IMG/VR virus record: IMGVR_UViG_3300032321_002024
Location: 128,001-192,000 of that record
Length of the DNA stretch: 64,000 bases
Direction: 5' to 3' (one strand)
DNA from: a virus
Taxonomy: Duplodnaviria; Caudoviricetes
Of the stretch, positions 1 to 64,000 are shown piece after piece (within the stretch, counting starts at the first letter, position 1; each line of letters starts with the position of its first letter). The translations under genes and the position numbers were made by a program. Under the pieces are notes generated by a model. That model was not told the origin of the DNA, ran no database searches, and was given only the letters and a program-made list of their open reading frames with translations.

Positions 1-2
1 CA

Positions 3-2861
3 TTCTATGGATCTGATAATACATTGTGTAATACGGTTGATTCAAATATCATCGGTGGATCTTGTAATAGCATGACGGCTTCTTACACATCTACTATTGT
101 TGGTGGATATTGTAATAATTTATCTAATGCTTATACATCTATTATTGATGGTGGATTTAGAAACACAATTACCGATGGTGTTTCTAGTTCTGGTATTTTC
201 GCCGGTGGGTGTAACAAAATTTGTGGTGATGGTGATTATAATTATTACTCAGCTATTATAGCTGGATGTTGTAACTTAATCTCAGATGGTAATGAAGGGT
301 CTGTAATAGTGGGTGGTGGTCGTAATTGTATTTGTGATTATTCTTATAATTCTATGATATCAGCTGGATGTTGTAATTATATATGTGATTCTGATAGATC
401 ATCTATTATAGCAGGTCGTTGTAATACAATTTGTTGTTCTTCAGAAGATTCAACAATTATGGGTGGATGTTGTAACATAATGTCATGTACCGATGAAGGT
501 ACTATTATTGGTGGACATCGTAACTGTTTATCTTGTGTTGATTTAGGTTCTGTCATAATAGGTGGACACGATAATATAGTTGGTTATTGTGCTGATACTT
601 CTGGTATTTTTGCTGGATGTAATAACATAATTTGTGGTAACGGTCAATATTACTCAGCTATTATTGCTGGTGAGTGTAACGAATTAATATGTGGTAACGA
701 AGGAGCGGTAATTATAGGTGGATGTTGTAATCATATATGTGATTTTTCTTGTCAATCGGCTATTATTGGTGGATTTGACAACTGTATTATGAATAACAAT
801 GAAGGATCTATTATTTTAGGTGGATATGATAACTGTATTTGTAATGACTCTTGTTTATCTTCTATTATTGGTGGTTGTAATAATGGAATAAACTATTATT
901 CTTGTAAATCATCTATTGTTGGTGGGTCTAATAATGAAATTTGTTGTGATTCAGATAACTCAACTATAATTGGTGGTTTTGATAACTGTATTTATGATTC
1001 TAATAACTCTGGAATAATTGGTGGTTACAACAATGAAGTTTGTAATTCAAATAGATCTGTTATTATTGGTGGTTCAAGTATGACTCTTGATAATGAAGAT
1101 GATACAGTTTTAGTAAATCGTCTTAAAATTGACACTCTACAAAATGGAGCAGGTGATACTAGAATAGTTACTGCTGATAGTGAAGGTAGAATTAGATTCA
1201 GATGTGTATCTGGTTTAGTTCCTGAATTTGGTGGTATCGTAGTTGGTGCTACTGAATCGATGACAGGGTTTATGAACAGTATTTATAACTCTAGTAATGG
1301 TTCAGTTGTTGGTGGTGCTTATAACAGCATGACTGCATCAAATGCGGCTTCAATAATTGGAGGAAATTTTGGAACAGTTAGTAGCTCACCTGAATCAAGT
1401 ATTATAGGTGGTTGTTGTAATTGTATTACTAGCTACTCTTGTGATTCATCAATTATTGGTGGGGTTAGAAACTGTATTGATGATGGTTCTGTACAATCCG
1501 CAATTATTGGTGGATTTTATAATATAGTTGATGGTTCTAATTACTCATCTGTAATTGGTGGTCGTTGTGATGAGGTTTGCAACTCTGGTTTATCATCTGT
1601 TATAGGTGGTTCTAATAACTGCATTGGTAACTCTAATTACTCATCTGTTATAGGTGGACGTTGTAATTATGTTTATAGTAGTAATTGTGTATCTATAATT
1701 GGTGGATATAGTAGCTATGTAGGAGGTGGTTCAAGAGGCTCTTCAATTATCGGTGGTTCTGATAATAATATATACTATGAATCTTGTAACTCTTCAATTA
1801 TTGGTGGTCGAAATAATTGTGTGGATGAATACTCTTGTAATTCTGTTATTATTGGAGGTTATGATAACTTCATTTGTGGTTATGATGAGGATGAGGATTA
1901 TGGTTCTTGTAATTCAACTATTGTTGGTGGTTATAGAAATGAAATACGATATGCTTCATGTTACTCATCAGTTATTGGTGGATGTTGTAATAGAATTTGT
2001 GATTATTCTGATAATTCTGGTATTTTTGCTGGTGGTTGGAATAAAATTTGTGGTTCTGATAAATCAACTGTTGTTGGTGGTAATAATAACCACATTTGTA
2101 ACTCAGAAAGATCTGGTGTTATGTCAGGTCGAGCTAACTGTATTTGTAGTGATTCCGACTACTCATCTATTATAGCTGGTTGTGGTAATGAAATTTGTAA
2201 CGATTCTTGTTTATCTTCTATTATGGGTGGTTGTAATAATACTATTTATGATAATTCTTGTCAGTCTGTTATTATAGGTGGAACTGATAATGAAATTATT
2301 AACAATAATGAAGGTGCTGTTATCTTAGGGGGTTATGATAATCGTATTTGTTGTTGTTCTTCTAACTCAACAATTATCGGTGGTTGTTACAACTATATGT
2401 GTTGTTCTTCAAACTCGGTTATAATAGGTGGAACCGCAGCATCTCTCTATGAAAGAGATAATACTATATTGTTAAATGGTACAACTTGGTTAAATCAAAC
2501 GGTTGAAACATCTGAAGAAGTTACTGTAAGTACTCCAGGTGTTACAGCTAGCTTCTTAGATGGTAGTATTAAATACTTATCATCATTGAGTAATGACTTC
2601 CAAGTTGATTTCACTAACTTCCCTGATCCTGTTATTAATAACTCTGTTATTACTTATACATTAATCTTAAATCAAGGAGCAAGTCCTTATATGATTACCG
2701 ATTTAACTATAAATGGTGGTGGTACAGAAACTATTAAATGGAATGGTGGAAATGTGCCAAGTGGTACAGCAAACCAAGTTGATACAATTGTATTAATGTT
2801 TGTTTATAATAATTCAGGTGTATTAAGTCAAGTATTGGGACAAGTAGGTACATTTGCTTAA
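3..2861 (+). CDS. Cys/Gly-rich repeat tail-fibre/adhesin-like protein (5'-truncated by window edge)
   Basis: Dozens of ~14-15 aa S-x-I-I-G-G-x-x-N-x-I repeats (beta-roll/helix like); C-terminal IKWNGGNVPSGTANQVD domain resembles fibre tips. The frame is open upstream of the TTG at 24, so the real start is probably outside the window. Confidence 0.6.
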   Translation, partial: FYGSDNTLCNTVDSNIIGGSCNSMTASYTSTIVGGYCNNLSNAYTSIIDGGFRNTITDGVSSSGIFAGGCNKICGDGDYNYYSAIIAGCCNLISDGNEGSVIVGGGRNCICDYSYNSMISAGCCNYICDSDRSSIIAGRCNTICCSSEDSTIMGGCCNIMSCTDEGTIIGGHRNCLSCVDLGSVIIGGHDNIVGYCADTSGIFAGCNNIICGNGQYYSAIIAGECNELICGNEGAVIIGGCCNHICDFSCQSAIIGGFDNCIMNNNEGSIILGGYDNCICNDSCLSSIIGGCNNGINYYSCKSSIVGGSNNEICCDSDNSTIIGGFDNCIYDSNNSGIIGGYNNEVCNSNRSVIIGGSSMTLDNEDDTVLVNRLKIDTLQNGAGDTRIVTADSEGRIRFRCVSGLVPEFGGIVVGATESMTGFMNSIYNSSNGSVVGGAYNSMTASNAASIIGGNFGTVSSSPESSIIGGCCNCITSYSCDSSIIGGVRNCIDDGSVQSAIIGGFYNIVDGSNYSSVIGGRCDEVCNSGLSSVIGGSNNCIGNSNYSSVIGGRCNYVYSSNCVSIIGGYSSYVGGGSRGSSIIGGSDNNIYYESCNSSIIGGRNNCVDEYSCNSVIIGGYDNFICGYDEDEDYGSCNSTIVGGYRNEIRYASCYSSVIGGCCNRICDYSDNSGIFAGGWNKICGSDKSTVVGGNNNHICNSERSGVMSGRANCICSDSDYSSIIAGCGNEICNDSCLSSIMGGCNNTIYDNSCQSVIIGGTDNEIINNNEGAVILGGYDNRICCCSSNSTIIGGCYNYMCCSSNSVIIGGTAASLYERDNTILLNGTTWLNQTVETSEEVTVSTPGVTASFLDGSIKYLSSLSNDFQVDFTNFPDPVINNSVITYTLILNQGASPYMITDLTINGGGTETIKWNGGNVPSGTANQVDTIVLMFVYNNSGVLSQVLGQVGTFA

Positions 2862-2877
2862 AAAATAATTAAAATAA

Positions 2878-2991
2878 ATGATAAGTAAATTATCTTCATA
2901 TTTAGGACCAGCATCTCTCTTCAGGTTCATCAGCTCCAAGTTTAGTATTATACAGAATTTCAATGCTACTAAAAATAGATTTGGATTATAA
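2878..2991 (+). pseudogene. Remnant of a LamG/ConA-like phage protein gene (internal deletion)
   Basis: 37-aa ORF MISKLSSY...IQNFNATKNRFGL ends in the QN(F/Y)NATK-RFGL tail typical of phage LamG-domain proteins; an overlapping frame reads SGSSAPSLVLY, resembling their N-terminal LVLY motif. Confidence 0.5.
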
Positions 2992-2994
2992 ATT

Positions 2995-3003
2995 TAATAT
3001 ATA
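2995..3003 (+). promoter_or_regulatory. Putative phage late promoter motif TAATATATA
   Basis: Exact motif 4 nt before the ATG at 3008; recurs upstream of many genes. Confidence 0.6.
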
Positions 3004-3007
3004 GTCT

Positions 3008-4012
3008 ATGATTAAAAGATACTTAGAGTTTATTTCAGAATCAAATGTAGATGAGTTTGATTCATTCGGAAAATGGATAGAATCACTATCAGATGATGAG
3101 TATATTCTAAATATAGTCAATCGTTATATAAATGATTATAATAAACTATATGGTGGAGATGATGTCAATCCTACAATTGATTTATCAAATGCTGTTAATC
3201 TTTTAGATGAGAGAACTCAATTAGAAATAAAACAACAGATTGATGAATATTTACAATCAGGTATACAAGAAAAAGAACCTGTGGTTCTACCATCAACCGA
3301 CACTACTGAGCTATTAGGAGAGTCTATTCAAGCTCAGTCTGAAGTAACGGTTGCTGGTAAAGGAATCTTTACTTCTTTTTTAAAATCATTAACGGCTCTT
3401 GGTCTTAAAGAATCTAATCCTAATTGGTCAAATTGTCCAGATGATTTTTTACTTTATTATTCTTTTCAAAACATACAATCTGAATCAATAAAACAAATAT
3501 TTGGAAGATTTAGATCTCTTGAAAGATACTCACACTTAATAGACTATGGTAAAAATGAACTAAGTCTTTATTTTGGGTTAAATTGTTCAGGACAATTTGA
3601 ATATGGAATCGAATATGATACAAGATTTGCAATTGGTCAGTTTAAACTATCACAATCTGTTATTAAATGGATTTTGAGTTTAGATTCTAAATCAGCTGCT
3701 TCTCTTAAAAAAGAAATAGTTAACTTAAATTATTTAGATATTTTAACACTTGGTCAAATTAAAAGAGATATGTTGACATTCCAACCTGGTTATTTTGAGA
3801 AAAAATTATACCCTATGTTAAGAGACAGAGTTATAACTTTTGGTTTCTATGGAATTGGTCGTTGGGATAACGGAAAATTAGATGAAGGTGAATATCAAAA
3901 TTTAAAACAAAATTTTACAAATTGGTTAATGTCAAAAAAATGGTCAAGTAAAGTTTTAATTAGTGTTAAACCAGAATCTTTCTGGCTTTATTTCCATTTA
4001 AAATTAAAATAA
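3008..4012 (+). CDS. Hypothetical protein with capsid-targeting-like N-terminus
   Basis: 334-aa ORF; starts MIKRYLEFISE. Confidence 0.7.
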   Translation: MIKRYLEFISESNVDEFDSFGKWIESLSDDEYILNIVNRYINDYNKLYGGDDVNPTIDLSNAVNLLDERTQLEIKQQIDEYLQSGIQEKEPVVLPSTDTTELLGESIQAQSEVTVAGKGIFTSFLKSLTALGLKESNPNWSNCPDDFLLYYSFQNIQSESIKQIFGRFRSLERYSHLIDYGKNELSLYFGLNCSGQFEYGIEYDTRFAIGQFKLSQSVIKWILSLDSKSAASLKKEIVNLNYLDILTLGQIKRDMLTFQPGYFEKKLYPMLRDRVITFGFYGIGRWDNGKLDEGEYQNLKQNFTNWLMSKKWSSKVLISVKPESFWLYFHLKLK

Positions 4013-4060
4013 AATTATGAAATTAATTAAACTGTACTCAATAAAAAAATACTTTCAACT

Positions 4061-4423
4061 ATGAGAATTGTAAAAACATATGAGAATTTTAGAGAATTTG
4101 ACATCGACTTTATAATGGCTAAAATAAAACACCATTACTCTGACTATGATATTAAAAATTTAGTTGACGAAGAAATCGAAGAGTTGGTAGATGATAGTAG
4201 CCTTTCTAATATAACACTTTCTTCAAAAAGATTAGACAAAGAAGAAGGATATGAAACTAAAAGAGAGTGGTATGATGACCATGGTAATGGTGAAGCAGAA
4301 GAGTTAGCTACCGAAAGATTAGTTGATTGGTATATAGATGAATTTGGTGAAGAATTAACTGAAGAGCAAAAAGAAGAGTTATCAAAAAAGTTAATTATTA
4401 CTTATGATCTTAAGTCCTTTTAA
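4061..4423 (+). CDS. Acidic hypothetical protein with capsid-targeting-like N-terminus
   Basis: 120-aa ORF; starts MRIVKTYENFRE. Confidence 0.7.
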   Translation: MRIVKTYENFREFDIDFIMAKIKHHYSDYDIKNLVDEEIEELVDDSSLSNITLSSKRLDKEEGYETKREWYDDHGNGEAEELATERLVDWYIDEFGEELTEEQKEELSKKLIITYDLKSF

Positions 4424-4962
4424 TAATTTGAAACAACTCTAACCTTTTCATATTTAGTAAGAAGTTTAAACATATCATTCCAATCCTTTAAAGGATCTTC
4501 AACTTTTTTCTGATACCACTTATTATTGCTAAGATATTCAACAAGCATGCCTACTTTAAAATCTTCCATTTTTGTTGGTTTCCAGTATCTAACCTTTTCA
4601 ACAAAAGAAAAACTCACTCCATTATAAAGATAAGATATATTTTCTTCATCTGTGTTATAAAGTGTAACACCCATTGGTTTTTCTGAACCATCAGAGAAAA
4701 CTTTAGTTACGTCACTTTCTCCAGAATACTTTATAAATCCGCAGTCTTGATGAAAGTGATTTAATAAAAATATTAATTCTTTTCTTAACTCATCATTATT
4801 AACTGGCGCAAAAGCCATTGCTGAATCTTCATATTGGCCTTTATAATATCCTTTAATTGGTATAATTTGAAAGTTCTTTGCCCACAAAACAGACATCATA
4901 TCATCTAAAGAATCAGATGAAATAAGAATAAAAGACAATTTAGGGTTGTTTAAATCTATCAC
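4420..4962 (-). CDS. Hypothetical protein
   Basis: 180-aa ORF with GTG start just downstream of TAATATATA (4967-4975, minus strand). Confidence 0.65.
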   Translation of the reverse strand: MIDLNNPKLSFILISSDSLDDMMSVLWAKNFQIIPIKGYYKGQYEDSAMAFAPVNNDELRKELIFLLNHFHQDCGFIKYSGESDVTKVFSDGSEKPMGVTLYNTDEENISYLYNGVSFSFVEKVRYWKPTKMEDFKVGMLVEYLSNNKWYQKKVEDPLKDWNDMFKLLTKYEKVRVVSNY

Positions 4963-4990
4963 AAATTATATATTAAATTTTGATTTTACT

Positions 4991-6214
4991 TTAAATCAAT
5001 TCAGCTGATAATTCATAGTCAAATATTGACTGAACTATATCTCTATATTTTTTAGGAAACACTAAAGAGTCATGAACTGTTATGATTTTTATTTCAGGAT
5101 TCAATAACATAATCTTTTTAATAATTTTATTATAGATTAAATTAGATTCGGCTCTTTGTAAGTCATGAGCTAATATCTTATGATTACTCCATTCTTTTTT
5201 ATACAATTTTATAAAATGGTGAATTGTTGGAAAAATTGATGAAAATATTTTATCAGATTTAGAATTTACTCTATTATGTCCAAAAAGAACTTTATAAATC
5301 ATTTCTTTTACTTTATTTCTATCTTTTTCACCAATTACTTGCATTATGTATTGATAGAAATTACCATTTGTTACTAATTTTCTAAAAAAATCAAACTCAT
5401 CTTTATTTACCCAAGCTGTTTGACTATCCTTAATTAGTTTACATAAGAAAAGTGGTTGAGAATTGCTAATATCAATTTCACAAGTTTCTTCACCATCAAT
5501 AAGTAGACAGTTTTTTCTTATGAATGATTTTAAAATAGTAAAATTGGTATGTAATCTACCATAGTTATCAAAGTGATAAAAAATATGTTTATCGTTTATA
5601 GATTCAACTGAATAAACATTACGATTGTAAATATCTATATCTTCTTTTTTAAGAAAATTCAAGAAAAGTATACTTCTTTCAAAGTCGATTTCAACACTAA
5701 AAAGATCTGAAATTAGCTTTTCTCTAATTTCTGGTTTAATCGATGATTCGTGTTGTTTGACAAAATCTATAGTATCGTAAATCTTCTTTTTATATTTCTT
5801 TAAAAGAAATTTATCTTCATTCTTTACACGACTAATTTGTTCTTTGAATATAATTGAATTTAGTTCGTATATTCTAGATGTAACTCCAGCTTTATAGTTA
5901 CACTTCATTTTGATAATATTTTTGTAGATTAAAAAATCCACATAAGACTTATACTCATGTCCGTATTTCTGTTTTAGAACCGTAGCGTTAATTGTGAATT
6001 TGTTTTCTTTCTTAAAGTAATACTTAAGTATCATATTATGGATCATATCCACGAGATAAGCTGTTTTAAGTTTTTTATCAGAGAATTGAACGAATTTTAA
6101 TTTACTGATTTCTTCTAAACATTTTGGTAAGAATTGTAATGATTTGGTTTTTTTATCTAATTTTTGAGTTATTGTTGAGCGATAAACTGATTCTAATTCG
6201 TTTGATATTTTCAT
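4991..6214 (-). CDS. Family-A polymerase palm-like protein
   Basis: GRLHTNFT, EIDISNSQP (motif A-like) and ITVHDSLVF (motif C-like); no exonuclease domain evident. Confidence 0.5.
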   Translation of the reverse strand: MKISNELESVYRSTITQKLDKKTKSLQFLPKCLEEISKLKFVQFSDKKLKTAYLVDMIHNMILKYYFKKENKFTINATVLKQKYGHEYKSYVDFLIYKNIIKMKCNYKAGVTSRIYELNSIIFKEQISRVKNEDKFLLKKYKKKIYDTIDFVKQHESSIKPEIREKLISDLFSVEIDFERSILFLNFLKKEDIDIYNRNVYSVESINDKHIFYHFDNYGRLHTNFTILKSFIRKNCLLIDGEETCEIDISNSQPLFLCKLIKDSQTAWVNKDEFDFFRKLVTNGNFYQYIMQVIGEKDRNKVKEMIYKVLFGHNRVNSKSDKIFSSIFPTIHHFIKLYKKEWSNHKILAHDLQRAESNLIYNKIIKKIMLLNPEIKIITVHDSLVFPKKYRDIVQSIFDYELSAELI

Positions 6215-6246
6215 ATAAATTATATATGAAATACGACTTATGGTTT

Positions 6247-6447
6247 TTAGTTAGAAAATATATTTTTGATTGAATTTTTTCGATTTTTTCTTCTTAGCTC
6301 TTTGGCAATATAAATCTCAAAAGAACTCATATCAATATCAGTAAATACCTCTAAGTCTTTAGCCATCTCACGAGTCCAAGAAGCCTTTAATGTTCTTGTT
6401 TGAGCTTTGACCTCAACAGAAGTCATACTAATATCAACCGATTTCAT
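6247..6447 (-). CDS. Mini-protein resembling a fragment of T4 gp23-type major capsid protein
   Basis: VEVKAQTRTLKASWTREMAKDL resembles the gp23 segment AKSRxLKAxY(S/T)xELAQDL; ends RKNSIKNIFSN. Confidence 0.55.
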   Translation of the reverse strand: MKSVDISMTSVEVKAQTRTLKASWTREMAKDLEVFTDIDMSSFEIYIAKELRRKNRKNSIKNIFSN

Positions 6448-7781
6448 TACTTAGTTGGTGTTTCTGGTGATTTAGATTGATCCTCTATTGGAAACTTACC
6501 TTTGCCTTTTTTCTTTTTACCAGTATCTGCCTCTTTTTCAAACTCATCATAAACATCTGGATAAACTTGACCTTCACCATCTGTATCATATTGAATATCA
6601 AAGAAATCACCAAAATCAAGTAAACCAGCTCTACCCAATTCAATTTCTTGAATCTTATTCAGATATTGACCAATATAGTTTTCGATATCATCTACAAATT
6701 TATTAAATAACTTAACTGTATTTTCAGTAAAAATTCCAATTGGCTTTTTTCTCTTTTTATTGAAAGATCCTAAAATTACTTTAAAGATATATTCAAGTTT
6801 ATCGTCTTCTTTAAGATAATCTTTTGTAAGTTTATTTTTAATTAACTCTGTATTTATTTTGAACTTTTCTTTATCAAAAAATTCAGGAACTACAAAGTCA
6901 AAATTAAGCAAATCTTCTTTTACTTCTCCAACATAAACGTTGAATAATTTACAAACTAAATAAATATACATTTCTTCTTTTGTATCTCCTTTTAGTTTAA
7001 TAGATTCTATTTGAACAGACTGACAGAAATTTAAAAAGTTAACCAAAATTAGTGTGTAGATTTCTACAAACTCAGTAGAATTTGAATCACTCATTCTTTT
7101 ATAAAGTGGATTCAATAACTCAAAAGAAATATCTCTTACTGAACTTCTTATGATAAGTTTCTCCAAGTTTTTCTGGAAGTCTTCTTCCATTAAAAATGAA
7201 TTTTCAGAAAGAGGATTTAATATCTTATAGAAAAAATAAGAAAATGATTTATCACCAAAAACATAGTCTAAATCATCTTCAGACGTATTCAGGAAGTAGA
7301 TAATAGCTTCTTTCATAGTCTCAGTCAACTTACCTTGATAAATGACTGGAATCAAATCTACATCAAAAAGTCTTGAGTATTCATCAAGCTCTTCAATATT
7401 AAACTCAAACTTACCGCCTTTGTTAATTGAACTTAGAACTAAATGGTTTTTAGGAACTCTAGCATACTCGATATTAGCTGGCTGTTCATCTGGAAAATAT
7501 TCAAAACAAAACCACCATTTGCGATTAAGTAAACTTTTAACTCTATCATCTAATTCAGAAAAGAATTTTGTTACTGGATTGTAGTAATTTTGCATTGCTA
7601 AATCAATCAAATTGATTGGTTCATTTGTAGTTGACTTTGGTCTTATTTCAAATCCTTGACCATCCCATTTAATCCAAATTTTTGAACCTTGAATATCTTC
7701 TACTATTATTAATTCGTCATTTAAAATTTCATTTAATAACGCTTTATCTTCAGTGCTGTTTAACTTAATTAATTTACTCAT
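6447..7781 (-). CDS. Hypothetical protein, degenerate RNA-ligase-like N-terminal domain
   Basis: IVEDIQGSKI resembles ligase motif I (EKxDGS) without the catalytic Lys; also FCFEYF and IPVIYQG. Confidence 0.4.
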   Translation of the reverse strand: MSKLIKLNSTEDKALLNEILNDELIIVEDIQGSKIWIKWDGQGFEIRPKSTTNEPINLIDLAMQNYYNPVTKFFSELDDRVKSLLNRKWWFCFEYFPDEQPANIEYARVPKNHLVLSSINKGGKFEFNIEELDEYSRLFDVDLIPVIYQGKLTETMKEAIIYFLNTSEDDLDYVFGDKSFSYFFYKILNPLSENSFLMEEDFQKNLEKLIIRSSVRDISFELLNPLYKRMSDSNSTEFVEIYTLILVNFLNFCQSVQIESIKLKGDTKEEMYIYLVCKLFNVYVGEVKEDLLNFDFVVPEFFDKEKFKINTELIKNKLTKDYLKEDDKLEYIFKVILGSFNKKRKKPIGIFTENTVKLFNKFVDDIENYIGQYLNKIQEIELGRAGLLDFGDFFDIQYDTDGEGQVYPDVYDEFEKEADTGKKKKGKGKFPIEDQSKSPETPTK

Positions 7782-7821
7782 AAATTTTGATTTCTGTTTT
7801 TATCAAATTATATATAAAAAG

Positions 7822-8136
7822 TTAGTTTTCTTGTAAAAAATCTAACATCATAGCTATATCATCTTCTTTATTACCCGAAAGTTGGGATTGATTACCACCT
7901 GATTTTAAAAAATCATTGTATATTTTATTGTAGTCATCTTCAAAAAATAAATCACTTGTAAGACTATTCTGAGAATCTGGATTTTTTCTATCAGATACTC
8001 CTAAAAGTGATGTGTGGTCTTTGTTCACAGTTTTATTCTGAGTTCTGGTTTCACCGTAAGCTGGACCAACTGGTCCAACCATTTCGGTTCCTGATATTTC
8101 TTCAATAATAAAATCTTGATATTTTTTAATCCTCAT
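7822..8136 (-). CDS. Hypothetical protein with capsid-targeting-like N-terminus
   Basis: Likely ATG start giving MRIKKYQDFIIEE. Confidence 0.65.
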   Translation of the reverse strand: MRIKKYQDFIIEEISGTEMVGPVGPAYGETRTQNKTVNKDHTSLLGVSDRKNPDSQNSLTSDLFFEDDYNKIYNDFLKSGGNQSQLSGNKEDDIAMMLDFLQEN

Positions 8137-8590
8137 TTCCTCCAACTGTCAATTTTTCAAAATATTCATCGTGTTCTTGTAATGAATATTGATTCTTCTT
8201 AACACTATATATTAAATTATAAAGGAATTTATCTTGTAATTTATGTTTTTCTTCACCTTTCATTATAATAGTTGAAAAGTCTGATTCTATATCATCAACT
8301 ATATTTAGAATTTGTAAACCAATTTTACCATTTCGGTCGTGTAAGTCACAAATAACTTTATAATCTAATTCAATAAGTTCTTTGACTTTTGTTGAAGTTG
8401 CACTTTTAGACAACATCATCCAATCTTTATCTTCTGGTTTATTTACAGTATAGTTATATAATTCTAAAAAACCTCTTTCTCGGTCTGTTAGATTAACTTT
8501 TCTGTATATTTTATCTAAAATTCTATTCATCTCTATTTCTTTTAAAGATTCTCCTAAAAGATAATACTTTATTAGTCTTTTTATTTTCAT
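8126..8590 (-). CDS. Hypothetical protein
   Basis: ATG start MKIKRLIKYYLLGES; GAATATATA motif upstream. Confidence 0.65.
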   Translation of the reverse strand: MKIKRLIKYYLLGESLKEIEMNRILDKIYRKVNLTDRERGFLELYNYTVNKPEDKDWMMLSKSATSTKVKELIELDYKVICDLHDRNGKIGLQILNIVDDIESDFSTIIMKGEEKHKLQDKFLYNLIYSVKKNQYSLQEHDEYFEKLTVGGNED

Positions 8591-8638
8591 AATTATCAAT
8601 CTCCTCTTAATTATATATTCTAAAGAGTATCTTATTTT

Positions 8639-8647
8639 TAATATATA
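8639..8647 (+). promoter_or_regulatory. Putative late promoter TAATATATA
   Basis: Exact motif 23 nt upstream of the 1433-aa gene; a divergent variant lies just upstream on the minus strand. Confidence 0.6.
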
Positions 8648-8670
8648 AGTGTGAAAACTAAAAGTTTTTT

Positions 8671-11600
8671 ATGGATAAACAATTATTAAAAGCTCTAGAC
8701 AATTTATCAATCGGTCTAGAACAACTTGTTGAAGCACTAAACAATAAAGGTGAGAGTAAAACCGATACCGGAGCTACTTTGCAATCTGGTGATTTCGGTA
8801 AATCTTTAGAACAAATTAGTGTTGAGATACAATCTATAAAAACCGATACTCAAGAAATTTTAAAGAATCAACAAACTATTATTGGTCTTTTTAAACAAAA
8901 AAGAGATGAAAAGAAGACTGATGAAATGGAAGGAGCAGGTGATCCTAAAAAAGAATCACAAATGAAAAAAGGACTCGCTACTATTCTATTAATCGCCGTT
9001 GCTGTTTTAGCAATCGGTATGGCTTTTAAACTAGTAGGAAAAGTAAACATACTTTCTGTCTTAGCACTAGGTATTGGAATTATGTTAGTTGCTTTTGCTT
9101 TTGAAAAAGTTTCAAAAATTAAAGGACCTACTGGTGGTGCGATGACAATCAAAGAAGCGGTGATAATATCAGCAATAATGGTTATTGCATCACTTGCAAT
9201 TACTGTATCATCTTGGATTTTATCTAAAATAAAACCAATTACTATTCCTCAAATATTAACGGCTGCGTCAATCGCACTCCTATTTACACTTGTGGCTCCG
9301 GCAATTTGTAAATTAATATCAGCCATGACAACTTCACAAGAAGTCGAGTTTAGAGGCATGAAGGTTAAAACATCGGCTATGTCATTTGGAACTGTAATAC
9401 AAGCTTCTATAATGCTTCCTATGTTAATGGTTGCAATGTCAATTGGTATAATGCTTTCTTCTAAGATTTTATCTCAGGTTACTCCTATATCAATACCTAA
9501 GGCTTTGACTGCAATATTAATTGGAGTTATGTTTGCAATAGTCGCTAAAGGTATTGCTGGTTTAATTACATCTTTAACAACATCTCAGGAAGGAAGTGGT
9601 GGTGGATTTGGATTTAAGACTCAGTCAATTGGTCTGGGTAAACTGTTACCAATGATACTTTTACTACCATTTGTAATGTTTATGATAGCCAAAGGTATAA
9701 CTTGGTCATCTCAGACTTTGAATCAGATTAAACCTATAGGATTTGGACAAGCTATAACGGCAATTTTAATTGCTGGTATGTTTGCCGTTGTATCTATGGG
9801 AATTGCAAAATTAATTAATTCACTTGAAAACACTAATCCGGTTGCAATATTATTGTTACCGGTCGCAATGGTGGCGATTGCATTAGCAATTGCATTATCT
9901 GCAAAGATTTTTGCAAAATTCAAAGGTTCATTTGATGTTTTAGGATATGGAACAATATTTAAAATACTTTTATTAGGAGCTAGTATAAGTATAATAGCTT
10001 TTCTTATGGCGATGGCTACTAATAAGTTAGGTAAACTAAGTATAAAAGAAGTTTTATTACTTCCTCTATTCTTAACAACTATGTCAATGGCACTTGCCTT
10101 ATCAGCATTTATTTTCGCTAAACCGATATTTAAAAAGGCTTTTGAATCATTGACTTATGGAATGATATTTAAAATACTATTATTAGGATTCGCAATGGGT
10201 GTTGTTACAGTAATTGTGGCTTTTGCTTCTAAATTCTTGGGTCAATTAAGCCTAAAGCAGGTTATATTACTTCCACTGTTATTCACACTAATGTCATTGG
10301 CTATTGCGGTATCAGCATTTATAATCGCTAAATTCAAATCATCATTTGATAAGCTAAGTATTGGTTTGATATTTAAGCTACTACTATATGGTATTGTAAC
10401 TGCTATAGTATTTGTGGCTTATGCTTTTGCGACAAAAATAATTGGAAAATTACTAAAACCAGTAGATGCGTTAAAAGGTGGACTTGTTATTATTATTCTT
10501 GCTGCAGTTATTATGGTATCATCACTTATCTTAAATGTAGGTAAGTATAAAAATTATCCATCATTGAAATGGGCAATTGGAGTCGCTGCTTCATTAGCAG
10601 GATTTGCAGTAGGAGCACTTGCCCTGGGTTCTGCGGTATTTGGACCTCAAGCTTTGGTATTCTTAGCTGGTTTGGCCGCTATATTAGTTACCTCAGCGGT
10701 TATCACAGGAACTTCAATGATTTTAAATGCCGGTAAATATGAAAAGTATCCTAAATTAGGATGGACTGTAGCAGTAGCTGCGACATTAGGAGCATTCGCA
10801 TTAGGAGCTATTGCTTTAGGACTTAATGTGATAAACCCATTCTTCTGGGTAGGTCTTCCAATGATATTAACAGTTGCTGAAACAATTGTTGATGTGGCTA
10901 AAATTTTAGGAAAAGGTAAGTATAACGCAAACTTTGGTCAGTGGGCTATGGGTGTTGTTGCACTTTATGCCGCTTTTGTTCCAATCATTCTAATATTGGG
11001 AGCTGTTGGTGTTGCTGCTGCTATTACTGGTCTCTTTGGTGGTCCAAATCCATTTGAAACAGGTCGAGAAATGTTAAAAAGTGTCGCCTACTCAATTGTT
11101 GATGTTTCTAAGATTTTAGCGAAAGGTAAATATACTGGAGGTCCAACTGAAGAGTGGGCAAGAGGAGTAGCAATTGCATTAGGAGCATTCGCACCTGTTT
11201 ATCAAATGCTTGTTGCTAATTCAGTGATGAGTCTTTTTGGAGGAGGAGGTGTTGGACCTGACGACTTTGCAAAAGCAATAAAAACAGTATCTGGTGGTAT
11301 TATATCAGCGGCTTGGTATTTTTCTAAAAATAAGGCAGCCTTCGTAAATGGTCCACCAGAAGCTTGGGCAAAAGGAGTAGGATTAGCAATTGGCGCATTT
11401 GCTCCTGTTTATAAAATGTTAGTGGACTTTCCATTTAGTGGGGGTTCTAAAATGAAAAGAGCCATTATTTTAATTGCAGAAGGTGTCATAGCGGCAGCTG
11501 ATGTTTTCTCTAAAAACAAAGCTAAGTTTGAAGAAGGTAAATATCCGTCACAAAAATGGGGTAAGGGAGTAGGAGCATCATTAAAAGCATTCGCTCCAGT

Positions 11601-12972
11601 ATTTGAGGCTTTAGCAGGTAGAAGTTGGTATGAAAGTGGTGAAGGTGTTATAAAAAATATGAGATATGGTATTGTTACTATCGCAAAAGCATTAGTATCA
11701 GCAGGAAAAGCATTCGCAACAGTAAAACCAGAAGCTTGGAAATCACATCCTACATCTGAATGGGCAAAAGGTGTAAGTAAATCTGTTGTTGGATTTATGG
11801 ATTTATTTGATACAATTGAAGAAAGAGGATACACAACTACTTCATTTGCAATGAACTCACAAATATTAAAATTTGGTGTTAAAGCAATGGCTGATGTGGC
11901 AAGAATTCTTTGGACAAATAAGAAATTCTTTACAGTTAAGTTAGATCCAAACTTTATAAAAAATATATCGAAGAACCTTTTAGGATTTGCAACCTTAGCT
12001 TTAGCATTGGATAAGATGTTAGTAAGTGAAAAAACTGTAACATCAACAAATAGTGGATTCTTTGGAGTTGGTTCTTCTAAAACAACAACAAAAGTCAGAG
12101 AAAGAAAAGATTTGTCTTTGCCAAGAGATATTGCCATTCAAATGACATCTGTAGCTGCTATTCTTTATCATAATAGAAAACTATTTAGTTCTTCTATAGC
12201 AAGTAATGTTAAAGCCTGGGGAACATCTATAATTGGTTCATCTGGTGCAATTTTATCATATGCAAAAACCGTTATAGTATTAGAAAAATTAAACGGTGGC
12301 AGATTATTTGGTTTTGGTTTATTTGGATACGACATTATTACTGATTACGCTTATAAACTTGTTAGAGTAGCAAACATAATTCAAAGTGGTAAAAAAGCAT
12401 TTGAGACAAAAGTGGATCCTTTCTTTATGAGAAAAGTAGGTCAGAACTTAATAGACTTTACTTTTGTAGTTAAAAAAATTGCAGAGATAGAAGGAAAAGG
12501 ATCGACATTTATGGGTAGGTTAGGGTCCGCTTTTGAATCAGCTATTGGAACAGATCCTATTTCTCAAACAACTCGTAAAATGATGACATTGGCAAAAGGA
12601 TATGATGCGATGGCGACTGCCTTATTGAAACTCGGAAAAGCTTTAAAACTGTTAAAGATGAAAAACTTAACAGAATTAGGATCAGTTACAAAGGGACTTA
12701 CAACTGGTAAATTTGACCCTAATGAAAGAGTTTCTCCTGTAAAAACTAAAGAGTTATTCAGTGTATCTGATAGTAAGAAAAAGAAGTCATCCGAACAAGA
12801 GCGAAAAAATGAAATCTTATACGTTTCTCAAAAAATGGATGAGGTTGTTAAATTATTAACTCAAATTAGAAAGAACACTAATAGTATTGATGGATTTGTA
12901 ACTGCTCAGGGTAATAAACCTAAAGAACCATTAGAGATTAAAGTGGATGTTAAACAAAAACCTGCTAAATAA
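8671..12972 (+). CDS. Tape-measure-like / membrane-inserting virion protein
   Basis: 1433 aa; N-terminal coiled coil, many Ala/Gly/Ile-rich hydrophobic repeats, repeated W(A/G)(K/R)GV--(A/S)---AFAPV units. Confidence 0.55.
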   Translation: MDKQLLKALDNLSIGLEQLVEALNNKGESKTDTGATLQSGDFGKSLEQISVEIQSIKTDTQEILKNQQTIIGLFKQKRDEKKTDEMEGAGDPKKESQMKKGLATILLIAVAVLAIGMAFKLVGKVNILSVLALGIGIMLVAFAFEKVSKIKGPTGGAMTIKEAVIISAIMVIASLAITVSSWILSKIKPITIPQILTAASIALLFTLVAPAICKLISAMTTSQEVEFRGMKVKTSAMSFGTVIQASIMLPMLMVAMSIGIMLSSKILSQVTPISIPKALTAILIGVMFAIVAKGIAGLITSLTTSQEGSGGGFGFKTQSIGLGKLLPMILLLPFVMFMIAKGITWSSQTLNQIKPIGFGQAITAILIAGMFAVVSMGIAKLINSLENTNPVAILLLPVAMVAIALAIALSAKIFAKFKGSFDVLGYGTIFKILLLGASISIIAFLMAMATNKLGKLSIKEVLLLPLFLTTMSMALALSAFIFAKPIFKKAFESLTYGMIFKILLLGFAMGVVTVIVAFASKFLGQLSLKQVILLPLLFTLMSLAIAVSAFIIAKFKSSFDKLSIGLIFKLLLYGIVTAIVFVAYAFATKIIGKLLKPVDALKGGLVIIILAAVIMVSSLILNVGKYKNYPSLKWAIGVAASLAGFAVGALALGSAVFGPQALVFLAGLAAILVTSAVITGTSMILNAGKYEKYPKLGWTVAVAATLGAFALGAIALGLNVINPFFWVGLPMILTVAETIVDVAKILGKGKYNANFGQWAMGVVALYAAFVPIILILGAVGVAAAITGLFGGPNPFETGREMLKSVAYSIVDVSKILAKGKYTGGPTEEWARGVAIALGAFAPVYQMLVANSVMSLFGGGGVGPDDFAKAIKTVSGGIISAAWYFSKNKAAFVNGPPEAWAKGVGLAIGAFAPVYKMLVDFPFSGGSKMKRAIILIAEGVIAAADVFSKNKAKFEEGKYPSQKWGKGVGASLKAFAPVFEALAGRSWYESGEGVIKNMRYGIVTIAKALVSAGKAFATVKPEAWKSHPTSEWAKGVSKSVVGFMDLFDTIEERGYTTTSFAMNSQILKFGVKAMADVARILWTNKKFFTVKLDPNFIKNISKNLLGFATLALALDKMLVSEKTVTSTNSGFFGVGSSKTTTKVRERKDLSLPRDIAIQMTSVAAILYHNRKLFSSSIASNVKAWGTSIIGSSGAILSYAKTVIVLEKLNGGRLFGFGLFGYDIITDYAYKLVRVANIIQSGKKAFETKVDPFFMRKVGQNLIDFTFVVKKIAEIEGKGSTFMGRLGSAFESAIGTDPISQTTRKMMTLAKGYDAMATALLKLGKALKLLKMKNLTELGSVTKGLTTGKFDPNERVSPVKTKELFSVSDSKKKKSSEQERKNEILYVSQKMDEVVKLLTQIRKNTNSIDGFVTAQGNKPKEPLEIKVDVKQKPAK

Positions 12973-12977
12973 CAAAG

Positions 12978-13313
12978 ATGATGTTTTCAATTTATTTAGT
13001 ATGTTCTGAAATAGGTGGTCAAAAACTACATAAAATTGGTTTTACAAGAAGAACTCCAGAGAAAAGAATTAAAGAGTTCAAAACCGGTAATGCATCTGAA
13101 ATTTATTTAGTTGATTCATTTCAATCCGAATGGGGAACAAAGATTGAGGCTATGTTACATAAAATCTATAAATCTAAAAAAGTTGAAGGTGAATGGTTTG
13201 ACTTAGATGAACAAGATGTCAAAAAATTCAACATACATTGTAGTTCTATACATAGTAATCTAAAATTTATTTCTGAGCAGAATACATATTTTTTAGACAA
13301 AGGAGATTTTTAG
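12978..13313 (+). CDS. GIY-YIG superfamily (T5orf172/MUG113-like) nuclease domain protein
   Basis: IYLV...KIGFT...RIKEFKTGN...IEAMLH...EGEWFDL. Confidence 0.8.
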   Translation: MMFSIYLVCSEIGGQKLHKIGFTRRTPEKRIKEFKTGNASEIYLVDSFQSEWGTKIEAMLHKIYKSKKVEGEWFDLDEQDVKKFNIHCSSIHSNLKFISEQNTYFLDKGDF

Positions 13314-13339
13314 ATATATAATAAAAAATAATTATTTTT

Positions 13340-13612
13340 ATGAGTTCATTAAAAGAAATGTCAATTAGAGAATATATTTCACATATTGATTTTAAAAAAG
13401 ACGATTGGAAACTTTCTCAAATAAAAGAAGATATGCGTAGATTCTTAGGAGAAGAACCAGGAATTGATATCCTTTACAAAAAAGATGTAATGGTAAATGA
13501 GGTAACTGGAAAAGCTCAAGAGTTCAAAGATATTGATAGAATTCAAATCATCTTCACCGATACAGATGAAAGATTTAAAAAAATAGAATTCATCATTGAT
13601 GATAAAATTTAA
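13340..13612 (+). CDS. Hypothetical protein
   Basis: 90-aa ORF after GATATATA motif. Confidence 0.65.
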   Translation: MSSLKEMSIREYISHIDFKKDDWKLSQIKEDMRRFLGEEPGIDILYKKDVMVNEVTGKAQEFKDIDRIQIIFTDTDERFKKIEFIIDDKI

Positions 13613-13623
13613 TTTAATTAATT

Positions 13624-13836
13624 ATGAAATTTGATAATTACTACTTAGACTTAGAAAAAGTTAATTCTCTTAAATCAAAAGAGGAAAAAGAACAAATACA
13701 TCGATATTATATGGATATGATGCACTGTTTTTCTGATAATAGAAATTCTATGGGTATGTCAATTTTTAACACGTTAAATAAATCAGAATATCTAAAAGAA
13801 ATCAGATCTGAAAAAATAGAACAGATATTATCATAA
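13624..13836 (+). CDS. Small hypothetical protein with C-terminal RxxKIxxIL motif
   Basis: 70 aa, ends IRSEKIEQILS. Confidence 0.65.
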   Translation: MKFDNYYLDLEKVNSLKSKEEKEQIHRYYMDMMHCFSDNRNSMGMSIFNTLNKSEYLKEIRSEKIEQILS

Positions 13837-14138
13837 TGGATGAAATAAAATTTGATATTATTGAGTATATTGGTAAACTAGATGGTGGTATTTTTGTTTT
13901 ACTAACTCTATCTTATCAAAATCAATTTTATGAAACTATTTTTTATTATAAAGAAGGAGTTGTAGCTCTTACTCCTGATAAAAAATTAGAAAAAAAATTA
14001 GGATGTGATATTGAAGACTGGGAAGGATACTCTAATTTAATGTTAAAAATAATAGAAAGAATAGTTCCCTATAGTGAAATGATTAATATAGTTAATGATT
14101 TCGATCCAAATATCTATAAAATACAGATGACTAAATAA
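13836..14138 (+). CDS. Hypothetical protein
   Basis: 100 aa; TAATG overlap with the upstream gene. Confidence 0.65.
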   Translation: MDEIKFDIIEYIGKLDGGIFVLLTLSYQNQFYETIFYYKEGVVALTPDKKLEKKLGCDIEDWEGYSNLMLKIIERIVPYSEMINIVNDFDPNIYKIQMTK

Positions 14139-14182
14139 CTATTCAACTATTTTTTTATATAAGTAAAAAATAATACTTATTA

Positions 14183-15883
14183 ATGTTAATTAGTGAAATT
14201 GGAATACGCGGATATAAATCTTTTGGAAATAATGAACAAGTTGTAAAACTTAACACAGAAAGTGGAGAATTAGTTCTACTTGTTGGTAAAAATGGTAATG
14301 GTAAATCTTCATTACTTGAATCTTTTGAATATACACTTTATGGAAAAGTGAAATCTGGTAAAACTAAAAAATGGCATAAATTGTCTACTTTACCAAACCG
14401 AATTAACGGTGAACTACTAAATCGTATAAAATTTATTTCTAATTCAACTGAGGTTGAAGTTAAAAGGGGAATATCACCTAACACTCTTGAATTGATAGAA
14501 AATGGTGTGCTTAACGAAAGAGCGGGAAAAGCCAATGTAGATGAGAAAATTGAGAAATATATTGGAATGGATATTGAAACGTTCAAATCATTCATCTCAA
14601 TGTCTATTAACGACTTCAAAAACTTTATATCATTAACAAATGAAGAAAAACAATTACTTTTAGATAAGTTATTTAATCTTGAAGTAATTAACATTTTGAA
14701 TGGAATCTTAAAAGATATCAATAAAAATAATAAAGTTAGATTGGCCTCATTGGACTCTGAAATTAGAACTTTAGATGAATCTATAGATTCAATAAAAAGA
14801 TCGATTGAAAAGGCGATTGAAAAAGAAAAAGAAAATATTCAAGCTGAGATTGACCAATTGATGTTAGATATGAACTCTAAAAAAGAAGACTATAAAAATC
14901 TTAAAGAAAAAGTTGAAAAAATAAAAGAAAAAGAAAATGAACTTAATGAAGAACTCGATACTGAGAAACGTCAATATATCAATACACAAAATGATATTAA
15001 AAATGTACAGCGAGAAATTGACTTATATGATTCAGGAAAGTGCCCCACTTGTAGAACAGATTTTAATTCTGATCACTTTATCTCATTAAGACAAACTTTA
15101 GTAGAAAAGAAAGAAGGATTTACATCAATACTAAAAGAAATTGAAGAAAATATAAAATCTATAAAAGAAAAACAACAAAAGTTAAAAACACTCTCCGAAA
15201 AAACAACAACTTCTTTTAATGATTTAAATTATTTGCTTAGAAACTATAAATCTCAAATTGAAAAATTAACTTCAAATAAATCCAAAGAATCTGGTAAAGA
15301 ATCGGTTAATATTCAAGAGTTTCAAAATACTATTTTAGAGTTAGAAGATAAAAAATCAGTATCACAGGATAGTTCAACTATTTGTAAAGAAAAAGAAATG
15401 TATTACAAAGAGTTAAATCGCATCTTAAGTGAAGATGGAGTTAAAAAAGCGATCATTTCTGGAATTATTAAACCTATTAACCATTTCGTTACTGAAAATG
15501 TTAAAAAAATGTTACTTCCTTTTGATGTTAAATTAGATGAAACATTTACCGCTGAAATAAAAAGTTTAGGAGTTCCAATTGAGCATGACTCACTCTCAAC
15601 AGGAGAAACAAAGAAAATAAATATTGCTATTTTAATTGCTTATTTGAAACTAATCAGAACAAAGAAACATATCAATATTCTCTTCTTAGACGAGGTCTTT
15701 TCTTCAATTGACCTGGAAGGTATCGACTCAATACTTTTGTTGTTAAAATCATTTGCAAATGACTATAATATTAATATATTTGTAGTTCACCACGCAATCT
15801 TAAGTGAAGAGATGTTTGATAAAATTTTAAAAATCAATAAAGAGATTTTTACATCAATTGAAGAAGTAAAATATGAGTTTTGA
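14183..15883 (+). CDS. SbcC/Rad50/T4 gp46-like recombination ATPase
   Basis: Walker A GKNGNGKSS, coiled coil with CPTC zinc hook, signature LSTGE, Walker B LFLDEVFSSID. Confidence 0.92.
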   Translation: MLISEIGIRGYKSFGNNEQVVKLNTESGELVLLVGKNGNGKSSLLESFEYTLYGKVKSGKTKKWHKLSTLPNRINGELLNRIKFISNSTEVEVKRGISPNTLELIENGVLNERAGKANVDEKIEKYIGMDIETFKSFISMSINDFKNFISLTNEEKQLLLDKLFNLEVINILNGILKDINKNNKVRLASLDSEIRTLDESIDSIKRSIEKAIEKEKENIQAEIDQLMLDMNSKKEDYKNLKEKVEKIKEKENELNEELDTEKRQYINTQNDIKNVQREIDLYDSGKCPTCRTDFNSDHFISLRQTLVEKKEGFTSILKEIEENIKSIKEKQQKLKTLSEKTTTSFNDLNYLLRNYKSQIEKLTSNKSKESGKESVNIQEFQNTILELEDKKSVSQDSSTICKEKEMYYKELNRILSEDGVKKAIISGIIKPINHFVTENVKKMLLPFDVKLDETFTAEIKSLGVPIEHDSLSTGETKKINIAILIAYLKLIRTKKHINILFLDEVFSSIDLEGIDSILLLLKSFANDYNINIFVVHHAILSEEMFDKILKINKEIFTSIEEVKYEF

Positions 15884-16523
15884 ATATAAAATAATTGATA
15901 ATTTTATTACATCTGAAGAATCAGATAGTATAATTAATTTTTTTTCTGATAAATTAACACCATCAATGGTGATAGGAGATTCTTATCTTAGAAACTCCGA
16001 TGATTGTTATATAGATTTAGATTCAATATCTGATGAGAAACAGATCAAAATTCTACAAAATTTAAAAAATAAGATATCTGAGTTCTCACAATTACCTATC
16101 GAGAATCAAGAGCTTCTTACTATAATCAGATATAAAAAAGGTCAACATTTTAAACCTCATTTAGATGCGTTTCATGATTATAATGAATTTGAAATCGAAG
16201 AATTATTAGGAGGTCAAAGATTAAAAACATATATTATTTGTTTACAACCATCTTTATCAGGTGGTGAGACAAAATTTGATAAATTAAATAAGACTATTAA
16301 GTTGGAGAAGAACCAATGTATTTATTGGTCAAATGTAGATGAGAATGGAAATATTTATCCTGAATCTTTACATAGTGGAGTTGAACCGATAGAAGGCGAA
16401 AAGTGGATTTTAACTTGTTGGATTCGAGAAAAAAAGTATTTTGCAATTGATAGACATATTGTGAAAACAATTATAGAGAATTACTCAAAAGAATTTTTAA
16501 TAAATACACTTAAACAATTATAA
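15873..16523 (+). CDS. 2OG-Fe(II) oxygenase, prolyl-4-hydroxylase-like
   Basis: FKPHLD, GGQRLKT, GGETKF, LHSGVEPIEGEKWILTCWIRE. Confidence 0.88.
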   Translation: MSFEYKIIDNFITSEESDSIINFFSDKLTPSMVIGDSYLRNSDDCYIDLDSISDEKQIKILQNLKNKISEFSQLPIENQELLTIIRYKKGQHFKPHLDAFHDYNEFEIEELLGGQRLKTYIICLQPSLSGGETKFDKLNKTIKLEKNQCIYWSNVDENGNIYPESLHSGVEPIEGEKWILTCWIREKKYFAIDRHIVKTIIENYSKEFLINTLKQL

Positions 16524-16542
16524 AAAATAAATTAAAAGTATT

Positions 16543-16734
16543 ATGTTAATAGTAGAAGTAAATGCAAAGCAACCAATTGAGAGAGCACTTAAAGTCCTTA
16601 AAAGAAAATGGGACAAAAATAAAACTATGAAAGAGCTTAGAGCAAGAAAAGAATTCAAAAAAAAGTCTGTTAAAAGAAGAGATGAATTACAGAGAGCTTC
16701 TTATATTCAGAAAAAATACAGAAGTAACGATTAA
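16543..16734 (+). CDS. rpsU: Ribosomal protein bS21
   Basis: 63-aa basic protein IERALKVLKRK...ELRARKEFKKKSVKRR...ASYIQ, Bacteroidota-type with Tyr54. Confidence 0.9.
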   Translation: MLIVEVNAKQPIERALKVLKRKWDKNKTMKELRARKEFKKKSVKRRDELQRASYIQKKYRSND

Positions 16735-17444
16735 TGGATAAAAATAAAAACTATTACTCTATACTCGGAATTAGTACGGATTCAGATGAGAAAAAAATAA
16801 AGAAAGCTTACTATAAGTTATCATTTATACATCATCCTGATAAAAATGGAGATCCGGTTGTATTTGCAGAAATGACCGAGGCTTATGATGTTCTTTGTTC
16901 AGATTTAAGAAAAGAATATGATTTAAAAAGTAAATTCGGTAATAATTATAATGAGTATTATGAACTGTTTGATATTAATGTTGATTTTTCATTTGAACAA
17001 GGTAAAGATAAGTTAGAACAGTTTAAGAAAAATGAGGTTTTTAACATACAGGTTTTAGTAGATGATAATTTTGATGGAACTTTAGAGTATGAAAGGTGGG
17101 TTAAGTGTAAAACTTGTGACGGATCTGGTAAAGATAATAGGTCTAAAATTATTGTTAAAAATTTAGAAGGTGAGGTTGTTAAAACTTTTGAAGCTGAAGA
17201 TGGTTGTGACTTTTGTGAAGGAACTGGTAAATTTGAAGGGTTTGAATGTAGTTTTTGTTTTGGACAAGGCAAAGTTGGCTTAAACCCATGTAAATCTTGT
17301 AATGGTGAAAAACGTATATTAGGTAAACAAAAACTAACTGGAATAAAACTCACAGGAGATGAAACAAAGATTGAGTCAATGGGTCATCATTCAAAGTCAG
17401 AAGCTGGTAAAGTCGGATATTTAGTTATAAAACTTACTAACTAG
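16734..17444 (+). CDS. dnaJ: DnaJ-like co-chaperone (J domain + zinc finger, short C-terminus)
   Basis: NYYSILG...HPDKN J domain; four CxxCxGxG-type repeats. Confidence 0.85.
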   Translation: MDKNKNYYSILGISTDSDEKKIKKAYYKLSFIHHPDKNGDPVVFAEMTEAYDVLCSDLRKEYDLKSKFGNNYNEYYELFDINVDFSFEQGKDKLEQFKKNEVFNIQVLVDDNFDGTLEYERWVKCKTCDGSGKDNRSKIIVKNLEGEVVKTFEAEDGCDFCEGTGKFEGFECSFCFGQGKVGLNPCKSCNGEKRILGKQKLTGIKLTGDETKIESMGHHSKSEAGKVGYLVIKLTN

Positions 17445-20400
17445 TAACACTACCACCACCTAATGTTCCTGGTGTTGTCGCATTCACAAATATTGTACTG
17501 GCTACTAAATTTGAATTTACAGAAATACCATCAAGACTTATTTGTATATTACCTACAAAATTAAAATTCTCATCTGAATAGTCAATTATTGGGGCCACTC
17601 CAATAAGCGGAACCTGAATTTGTTTGTTAATATATTCTTCTGTTGTATATTGAAAGAAAGGTATCATATCCACTTCATAGAATTTAACATTATCCACTTC
17701 ATGAATTTTTGTAGTATCATTTTCGGTATATTGTGTATTGAAATTCCAGAAACCTAAATCAAGGCCCGGTCTATTATAAAAGAATTCTTTAATTGTAGTT
17801 TGACCAGAATATTTATAATCAATACCATTTGAATAAATACTAAGATAATCATTAAATGGATCTATTATAGGATCATAACCAGCTGGGAATGAGTGAGTAG
17901 GTCCATAACTAGAGTTTGAATTTATTTTATTGGTAAAATTATATAAATCAATTGTATGAAACTGTAAATTAAAACTTTGAGTTCCATAAGAAAATATATT
18001 TAATAGTGAATCTGGTTGTTGAATGATATCAAACTCAATCATTGAGTATCTATTCTTCTCTATATTAATATTTGTATTATTTAATGTGAAGAATGATATT
18101 TCTTTATCACTTTCATATTGTAGTGTTTTATTTGCAGTTCTATTAATATTGAATCCTATTGATTGATCTACTCCTTCATTATTAATTGAAATTGTGGAAG
18201 CAGTTCCGAATCTCCATCTTACCGCGGCGTCGGTAATATTATCATTGAGTGATACTGGATTAGTGAACTGTGGACCAGCACCTGTGTCAAATCCACTTCC
18301 TCTCCAAGGTCCAGCTAAATTGTAATTCTGTATTATTGTTCTACATCTTTGAAATAAGACTCTTAGTTTATCTCCGGACTTAAGTTCACCTTTCCAATCA
18401 ATTGTCAAATTTAAATCTGATTCATATTCTGCAAAATCTTCTCCTTCTTCAAAAGAATCGACTCCAACATTGAAATCCCCACCTGTTGTTTTAATTATCT
18501 TTTTTGATAAAATATTAAATCCTTTATTTAATTCGTCAAATTTAACCAATCTAAGCTCACCTACTATTGAGTTTCCAGCAAGATATAATCTATCATTATC
18601 TATACCACTTGCTATACCAGGTGCATAAGCCGCTGTGTAGAAATTAGCAGGTATGTTAATATTTACTTGATAAGCGCCAGAAATACTTACTCCAAAGCTT
18701 TGATTAGAGACATCTTCAGAAAGAAGCAATCCAAATGAGTTCTCTACTAATGAATTAAATGAAACTGTTCCCCAAATCGGACCACCACCATTGAAACTAA
18801 ATGTAGGACTAAGATTAGCTGAAGGTCCAGCATAATCATAAGATGTGAAATCTTGAACAGTAGTTCTTTGTTTAATATATCTATTTAAGAAAGAATAGGT
18901 AGCTAATATTCCAGAAAAACTATAAGTCCATCCATCGGCATAGAAGTTTTCTAAATTTCCTAATTCTGGATTAGAATCGAAAGAGTTGTTAAACTCTGAT
19001 ATATCACCAAGAAAATCTTGATAGATTTGATATTTAGTTCCTAAAGAATAATTTCTTTTAAAGAATGTATCACTATCCCTGAATTGTGATGTGCTTGATA
19101 ATACATCATCTGTGACATATCCATATAAATTCATTGCTGTGTAGTCACCAAATCCAAACTTATGCGTCTCTAATACTTCGTTAATATTATTACTTGAAGC
19201 ATTAAATAGTATCTTATTAGATCCAATATTGGTTGAAGATTGAGTTTTATAAACTAAGTCCATCCAAGAATTAAACCTCCATATTTGTTTAAGATCATTT
19301 GAAGTCTGTGTTGTTTTAGAAGCAACATTATTATCAAAGAATTTAAAATTTTGAACTAGTCCAGTAGGAGCTTGTTTATAAACAATTCCTTCTTCAGCAG
19401 TAGTAGAGGTTTCCCACAATTTATCAGTTATTACTAAATAATCATCAATAACCTCAGTAACTGTGTGAATTCCATCATAATCCGCATTTATTGTTTTATC
19501 AAATTTATCTATTATGACTTTATCTCCTGGTATAAATCCATGTGCGGTGGCTCCAAATGTTAAACCAACATATCCTTCATAGTAGTAAGTATCTGTAAAT
19601 ATAAACCAGTTTCTATCTGAAAAGAAGTGACCGCCATTAAAAGTTCCATCTGTCCAGTGTGAATTATACATTTCAGTAATATATGGATATCCTCTAAATA
19701 GGCCATTATTCCAAACTCCTTCGAAATATCCATTAAGAAATCCTCCATTAAGCCATATATTTTTTGTTACTAAAATTTTATGTATTTCTGAGTCTTTCTC
19801 AATTCTTCTTATTGGAAAATTATTTTCTGTTTCAACTACTATTAATGAGTCTGTTTTATTTACTATTGTATAGTAATTTGTAAGTAACTTTCTTTCTTCA
19901 TTAATATCAATGGCTACAATATTACTCACTGCTATTTTGTCTCCAATTTCAAAATTAGCAACCGAGGCGGTAGAACCTTGAATTTGAATTCTCCAGTTAA
20001 TATTTTTTGTGCTCAATTTTATTGCTATACTAACATCATCAAACTCAAAAACATTTTCATCAATTCTTAAACCATTGTTCCAAACTCCATTTTCCCAAAC
20101 ACCTGCTTTAAATTTTCCATTACCTATTTTAGATATTTGAGAACTTAGATTTACTATACTTCCATATATGTTTGAGAAAAATCCTGAAAATGAACCGGTT
20201 GCTCCAGTTGCTCCAAAAAAATCAACACCTACTTCATGTCTTGTAGTTGGTGTTGTGATTACAACACCATAAGTCGCGTAATCAGAAGCTCCAACTGGTG
20301 ATAGAGTAATAGGGTCAAAATATTGGTCTGTATCTGTCAATAAAAATTCTTCATTATTATCAGTATCAGAATATCCTTCAATTATTTGAATATTACTTAA

Positions 20401-21399
20401 AGTATTTTGATATACGGAAGTGTTATTTCTATACTCACTCACAAATGTTAAATATTTATCACCACTCAAATTATAAAACGTTTTTGTTGAGGTTCCTGCT
20501 TCAAATCTAGCTAATTTTTGTCCAGTATTTAAGAAAGAATTAAAGGTCGTGACATTTGTAGTAATTGGTGGTTCTGTTTCAAACAAATAAACATCAATAT
20601 AACCTGAAGCTACTGTGTATGTGACATTCATATTAAAAATAGGAGTGTCAATATATCTACAAATAAAATTACTAGCTGTTATTCCTTTATATGGAGTTCC
20701 TCTTTTTGTAGCTTGTGCAGTTATGTTTAAATCACCTGAAACAGATGAAGCTAATGAAAGTGGTAGTCTATATGTCAAAGATTTACTCTGGTGATTAAAT
20801 GTAAATGATTCATCACTTTCATCATATCTCCATCCTTCATAGTATCTATTTCTGGAGGTATCAGAAGAAGTTGCAAAAGAATAACCCTGAATTAACCAGT
20901 CTATTTCTATTAATTTTGTTTCTACTATCCCACATTTAATTCCCGCCGCCGCATCAAACCCTGAAAAAGTTGCACTGTATATAACTTGTTGAATTTTAGA
21001 TAGGTTAGTAGTAGGTCTATCAATAAAAATTAAACAGTTGTTTGTTTCTGATGCAGATTCTGGAAGAGTGTATGCATTTGGCGCCAATGCTCCTGAACTA
21101 CTTAGTTTACCTTGATATGAAAATGTTGAACCTGACTTATAAGGAGGAGTTATTGATAAATTTCTTATAGGATAACCCGAACCACTCTGAGAAGCTGAAT
21201 TGAAACTTCTTACATATGTTTTCCAAATATATGTTTTATTTGATTTGAAGTTATAATTTGTAGATCCTCTAAATTCTAATGTTGATTTTGATGCAACACT
21301 TTGTGTTCCTCTCACTAATCTATTTGGAGTTACAGATGTGCTATAATTCCAATGAACAATTGGACTAGTTGAACCACTATATTGAGAAATCCAAGGCAT
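17437..21399 (-). CDS. Large virion structural protein
   Basis: 1320 aa, S/T/N/F-rich, WxxGxWxxG pentapeptide repeats; 3-nt gap to the upstream 1821-aa gene. Confidence 0.55.
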   Translation of the reverse strand: MPWISQYSGSTSPIVHWNYSTSVTPNRLVRGTQSVASKSTLEFRGSTNYNFKSNKTYIWKTYVRSFNSASQSGSGYPIRNLSITPPYKSGSTFSYQGKLSSSGALAPNAYTLPESASETNNCLIFIDRPTTNLSKIQQVIYSATFSGFDAAAGIKCGIVETKLIEIDWLIQGYSFATSSDTSRNRYYEGWRYDESDESFTFNHQSKSLTYRLPLSLASSVSGDLNITAQATKRGTPYKGITASNFICRYIDTPIFNMNVTYTVASGYIDVYLFETEPPITTNVTTFNSFLNTGQKLARFEAGTSTKTFYNLSGDKYLTFVSEYRNNTSVYQNTLSNIQIIEGYSDTDNNEEFLLTDTDQYFDPITLSPVGASDYATYGVVITTPTTRHEVGVDFFGATGATGSFSGFFSNIYGSIVNLSSQISKIGNGKFKAGVWENGVWNNGLRIDENVFEFDDVSIAIKLSTKNINWRIQIQGSTASVANFEIGDKIAVSNIVAIDINEERKLLTNYYTIVNKTDSLIVVETENNFPIRRIEKDSEIHKILVTKNIWLNGGFLNGYFEGVWNNGLFRGYPYITEMYNSHWTDGTFNGGHFFSDRNWFIFTDTYYYEGYVGLTFGATAHGFIPGDKVIIDKFDKTINADYDGIHTVTEVIDDYLVITDKLWETSTTAEEGIVYKQAPTGLVQNFKFFDNNVASKTTQTSNDLKQIWRFNSWMDLVYKTQSSTNIGSNKILFNASSNNINEVLETHKFGFGDYTAMNLYGYVTDDVLSSTSQFRDSDTFFKRNYSLGTKYQIYQDFLGDISEFNNSFDSNPELGNLENFYADGWTYSFSGILATYSFLNRYIKQRTTVQDFTSYDYAGPSANLSPTFSFNGGGPIWGTVSFNSLVENSFGLLLSEDVSNQSFGVSISGAYQVNINIPANFYTAAYAPGIASGIDNDRLYLAGNSIVGELRLVKFDELNKGFNILSKKIIKTTGGDFNVGVDSFEEGEDFAEYESDLNLTIDWKGELKSGDKLRVLFQRCRTIIQNYNLAGPWRGSGFDTGAGPQFTNPVSLNDNITDAAVRWRFGTASTISINNEGVDQSIGFNINRTANKTLQYESDKEISFFTLNNTNINIEKNRYSMIEFDIIQQPDSLLNIFSYGTQSFNLQFHTIDLYNFTNKINSNSSYGPTHSFPAGYDPIIDPFNDYLSIYSNGIDYKYSGQTTIKEFFYNRPGLDLGFWNFNTQYTENDTTKIHEVDNVKFYEVDMIPFFQYTTEEYINKQIQVPLIGVAPIIDYSDENFNFVGNIQISLDGISVNSNLVASTIFVNATTPGTLGGGSVTS

Positions 21400-21402
21400 C
21401 TT

Positions 21403-24400
21403 TTAATTTATTTTTTTAAATTCTATTCCTAACTTAGAATAATCAACTTTATAATAACCATCTTCTAAAATTACAGATTCTCTAAATTCGGTATCTAAGA
21501 GTTCTTGTGCTATCACACCTCTATAAATTTCTCCTGGTTTATCTATATATTCAAAATTGTATACATTAATACCATTTACACAATCTACTAATTCAATAAT
21601 GTTCTTAAGCCTTAAATCTGATGGAAATGAAAGAGTTGGAAAAACTATTACACTTTGAAATCCTGCTAGGGGTTGAGATCCTGGCATATTACTTACTTCT
21701 ATCCCAGACTGGCTTTCTTCAAAGACATTCCAAAAATGAACTGAGGATGTTCCACTATAAGACATTCCTCTAAAAAGAATTTGTCTATTGAAGTCTGATG
21801 CAATCAATCCATTATAATCAATGTGTGAACCAAACCAGTTACCATTTCTCCATAAACCATCTTCCCAGAAAACATTATAAGCATTCATGTAATTACTTGT
21901 TCCGTTTCTCCAAACCATTCCATATGCCGTTCCTGATAAAAACTTTCCTGTTTTCCACTGAGAAATATAAAACTCACTTTCTGAAAAGAATCCATCTTGC
22001 CATAAACAACTTCCTTCACCTGTAGATAAATCATCATTTAAATTAAAACTTTGACTCGGAGATCCATTTCTTTTAACATAAGGATTAAACGAACTCAATT
22101 CAAATCTACCTTTCATGAAATTTCCATCTAACCAAGCACTATTGTAAAATTTACCACCTGGATGACTGAATGTTCCTCCTAACCACAACATATTTTTGAA
22201 GTTAGCAATAGTTAAAGGTTTTTTAAACTCAATTGATCTAGTCTGTTTAGTAAACAATTTCTTAGTTTTAATAAACTCATCTTTGTTATTTGTTACAAGT
22301 CCACTATTCCATTTACCATAAAAATCACTAGTAAAAGAGTCAACAAATGAATCAACGTTTGAAGTTGTCATTCCGTCTGGCTCATTTCCACCCACTGCTG
22401 AATATGTAGCACTTCCTATGAAATCACCTGATTGGAACACACCGTCATTCCATAACCTACCAGTGAATTTGCCAGCATTAAACTCACCTGTAAACCAGAT
22501 TGAATTTGTTCCTACATTAGCATTTCCAAATTCACCACCGTTAAATTCACCATCTTCCCATCCATAATCAATCTGAGCTGTTGTAGCATAAGTCCAACCA
22601 AATCCTGAAATGAATTTACCACCATTAAATATACCAGTTTTCCATTTACCATTAGTTTGGAACTCACCTCCATTAAACTCACCATCATACCAAGTAGCAG
22701 TGTGATAAGAAGCAGGTTGATTTAAAATGTCACATCCAAAAACACCAGCATTGAAAGTTCCTGTTTCCCATAATATAGTAGATGTTGAAGCTCCAAGAAA
22801 AGAAGTATCTTCTGCATAAAGTTTAGCATTTTCAACTATTGATGTTTTTATCTGTCCATTATAAAACTTAGTATCTGAGAATGAAAGTGTGTTATCACCA
22901 ATTATACCTTTACTAAATGTTCCTGAATACCATTTTGAATTATAAAATTTACCATTTAAGAAATCACCAGATTCCCAATCACTTTTAACAAATTCTCCAT
23001 TTACAAAAGTTCCTTTTCTCCAAGAATATCTATCATTTGCTAAAATATCAGAAGTATTTCCTTTTTTCCAACTTGAATATATTCTATCTACATCATAATA
23101 TTGAAAAACACTATCTGGAATAGCATTGAAACTTTTTGATTGATAGAATTTCCCAGTAACAAATCTTCCATTATGCCAACTTGATTCTTTAACAAGACCT
23201 TTTGAGAAGGTTCCGCTATTCCATATTGAGTTATTCCATAAACCATCATACCACAAATCGTCACCTAAAGCTATATTTGAGTTGACATAAGATGCTTTAG
23301 ATAAGATATTTTTATTGTTTATAAATAGATTTTCAATATTTATCAATTTCTTAAAGTTTAAGATATTATTAAAATCTATATCCGTTAAGTCAATTGTATT
23401 ATCTTCAATTAAAGAATTATATAAATAAGTTCTTCTTAGAAGTCCTCTCTTAACGTATGTTTTATTAAATTTAAGAGTGTGTAAATAACCCCATCTATTA
23501 CTTGAGTTTTTGGTGTAACTAACACCACCAGTTAATAAATTAGAAATCACAGTAGATGATGTAGCAATTACTTTTAAACTAATCTCATCATTTACTATTG
23601 AGGTAATTTTGTATGAATCAGGTAATTTTGTAACAGATCCAGTTGTTGATAAAACTTCTACAATAGCATCTCCGTTTCCTCCAACTATTGTTAATAATTC
23701 ATTTTCAACAAATTGAATTCCACCATTTGAAATAGTGACTGAAATAATTTCACCATTTGTGATTGATGTGATTGAGAATGTTGCTGGGTTCGGACTTGTG
23801 TAACCAGGAACATAAACCACGTCTCCTACTAAATATCCACTTCCTGGATTTACTACCGTAACCGATGCTATATTTGAACCACTAAGAACAGCGTTTAAAG
23901 TCAATCCTGTTCCCGATGTTGATACTGGTTGTGCGGTAACTGGATTAGAAATAGAAGGATATGTATGTGAGTTATTTGCCGGTCCCGTAACTCCAGTTAC
24001 ACCACCTATAGCAGTAGCTGTTATTAAAACAGTTGCTTGTGTTCCTGAACCACCAGATAATTGAATTCCTGAACCACTTACATATCCAGTTCCTGGAGTG
24101 TTCAATTGAATTGTCAATAATTTACCAGTAGTATCATAATCAACTGAATTTAAAAACATAACATTTCCAACTTTAATAGTATCATCTGTTGTTTCTTGAT
24201 GTTGATTATATAAACCTGTTTTAGCAATAATAGTAGAACTTTGAGTAAGGAATGTTAAATCGTAAAAACCACCACCATTTGAAAACTTTGTAATATTTAA
24301 ATCATTGTTATAGTTTATGTTACTTCCTGAATTCCAATTAGACCTTTCAATAATTCCACTTTCAAAGTCTGAATCAATAACATATCCAATTGCTCCTGGT

Positions 24401-26868
24401 CTTGGTGAGATAGCAACTTTTGGTGTTAGTGTAGGAGGTGCTATAACTGGGTTGTATGCAATTGAACTTGTAATAGTTGTTAATGTGTTAGAAGGTGATA
24501 ATTCCCACGAGTAACTAGCACTACTAACTGGTAAAGAACCTGTCCATCCTAATGACATCCAAAATGTTCCAGATGCTGAACCATAAGATGCGTCAAAATA
24601 TTGATAATGTTCCCATCTTGAATTTGAAGCGGTATAGAAGATATAACTTTGAGTTATTCCAGTTCCACTTGTAAGAATGTAATATGGTTTAGTATCATAA
24701 TAACCGGAAGGATTTCTTACTTCGATGAATTCTGTCCCACTATCTGTATATGTAAATCTAATAGTTTCATCTGTATAGATTGTGAATGTATCACCAGGTC
24801 TGTCAAAATCAAGTCCTGTAATATAGTTATCATCTCTATCGTAAGTAGCGACAAAAACATCAATTGAGTAGTTTTGATTTGAGTTGGTTCCTGCTAATTC
24901 GGTCCAATAGTTAGTTCCATCAGTTACGGTTGTTAAAAGATTCTTATTTTCAAGAGGTGTTGATAAATAAGCTGTAGCTGACATACTTCTTTTAAAGAAA
25001 GAGTATGTTCCTACAATAGAAGAAACTCCAACTGTTGGTGGTGATGTAAAGTTTGGATCAGTTGGACTATAGAAATCATCAAAATATTCTGTCCAAGTTC
25101 CTAATTTAAATTTCTTATCAAAGAAGTTTACTAACTTCTTTTGACCATCGTTTATTATAATATTTTTAAGATAAAAATAATCATCTTTTCTAAATCTCTC
25201 AAAATCTCTCTTTGAAATATAGAACTTATACAATTTATGAGACGGTCCATTTCTTTGAGAAAAAGTAGCCGATGTCGCTAAAGGACTTGACCATCTCCAT
25301 TCAGATATGTTTAACTCTTCATAATTCAATATTTTTATAATCTCATCACTAATATAATCCGAATTCTTAACAACTGATTGTTTAAAATAAGAATTAATTG
25401 ATTTTATATTATTAAAAAGTGTGTTTTTTGATCTTGCATTTTTAATCTCTGAATTTTCAATTTTTGCATTGTTGAATTCGCAGTTATCAAAATATCCTTT
25501 TTTAATAGTATTAGGGTAAGAAATGTTATTATTTATAATATGTTGTTCAACAATAGAGTAAGTTGATGTTCCTAAACCAATACTTGTGCTAATTAAAGTA
25601 GCATTTTCCACTGTAGACCTGTTTAAATCCGAGTCAATTATAAAATTAAATCCTCTACCGTTGTTGTTAGGACCGTTTTGTTTTTGATTAGGTATTCCAT
25701 ACTGGTCATATTCACAAAAATAACTTTCAGCTAGTGTGAATTTTGAATTAAAAGTTCCTTTAATCCAGTTTGTATTTAAAAGTGTTCCAGTATTCCAAGT
25801 TGATCTTGCTCCGGTCCAAGTTATTTTCTTATCTTGTCTTCCAAAAAGACCAACATTCCAGACACCATCAAAATTTCCATCTCTAAAGTTTCCCTTTGTT
25901 AGAATTGGTCTTGAGTATTTTACATCTACTACCCATAGAGATTGAGTAGGTCCAACTTCATATTTATAAACAAAGTTTTCTTTAAAACTTCTGGAAAAAT
26001 TTGAAAAAGTAAATGATCCACCTAATACCTTTAATCTACCATTATTATAGTTTATAGGTGACTCTGCATATGAGAAAGATCCAAGTATAAAAGAAGATGT
26101 AATATTGTTCCACGAATAAGTTCCATTTGAAAGAACATTCTGGTCATCTCTTACAAAAAATCCTGATTGAGTGATACCACCATTTACTCCCCATTCTGGT
26201 CCAGAATTTGAAGCAAACGTATTTTTTGTAAAAATAAAATTATTATTGTATAAATTGAATTTATAGTCAATAAATCCATTTCTAGTTGTTAGTTGTCTAT
26301 TAACTGATTCAAAATCACTCTTTGTCTCAACATAATGAACTTTAACAAAGTTGTCTAAGTTCTCTTCAATCCATGGCAACATACCTGTATAATCATAATC
26401 TAATACTATTCTACAGTTATCTACAAAAAGAACTTTATACCCATCTCTTCCTCTTTTATATTTATCTTCTTTGATTAATAAATCACTATCGTAATTTCCA
26501 TTTATTATGAAAACTCTATCTCCAATTTTTAGTCCAGAGTTAACTTCTGTATAAAAAAGAGTCTTTCTTACTCCGGATATAATGTAAGGCTCAACCCAGT
26601 TTAAGAGTCTTGGACTCATTGGTTTATCTGTCTCGTCTAAAGAAAGAGTTGTGTCAAATCCAACAATATTGGAATCAAATCCTAAACTTGAATAAAAAGT
26701 ATAATCGATTAGTCTAGGCTTTATTGAGACTAGATTCTTTAACTTATTTTTAAGAAGTTTATTCGTGTTTATTGTGACACTTGTATTTAAAGTGGTTGAC
26801 GCTGTTTTTCCAGAAAAAATCTTTTGAAGTCCAATTTTACTAAAACTCAATCCACCAATTGTAGGCAT
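21403..26868 (-). CDS. Large tail fibre/spike protein with C-terminal S74 intramolecular chaperone
   Basis: Many W-x-x-G-x-F-x-x-G pentapeptide repeats; C-terminal SDLRLKNI...GVIAQEL...VDYSKL. Confidence 0.7.
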   Translation of the reverse strand: MPTIGGLSFSKIGLQKIFSGKTASTTLNTSVTINTNKLLKNKLKNLVSIKPRLIDYTFYSSLGFDSNIVGFDTTLSLDETDKPMSPRLLNWVEPYIISGVRKTLFYTEVNSGLKIGDRVFIINGNYDSDLLIKEDKYKRGRDGYKVLFVDNCRIVLDYDYTGMLPWIEENLDNFVKVHYVETKSDFESVNRQLTTRNGFIDYKFNLYNNNFIFTKNTFASNSGPEWGVNGGITQSGFFVRDDQNVLSNGTYSWNNITSSFILGSFSYAESPINYNNGRLKVLGGSFTFSNFSRSFKENFVYKYEVGPTQSLWVVDVKYSRPILTKGNFRDGNFDGVWNVGLFGRQDKKITWTGARSTWNTGTLLNTNWIKGTFNSKFTLAESYFCEYDQYGIPNQKQNGPNNNGRGFNFIIDSDLNRSTVENATLISTSIGLGTSTYSIVEQHIINNNISYPNTIKKGYFDNCEFNNAKIENSEIKNARSKNTLFNNIKSINSYFKQSVVKNSDYISDEIIKILNYEELNISEWRWSSPLATSATFSQRNGPSHKLYKFYISKRDFERFRKDDYFYLKNIIINDGQKKLVNFFDKKFKLGTWTEYFDDFYSPTDPNFTSPPTVGVSSIVGTYSFFKRSMSATAYLSTPLENKNLLTTVTDGTNYWTELAGTNSNQNYSIDVFVATYDRDDNYITGLDFDRPGDTFTIYTDETIRFTYTDSGTEFIEVRNPSGYYDTKPYYILTSGTGITQSYIFYTASNSRWEHYQYFDASYGSASGTFWMSLGWTGSLPVSSASYSWELSPSNTLTTITSSIAYNPVIAPPTLTPKVAISPRPGAIGYVIDSDFESGIIERSNWNSGSNINYNNDLNITKFSNGGGFYDLTFLTQSSTIIAKTGLYNQHQETTDDTIKVGNVMFLNSVDYDTTGKLLTIQLNTPGTGYVSGSGIQLSGGSGTQATVLITATAIGGVTGVTGPANNSHTYPSISNPVTAQPVSTSGTGLTLNAVLSGSNIASVTVVNPGSGYLVGDVVYVPGYTSPNPATFSITSITNGEIISVTISNGGIQFVENELLTIVGGNGDAIVEVLSTTGSVTKLPDSYKITSIVNDEISLKVIATSSTVISNLLTGGVSYTKNSSNRWGYLHTLKFNKTYVKRGLLRRTYLYNSLIEDNTIDLTDIDFNNILNFKKLINIENLFINNKNILSKASYVNSNIALGDDLWYDGLWNNSIWNSGTFSKGLVKESSWHNGRFVTGKFYQSKSFNAIPDSVFQYYDVDRIYSSWKKGNTSDILANDRYSWRKGTFVNGEFVKSDWESGDFLNGKFYNSKWYSGTFSKGIIGDNTLSFSDTKFYNGQIKTSIVENAKLYAEDTSFLGASTSTILWETGTFNAGVFGCDILNQPASYHTATWYDGEFNGGEFQTNGKWKTGIFNGGKFISGFGWTYATTAQIDYGWEDGEFNGGEFGNANVGTNSIWFTGEFNAGKFTGRLWNDGVFQSGDFIGSATYSAVGGNEPDGMTTSNVDSFVDSFTSDFYGKWNSGLVTNNKDEFIKTKKLFTKQTRSIEFKKPLTIANFKNMLWLGGTFSHPGGKFYNSAWLDGNFMKGRFELSSFNPYVKRNGSPSQSFNLNDDLSTGEGSCLWQDGFFSESEFYISQWKTGKFLSGTAYGMVWRNGTSNYMNAYNVFWEDGLWRNGNWFGSHIDYNGLIASDFNRQILFRGMSYSGTSSVHFWNVFEESQSGIEVSNMPGSQPLAGFQSVIVFPTLSFPSDLRLKNIIELVDCVNGINVYNFEYIDKPGEIYRGVIAQELLDTEFRESVILEDGYYKVDYSKLGIEFKKIN

Positions 26869-26939
26869 AAAAATTATATAACTTTAAGACTATATATAAA
26901 TTTTCAAAGAGTTTCTATCTATGTTAAACTTATTTTACT

Positions 26940-26947
26940 TACATTTG
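26940..26947 (+). promoter_or_regulatory. Bacteroidota-type sigma70 -7 element (TACATTTG)
   Basis: Matches TAnnTTTG 9 nt upstream of the sirtuin ATG. Confidence 0.6.
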
Positions 26948-26956
26948 TAAAATATT

Positions 26957-27667
26957 ATGGAAAAGAAAAAAATATTAATATTTACTGGAGCTGGAGTGTC
27001 TGCTGAAAGTGGTGTTGCTACATTCAGAACTGGTGATGATGGATTGTGGTATAATCACAAAGTAGAAGATGTTGCTACTCCAGATGGGTGGCGTAGAAAT
27101 AAAGAAAAAGTCTTAAATTTCTACAATATGCGTCGTGCTCAACTTAAAGAGGTTGAACCAAATTTGGCACACCAAATAATTTCTGATTTAGAAAAAGATT
27201 TTGATGTTGTGATTGTGACGCAAAATGTTGATAATTTACACGAAAGAGCTGGTTCTACTAATATAATTCATTTACACGGTGAATTAACAAAAGTTCGTTC
27301 TACTTTAGATTCTACTTTAATTTATGATTGGACTGAAGATTGTAATATAGGTGATAAATGTGAGAAAGGTTCTCAGTTAAGACCACATATTGTTTGGTTT
27401 GGAGAAAATTTGAATCCAAAAATGATTGAAAGAGCTGAAGAATCTGCTTATGAGTGTGATATCTGTATTATTGTAGGAACTTCAATGCAAGTTGCTCCAG
27501 CAAATCAAATTCCATTTTTAACAAAACCCAATACACTTATTTATGTAGTTGATCCAGCTGAAATGGATTTTCATATTGACAAACAAAGAAAACCATTTTT
27601 ATATCTTATTAAGGAAGTTGCTTCAGTTGGAATGGAAAAAGTTAAAAACGATTTAATAAATTTATAA
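26957..27667 (+). CDS. cobB: Sir2/CobB NAD-dependent deacylase
   Basis: GAGVSAESGVATFR, TQNVDNLHERAG, HLHGEL, LRPHIVWFGE, VGTSMQVAPA. Confidence 0.92.
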   Translation: MEKKKILIFTGAGVSAESGVATFRTGDDGLWYNHKVEDVATPDGWRRNKEKVLNFYNMRRAQLKEVEPNLAHQIISDLEKDFDVVIVTQNVDNLHERAGSTNIIHLHGELTKVRSTLDSTLIYDWTEDCNIGDKCEKGSQLRPHIVWFGENLNPKMIERAEESAYECDICIIVGTSMQVAPANQIPFLTKPNTLIYVVDPAEMDFHIDKQRKPFLYLIKEVASVGMEKVKNDLINL

Positions 27668-27669
27668 TT

Positions 27670-27852
27670 ATGAAAAATAAATACAACACATACAGCACAT
27701 ATAATGACTATGGTAATTATGTAGATATAAATGATTATATAAAAGAATATGGTGATTGGACTACATATGATCCTGAGACCAAAGAGGAAAGATTGGCTCG
27801 TGAAAAAGTTGAAAAAAGAAATGATAAAATAAATTTGATATTAAATGATTGA
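27670..27852 (+). CDS. Small hypothetical protein with C-terminal RxxKIxxIL motif
   Basis: 60 aa, ends KRNDKINLILND. Confidence 0.6.
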   Translation: MKNKYNTYSTYNDYGNYVDINDYIKEYGDWTTYDPETKEERLAREKVEKRNDKINLILND

Positions 27853-28441
27853 AGAAATAGAACCACATACTGACTTAATAAAATACTTTGAAATTACTCA
27901 CAATTTCAAATCAGATTTATCGGTCAATGTTTTTACAGATAACGGTGAACATTATAATGTTTTAAGTGATATTGACCAAAATATATTCTTACTTAAAAAA
28001 TTAAATGAATTTGATTTTTTAAAAGAAGAAAATCATATTTGTGATTGTGGAATTGGATTAGGAAATGCTCTTTTTGAAATTTATTTACAGTCTTTAGATA
28101 TAAATAAAAATTTCTATTTCTATGGTGTTGAAAAACAAGATGTTTATATAAAATTTATTATTGATAATTTATCACATCTTTGGAAAGATAAACTTAGTCT
28201 TATTAAAGATGATATTATGAATGTAGATTATTCTAAATTCAATATAGTTTATTCATATTCTCCTTTCAATAATAAAAAACAATTAGAGAAAATGTATCAA
28301 AAGATAGTCAATGAAATTCAATTAGGTTCTATTATAGTTGAAAATGCTAACTTAGGAAAAGGACACTTTGAGTTATTAAGAGAATTTACTGAGTTAGAAG
28401 AGATAGATTTAGATGGACTATACATATACAAAAAGATATGA
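27845..28441 (+). CDS. Class I SAM-dependent methyltransferase
   Basis: ICDCGIGLG, YGVEKQ, DDIMNVDYSKFNIVYSYSPF; paralog of 62289-62897. Confidence 0.75.
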   Translation: MIEEIEPHTDLIKYFEITHNFKSDLSVNVFTDNGEHYNVLSDIDQNIFLLKKLNEFDFLKEENHICDCGIGLGNALFEIYLQSLDINKNFYFYGVEKQDVYIKFIIDNLSHLWKDKLSLIKDDIMNVDYSKFNIVYSYSPFNNKKQLEKMYQKIVNEIQLGSIIVENANLGKGHFELLREFTELEEIDLDGLYIYKKI

Positions 28442-28638
28442 AAGATATCAACAAATATCTCAATGATTTAATGAAATCTGGAATTGACCCAAGTAAAACT
28501 AATATTGTTTTGGGAAAAGCCAGACAAACTGGTAAAAGTTGGTCAACTGCATCTTTAATGGCTTGGAAAGAATTACATTCTAAATATGAGAGAGCTCGGT
28601 TAAGAAAAGAAAGTATAAATAAAATCTTTAATATATAA
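28438..28638 (+). CDS. Mini-protein resembling a terminase large subunit Walker-A fragment
   Basis: IVLGKARQTGKSWSTA resembles the T4 gp17-type xRQxGK(S/T) motif; ends RKESINKIFNI. Confidence 0.55.
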   Translation: MKDINKYLNDLMKSGIDPSKTNIVLGKARQTGKSWSTASLMAWKELHSKYERARLRKESINKIFNI

Positions 28639-28655
28639 CAAAAATTAAATTTTTT

Positions 28656-29216
28656 ATGAATTTACAAGAACTACTTAATAAATGGAATATCAAATGTGAT
28701 GTTAATACACTGCTTTCAATGTGGAATGAATCACACAGATCTTATCACACTTTAAATCATTTAAATGATGTTATTGACCAAATCAATGAGAATAAATCTA
28801 AATACTCTGGTAAAGAATATGAGAAATTGATGTTGACTGCTCTTTTCCACGATTGTGTTTATGACCCAATGAAAAGTGATAACGAAGAAAAATCTGCTAA
28901 ATTCTTTATTGAGTGTTGTTTAGATAAATCTAATTCAGATGTTTTAGAAGTAAAACAAATGATTTTAGATACAAAGACTCACGAAGCTACAACAAACCTT
29001 TCAGAGTCATTTAATCACTATGATATGAGTATTGTTGAAAGAGATTTTGACCAATTATTGGAATGGGAAAATGGTATTGCGGAAGAGTATAAAGGTTATG
29101 ATAAAGTAGTTTATAAAAATGGTAGATTAAAATTCTTAGAATCTTTATTGGACAAATATCCTCATAATACAGAGAACTTACTTAAATTAGCTGAGTGGGT
29201 TAAAACTAACTACTAA
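28656..29216 (+). CDS. HD-superfamily metal-dependent phosphohydrolase
   Basis: RSYHTLNH, ALFHDCVYDP, DNEEKSA. Confidence 0.82.
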   Translation: MNLQELLNKWNIKCDVNTLLSMWNESHRSYHTLNHLNDVIDQINENKSKYSGKEYEKLMLTALFHDCVYDPMKSDNEEKSAKFFIECCLDKSNSDVLEVKQMILDTKTHEATTNLSESFNHYDMSIVERDFDQLLEWENGIAEEYKGYDKVVYKNGRLKFLESLLDKYPHNTENLLKLAEWVKTNY

Positions 29217-29217
29217 A

Positions 29218-29688
29218 ATGGATATAAAGACCTGGGATAGTTTCTTAAAAGAGTCTAAAATGGAGAAGAAAGTCATAATGAATATGTTTATTTGTAGACG
29301 AGAGTTTCCAATAGGAACATCAAATATGAATCCTAATTGGATAAAATGTGTTGAGATTCTAAGAACTATAAAATTTCCAACAAGTGTTGAAATATCAAGA
29401 GCTAGCAGTAGAGGATTAGGAGTTCAGGCACTCTTAGATACAAATATTGAAGATTCTGCTTCTTTTTGTAGAGGTTTATTAGATAAATTTTTACCTGAGG
29501 TTCCATTAATAGTAATATCAGAAGTTAATTTACAAATTAAAGACTCTCCAATAGGTCACTGGCAAGATGATGATTTAGTTCAACCAGGTAGATATTTTGA
29601 TAGGTTAGTAAGTGAGGGAGAAACTGGATTAGTAATTTGTGATGAAAACACACCTAAGATAATTAAAAGAACAGATAGAAATTTATAA
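29218..29688 (+). CDS. Hypothetical protein with capsid-targeting-like N-terminus
   Basis: Starts MDIKTWDSFLKES. Confidence 0.6.
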   Translation: MDIKTWDSFLKESKMEKKVIMNMFICRREFPIGTSNMNPNWIKCVEILRTIKFPTSVEISRASSRGLGVQALLDTNIEDSASFCRGLLDKFLPEVPLIVISEVNLQIKDSPIGHWQDDDLVQPGRYFDRLVSEGETGLVICDENTPKIIKRTDRNL

Positions 29689-29693
29689 GATAT

Positions 29694-29723
29694 AAAAAAA
29701 CCTCTCAATTGAGAGGTTTTTTT
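29694..29723. terminator. Bidirectional intrinsic terminator
   Basis: A7-CCTCTC-AATT-GAGAGG-T7 between convergent genes. Confidence 0.85.
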
Positions 29724-29738
29724 CATATATTTAATGAT

Positions 29739-30323
29739 TTATTTTTTATATCCACCTTTTGCTGTTTTTTGATACCCAAAATACATTATAAACCAATAAC
29801 CATGTTGTTGTTCAAATCTATAAACCATCTCAGGATACTTTTCTTTTATCATAGTTGAAAGTTCGACTCCTAATTTATTCGCATATTCCAATGTTTCAGG
29901 GCCTTCTGTAAAATTTTGTCCAAATTTGCGTGTAATTTTTCCTCCATCTTTTTGTAAAATTTTCTCCACTTCATTTCCCGGAACAGCAACCATTACAAAT
30001 TCTTCTTTTTCATTGATGTGTAATTTCACAGGAACAGAACCAAACTCACCAGTTGCGACTTTATTAATTGTTGATTGTTCTCTATCACCACCTTTCCACT
30101 GATAAGCATTCTTTTTATTAGGACCAACAGACAATCCGGATTTAACCATACCTTTTTCTGCTAATTCTTTTAATTTCTGATCAGATATTTTTTCTTCAAT
30201 TTCAACAGGAAATCCTTTACTTTTAAAGAAAGAATACATTTGTTTAGACATTTGTTTCAATTCCAAAATATCTTCTTTAATCAGTTCGTAATTAAAATTT
30301 TCAAATAATTTAATATGTTTCAT
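29739..30323 (-). CDS. Hypothetical protein with capsid-targeting-like N-terminus
   Basis: Starts MKHIKLFENF; TAATATATA at 30348-30356 (minus). Confidence 0.7.
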   Translation of the reverse strand: MKHIKLFENFNYELIKEDILELKQMSKQMYSFFKSKGFPVEIEEKISDQKLKELAEKGMVKSGLSVGPNKKNAYQWKGGDREQSTINKVATGEFGSVPVKLHINEKEEFVMVAVPGNEVEKILQKDGGKITRKFGQNFTEGPETLEYANKLGVELSTMIKEKYPEMVYRFEQQHGYWFIMYFGYQKTAKGGYKK

Positions 30324-30381
30324 ACAATTACGTTTTTTTTCTAATGTTATATATTAAAATTTACAACCAAATATATAAAAT

Positions 30382-31107
30382 CTAATAATTCATAATCAAC
30401 CACTCAGTTCCCATTATTGTCTTTTTTGATTCAAACCTACAATTAGGATAAAGTTCTTTAATTCCGTCAAAATAGTAATAAGAAAGAGCGAATCTACCTT
30501 TTATATTATTAAGAATGTATGATAATTCATAATGTGAATTTTCGTCAAAGTCGTGATTTATATAATATTTTTCTCTACCCATATAAGGAGGATCTAAATA
30601 AAAGAAAGTATCTTTAGAATCATACTCATTAATCAATTGTTTATAATCTAAATTTAAAATTTCAGATATTTTATTTAAATGTGGTTCATATGCTTTCCAC
30701 TTTAGTTTAAATACTTCAAATTCAGTATCTCCTCTCCAAGAATCTTTACCAATTTCATTAGGAGCTGAACAAGTTAAGACAATCAACCAATTGATAGCAA
30801 AAGTCATTCTATCAGTTTCAGTGAATATTTCTTTTAGTGCCTTTTGGTATCTTTCTTTATCAACTTTTATTCCTTTAACGATTTCAATAAATCTTTTATC
30901 ATTTTTAAGTAGATAAAAAAGATTATGATTTAAATGATTGATATCATTATAGATAAACTTAATGTCTTTGAATTTTGAAAAGTCCAAAGAAAAGAAAACT
31001 CCAAACATTCCAGCAAAAGGTTCAACATAAGTAGAAATATCTGTTGGAATATTCGGAGTTATAAAACTAGCAAACTTTGATTTCTCACCTAAATAAGGTA
31101 TTAACAT
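30382..31107 (-). CDS. DNA adenine methyltransferase (Dam/D12 class)
   Basis: IPYLGEK, YVEPFAG, YNDIN, FYLDPPY. Confidence 0.88.
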   Translation of the reverse strand: MLIPYLGEKSKFASFITPNIPTDISTYVEPFAGMFGVFFSLDFSKFKDIKFIYNDINHLNHNLFYLLKNDKRFIEIVKGIKVDKERYQKALKEIFTETDRMTFAINWLIVLTCSAPNEIGKDSWRGDTEFEVFKLKWKAYEPHLNKISEILNLDYKQLINEYDSKDTFFYLDPPYMGREKYYINHDFDENSHYELSYILNNIKGRFALSYYYFDGIKELYPNCRFESKKTIMGTEWLIMNY

Positions 31108-31124
31108 ATTGAAAATTTAATATT

Positions 31125-32231
31125 CTACTTTGAAAACTCCTTCTTATCATTTGAGATATAGAAATTATCAAATTGATAATATTTGTCATAAACTTCTAAT
31201 ACTTTCTTTAAAGTGATTTTGTCTAAAATATCATACACCGACCAACCCTCTGGGTTAATCCATTGATTAACACTTTTATATCTTAAGATTTCATCTTTTT
31301 TCATTCTTACTGTATAGTAATCTTTTACTAAGTTAAATCTATCTTTAGTTAAGAATTTTTTAGGGTTTTTAATAACACCTTCAACAGCATCAACAACAGC
31401 ATTAAAGTTTCTGTTAGATGTTTGAGTTGATATTGAGTTTAAACCTTGGTTATTCATTCTGCTTTGATAACAATGAACATAATAAACTAAACCTCTTTTT
31501 TCTCTAATTTCTTGGTAAAGAGGTGATTTTAATCCTAATGAAAGCATTGCATTAATAAAATGAACATAAGCAAAGTCTTCATTAATAACCGGAGAAAGAA
31601 TAGAAATAGATGTTTTATCTTTCCATTCATTATTTAATTCAAGTGGAACATCGTGGTTTCCGTAAGAAAGAGGTTTGATAATTGTTCTTTCTGCAAAATC
31701 TAAAGTAGGATTTTTATAATCTTTTTTAGAAACATTAATAATTTTAGTTGGTTTTGAATATTGAAGTTCAAAGAAGTTTAGACAGTCCATAAACTTTAGG
31801 TTTTCTAAATCTTCTTTTAAACCAATTGGATCGTAATCTCCAAATAATTTTCTAGAAAGGTTCAACATATGACATTGAGTTTGTTCGTTGAAAGAATCCA
31901 TATATTCTTCTAATACAATATTTCTTTCATTCTCAAACTCTGCCTTTTTAACATTAAATCCACCAAGTAAGTCCATAAACTCACCTTTCCATTTATTGAC
32001 TTTATCTTCTAATCCTGTTAAATAAAATACGATTTCATTTGAAGAGGTATAAGCATTCCATTCTATTCCGTCACGGTCAAAATCTTCCTGTAAGTGGTCA
32101 AAGTTTTTGCACATAAGGTGCTCCATTAGGTGACTCATCCCATACCATCCTTTCTTTTCTAAATTTGTGGAACCTTCATATACCACATAAAATCCTGAAA
32201 GATCTGTTTGACTTTTTAAATTAGTTATCAT
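31125..32231 (-). CDS. M16 (insulinase) family zinc peptidase
   Basis: GMSHLMEHL (HxxEH), WNAYTS, ERNIVLEE, LYQEIREKRGLVY. Confidence 0.88.
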   Translation of the reverse strand: MITNLKSQTDLSGFYVVYEGSTNLEKKGWYGMSHLMEHLMCKNFDHLQEDFDRDGIEWNAYTSSNEIVFYLTGLEDKVNKWKGEFMDLLGGFNVKKAEFENERNIVLEEYMDSFNEQTQCHMLNLSRKLFGDYDPIGLKEDLENLKFMDCLNFFELQYSKPTKIINVSKKDYKNPTLDFAERTIIKPLSYGNHDVPLELNNEWKDKTSISILSPVINEDFAYVHFINAMLSLGLKSPLYQEIREKRGLVYYVHCYQSRMNNQGLNSISTQTSNRNFNAVVDAVEGVIKNPKKFLTKDRFNLVKDYYTVRMKKDEILRYKSVNQWINPEGWSVYDILDKITLKKVLEVYDKYYQFDNFYISNDKKEFSK

Positions 32232-32247
32232 TTTGTATTTTTAATTT

Positions 32248-33324
32248 TTAATCTTCTTTGAACGTTCCCCAAATAATTAAATCGTCAGTATCTGTTAGTT
32301 CAATATCTAAAGAGAATCCTTCCATTTCTTTTACAAATTCAGCAGAAGCCATTTCAATATCACTATGTTTTACTTCTTCAATTCCATTTAGTTTAAGTAT
32401 TTCTAAACATAATTTATCTATGTCAATAATGATTCTATCTTCTTCTACAATAGAAAAATCATCTAATTTAAATTGTCTTATTAAACCTCTTATTTCTTCT
32501 CTGGTCAGCATGTTGTCAATACCAAGAATTTGTTTAGGTTCTTTGAATGCTATAGCATATAGTATTTTACCACAGATTGATGTAAATTCTTCTTCAATAT
32601 ATTTTTGAAAATCATTCATAGCTTCTTCTTTAAGCCAATTTTCATCTATTTGACATTGTTTCATCCAAAGTTTTCCATATTCGGTTTGATGATATCCATA
32701 TCTATATCTGATAAAAGCTTCTGAGTAATCCAGACCATTTTCCCATCCGTCAATATCTCCCCAACCTGCACCACCGAGTTGAACAATATTTGTATTAAGT
32801 CCTAATTTTTCAAATAATTTATAAAGATAAAAATCAACTGCAGCATTTTGTGAATCTAGTGAGGATCCAACTGAAAACGGTGTTATGATGTCATCATACT
32901 GTTGACGGAAATAAGCGAACTGTGTTGAATTGTTTGTGTGTAACTTTGGAAATATCAATTTATTTTTCACACTTAATATGATACTCTTCATTGGTTCTCT
33001 ATTTATAGCATAACTTCCACCTACATAAAGGTCAACTATGTCATATCCACAGTTTTTATTACTTTCTTCTGAGAAAATATCTTTCAACTTTTCTAAAGTA
33101 AATCCTTTTTCATCCAAATATTTTTGAATTTTTTGAAAATCTTCTTCTGGATTTCTATTTATTTTTTTACACATATCTGAGTAATTACCAGTGAAACCGA
33201 AATCAGAATAATCTAATTCGATAAGTTCGTTCCAGAATTTACCTCTTTCTACAAGTAAATTGATTACTTCATCTGTTATTTCAACAGATTCATTAATAAA
33301 GTGATTATATCTTCTTAATTTCAT
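32248..33324 (-). CDS. Hypothetical protein with capsid-targeting-like N-terminus
   Basis: Starts MKLRRYNHFINES; AAATATATA motif immediately upstream. Confidence 0.7.
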   Translation of the reverse strand: MKLRRYNHFINESVEITDEVINLLVERGKFWNELIELDYSDFGFTGNYSDMCKKINRNPEEDFQKIQKYLDEKGFTLEKLKDIFSEESNKNCGYDIVDLYVGGSYAINREPMKSIILSVKNKLIFPKLHTNNSTQFAYFRQQYDDIITPFSVGSSLDSQNAAVDFYLYKLFEKLGLNTNIVQLGGAGWGDIDGWENGLDYSEAFIRYRYGYHQTEYGKLWMKQCQIDENWLKEEAMNDFQKYIEEEFTSICGKILYAIAFKEPKQILGIDNMLTREEIRGLIRQFKLDDFSIVEEDRIIIDIDKLCLEILKLNGIEEVKHSDIEMASAEFVKEMEGFSLDIELTDTDDLIIWGTFKED

Positions 33325-33339
33325 AGAGTATATATTTAA

Positions 33340-34326
33340 TTAGAATTTTCTATTCTTGAGGTGCTCTATAAAATTAAAAGAATTGTCTTTGTTTATATTT
33401 ATCATATCATCAGTAACTTCAATTTCTTTTAATGATGATAAATCCATCTTTTTTAAGAAGTAAAGTTCTGAAGCATCTTTGTAATCTTCGCTAATAAATA
33501 TTTTAGTTTCAATATCATATTGATTAAAGAAATCTGAAAGTATAGCAGATGTTCTAAGTCCTACCTCGTCATTATCTGAAAAGAATTTAATCATCTTTGG
33601 TTTCTTTTCTAATAACTGATATAACTGAATTCCTGACCACATAGCTGATGAACAAGAAACTGATTTCTCACCTAATTCATAAATAGCCATTGTATCAAAT
33701 ACACCTTCTGTAATCCAAAATTCATCACCATCTTCAATTTTATCTAATCCCCAAACAGGAATATCTGGACAAGCTAAAGTATATTTAAGAGTTCTTGTAG
33801 AACCGTTACTCTCTAATCCAATTTTTCTTACAGCACAATTGATTAGATTTTCATCCTTATCAAAAAGAGGTATAACAATACCACCACTTTCAATAGCATC
33901 ATTTAAGAACTTTGACATTGTTGGATGAACAGTAGCTCCAATTATTTCCAATTCTCTTTTATCTTTAATTTGAGAGAGTCCGAAAAGTTTCCATTTCCAC
34001 ATAACTTCTTGACCAACACCTCTATCAAAAAGAAAGTGAGTTTCATCATAAGAGAATTTACCAACATTTAAATAAAAGTCCTCTGATAGTTCTTTTAAAT
34101 CATTTGAGTTAACTAATATATCATTTGAATTTTCATTAATTTCATTTATATTTACCTCAACCATTCTATCATCGGATTGAAACTTAGATTTTGAATTTTT
34201 TAAAATCCTTTCTAATTTCGTCAATGTGAATGGATTTATACCTTTTGGTATGAAGTTTTTTACAACACCATTAACAGAACGGTTGTTGTAAAGTATAAAT
34301 CCGAGTTCTTCTGGGGTCCAGTTCAT
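33340..34326 (-). CDS. TOPRIM-domain primase-like protein
   Basis: WITEGVFDTMA, FSDNDEVG, KDASE; likely ATG start MNWTPEE. Confidence 0.72.
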   Translation of the reverse strand: MNWTPEELGFILYNNRSVNGVVKNFIPKGINPFTLTKLERILKNSKSKFQSDDRMVEVNINEINENSNDILVNSNDLKELSEDFYLNVGKFSYDETHFLFDRGVGQEVMWKWKLFGLSQIKDKRELEIIGATVHPTMSKFLNDAIESGGIVIPLFDKDENLINCAVRKIGLESNGSTRTLKYTLACPDIPVWGLDKIEDGDEFWITEGVFDTMAIYELGEKSVSCSSAMWSGIQLYQLLEKKPKMIKFFSDNDEVGLRTSAILSDFFNQYDIETKIFISEDYKDASELYFLKKMDLSSLKEIEVTDDMININKDNSFNFIEHLKNRKF

Positions 34327-34345
34327 TAAAATATTAGTCAAATAT

Positions 34346-34376
34346 TTTGATTAGTTTATAAAAAGTTATATATTTG
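34346..34376 (+). promoter_or_regulatory. Bacteroidota-type sigma70 promoter
   Basis: TTTG (34346-49), 19 nt, TATATTTG (34369-76). Confidence 0.7.
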
Positions 34377-34393
34377 TAATATAATTTTTCATT

Positions 34394-35017
34394 ATGATAA
34401 AAGTAGGACTATCAGGTAATCGTTATTCGGGAAAGAATAGAGTTGTAAACATTTTCAAACAAATCGGAGTTCCGGTTTTTGAAGCCGATGTTATTCTAAA
34501 GTTTATTCTTCAACACAACTATGAACTACAAGCCGAAATCTCTGACAAATTAGGTAGAGTTTATTTTAAAAATGGTCTTCTTAATGAAGAAAAAGTAAAA
34601 TGTGATGGTAAATTTTCCGAAATATTGGAAATTGTAAAACCTGATTTGATGTCAACTTGGAATCGTTTTTTAAAGAAAAATAAAGGGGCTATTTATTGTA
34701 TTTTCCATTCATCAATTTTATTCGAGTCAAATTTGTATAAAGAAATGAACCAAAACATTTCAGTATTTGCTCCATTTTCTGATAGAGTTGATAGATGTAA
34801 GTATTTAACTAATAAGTCGGTTTCATCAATTTACTCACTGGTTAAAACGGAAATGGATGAGCTAGATAAAAATAAACTTTCTAAATATGTAATTCATAAC
34901 TATAATATCGATAATTCTTTCTACGGTGATGCTTTGACTCAAGTCAATCAAATTGACCAATTGATTATAGATAATTATCTCAAAGAGAATATGACCGAAA
35001 AAGTATTTGCACTATGA
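34394..35017 (+). CDS. coaE: Dephospho-CoA kinase-like protein
   Basis: KVGLSGNRYSGKNRV...GVPVFEAD...ILFES...YVIHN. Confidence 0.72.
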   Translation: MIKVGLSGNRYSGKNRVVNIFKQIGVPVFEADVILKFILQHNYELQAEISDKLGRVYFKNGLLNEEKVKCDGKFSEILEIVKPDLMSTWNRFLKKNKGAIYCIFHSSILFESNLYKEMNQNISVFAPFSDRVDRCKYLTNKSVSSIYSLVKTEMDELDKNKLSKYVIHNYNIDNSFYGDALTQVNQIDQLIIDNYLKENMTEKVFAL

Positions 35018-35454
35018 AAAGAAGAATAAGAATGAAACTACTTTCTGAGTGTAAAAATAAACTTCAAGTTGTTAAGTTAATTAAAGACTGCACTGGATTA
35101 GGTTTAAGAGAGTCTAAAGATATCGCTGATGAAATGTTCAACCATATTGGTTTAGTCAAAGAAATTGAGTTAAGAGAGCCTTATATAAAAGAAGGTAAAA
35201 CTTTTAATCCATATGAAGAATTCGCAAAAAACATTCAAGATTTTGGTCATTTTCATGTCACCGGTGGATTATCTTGGGAAAGAGATGCAAAAATGTTAGG
35301 AATTGGTGTCGGTGATGTTGAAGATTATGCTAACTTTGTATCTGAGTATATGAGTTATAATAACTCTGATGAAAATAAAATGATTTTAGAAGTTCTTTTT
35401 TCTAAATTAAAGAAAGAAGATTTAGTTGAATTAGTAAATCAAATCAAAATATAA
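35014..35454 (+). CDS. Protein with ribosomal L7/L12 C-terminal-domain-like N-terminus
   Basis: KNKLQVVKLIKDCTGLGLRESKDIAD matches the bL12 CTD motif KIxVIKxVRxxTGLGLKEAKDLVE. Confidence 0.7.
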   Translation: MKRRIRMKLLSECKNKLQVVKLIKDCTGLGLRESKDIADEMFNHIGLVKEIELREPYIKEGKTFNPYEEFAKNIQDFGHFHVTGGLSWERDAKMLGIGVGDVEDYANFVSEYMSYNNSDENKMILEVLFSKLKKEDLVELVNQIKI

Positions 35455-35455
35455 T

Positions 35456-35851
35456 ATGGCAAACGCATTTATACACGCAAAATCATCAGCTCGTCGTTAT
35501 GGTGGTGAACCAGACGACTACCTAGCAATTCATATCAAAATGGATTGTTCAAAGGCTTACGTTGCTGATAACAGGCACCGTGCGCTCACTCATACCAACT
35601 TTTGGATCCACGAAGTAATGCTTCCGATTTTTGGATACACATTCACAAATTCCGCAGGAAAAATAGTATCTGTAAAAGATGTTTGTGAACAACACATACT
35701 TGAAGATTTCGGTATGAAATTCATACCCACGGCACAGGACTACATTGAGAATATGGAATTCAAAGACTGGATGCAAAATGGAATTAAAGGACACCCATCT
35801 TCGTTTAGGAAATTAGCAGATAAAGGAAATATTAAAGTAAATTTAGACTAA
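35456..35851 (+). CDS. His-rich hypothetical protein
   Basis: HAKSSARRYGG, IHIKMD, DNRHRALTH, EQHILEDFG; possible metal site. Confidence 0.7.
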   Translation: MANAFIHAKSSARRYGGEPDDYLAIHIKMDCSKAYVADNRHRALTHTNFWIHEVMLPIFGYTFTNSAGKIVSVKDVCEQHILEDFGMKFIPTAQDYIENMEFKDWMQNGIKGHPSSFRKLADKGNIKVNLD

Positions 35852-35852
35852 T

Positions 35853-36026
35853 ATGGAAAAAATAATTTACTCTTCTACGATCTCATTAATATTACATATT
35901 TTTATGTTTTATTTTTGTTGGACTTATTGGTCACTTCCCCTAATTATTTTTTGGGCCTTATTTATTGTTTTATATACTGAGAAAAGATATAATTGGAAAA
36001 AATTTAAAAATTCACAAAAATGGTAA
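35853..36026 (+). CDS. Small membrane protein (57 aa, not in ORF track)
   Basis: MEKIIYSSTISLILHIFMFYFCWTYWSLPLIIFWALFIVLYTEKRYNWKKFKNSQKW; two hydrophobic segments and a basic tail; fills the gap between neighbours. Confidence 0.55.
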   Translation: MEKIIYSSTISLILHIFMFYFCWTYWSLPLIIFWALFIVLYTEKRYNWKKFKNSQKW

Positions 36027-36742
36027 TAGTAGCATTAAAAAACACAACAAAACTAGTAAAAGGAGCTCGTTATGAAGTTTATCAACTTAACAATTCAACA
36101 ACTACAACAGGATCATACCGTAGAAACAGAGTTTGGATTAAAGGACTTGGCGGTTATGATGTAAAAGGTTTTTCTGATACAAATGGAAATCCCTTACCTC
36201 AAATTGATATTAAGCCGACATTTGTTGAAATTCCAAAATTAGAGTTTGAGTCTCTTAAAAAAGGAGACCTAATTGTTTGTAATAGCAATGGTTATAAAAC
36301 TCTTGTTCCTAACGCAAAGTATAAAATTACAGACTTAAAAGTTGATAAAGTAGAATATACCGCTTGGAATGGAACCAAAGGTGTTAGAAATTATCCTAAA
36401 GTAAAATTTGAAGGTGTTAACCGTTGGTTTGATTTTAGCTATTGGAAATTTAGAGGATTATCTACTGAAGAAATTAGAGAGATTTCTTTAAGTCAAGTTT
36501 TAGAAGGAAAAGATCCAGAAATCATCAAAACTGATAAGTTAAGAAAAATTGACCACGTTAAGAATAAAGACAAAGAACTTATTCTTTATTTATCTAAAGC
36601 AATTTTTGATTCTAATAGAAATAACATGGACATTATTGGATGGGCCTCTAAGATGGGTTCAAAAATGGGAATTGAAAGAAAAGATTATGATTATCTTTTA
36701 AATCTACCACTTAAAGAAATTATTGAAAAATTTGAAAACTAA
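36020..36742 (+). CDS. Hypothetical protein
   Basis: 240 aa; internal EEIREISLSQVL motif. Confidence 0.65.
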   Translation: MVIVALKNTTKLVKGARYEVYQLNNSTTTTGSYRRNRVWIKGLGGYDVKGFSDTNGNPLPQIDIKPTFVEIPKLEFESLKKGDLIVCNSNGYKTLVPNAKYKITDLKVDKVEYTAWNGTKGVRNYPKVKFEGVNRWFDFSYWKFRGLSTEEIREISLSQVLEGKDPEIIKTDKLRKIDHVKNKDKELILYLSKAIFDSNRNNMDIIGWASKMGSKMGIERKDYDYLLNLPLKEIIEKFEN

Positions 36743-36748
36743 ATAAAT

Positions 36749-37240
36749 ATGAATTACCAAGAAAAATTAAAAACACTAAGAGAAAAAAATTCTGAAGTTT
36801 ATAAACTTAAGTCAGAGATTATTGACATTTCTTCTGATATCTTTGAAGAATTCTACAAATATATTTTTGAGAAGTATCCTACATTAGAATCTTTTGGATG
36901 GACGCAATACACACCTTACTTTAATGACGGAGAATCTTGCATTTTTTATGCAAACACCAGCTATTTAAGTGTTAATCAAGAGTGTGTTGATGAGGCTGAT
37001 TGGTCTCAAAAAACAAAAGTTCTTAATTGGGGAACTTGGAATAAAGATACAAAAAAATACGAAGGTCGTGTTGAAGAAGATAATGTAGATTATGATCCAA
37101 TTTTGACTGAAGCATCAAATGAGATTGTAAATTTCTTAGAACAATTTGATAATGATTTTTATTTGATTAAGTTTGGAGACCATGCTGAAATTACAGTAAA
37201 TAAAAACGGTGTTGACATTTCAGATTATGACCACGATTAA
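36749..37240 (+). CDS. Hypothetical phage protein
   Basis: WTQYTPYFNDGE, FGDHAEITV, DYDHD. Confidence 0.7.
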   Translation: MNYQEKLKTLREKNSEVYKLKSEIIDISSDIFEEFYKYIFEKYPTLESFGWTQYTPYFNDGESCIFYANTSYLSVNQECVDEADWSQKTKVLNWGTWNKDTKKYEGRVEEDNVDYDPILTEASNEIVNFLEQFDNDFYLIKFGDHAEITVNKNGVDISDYDHD

Positions 37241-37508
37241 GATACTTTTATTTTCTGTTCTTTTAAGTTTTAATTTGTTCTCACAAGATACAACAAAATT
37301 AATGAGACAACATTTGATAGGTGGTTGTGTTATGGTAACCGCATCAATTATGCCTTACTCGGTTGCTTACCAGACTTATATTTATAATAAACAAAATCCA
37401 TACTCATATCTTTATACTGGAGTTTGGTTTTCATTTGGATTGGTTTTAGACATATCAGCGACTAATCATTTCATCCAATATCATAAATTAAAAAAGAAAT
37501 ATAAATGA
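37227..37508 (+). CDS. Putative membrane protein with signal peptide
   Basis: ATG start MTTIKILLFSVLLSFNLFSQ; two further hydrophobic segments. Confidence 0.55.
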   Translation: MTTIKILLFSVLLSFNLFSQDTTKLMRQHLIGGCVMVTASIMPYSVAYQTYIYNKQNPYSYLYTGVWFSFGLVLDISATNHFIQYHKLKKKYK

Positions 37509-37735
37509 GATATAAAAAAGGAGATATTGTAATTTGTGTAACTAATAAGATGTATGGAATGACATACCTATTAGAGGAAGGCGAACAATATCGAATTGAT
37601 GATTTTGTTGTGGTAGGTGAAAAAACCTTAGTAAGTGTAAGTAAATCAGGAGAACACGTTAGTATATTTGATGATAAACATTTTATGCCATTAGATGTTT
37701 GGAGAGAATTTCAACTAAGAAAATTATTGAAATAA
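37505..37735 (+). CDS. Small hypothetical protein with C-terminal Rxx(Q)LxxLL motif
   Basis: Ends VWREFQLRKLLK. Confidence 0.65.
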   Translation: MRYKKGDIVICVTNKMYGMTYLLEEGEQYRIDDFVVVGEKTLVSVSKSGEHVSIFDDKHFMPLDVWREFQLRKLLK

Positions 37736-37759
37736 AAAAAGAGACGTTAAACATCTCTT

Positions 37760-38008
37760 TTAAACCATTTCCCAGATTTCAGTTTCAACATCTTTTTCTA
37801 ATATAGAATTATCAGAGTTGACTAAATTAATAAGGTTTTTCATTTTAGACTCTAAAACAGACCAATCAGAGTGATTAATGAAGTTGGAGTAGTCTTCGTC
37901 GTGTAATAAATTATCAACTGGAAAAACGAAATTACCATCAACATTGATGAATATCATTTTACACATTTCAACAAATTTATCTTTGATATCTAAGTCTGAA
38001 TTAATCAT
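37760..38008 (-). CDS. Hypothetical protein
   Basis: Likely start MINSDLDIKDK just downstream of TATATTTG (38012-38019, minus). Confidence 0.6.
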   Translation of the reverse strand: MINSDLDIKDKFVEMCKMIFINVDGNFVFPVDNLLHDEDYSNFINHSDWSVLESKMKNLINLVNSDNSILEKDVETEIWEMV

Positions 38009-38027
38009 ATACAAATATAAGGAAATT

Positions 38028-38519
38028 TTATAGAATATCAATGAATTTTATAACACCATTTCCTTTTTTTCCTGGTAAAATTGTAATAATTCTTACTTCA
38101 TAGATACCATCTGAATATTCGTCTATATCAAAATGTATTATAATTGTAAAGTTATATTCTTTTGAATAAAGTGAGTATCTACCAGATACATAAATTTCTT
38201 TTCCAACCATATCAGGAAATATTCTATTGAACTCGCCTTTAAAATATTGATTAAAATCCTCAACACTTCCAAATGATGTTCTTTCTTTAATCCTTTTTAC
38301 CAAGTTGTGTGTGGCTGAATCATTCCAATTTATTTCAAATTGAATCTTTTTATTATTTACTCTTTTCTTAAGTGTTATAAATCTTACTAATTTTTTATTT
38401 ATATCAAATTCAGCATCTTTTATATCTGTCATTTGTTTCACTAAATCACCATCACCCTTAATATTAAGAACATCAGCTAATCTAGCCTCACAAAATAAAT
38501 CAAATTTTGTAATAATCAT
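38028..38519 (-). CDS. Hypothetical protein with capsid-targeting-like N-terminus
   Basis: Starts MIITKFDLFCEA; TTATATATA upstream. Confidence 0.65.
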   Translation of the reverse strand: MIITKFDLFCEARLADVLNIKGDGDLVKQMTDIKDAEFDINKKLVRFITLKKRVNNKKIQFEINWNDSATHNLVKRIKERTSFGSVEDFNQYFKGEFNRIFPDMVGKEIYVSGRYSLYSKEYNFTIIIHFDIDEYSDGIYEVRIITILPGKKGNGVIKFIDIL

Positions 38520-38530
38520 TTAGTATATAT

Positions 38531-38563
38531 AAAAAAAACCTCAGATTAAATCTGAGGTTTTTT
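38531..38563 (-). terminator. Intrinsic terminator after bS1 gene
   Basis: A8-CCTCAGAT-TAA-ATCTGAGG-T tract. Confidence 0.8.
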
Positions 38564-38569
38564 TAAATC

Positions 38570-39646
38570 TTATCCTATAGTCAGGAAGATTTTTCGTGAG
38601 GCTCTATCAACAGATAGAACCTTTACTTTCACTTCTTGGTCTGCTTGAAATCTCATTTTCAATTTTTCCATTTCAGAAGTGTGAATCAAACCGACTGTTT
38701 CATCGTCAAGACTTACTAAAGTTCCAAATTGTTTAACATCTTTGACAACACCTTTAAGTGTTTGTCCGTTTTTGATGTTATCCCAAAGAGTTTCTCGTAA
38801 AATTTGAGTAAGAATAATCTTTTCTCTTACGATCTCTTTGATATAGAACTCGATTTCGAAACCTGGTTTGATATCTTTTAATCTTTCTTGCCAATCAGGA
38901 TGAACATTCGCTTTGTGAATCATACCAGTCAAACACTCGTTAAACTCAACAAAGACACCAAAAGGAGTAGTTCCCGTAACGTGACCAGTGTAAGTTAGTT
39001 CGTAATTTAATTCCTTAATTGCTTTTGGAATCAATGTTTGAAGATATTTTCTTCTACTTACAATGTAAGTTCCTTCTTGTTCAGCATAAGACTCAATCAT
39101 AACTTCAAATGTGCTTCCTACAATTGAGTTAACATCATATAGTTTATTGATACCCGCTAGTGTGTTTGGCATAAACCCTGGTAATGTTACTCCACCGTGA
39201 GTCAATTCAACATCATATCCAGCTGGATTCAATGATTTAATGTGTGCTAAAACAGATTCCCCCTCTTTCAATGATTTAAGAGTTTGGTGAGCTCTGTTTT
39301 CATAAAGTGTAGAAATGCTTCCTTTGATATAAAAATTATCATGATTGATATCAGTAATTAAAACATCAACAGATTCACCAAATTGTGAGTTCTTTAAGTA
39401 TTTACTCTCAGATAATTTGTTATCCACTCTTATATCATCTTTATATCCTGTCTTAGAAAAGACAAGACAGTCTTTTGTTTCACTCGTGAAAGTTGCGTTA
39501 ATAATTTGTCCAACTTGTGGCATTTCAACGAATGTTGATTCGTAAAGTTTAGAAAGTTCTATTTCTTGTTGAGTTTTTTTCTTTGTTCTGAAAGAGTCCT
39601 GTTCAAATAAGAACTCTAAATCTGGGTTTCCAATTGTTTGTGTCAT
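38570..39646 (-). CDS. rpsA: Ribosomal protein bS1-like (short, ~4 S1 domains)
   Basis: Tandem S1 repeats: PGFMP..., GHVTGTTPFGVFVEF...GMIH, GVVKDVKQFGTLVSL...GLIHTSE...VKVKVLSVDRASRKIFL. Confidence 0.82.
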   Translation of the reverse strand: MTQTIGNPDLEFLFEQDSFRTKKKTQQEIELSKLYESTFVEMPQVGQIINATFTSETKDCLVFSKTGYKDDIRVDNKLSESKYLKNSQFGESVDVLITDINHDNFYIKGSISTLYENRAHQTLKSLKEGESVLAHIKSLNPAGYDVELTHGGVTLPGFMPNTLAGINKLYDVNSIVGSTFEVMIESYAEQEGTYIVSRRKYLQTLIPKAIKELNYELTYTGHVTGTTPFGVFVEFNECLTGMIHKANVHPDWQERLKDIKPGFEIEFYIKEIVREKIILTQILRETLWDNIKNGQTLKGVVKDVKQFGTLVSLDDETVGLIHTSEMEKLKMRFQADQEVKVKVLSVDRASRKIFLTIG

Positions 39647-39702
39647 ATTTTTTTATTTAAAAGTTAAAAATTCTATTCTTATTTAGTATTAAAGTTTACT
39701 TA

Positions 39703-40089
39703 TTAATCAATTTTTCTTTTGATATTCATTGATAGCATATAATCTCTAAGAGCAGCCGCTTCTTCATACTTCTCTTCTTTGATTAAAGCATCTAATTTTT
39801 CATTAAGAATTATAGTTAAGTTGATTGATTTATCATGTATAACAATTTCATTCATTTCTTCAAGTAGACTGTTATAAAAATCATCCATTTGATTAAGATT
39901 GTTAAAAGACTCTAAGTCTGAATTTGAGCATTTGTTAGATAGTTCATTCAATTTAAAACTTTTGTCTATCTTTCTCAAAAAATCTTTATTAAAAGCCGAA
40001 TTGTCTAAAAGATATTTAGACAAATGATATGGTCTGTTTTTAAACAGTTTTAAAAATGTAATTAGATTTCTTTGTGTTCTATCACTCAT
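39703..40089 (-). CDS. Protein with C-terminal UVR (UvrB/C) motif
   Basis: LNEKLDALIKEEKYEEAAALRD. Confidence 0.7.
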   Translation of the reverse strand: MSDRTQRNLITFLKLFKNRPYHLSKYLLDNSAFNKDFLRKIDKSFKLNELSNKCSNSDLESFNNLNQMDDFYNSLLEEMNEIVIHDKSINLTIILNEKLDALIKEEKYEEAAALRDYMLSMNIKRKID

Positions 40090-40112
40090 AAACTTTATAT
40101 TATCATGGTAAT

Positions 40113-40802
40113 TTAAAGTTTAACTAAATTGACATTAAAAAAATAATCATATGAAAAGTCTTTACTTGATTGTTCCTGATTGAATGTTAGTTTAACTATT
40201 GAGTTATTTGTAGAGTATTCACTTTGAACTTTTGTAAGTTTATTTTCAACATCAGTAATGTTTTTGTTCCAAGTATTTTTAAGTCTTAAAATATTTTGAT
40301 TTCTAAGAGATTTATATGAGACAAATAAATCTATAGTTTCTACTTTGTATCTATCATAAACATTAAAGTCTATGTAATTCCTAATAGCAACATTAACATC
40401 ATCATAAATTGTCATGTCTTTTTTAATTCCTTCAAATGTTCTATACTTTTTCAAATTAGCAAATAAGAAATTCTTTATTATTTTTTCTAAATCTATAGTT
40501 AGAATCCACCTTGTATTTTCGGTTTTTTGATAAAGTGGTTGAGAGTCGTCAATAAATAATGTGTGATTTTGCTCTTTATCAGTTATTGATGAGTAATTGT
40601 AAGATTGAAGTGAAGATTCAATTGAAAAGTCAATTTGTTCACCGTTTGCATTTTGATAGTAAATTATTTCTTGATTAGAAATTATAATTGAATCCTCTAT
40701 TTCAAGCATCTTGGATCCAAAGAAATTACTTTCTTCTACCATATTAAAAGTTCCATAAACTCTAACACTTTTATATTCAGGTGAAATATAGTCTCTTCTC
40801 AT
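40113..40802 (-). CDS. Hypothetical (probable virion) protein
   Basis: 229 aa, tightly packed after two large structural-type genes. Confidence 0.6.
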   Translation of the reverse strand: MRRDYISPEYKSVRVYGTFNMVEESNFFGSKMLEIEDSIIISNQEIIYYQNANGEQIDFSIESSLQSYNYSSITDKEQNHTLFIDDSQPLYQKTENTRWILTIDLEKIIKNFLFANLKKYRTFEGIKKDMTIYDDVNVAIRNYIDFNVYDRYKVETIDLFVSYKSLRNQNILRLKNTWNKNITDVENKLTKVQSEYSTNNSIVKLTFNQEQSSKDFSYDYFFNVNLVKL

Positions 40803-40804
40803 TT

Positions 40805-43800
40805 TTATAAATTATAATTTTCGTTACTTTTTTTGACATCTTCTGGTTGTCCAAAATTTTCTCTTATAGAGCTTTGTATTGATGGAAAATCAATATTAAA
40901 TCTAGGTTTAGTATTTTGAGTTATAGTTTCCCAGTGATATTGAAAATCCCATGTAGAAGAGAATATAAAGAAATCTCTTGTAGAATATCCAAATTCATCT
41001 AACATAGGATAAACCGATGTTAAATCTTGTTCATTTCTTAACTTTAGTATAGATCCTTTTCTGTTAATTTTCGAAACTTTTCTTTCTTTCATAATGGCAA
41101 ACTCTGTTAGTGATGTATCAAACTTTGTGTTTTCTGATATACCATTTAACTGTTTGTCAAAAAGTTGAATATCATAGAAAGTTGGCATGTAATATCCATT
41201 ATGTCTATAAAGAATATTAGTGGAATAATTTTTAACACCGTGTAAGTTAGCAATTATTTTTCTTGTAATTGAAATTTTTTGTATATCTGCCGCATATGGT
41301 AAATCATTATACCAATTCAATTGACTTAATGTTCTTATATTTCCATTTACTAGTCTTCTTGTAGACTGTAGTTTTTTAGGATTTTCAATTGGAACTACCT
41401 TAATAGAGTTTATTTTTACTCTAAATTCCTCAGGTTCTTCTACTTTCAATAGACAACTTAGATTAGATAAATTATTTTTAAAATTATGTTTAGTAATGGT
41501 ATTATCTTCATTAATTATAACATAAGATATATAATCAGTAAATCCGTATTTATTTGAAATATCATTTATACAGTTAGAAAAATTAACAGCTGTTAGTTTC
41601 TTAAACAACTCTTGATAAATCGAATCTCTATCTGAATTTCTAAGATTTGGCATAGTATTATCAGATATATTTACATTAACTAATATATTTTTCCATTTTT
41701 TATTAACATACACTACTATACCATTGTCTAAAGTAGAATTTGATAAATTGGATTTACACATATAGTAAACATCATTCATTTGAATAATTGGATTGCTAAT
41801 TTTATCATATACAAAATCCGTATCCGGAACTAAACTATATTTTTTATTCCACAGATTTGAGAATCCTGGTTCATCTCCAACTAAAGGAGCTGTCACAGAA
41901 GAACTTACATAAACTATTTCATTATGAACTACCAAACTATTTAAGCCATAAGATACAATTGGATTCCATAGATCAACTGTTTTCCATTTAGGTGTTGTTG
42001 ATGCAGTAGCTGCTTTCCATTTCATTGTTACGGTAAAACCGAGTCCAATTCCATTAAAAGAAAAAGATGGAATTTTAAAATCAGGTGGCCACTCATTGTT
42101 ATTTACATTTGAGATATAGTATTTACCGCGAAATAATACTACATCACTTTGTGTATATCCTGTTGTTGAAGCAAAGCTAGGATTCCAAAAGTCATCTGTT
42201 CCAGTAGAATCATAATAATAATAATCCTCGTTATTAAAAACTACATCACCATTAGAATAAGATGTAAGTGGTGACCAAAATATTGAATTAGTTCCTAATG
42301 GATTAATTGGTGAGTTTTCTAAAAATGACCAATCATTTGAATTATAAGGTGCTGATTTTACACCTAATCCAACATTGGCTTTGGTTGGCTCAGTAGTAAT
42401 TGTCTCAGACTGTGCTTGATAAAGTATATCATTAAATATAATTATAGAACCTGTCGCATATGTTCTATCCATTTCCCACTCTTTAATTATTTCCCACTCC
42501 ATTAGATTTTGAGAATTTTCAAGTTGACCTGAATAGTTCACAGAAGTATCATTATCTGATAATAAAATTGAAAATTTATAACTGTCATATTTATTTGAAT
42601 TTGACAAATTAACCGTGTTTATTTCTCCAGTAGAGTTTACATCTACGCTATTTACATCATACATATAAAATTTTAAACCTCTAAAAACTGTCACATTTGG
42701 CAAAGAAACATCCCCTCTATTAAGTTCAGAATATTTTTTTACATTTTTGATTATATTATTATCATTAAACCTTTGTTTTTGATAAAAGAAATCTGTGAAG
42801 TAATCAGATGAATATGTTGCATAAGAATTTGTTCCAACAGAATATGTTGCTAATCCTAAATACTTATCAAGTTCAAAATTAAAATTGGTATCCAATGAGT
42901 AGTCATCTTTATAACCTTCAATATGAAGACTATGATGAACATAGGAACTAGTTGAAGAGTTAATTGTATAAAAATAATCTAAGTTTCGTTCTATTCTAGA
43001 AGGATTTGGATCAAAGACATTTACTGAACGATTAAAATCTTCAAAAATTGTTGAGTTATTTAAACAATATGGATAGTCATTAGCAGATATTGAATTTTGA
43101 TATGACCATCTACAATATACCGGATTCTTTCTCCAAATATCAGATAGTTCATTATTTGTTACTTTGAAAGTTTCATAACCAGCTGTGTATTCAGATGAAA
43201 CTGGAATATTTACAACTTCTCCTCTGTATATAAAATCATCATAATCTTTTGGATCACCACTTGTTAAGTAATTTTCTAAATAGATTTTTGTCTCATCTGT
43301 TTGTGTTAACTCATCTTCTTTTTGATATTCAAATTTTGAATACTCGGTGTCTAATATTTTTGTATCAAAATCTTTTATATCCGTGAAGTTAACTCTATAA
43401 ATAGTGAATTTTTTTGGTGGATTATCTGAATTAACTGTAAAGTTAACTGTTGTAGTTTCACCAGCAACTTTATAATCATATATATTTTCAAAAAAACTAA
43501 ATGAGTAGTCAGTATTAACTTTTAACTTACCATCTGTGAGTATTAAATTATGATAAATTCCATCAATTTCAATTAACCAAACTGACCAATCTTCAAATCC
43601 ATCAATTGTTAAGTAGTTATTATTATAATCAATTAAGAAATTTTGTGTATCAATTCTACCGTAGTTTAGATTAAGTTGTGATTGCTTACCTGTTAAATCA
43701 ACATCCGCTATTATTCTGTATTTATCTTGACTAACATTGGCGTATTGTTCTACTATTAGTCCACTACTTTCAGGAACAAGTATTAATTGATTTGTTAAAG

Positions 43801-44824
43801 TCTCTAAGAACTTCTCAACTTTGTAATATTCACCATTATACTCTACATAAAATGATCTTTTATCTGAAAATCCTTCAACAAAAGGATCGGTATTTGAAGG
43901 TGAATAAAAAATGTTACCTTCTAATATCTCAACATCATTTCTGAGAAACGGAGTTATGTAAGGAGAGATTGTTCTAACTTTTTCAAGACTATCTACATAA
44001 AGTCCATAATATCTGTTTAAAGACCACTTTCTTTTAATATCTGGATTTGCTGGTTCATCATCAAAAAGAAATGAGAAATTTATAATATTTGAAAATACCA
44101 CTTTATTACTTTTATAAGATTCTAAAATGAATTTTTCAAATTCAAATATTTCTTTTTCCTCTTCCAAGAAATCATCTATAAAAAATGACTTTGATGTATA
44201 GCCACCAGATTCATAATCTATACCATTCCATTTACAAAATTCTAAATCTCTAAAATCCATTTCAAGTGGTGTATCTGGATAGTATTCATTTTTAATAAAG
44301 TTTCTATCTATCCATTGACCAGCACTGGTCGTTAAACTTAAATCAAATATTTTTACAACTTTAAAACTGTTACTTATTTGGTTAATAAAGTTTTCTTTTG
44401 TTAATAAGTCTATTCCAGGACCATCTACTCTAAAAATTATAAAATTTGATGGAATGCGACTTTTATCTAAATAAAGAGGTGCAAAATATTCAAATTCTTC
44501 AGTATAGCTTTTATTAGCAATAATATTTCTAGCACCATATTGATAAATCTCATCATATTGGTCTTTGAAGTCTGTTGACATTGTATCAACATCTCTATCA
44601 TATTTAATCGAGTATGCTATATCAGATGGTGTGTTCTTGAAAAAATAAGGAACTAATTCATCATAATAATTCGATTTATTAAAAGATAGTTTTTGGTATC
44701 TATCTAAAGAAAGTTCAGAGTTTGATTCAATACTTGATAAACTCAAGTTATAAACCGAGTCTATCATAACCTTGACATTAGTAGTCAACCCAACATTGGT
44801 TCTTAATATAGCAAAACTTCTCAT
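40805..44824 (-). CDS. Large virion protein with CBM5/12-like repeats
   Basis: 1339 aa; repeats W-x4-Y-x2-(G/S/N)-x-V-x4-Y (WEMDRTYATGSIIIF, WSPLTSYSNGDVVF, WNPIVSYGLNSLVVH). Confidence 0.6.
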   Translation of the reverse strand: MRSFAILRTNVGLTTNVKVMIDSVYNLSLSSIESNSELSLDRYQKLSFNKSNYYDELVPYFFKNTPSDIAYSIKYDRDVDTMSTDFKDQYDEIYQYGARNIIANKSYTEEFEYFAPLYLDKSRIPSNFIIFRVDGPGIDLLTKENFINQISNSFKVVKIFDLSLTTSAGQWIDRNFIKNEYYPDTPLEMDFRDLEFCKWNGIDYESGGYTSKSFFIDDFLEEEKEIFEFEKFILESYKSNKVVFSNIINFSFLFDDEPANPDIKRKWSLNRYYGLYVDSLEKVRTISPYITPFLRNDVEILEGNIFYSPSNTDPFVEGFSDKRSFYVEYNGEYYKVEKFLETLTNQLILVPESSGLIVEQYANVSQDKYRIIADVDLTGKQSQLNLNYGRIDTQNFLIDYNNNYLTIDGFEDWSVWLIEIDGIYHNLILTDGKLKVNTDYSFSFFENIYDYKVAGETTTVNFTVNSDNPPKKFTIYRVNFTDIKDFDTKILDTEYSKFEYQKEDELTQTDETKIYLENYLTSGDPKDYDDFIYRGEVVNIPVSSEYTAGYETFKVTNNELSDIWRKNPVYCRWSYQNSISANDYPYCLNNSTIFEDFNRSVNVFDPNPSRIERNLDYFYTINSSTSSYVHHSLHIEGYKDDYSLDTNFNFELDKYLGLATYSVGTNSYATYSSDYFTDFFYQKQRFNDNNIIKNVKKYSELNRGDVSLPNVTVFRGLKFYMYDVNSVDVNSTGEINTVNLSNSNKYDSYKFSILLSDNDTSVNYSGQLENSQNLMEWEIIKEWEMDRTYATGSIIIFNDILYQAQSETITTEPTKANVGLGVKSAPYNSNDWSFLENSPINPLGTNSIFWSPLTSYSNGDVVFNNEDYYYYDSTGTDDFWNPSFASTTGYTQSDVVLFRGKYYISNVNNNEWPPDFKIPSFSFNGIGLGFTVTMKWKAATASTTPKWKTVDLWNPIVSYGLNSLVVHNEIVYVSSSVTAPLVGDEPGFSNLWNKKYSLVPDTDFVYDKISNPIIQMNDVYYMCKSNLSNSTLDNGIVVYVNKKWKNILVNVNISDNTMPNLRNSDRDSIYQELFKKLTAVNFSNCINDISNKYGFTDYISYVIINEDNTITKHNFKNNLSNLSCLLKVEEPEEFRVKINSIKVVPIENPKKLQSTRRLVNGNIRTLSQLNWYNDLPYAADIQKISITRKIIANLHGVKNYSTNILYRHNGYYMPTFYDIQLFDKQLNGISENTKFDTSLTEFAIMKERKVSKINRKGSILKLRNEQDLTSVYPMLDEFGYSTRDFFIFSSTWDFQYHWETITQNTKPRFNIDFPSIQSSIRENFGQPEDVKKSNENYNL

Positions 44825-47800
44825 TATTTAATTTGTGTATTTAATGCCGGTGTAATCTTTTTAAGTATAACTTTATTTCTATTGATATTAAATTTCAAAC
44901 TAAATGTAAATGGTCTGTTTTCAGCCTCATTTTCTAAGAAAAATTTAACCTTCTTAATATGTTTTACAGTTTTATTTGAATTATTCAAATTAACATACTG
45001 ATAGTTAAGACCTTGTTGATTGGTATCCAATGCATTCAATTTAAAATAAATATTAATTGGAATAACTATATCATTCTGGTCACCAGAATTAACAGTTTTA
45101 ACTTTATCACTATTTGTTTCAGTTATTTTTTCTAAGTCTTGAACTACTGGATGAATACTCGTTAACAATTTTGTTGTAGAAGCCACTGATGTTGAATTAT
45201 CAATCCATTTAACTGGTTCGAGTAAAGATAAGTTGTTACCAATAAAGTTCAAAACAGTTGTTTCATTGTATCCAACATTGAATTCATTTGAACTCAAAAC
45301 TCCAGTAATTGAGTTATTTGTTGTAAAGTTGTTACCAATGTTTTCAGATAATTTTGTCACACTGCTATCCGAAACCGAATCATAATTAACAGACCAAGCA
45401 AATTGATAGTTAATTTGTGTCTTAGTAGAACCAGAGACATCAGAGGTCATTAATTCATCTTTCTCATTAACCCAGAAAGATTGAGGAACAGATGTATTAT
45501 AAACCGCTGAGTTTTGAAGATAAGTTCTATTGGATAATAGTCCAAGAGGTGAAGTAGATTTGTTTTTAATTCTAACAACAAAGTCTTTAATTACATAAAT
45601 ATTATTTTCATAAACTCTACCCGTTGGAATACCTTGAGCAGTGAATGATTCTAAGTAATCTTCACATTCTACATTAAACACGGTTTCTGATCCATTTGTA
45701 ATTATAAATTCTTGATTATTTCTAAATACAATAACTTCAAGTTCACCTTTAACTCTATTAATTCTATCTTCTAAACTTTTTATTCTATTTTGTAAAGCCT
45801 GAAGATATTCATAAAGGTCTAAAGCTGCTCCATTTTCATCTTTGAATCCTGATAAAACCGATGCTGAATCATGATGATAAACTTTTCCATCGATAGTTAA
45901 TTGATCAGAAAGGTGTTCATCTAAACCTTTAGCTGAAAGTTCATTTGCCATATTTACCTTTAGCTCTTCTTTAGTTGCTGACTGTAATATAGCATTGATA
46001 TCATTTTCTTGATATACATTATTTAAATCATCTGGGAATTCAATTGTTAATATTTCAGAAAATTCTGATTCTACTGGTGAATCTGGCCAACCAACTTCAG
46101 AAATAGCAGCAACTCTAAATTGAACTGACTCATTTTGTTGAATTGAGATATCAATTTGATTGATATTTGGTGTATCAGCATCTGCCACATTTTCTATTTG
46201 CCAACTGTATTCTCCAGTTGTTGCATTAAAAACTCTTTTTCTCGCATCAGTTTTGAATTCCACCCAGTTAGAAAAACTAGCTTTATTATTTGCGTTATCT
46301 ACTTGGAACGTTTCGACTGGTGTTTCTTTCCCATCTTTTGAGACATATTTATATTGAACTCTAAATTGAACTATTTCTTGTGGTTTAGTTCCTCTAGTTG
46401 CTACCGCCTCTGGTATCGACCAGAATCCTCTCATTCTGAATTTTGGCTCTACTTTTGAGTTTGGATTATTTGAAATATTGATAATTTCCTGAGCTATTGT
46501 GGATAATTGCTTTGCCTTACTTTCTCTTTTTAATTGCAAATCATCAAGTTCAATATCGAATTTCTTTTTTTCAGAAATTGATTTGAATTTACTAACTTTT
46601 AATTTCTTACCCCTATCTGAAATTGCATTTTGAATTTGTTCAATCTCTGATTTTATATTAAGTTGTATATTGTGCTTTTGTTTAATTAAATTAGCATCTG
46701 GTGTATCAGTTAAATGTTGATTAATCTGAACTACTTTAAAGTTATCCGTATTTAACGTAACTGGATTAGGTGTTCCTGCTAAAGTATTTGGTATTTTTTT
46801 AGCAACTAAATCTTTAAGAACGGTTCCATAATCGTAAACATAATCAATATAAAACTGTTGAAGTGATGTTCCATTTGCAGATGACGAATCTTCTAACAAC
46901 AAATCATTTGTATAGAAAGCAGTTCCACTACTCCAATTTTTAGCAACTATGTTTGTTTCTGCGTTAACTGGTTTTAAGAAGACTACGTTTCTCTCATCAT
47001 ATCCAATACTAATTCTGACTTTTTTAGCAAAAGACACTGGAGAATATATTTTCAAAGTTCCTATTCCAGTAGTTATCGGATCAAATCCATCAATTCTCTC
47101 CATTCTCAATCCAAAACCACTATTAGTATTGATTTCTAAAATTTTATATCTAGTAGCTGCTTTTACATTTTGACCAAATGTATTAATAACCATTTCATCT
47201 CCTATGGCTAAAGTTCTTTGTGAATTATTTTGAATATCTCTATATTCAAGTTTATCTACTTTAATGAATAGTTTTCTATTAATTTTGTCTTCCTCAAATT
47301 GAAGCACATTAAATAATCCATCATATAATAAACTATTTGCTTCACAATCAAACATTTGTTCATCATATCTTGGATTATTAGGTTCCATTACACCAGGTGT
47401 TGTTGTGTGCCAATTTAAAAAGTTATTTAAACTACCCGCTCCAGTTGCTTTACCCACAAAATTATCATTAAATGAGTTAAGTGCTGATTGGCCTAAAGTT
47501 GTAAGTGTTCCATCTGCATTTTTCGCAAAATCAACAATATATCTTCTTGACTGAATTTTTCTGACACTATCTTCAACACCTGCTAAGTCAAATTCAACTG
47601 AAAGTAGTGGATTTAATAATGAGTCAAAAAACCAGTTTGGAGATTGTTTAAACTTAGCAACTGATGAAATTATTCCTAAATCTTGTGGCTCTCTATTTAA
47701 ATCTACAGTAATTATCTTTTTAAAGTTGTTTGATCCTTCGGTTCTTATCAAAGATCCTGATCCATCTATTGAATATAAAGATCTAATATTAGTGTCTAGT

Positions 47801-48012
47801 CTTTGAAGTTCTTTTTGTATACCTAATAATGAAGGCATCGTATATGATTTAGAAGCACCATTCTCATCAGCAACTGTAAAACTTATCGTTGTATCCTGGG
47901 TTTCGGTAATTTTTGATAAATTTGTTAAAATATCAACGACATTTTTATTATAATTTATTATTTGTTCTGCTACCTTAGGAAATGAACTTTGAACTGTAGA
48001 ATATGTAGCCAT
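44824..48012 (-). CDS. Large virion structural protein (baseplate/tail-associated candidate)
   Basis: 1062 aa, coiled-coil segments and an FN3-like VQFRVAAISEVGWP..ESEFS segment; TAATATATA at 48034-48042 (minus). Confidence 0.55.
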   Translation of the reverse strand: MATYSTVQSSFPKVAEQIINYNKNVVDILTNLSKITETQDTTISFTVADENGASKSYTMPSLLGIQKELQRLDTNIRSLYSIDGSGSLIRTEGSNNFKKIITVDLNREPQDLGIISSVAKFKQSPNWFFDSLLNPLLSVEFDLAGVEDSVRKIQSRRYIVDFAKNADGTLTTLGQSALNSFNDNFVGKATGAGSLNNFLNWHTTTPGVMEPNNPRYDEQMFDCEANSLLYDGLFNVLQFEEDKINRKLFIKVDKLEYRDIQNNSQRTLAIGDEMVINTFGQNVKAATRYKILEINTNSGFGLRMERIDGFDPITTGIGTLKIYSPVSFAKKVRISIGYDERNVVFLKPVNAETNIVAKNWSSGTAFYTNDLLLEDSSSANGTSLQQFYIDYVYDYGTVLKDLVAKKIPNTLAGTPNPVTLNTDNFKVVQINQHLTDTPDANLIKQKHNIQLNIKSEIEQIQNAISDRGKKLKVSKFKSISEKKKFDIELDDLQLKRESKAKQLSTIAQEIINISNNPNSKVEPKFRMRGFWSIPEAVATRGTKPQEIVQFRVQYKYVSKDGKETPVETFQVDNANNKASFSNWVEFKTDARKRVFNATTGEYSWQIENVADADTPNINQIDISIQQNESVQFRVAAISEVGWPDSPVESEFSEILTIEFPDDLNNVYQENDINAILQSATKEELKVNMANELSAKGLDEHLSDQLTIDGKVYHHDSASVLSGFKDENGAALDLYEYLQALQNRIKSLEDRINRVKGELEVIVFRNNQEFIITNGSETVFNVECEDYLESFTAQGIPTGRVYENNIYVIKDFVVRIKNKSTSPLGLLSNRTYLQNSAVYNTSVPQSFWVNEKDELMTSDVSGSTKTQINYQFAWSVNYDSVSDSSVTKLSENIGNNFTTNNSITGVLSSNEFNVGYNETTVLNFIGNNLSLLEPVKWIDNSTSVASTTKLLTSIHPVVQDLEKITETNSDKVKTVNSGDQNDIVIPINIYFKLNALDTNQQGLNYQYVNLNNSNKTVKHIKKVKFFLENEAENRPFTFSLKFNINRNKVILKKITPALNTQIK

Positions 48013-48057
48013 TTTTAAATTTTGATTTTTTGTTATATATTAATTTTTAGTTATTTC

Positions 48058-48088
48058 TTTGATGTTTGTTCTTTATTTTTTATATTTG
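48058..48088 (+). promoter_or_regulatory. Bacteroidota-type sigma70 promoter
   Basis: TTTG (48058-61), 19 nt, TATATTTG (48081-88). Confidence 0.7.
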
Positions 48089-48093
48089 TGATT

Positions 48094-48330
48094 ATGAAGA
48101 TATTTACAGTTACATTTAATGATGGTGGTTGGTATAGTAATAGACCCGATTATAAGGTAGTTGCTGAAGACGTTAAACAAGCAATTGAAAAGGTTTTAGT
48201 TGAGAATCCTCAATATAGAAGTGGATATGACGCTTGGGCTACTGAATTTAAAATTCCAGGTTATGTTATTGAAGTTTATAATGAAGTATCGTATAATCGA
48301 GAAAAGAATCTGGAAAATCTTGATATTTAA
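48094..48330 (+). CDS. Small hypothetical protein with C-terminal RxxxLxxL motif
   Basis: Start MKIFTVTF placed after the promoter; ends YNREKNLENLDI. Confidence 0.65.
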   Translation: MKIFTVTFNDGGWYSNRPDYKVVAEDVKQAIEKVLVENPQYRSGYDAWATEFKIPGYVIEVYNEVSYNREKNLENLDI

Positions 48331-48342
48331 TAATAATTTAAC

Positions 48343-48350
48343 TATATTTG
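48343..48350 (+). promoter_or_regulatory. Bacteroidota-type -7 element
   Basis: TATATTTG 4 nt before the ligA ATG; CTTG 20 nt upstream. Confidence 0.6.
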
Positions 48351-48354
48351 TATT

Positions 48355-50175
48355 ATGATTAACGAACTAAAAGAAAAAATTGTAAAAGCCAACGAAGCTT
48401 ATAGAATTGGAGAACCAATAATGTCTGATAAAGATTATGACCAATTAGTTGAAGAATTAGAATTACTATCACCTAATGATGATGTTCTCACTAAAGTAGG
48501 TCATGTGGTTGCTGATGAAACTCGTAAATCAAAGTTACCAATTGAAATGGCTTCGATGAATAAAATTAAATCGATGAATGATATTAACGATTGGTGTCGT
48601 CTAAAAAATATAACATCACACAATTTCGTTATTATCACTCCTAAGTATGATGGTCTTTCATTATGTGTCAATGAAACTACGTCAGAAGCTTTTACTCGTG
48701 GTGATGGAACATACGGTCAAAAATCAAACGAACACTATTCTCGCATCGGTAATCACTTATCAGGAACTAATTTTTCTTTCACTTATGGTGAGGTTATGAT
48801 GTCAAAGAAAACTTTTTTAGAAAAGTATTCAAGTGATTTTGCAAACCCTCGTAATTTAGTTGCTGGTCTTCTTAATTCCAAAGAAGCAACTGATGCTTTA
48901 AAAGATTGTGATTATATTAAATATGGAGCGATTCAATCAAGAAATATGTTCCAGTCAAAAAAACAAATTTTAGATGAACTTAACTCTGGTCAAAGTGTTA
49001 AAGTTTCTTACCATATCTGTAGAATTTCTGATATTACAGAAGAACTACTTATTAATCTTTTCCATGAGTATTCTATCGATTATGAAATTGATGGTCTAAT
49101 TATTGAGATTAATGACCTTAATACTCAAATTACTTTAGGTCGCGAAACATCTTCAAATAATCCTGTATGGGCAAGAGCATTCAAACACCCTTCTTTTGAG
49201 CAATCTGCTGAAACTGAAATCATTGGCATCTCTTGGAATATTTCTAAACAAGGATATCTTAAACCTACTTTGCATATTAGTCCTGTTAAATTAGACGGTG
49301 TTACTGTTTCTAATGTAACTGGTAACAACGCTCGTTTTGTAAAAGATATGGGTATTGGTGTTGGTGCAAAAGTTATTGTAAAACGAAGTGGAATGGTTAT
49401 TCCAATCATTGCTGATGTTATTGAGACAGTTGAATTCCAAATGCCGGATGTTGATAATATTGATTGGAATGAAAATGGTGTTGAACTGATTACTTTAACT
49501 GAAACAGACGACCAAAAATTGAAAAAGAATATTTCTTTCTTTGAAATCTTAGAAGCGGATAATGTTTCTGAAGGTGTTATCACTCAATTGTGGGATGCTG
49601 GTTATAAAACTATTTCTGATATCTTAAATTTGACAACATCAGACTTAGAGAAAATTGACCGATTTGGAAAACGAAAAGCAAAGATTGTTTTTGACTCTAT
49701 TCAGAAATCAGTTACTAATGTTAGCTTGTCTAAACTACAACACGCTACCGGCATCTTTAAAGGATTGGGTTCTAAGAAATTAGTTCTTTTAGAAGACTTT
49801 ACAACTAAACCAACTATTGACCAAGTAATGGCAATTGAAGGATTTGCTGAAGTATCTGCTAAATCATACATTGACTCATATGATATTTACTTTGACTTTG
49901 TTAAAGACTTACCTGTAACTATCTCTGAAAAAGTAGAAGTTGTTAAAACTGGAAGTGACTTAGATGGTAAACAATTTGTTTTCACTGGTGTTCGTAGACC
50001 GGACTTAGAATCTGTGATTGAATCTCGTGGTGGAAAAATCAGCAGCGGTGTTTCTAAAAACACAACACACTTAGTTATGAAATCAGTTGGTAGTGGTTCA
50101 TCTAAAGAGAAGAAGGCTATTGAATTAGGAGTTGAAGTTATTACAGTTGAACAATTAGAAGATTTGTTGAAATAA
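48355..50175 (+). CDS. ligA: NAD+-dependent DNA ligase
   Basis: PKYDGLS (KxDG), TRGDG, FANPRNLVAG, EIDGLII, OB fold, HhH, BRCT (FVFTG...GGKISSGVSKNTTHLV). Confidence 0.95.
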   Translation: MINELKEKIVKANEAYRIGEPIMSDKDYDQLVEELELLSPNDDVLTKVGHVVADETRKSKLPIEMASMNKIKSMNDINDWCRLKNITSHNFVIITPKYDGLSLCVNETTSEAFTRGDGTYGQKSNEHYSRIGNHLSGTNFSFTYGEVMMSKKTFLEKYSSDFANPRNLVAGLLNSKEATDALKDCDYIKYGAIQSRNMFQSKKQILDELNSGQSVKVSYHICRISDITEELLINLFHEYSIDYEIDGLIIEINDLNTQITLGRETSSNNPVWARAFKHPSFEQSAETEIIGISWNISKQGYLKPTLHISPVKLDGVTVSNVTGNNARFVKDMGIGVGAKVIVKRSGMVIPIIADVIETVEFQMPDVDNIDWNENGVELITLTETDDQKLKKNISFFEILEADNVSEGVITQLWDAGYKTISDILNLTTSDLEKIDRFGKRKAKIVFDSIQKSVTNVSLSKLQHATGIFKGLGSKKLVLLEDFTTKPTIDQVMAIEGFAEVSAKSYIDSYDIYFDFVKDLPVTISEKVEVVKTGSDLDGKQFVFTGVRRPDLESVIESRGGKISSGVSKNTTHLVMKSVGSGSSKEKKAIELGVEVITVEQLEDLLK

Positions 50176-50318
50176 TGAAAACACTAGATGAAATAGAGAC
50201 TGACTATGTTAATAATATCATTGAGTTCTTTTGCAAAGAAATGCCAACTCATCATATATCAGTATTAATTGATAGAAAAGGTATTTCTAGTTTTTACGAA
50301 TTAAAATATAAAGTATAA
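50175..50318 (+). CDS. Small hypothetical protein (47 aa, not in ORF track)
   Basis: MKTLDEIETDYVNN...ELKYKV; TAATG overlap with the ligA stop. Confidence 0.5.
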   Translation: MKTLDEIETDYVNNIIEFFCKEMPTHHISVLIDRKGISSFYELKYKV

Positions 50319-50324
50319 ATAAAT

Positions 50325-50828
50325 ATGGGTTGTGATATACATTTTTATGTAGAAAGGTGGACTTCATCAAATAACTATGGTGGACCAAGAGACCTATCTG
50401 AAGATAGGGAACAAAAATTAAGTGAAGTTTTAGAAGACGTTCCAACTAAATTTAGATGGGTATCTGCTGACAAATGGCAAATTGAAGATGGTGAATGGCA
50501 AATCGATTGGAATGATGAATATTATGGTGATAGAAATTACTATATTTTTGGTATCTTAGCGGATGTAAGAAATGATGGTGGTGTAGAACCTATTAATTAC
50601 CCGAAAGGTATCCCAGATGATGCTTCAACTGGTTACCTTTATAAGTGTGATCAATGGGATAGTGATGCTCACTCACACTCTTACTTTACTTTAGATGAAT
50701 TATTAAATGTTGATTGGTCTGAATATGAACCAGGATACATTAGTGATTTTATGGAAGCTTTAGAAAAAATGAAAGAGATTGATAATGATCCTCTTAATGT
50801 AAGATGTTGCTTCTTTTTTGATAATTAA
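50325..50828 (+). CDS. Hypothetical phage protein
   Basis: MGCDIH...RNYYIFGILADVRN...PKGIPDD...HSHSYFTLDEL...FFFDN. Confidence 0.7.
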   Translation: MGCDIHFYVERWTSSNNYGGPRDLSEDREQKLSEVLEDVPTKFRWVSADKWQIEDGEWQIDWNDEYYGDRNYYIFGILADVRNDGGVEPINYPKGIPDDASTGYLYKCDQWDSDAHSHSYFTLDELLNVDWSEYEPGYISDFMEALEKMKEIDNDPLNVRCCFFFDN

Positions 50829-50925
50829 TTACATTGGAAAATAAACTTTTTGGATATATACAATATAAATATAATATAAACGGCAAATTAACGGCGATGG
50901 CGGCTTACAGTCAATTTAAAAATTA

Positions 50926-51534
50926 ATGGCAATTATGGAATCAAAAATGAAATCATTTTCTGAACAGGAAAAACTATTCAGAGAAAAAACAGGGAAAGAA
51001 TTTACACAACTTTATTCTAAGTATTATCCCAAATTAATCTACTTTACAAATCGTATTTGTAATGACTCTCAAAAAGCAGAGGATTTATCGACAGACTCTT
51101 TTATGATAGCACTCGATAAAATTGAAAAATACGACAAAGACAAATCACAGTTTTCAACTTGGCTATTTACAATAGCTAAAAATCTTACTCTTCAAGACTT
51201 AAAGATTGAAAAAAGATCTATCTCATTGGATATTGAATTTGATGATGAAGGAACAACAATGAAAGACTTTATCACAGAAGAAGAGTCTGATATACATCTT
51301 CAGTCTGTCTCAACAATGAAGGCAGAAATTATGAAGAAACATATGGATACTTTAAAAGAACCATATAAAACAGTAATCGAAATGAGAGAAATTAAAAAGA
51401 TGGCTTATAAAGATATAGCCGACCAATTAGGTAAAAACCTCTCAACAATCAAATCACAAATTAGAAACGGAAGACACATTTTAATATCTCAAAGTAAAAA
51501 AGAATTTGATGATATTGATGAAATGTATATGTAA
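50926..51534 (+). CDS. ECF-type RNA polymerase sigma factor
   Basis: Region 2 (AEDL...FSTWLFTIAKN) and region 4 HTH (YKDIADQLGKNLSTIKSQIRNGR). Confidence 0.88.
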   Translation: MAIMESKMKSFSEQEKLFREKTGKEFTQLYSKYYPKLIYFTNRICNDSQKAEDLSTDSFMIALDKIEKYDKDKSQFSTWLFTIAKNLTLQDLKIEKRSISLDIEFDDEGTTMKDFITEEESDIHLQSVSTMKAEIMKKHMDTLKEPYKTVIEMREIKKMAYKDIADQLGKNLSTIKSQIRNGRHILISQSKKEFDDIDEMYM

Positions 51535-51558
51535 TTTTAACAACTAAATTTTATAAAA

Positions 51559-52125
51559 ATGGCAGAAAATCTACCCCTCCCCAAAAAACGCGACTTGTTT
51601 TTTACTAAACAAGTCGACCAATCATCTATTGGTGAATTAACTCAAAAAGTAATTGAGATAAACCAGGATGATGAACATTTAAAGAAAGTGTATTCTATTT
51701 ACAATTTAGAATATAAACCAGAACCAATTATCATTTATATTGACTCTTATGGTGGTCAAGTTTATCAATGTTTTGGATTACTTTCTGTTATTGAACGAAG
51801 TGCAACTCCTGTTCATACTATTGTTACAGGGTGTGCTATGAGTTGTGGATTTCTTTTACTTCTTTCTGGTCACAAACGATTTGCTCACAAAATGTCTACA
51901 CCACTTTATCACCAAGTTTCAACTGGATTCTGGGGTAAAGTTCAAGATATGGAAGAAAAGTTAGAAGAAACAAAAAGACTTCAAAAACAAATTGAAGATT
52001 ACACCACCGAAAGAACAAAAATCGGTAAAAAGAAACTAAAAGAAATTTTAGAGAATAAGAAAGACTGGTATATGTCTTCTGAAGAAGCTTTAGAATTAGG
52101 AGTTGTTGATGAAATTTTAAAATAA
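51559..52125 (+). CDS. clpP: ClpP protease subunit
   Basis: IYIDSYGG, GCAMSCG (Ser), LYHQ (His), DWYMSSEEALELGVVDEI. Confidence 0.9.
   Translation: MAENLPLPKKRDLFFTKQVDQSSIGELTQKVIEINQDDEHLKKVYSIYNLEYKPEPIIIYIDSYGGQVYQCFGLLSVIERSATPVHTIVTGCAMSCGFLLLLSGHKRFAHKMSTPLYHQVSTGFWGKVQDMEEKLEETKRLQKQIEDYTTERTKIGKKKLKEILENKKDWYMSSEEALELGVVDEILK

Positions 52126-64000: not shown

Follow-up and report, generated by a model that had tools for sequence, protein, structure and literature searches.

A selected two-module phage microprotein that joins a T4-type capsid segment to a widely distributed C-terminal tag

Eukaryotic microProteins and engineered dominant-negative fragments consist of one piece of a larger self-associating protein and act by competitive, non-productive binding. 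In Bodo saltans virus, ankyrin-repeat ORFs carry fragments of essential viral genes and have been proposed to be decoys. In phage T4, the Gol peptide, which belongs to the first quarter of the major capsid protein gp23, activates Lit (PMC3014915), and the C-terminal tails of gp43, gp55 and gp33, which are hydrophobic and acidic, bind the sliding clamp (PMC2988020). The 66-residue phage protein described here, mini-protein A (mini A), resembles each of these systems in part. It differs from the microProteins and dominant-negative fragments in being viral, in deriving from a capsid protein that differs in type from that of the phage itself and in carrying a predicted docking tag that occurs genome-wide. 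Both Bodo saltans virus and the present phage are large viruses with extra ORFs in which pieces of essential gene families are fused to a common module; the former is, however, a eukaryotic giant virus whose common module is a folded repeat domain, whereas the module of the phage is a 9-residue helix. Like mini A, Gol is a short linear segment taken from a T4-type capsid protein, and it is active alone in the exclusion system formed with Lit and EF-Tu, but it is not a separate gene (PMC3014915). Mini A is encoded by a gene of its own and aligns to gp23 residues 259-285, and it was therefore rejected as a counterpart of the Gol/Lit trigger region, which lies in the first quarter of gp23 (PMC3014915). 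The clamp-binding tails are the nearest formal analogue of the tag: both are short, portable peptides at the extreme C-terminus of unrelated proteins, and the T4 tails are read by one hub, but these are acidic and are found on the polymerase and late transcription factors (PMC2988020), whereas the tag is basic and is found on small orphan proteins. No paper describing tagged capsid-fragment proteins in phages was found in the literature. New are the comparison of the phage's own with the canonical capsid protein, the lack of co-evolution between mini A and the former, the mapping relative to Gol and the conserved coupling to the upstream gene.

The window, i.e. the whole stretch of 64,000 nucleotides that was analysed, comprises bases 128001-192000 of a 262.6-kb virus record (G000; G+C content 29.8%, estimated completeness 84%). 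An earlier reading made from the sequence alone (the sequence-only reading) had pointed out an intact 66-aa ORF overlapping the stop codon of its upstream gene, with a core resembling a conserved segment of T4 gp23-type capsid proteins. Both observations were borne out. The ORF is intact, and its ATG start codon overlaps the TAA stop codon of a 444-aa ORF by one base (TAATG; Table 1). Residues 2-42 matched positions 132-172 of the 376 positions of Pfam family PF07068 (Gp23) with 30.1 bits (E 4.2e-7), which is above the curated gathering cut-off of 24.4 bits, and the same residues matched PHROG 138, 'major head protein' (E 2.4e-6). In pairwise alignment, residues 13-39 showed 37% identity to T4 gp23 residues 259-285 (E 4e-5); residues 12-65 aligned to residues 167-220 of the T4 vertex protein gp24 (E 1e-3). 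A scan for sigma-70-type promoters and terminators around the gene was uninformative.

Table 1. Positions of mini A, its parts, its neighbours and other tagged ORFs (window numbering, or record numbering where prefixed by G000)
Feature	Position	Strand	Basis or remark
Mini-protein A	6247..6447	-	intact 66-aa ORF, ATG start
TAATG stop/start overlap, upstream gene to mini A	6445..6449	-	arrangement typical of translational coupling
Capsid-like module, residues 2-42 of mini A	6322..6444	-	Pfam Gp23 match, T4 gp23/gp24 alignments
C-terminal tag region, residues 52-64 (RRKNRKNSIKNIF)	6256..6294	-	core RKNSIKNIF at 6256-6282
Upstream 444-aa gene, possibly RNA-ligase-like	6447..7781	-	synteny; label is a lead from atlas neighbours
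Downstream 407-aa gene, possibly family A polymerase palm-like	4991..6214	-	synteny; named via atlas neighbours alone
70-aa tag carrier ending ...IRSEKIEQILS	13624..13836	+	pattern match
60-aa tag carrier ending ...KRNDKINLILND	27670..27852	+	pattern match; directly after Sir2 gene
Terminase-like mini, 66 aa, tag RKESINKIF	28438..28638	+	weak PHROG 2 match, TerL alignment
76-aa tag carrier ending ...WREFQLRKLLK	37505..37735	+	pattern match
Tagged spine-helix mini	G000 72964-73218 (= L002 1396-1650)	+	no ATG, GTG or TTG start in the open frame
Two tagged C-terminal capsid pieces	G000 about 73780-74191
88-aa tagged chimera	G000:C1:33819-34085	-	own-type capsid N-terminus plus sheath-like PGVYI motif

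In terms of the HK97-type fold, we take the matched segment to consist of the long strand of the P-domain and the first part of the spine helix, the strand-and-helix piece that is most conserved in T4-type capsid proteins. Mini A thus has the P-domain strand and spine helix with the signature W-[TS]-x-E-L-A-x-D-L in common with gp23 and gp24 of T4-type phages, but it has only 66 aa and covers only about 40 of the 376 profile positions. It possesses neither the N-arm nor the A-domain nor the C-terminal part of these proteins, adds a basic C-terminal tag and, unlike gp23 and gp24, is encoded at a distance from the head genes and, in relatives, alongside a full capsid gene. Since the N-arm, A-domain and C-terminal part are lacking, mini A cannot form a shell subunit. 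An AlphaFold model computed with the family alignment (mean pLDDT 73) likewise showed no full-length capsid subunit, but a coil at residues 1-25 and two helices at residues 26-35 and 42-64, the second of which includes the tag and is part of the best-scored stretch. Near-invariant within the family are the capsid signature residues S10, V13, R18, W24, T25, E27 and D31, other positions of the module being variable, and, in the tag region, R52, R56, K57, I60, I63 and F64 are invariant or nearly so. A profile search of the PDB with the mini A family gave only chance-level matches (E ~0.8).

A word-based search yielded 40 cluster representatives of mini A of 59-69 aa. An exhaustive search with the family profile yielded 881 proteins at E <=1e-3, the best ~120 of which were 42-75 aa long and had a common architecture. 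The family comprises >100 clusters at 50% identity, again of 42-75 aa. Full-length capsid proteins in the global search matched positions 3-51 of the mini A profile alone (E 1e-8) and did not match the tag. In 34 viral contigs, the mini A gene was nearly always located between homologues of the 444-aa and the 407-aa gene, and the 444-aa gene was syntenic with it at 31 of 35 loci. Close pairs of relatives gave dN/dS values of 0.15-0.3 (Nei-Gojobori). The sequence-only reading had considered the ORF a gene rather than debris, and had named the lack of a gp23 profile match and the lack of purifying selection as results that would count against it; instead, the Gp23 match was significant and purifying selection was evident from the dN/dS values, which, together with the fixed position and the number of clusters, upholds its view. 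Mini A is a stand-alone two-module microprotein maintained by selection. Its identity to relatives was 36-88%, that of the flanking genes 52-90%.

A local rapid change was observed in the capsid-like module of a mini-ORF (3001-3213) of the loci L032 and L037, which belong to nearly identical phages. Ten amino-acid changes, all within the first 31 codons, were accompanied by one or two silent changes, only one of which fell in these codons; this is not significantly above neutrality, and the remaining codons were almost identical.

Mini A ends in ...RKNSIKNIFSN and the terminase-like mini in ...RKESINKIFNI. The near identity of the two tags (RKNSIKNIF and RKESINKIF), which had been noticed beforehand, does not arise by chance. 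A census of C-termini was made with the pattern [RK]xxx[IL]xx[IL][FLY], placed <=6 residues from the C-terminus. With this loose pattern, 18 of the 311 ORFs of the record carried the tag, a 16-fold enrichment over other protein positions, and all 18 carriers were <=177 aa long. Mini A, in which RKNSIKNIF lies 2 residues from the end, is one of them, and five carriers in all are located in the window, at 6247, 13624, 27670, 28438 and 37505. A 436-kb, 95%-complete relative gave the same 16-fold enrichment (29 of 545 ORFs). Scans of ten other carriers against Pfam and PHROG revealed one domain of unknown function and no informative family. Throughout the clade, the tag thus labels the C-termini of small proteins that are not otherwise related, and because it sits on many such proteins it is a general label and not a special trait of the fragment-bearing ones. 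The latter form a subset of the carriers with the closest form of the tag, RKxSINKIF.

Synonymous variation of the tag codons indicates that selection acts on the peptide. Among 20 relatives, Arg was encoded by CGA, AGA, AGG, CGT or CGC, Ser by TCA, TCT, TCC or TCG, Ile by ATA, ATC or ATT and Phe by TTT or TTC. The tag DNA was also dissimilar among the paralogous minis of the record, and the T4 late-promoter word TATAAATA occurred in only 2 of the 20 tag sequences. The tag as a DNA element, for example a T4-type late promoter inside the S-I-N-K codons or the conserved 5' end of an intron, was rejected on these grounds. A clamp-binding tail is not supported, since the tag is basic, the PolB ORFs of the record end otherwise and without the tag, and a gp45-type clamp domain (PF09116) was found neither in the record nor in the 95%-complete relative. 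The hydrophobic residues of the T4 clamp tails have the same i, i+3, i+4 spacing as those of the tag. In the PolB region G000:C1:46809-50089 (+), the family B polymerase match covered only part of a 508-aa ORF, after which comes a 566-aa ORF, and the gene may be split or interrupted.

Further tagged minis carry other pieces of hallmark proteins. Residues 19-53 of the terminase mini weakly matched the large-terminase family PHROG 2 (E 0.0034). Its family, which is conserved (31 clusters) and has the invariant residues K27, R29, Q30, G32 and S34 and the ending RKE.I..IFNI, aligned to residues 106-147 of the phage's own TerL (E 2.5e-4) and to T4 gp17 residues 155-176; it covers the part of TerL that reaches the Walker A motif and extends slightly past it. 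The true TerL gene is intact at about G000 2400-4580. Similarity to a foreign type is therefore not a rule for all minis, as this one resembles the TerL of the phage itself slightly more than it does T4 gp17. The surrounding gene row (26957-29216, +) consists of a Sir2-family protein (E 2.5e-45), the tagged 60-aa ORF, a methyltransferase-like 198-aa ORF, the terminase mini with an ATGA overlap, and an HD-type phosphohydrolase (PHROG 19425).

Among the capsid-derived minis, the spine-helix mini and the larger C-terminal mini were, like mini A, of the canonical type, and the N-terminal chimera was of the phage's own type. The orthologue of the spine-helix mini in the 635-kb phage LR745206 starts with ATG, and the copy of the record may be decaying or may start at an unusual codon. 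The 88-aa chimera showed 44% identity to residues 8-57 of the LR745206 capsid protein and contained a tail-sheath-like stretch, ISPGVYIRDVDSS, together with a tag variant, RRIKKILRIF. In LR745206, orthologues of the tagged minis are scattered over the genome, in addition to an intact 560-aa capsid gene. The global search also showed that proteins of 97-189 aa from other phages hold the capsid piece of mini A in other settings. In four of these from other lineages (P0122, P0124, P0127 and P0137; 97-125 aa), the spine-helix piece is joined to a piece matching T4 gp23 residues 95-120, and both ends of the proteins have an FKFFRG-like motif, possibly another kind of tag or else a site of processing. 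One other-lineage protein contains two copies of the capsid piece with TRKVLFEK between them.

A comparison of mini A with the phage's own capsid gene, as proposed in the sequence-only reading, was carried out with the capsid protein of the clade. No full capsid gene was found in the record, probably because the record is incomplete. The close relative G001, in which the flanking genes are 87-90% identical to those of the record, has a full capsid gene of 590 aa. The profile of the mini family matched the canonical T4-type capsid protein of a metagenomic contig with a probability of 96.6% (E 4.9e-10), whereas its match to segment 331-392 of the clade's own capsid protein reached a probability of 32% (E 4.8e-4, 21% identity). 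BLASTP of mini A gave 37.7 bits with a canonical capsid protein versus 19.2 bits with the clade's own. Mini A is therefore far closer to the canonical type. The clade's own capsid protein also changes much more slowly than mini A: between G001 and LR745206, its homologous segment was ~95% identical, while the minis were 52% identical over 33 residues. Judged from these comparisons, mini A has kept the canonical T4-type signature and has not co-evolved with the capsid protein of the phage itself. The similarity to the canonical type could also be a retained ancestral state instead of reflecting a foreign target, two origins that forty residues cannot separate.

Two other origins were rejected. 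Only 1 of the 196 small ORFs of G001 matched one of its own large proteins at E <1e-3, which argues against a recent duplication within the phage genome as the source of mini A. A fragmented capsid gene, whether by exons, trans-splicing, a split intein or stop-codon recoding, does not agree with the intact 560-590-aa gene that relatives possess in addition to the minis; this gene is uninterrupted, and the stretches of capsid sequence in minis A and B overlap. The tag, moreover, is not conserved at the DNA or RNA level, lacks a universal nucleophile residue and gives no support for a splicing element.

The explanation that we prefer, at a little less than even confidence, is mimicry: mini A would act on whichever partner recognises the canonical form of the capsid element, and a foreign target is favoured. 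Binding, target and the role of the tag are what we infer from the sequences. Module 1 (residues 1-51) corresponds cleanly to the spine helix and signature strand found in major capsid proteins of the canonical T4 type; taken alone, its strand region is predicted to be unstructured and helices to come after it. Module 2 (residues 52-64) is predicted to form a C-terminal helix that is basic at first and then hydrophobic. As the tag is found on ~5% of the ORFs of the clade with the pattern used, all of them small, it may serve to dock its carriers to one shared partner, or to address them to it. Mini A would bind whatever normally pairs with or recognises the capsid element, and the tag would bring it to, or hold it at, the proposed common reader. 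The likeliest target would be foreign, namely the capsid protein of a co-infecting T4-type phage, the folding or assembly of which would be poisoned in a dominant-negative manner, an action against competing phages that the sequence-only reading had also considered; alternatively, a host factor recognising the canonical motif may be the target. What speaks for a foreign target is that the fragment belongs to the canonical type and has evolved independently of the capsid protein of the phage itself. Support for mimicry comes from the sister mini-ORFs, in which the same tag is joined to other pieces of capsid protein and to a piece of terminase, and from the small proteins of other lineages, which have the same capsid piece with different flanking motifs. 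Within the HK97-type fold, the fragment belongs to the internal core and is not an obvious subunit interface, so that poisoning of assembly is conjectural.

Rather unlikely, though the best of the competing explanations, is the first option of the sequence-only reading, by which mini A is a decoy or blocker of a host immune sensor for capsid proteins, occupying the sensor without triggering it, while a common effector or location is reached through the tag. The tagged minis do copy hallmark proteins that are read by known sensors, i.e. capsid protein and terminase, and mini A evolves faster than its flanking genes. Other lineages join the capsid piece to a gp23 95-120 piece, which lies inside the first quarter of gp23 that holds Gol (PMC3014915). 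Mini A itself, however, corresponds to gp23 residues outside Gol, and no Gol-like mini was found in the clade. A decoy shielding the phage's own capsid protein would also be expected to resemble that protein, whereas mini A is of the canonical type. Action on something foreign, be it a competing T4-type phage or a host factor, would therefore fit the sequence comparisons better than a decoy shielding the own capsid protein.

Mini A could also be a small partner or regulator of the 444-aa protein, with the capsid sequence serving only as evolutionary raw material. Its gene directly follows the 444-aa gene at a fixed position, the TAATG junction was kept in 17 of 19 distinct relatives, and the gene block resembles nucleic-acid enzymes and not a head module. 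The one-base overlap and the fixed position after the 444-aa gene would suit a partner of the 444-aa enzyme equally well. This explanation is nevertheless improbable, as the invariant residues are exactly those of the capsid signature W-T-x-E-x-A-x-D-L, full-length capsid proteins were still matched at E 1e-8, and the sister minis with the same tag adjoin unrelated genes. Furthermore, the mini diverges far faster than the 444-aa protein (65% versus 90% identity in locus L017).

The 444-aa protein is 70-90% identical across the clade. Its atlas neighbours are RNA-ligase families, and it weakly matched the C-domain of T4 Rnl2 (E 0.09); no match was obtained in Pfam, the PDB or NCBIfam, and its AlphaFold model was poor (pLDDT 44). 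At what we take to be the place of the motif I lysine of Rnl2-type ligases, it reads E-D-I-Q-G-S, with Asp at that place. As a curious parallel to the location of this gene beside a capsid-fragment gene, the Rnl2 gene of T4 directly adjoins capsid gene 24. The atlas neighbours of the downstream 407-aa protein are named 'family A DNA polymerase palm domain'. It had no match in Pfam or the PDB, and its stretches DISNSQP, KVLFG and VHDS are, as we assume, reminiscent of the PolA motifs A, B and C.

Still more doubtful is a role as helper or cargo in the assembly of the phage's own head, either as a capsid chaperone or as a protein that enters the head by means of the tag, akin to the capsid targeting sequence of T4. 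The mini does derive from a capsid protein, and its whole length can be aligned to the own capsid segment, with the tag falling on the helix end ...SKQIVAKIF, in a similar way as to gp24 of T4. The similarity to the own capsid protein is weak, however, with the low identity and probability given above, and the own capsid segment is nearly invariant, whereas the mini changes fast. The mini A gene is moreover located among enzyme genes and not among head genes, and the tag, being C-terminal and basic, is unlike the T4 targeting sequence. Very improbable, finally, is gene debris or a chance ORF without function: the protein is indeed very short and without assigned function, in a record without a full capsid gene, but >100 clusters keep its length and architecture under the low dN/dS reported above, synteny and start context are conserved, and close relatives carry the full capsid gene besides the mini.

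Beyond the mimicry proposed for mini A, a wider and distinctly less probable reading is that the clade has a peptide-addressed interference system, in which a docking helix marks dozens of small proteins for a common reader and a subset with the most conserved motifs of canonical hallmark proteins poisons competing T4-type phages at assembly or replication, or blinds host sensors that are tuned to these motifs. The motifs would, on this unlikely reading, be the capsid strand with spine helix, the capsid C-terminus and the terminase Walker A segment, and, just as speculatively, other lineages of huge phages would have a similar library with different tags. If the mimicry model is true, mini A would show that phages in nature employ excerpts of conserved virion and replication motifs, under a common peptide label, as weapons or shields, and it would bear on phage-phage competition and on the evasion of immune sensors that read capsid and terminase. 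The 66-residue protein, its three to five signature residues and the 9-residue tag are small reagents, and the reader of the tag would explain a trait common to ~5% of the ORFs in very large phages, as counted with the pattern used. Even with a mundane target, a modular logic can be read in some of the small 'orphan' genes that huge phages carry.
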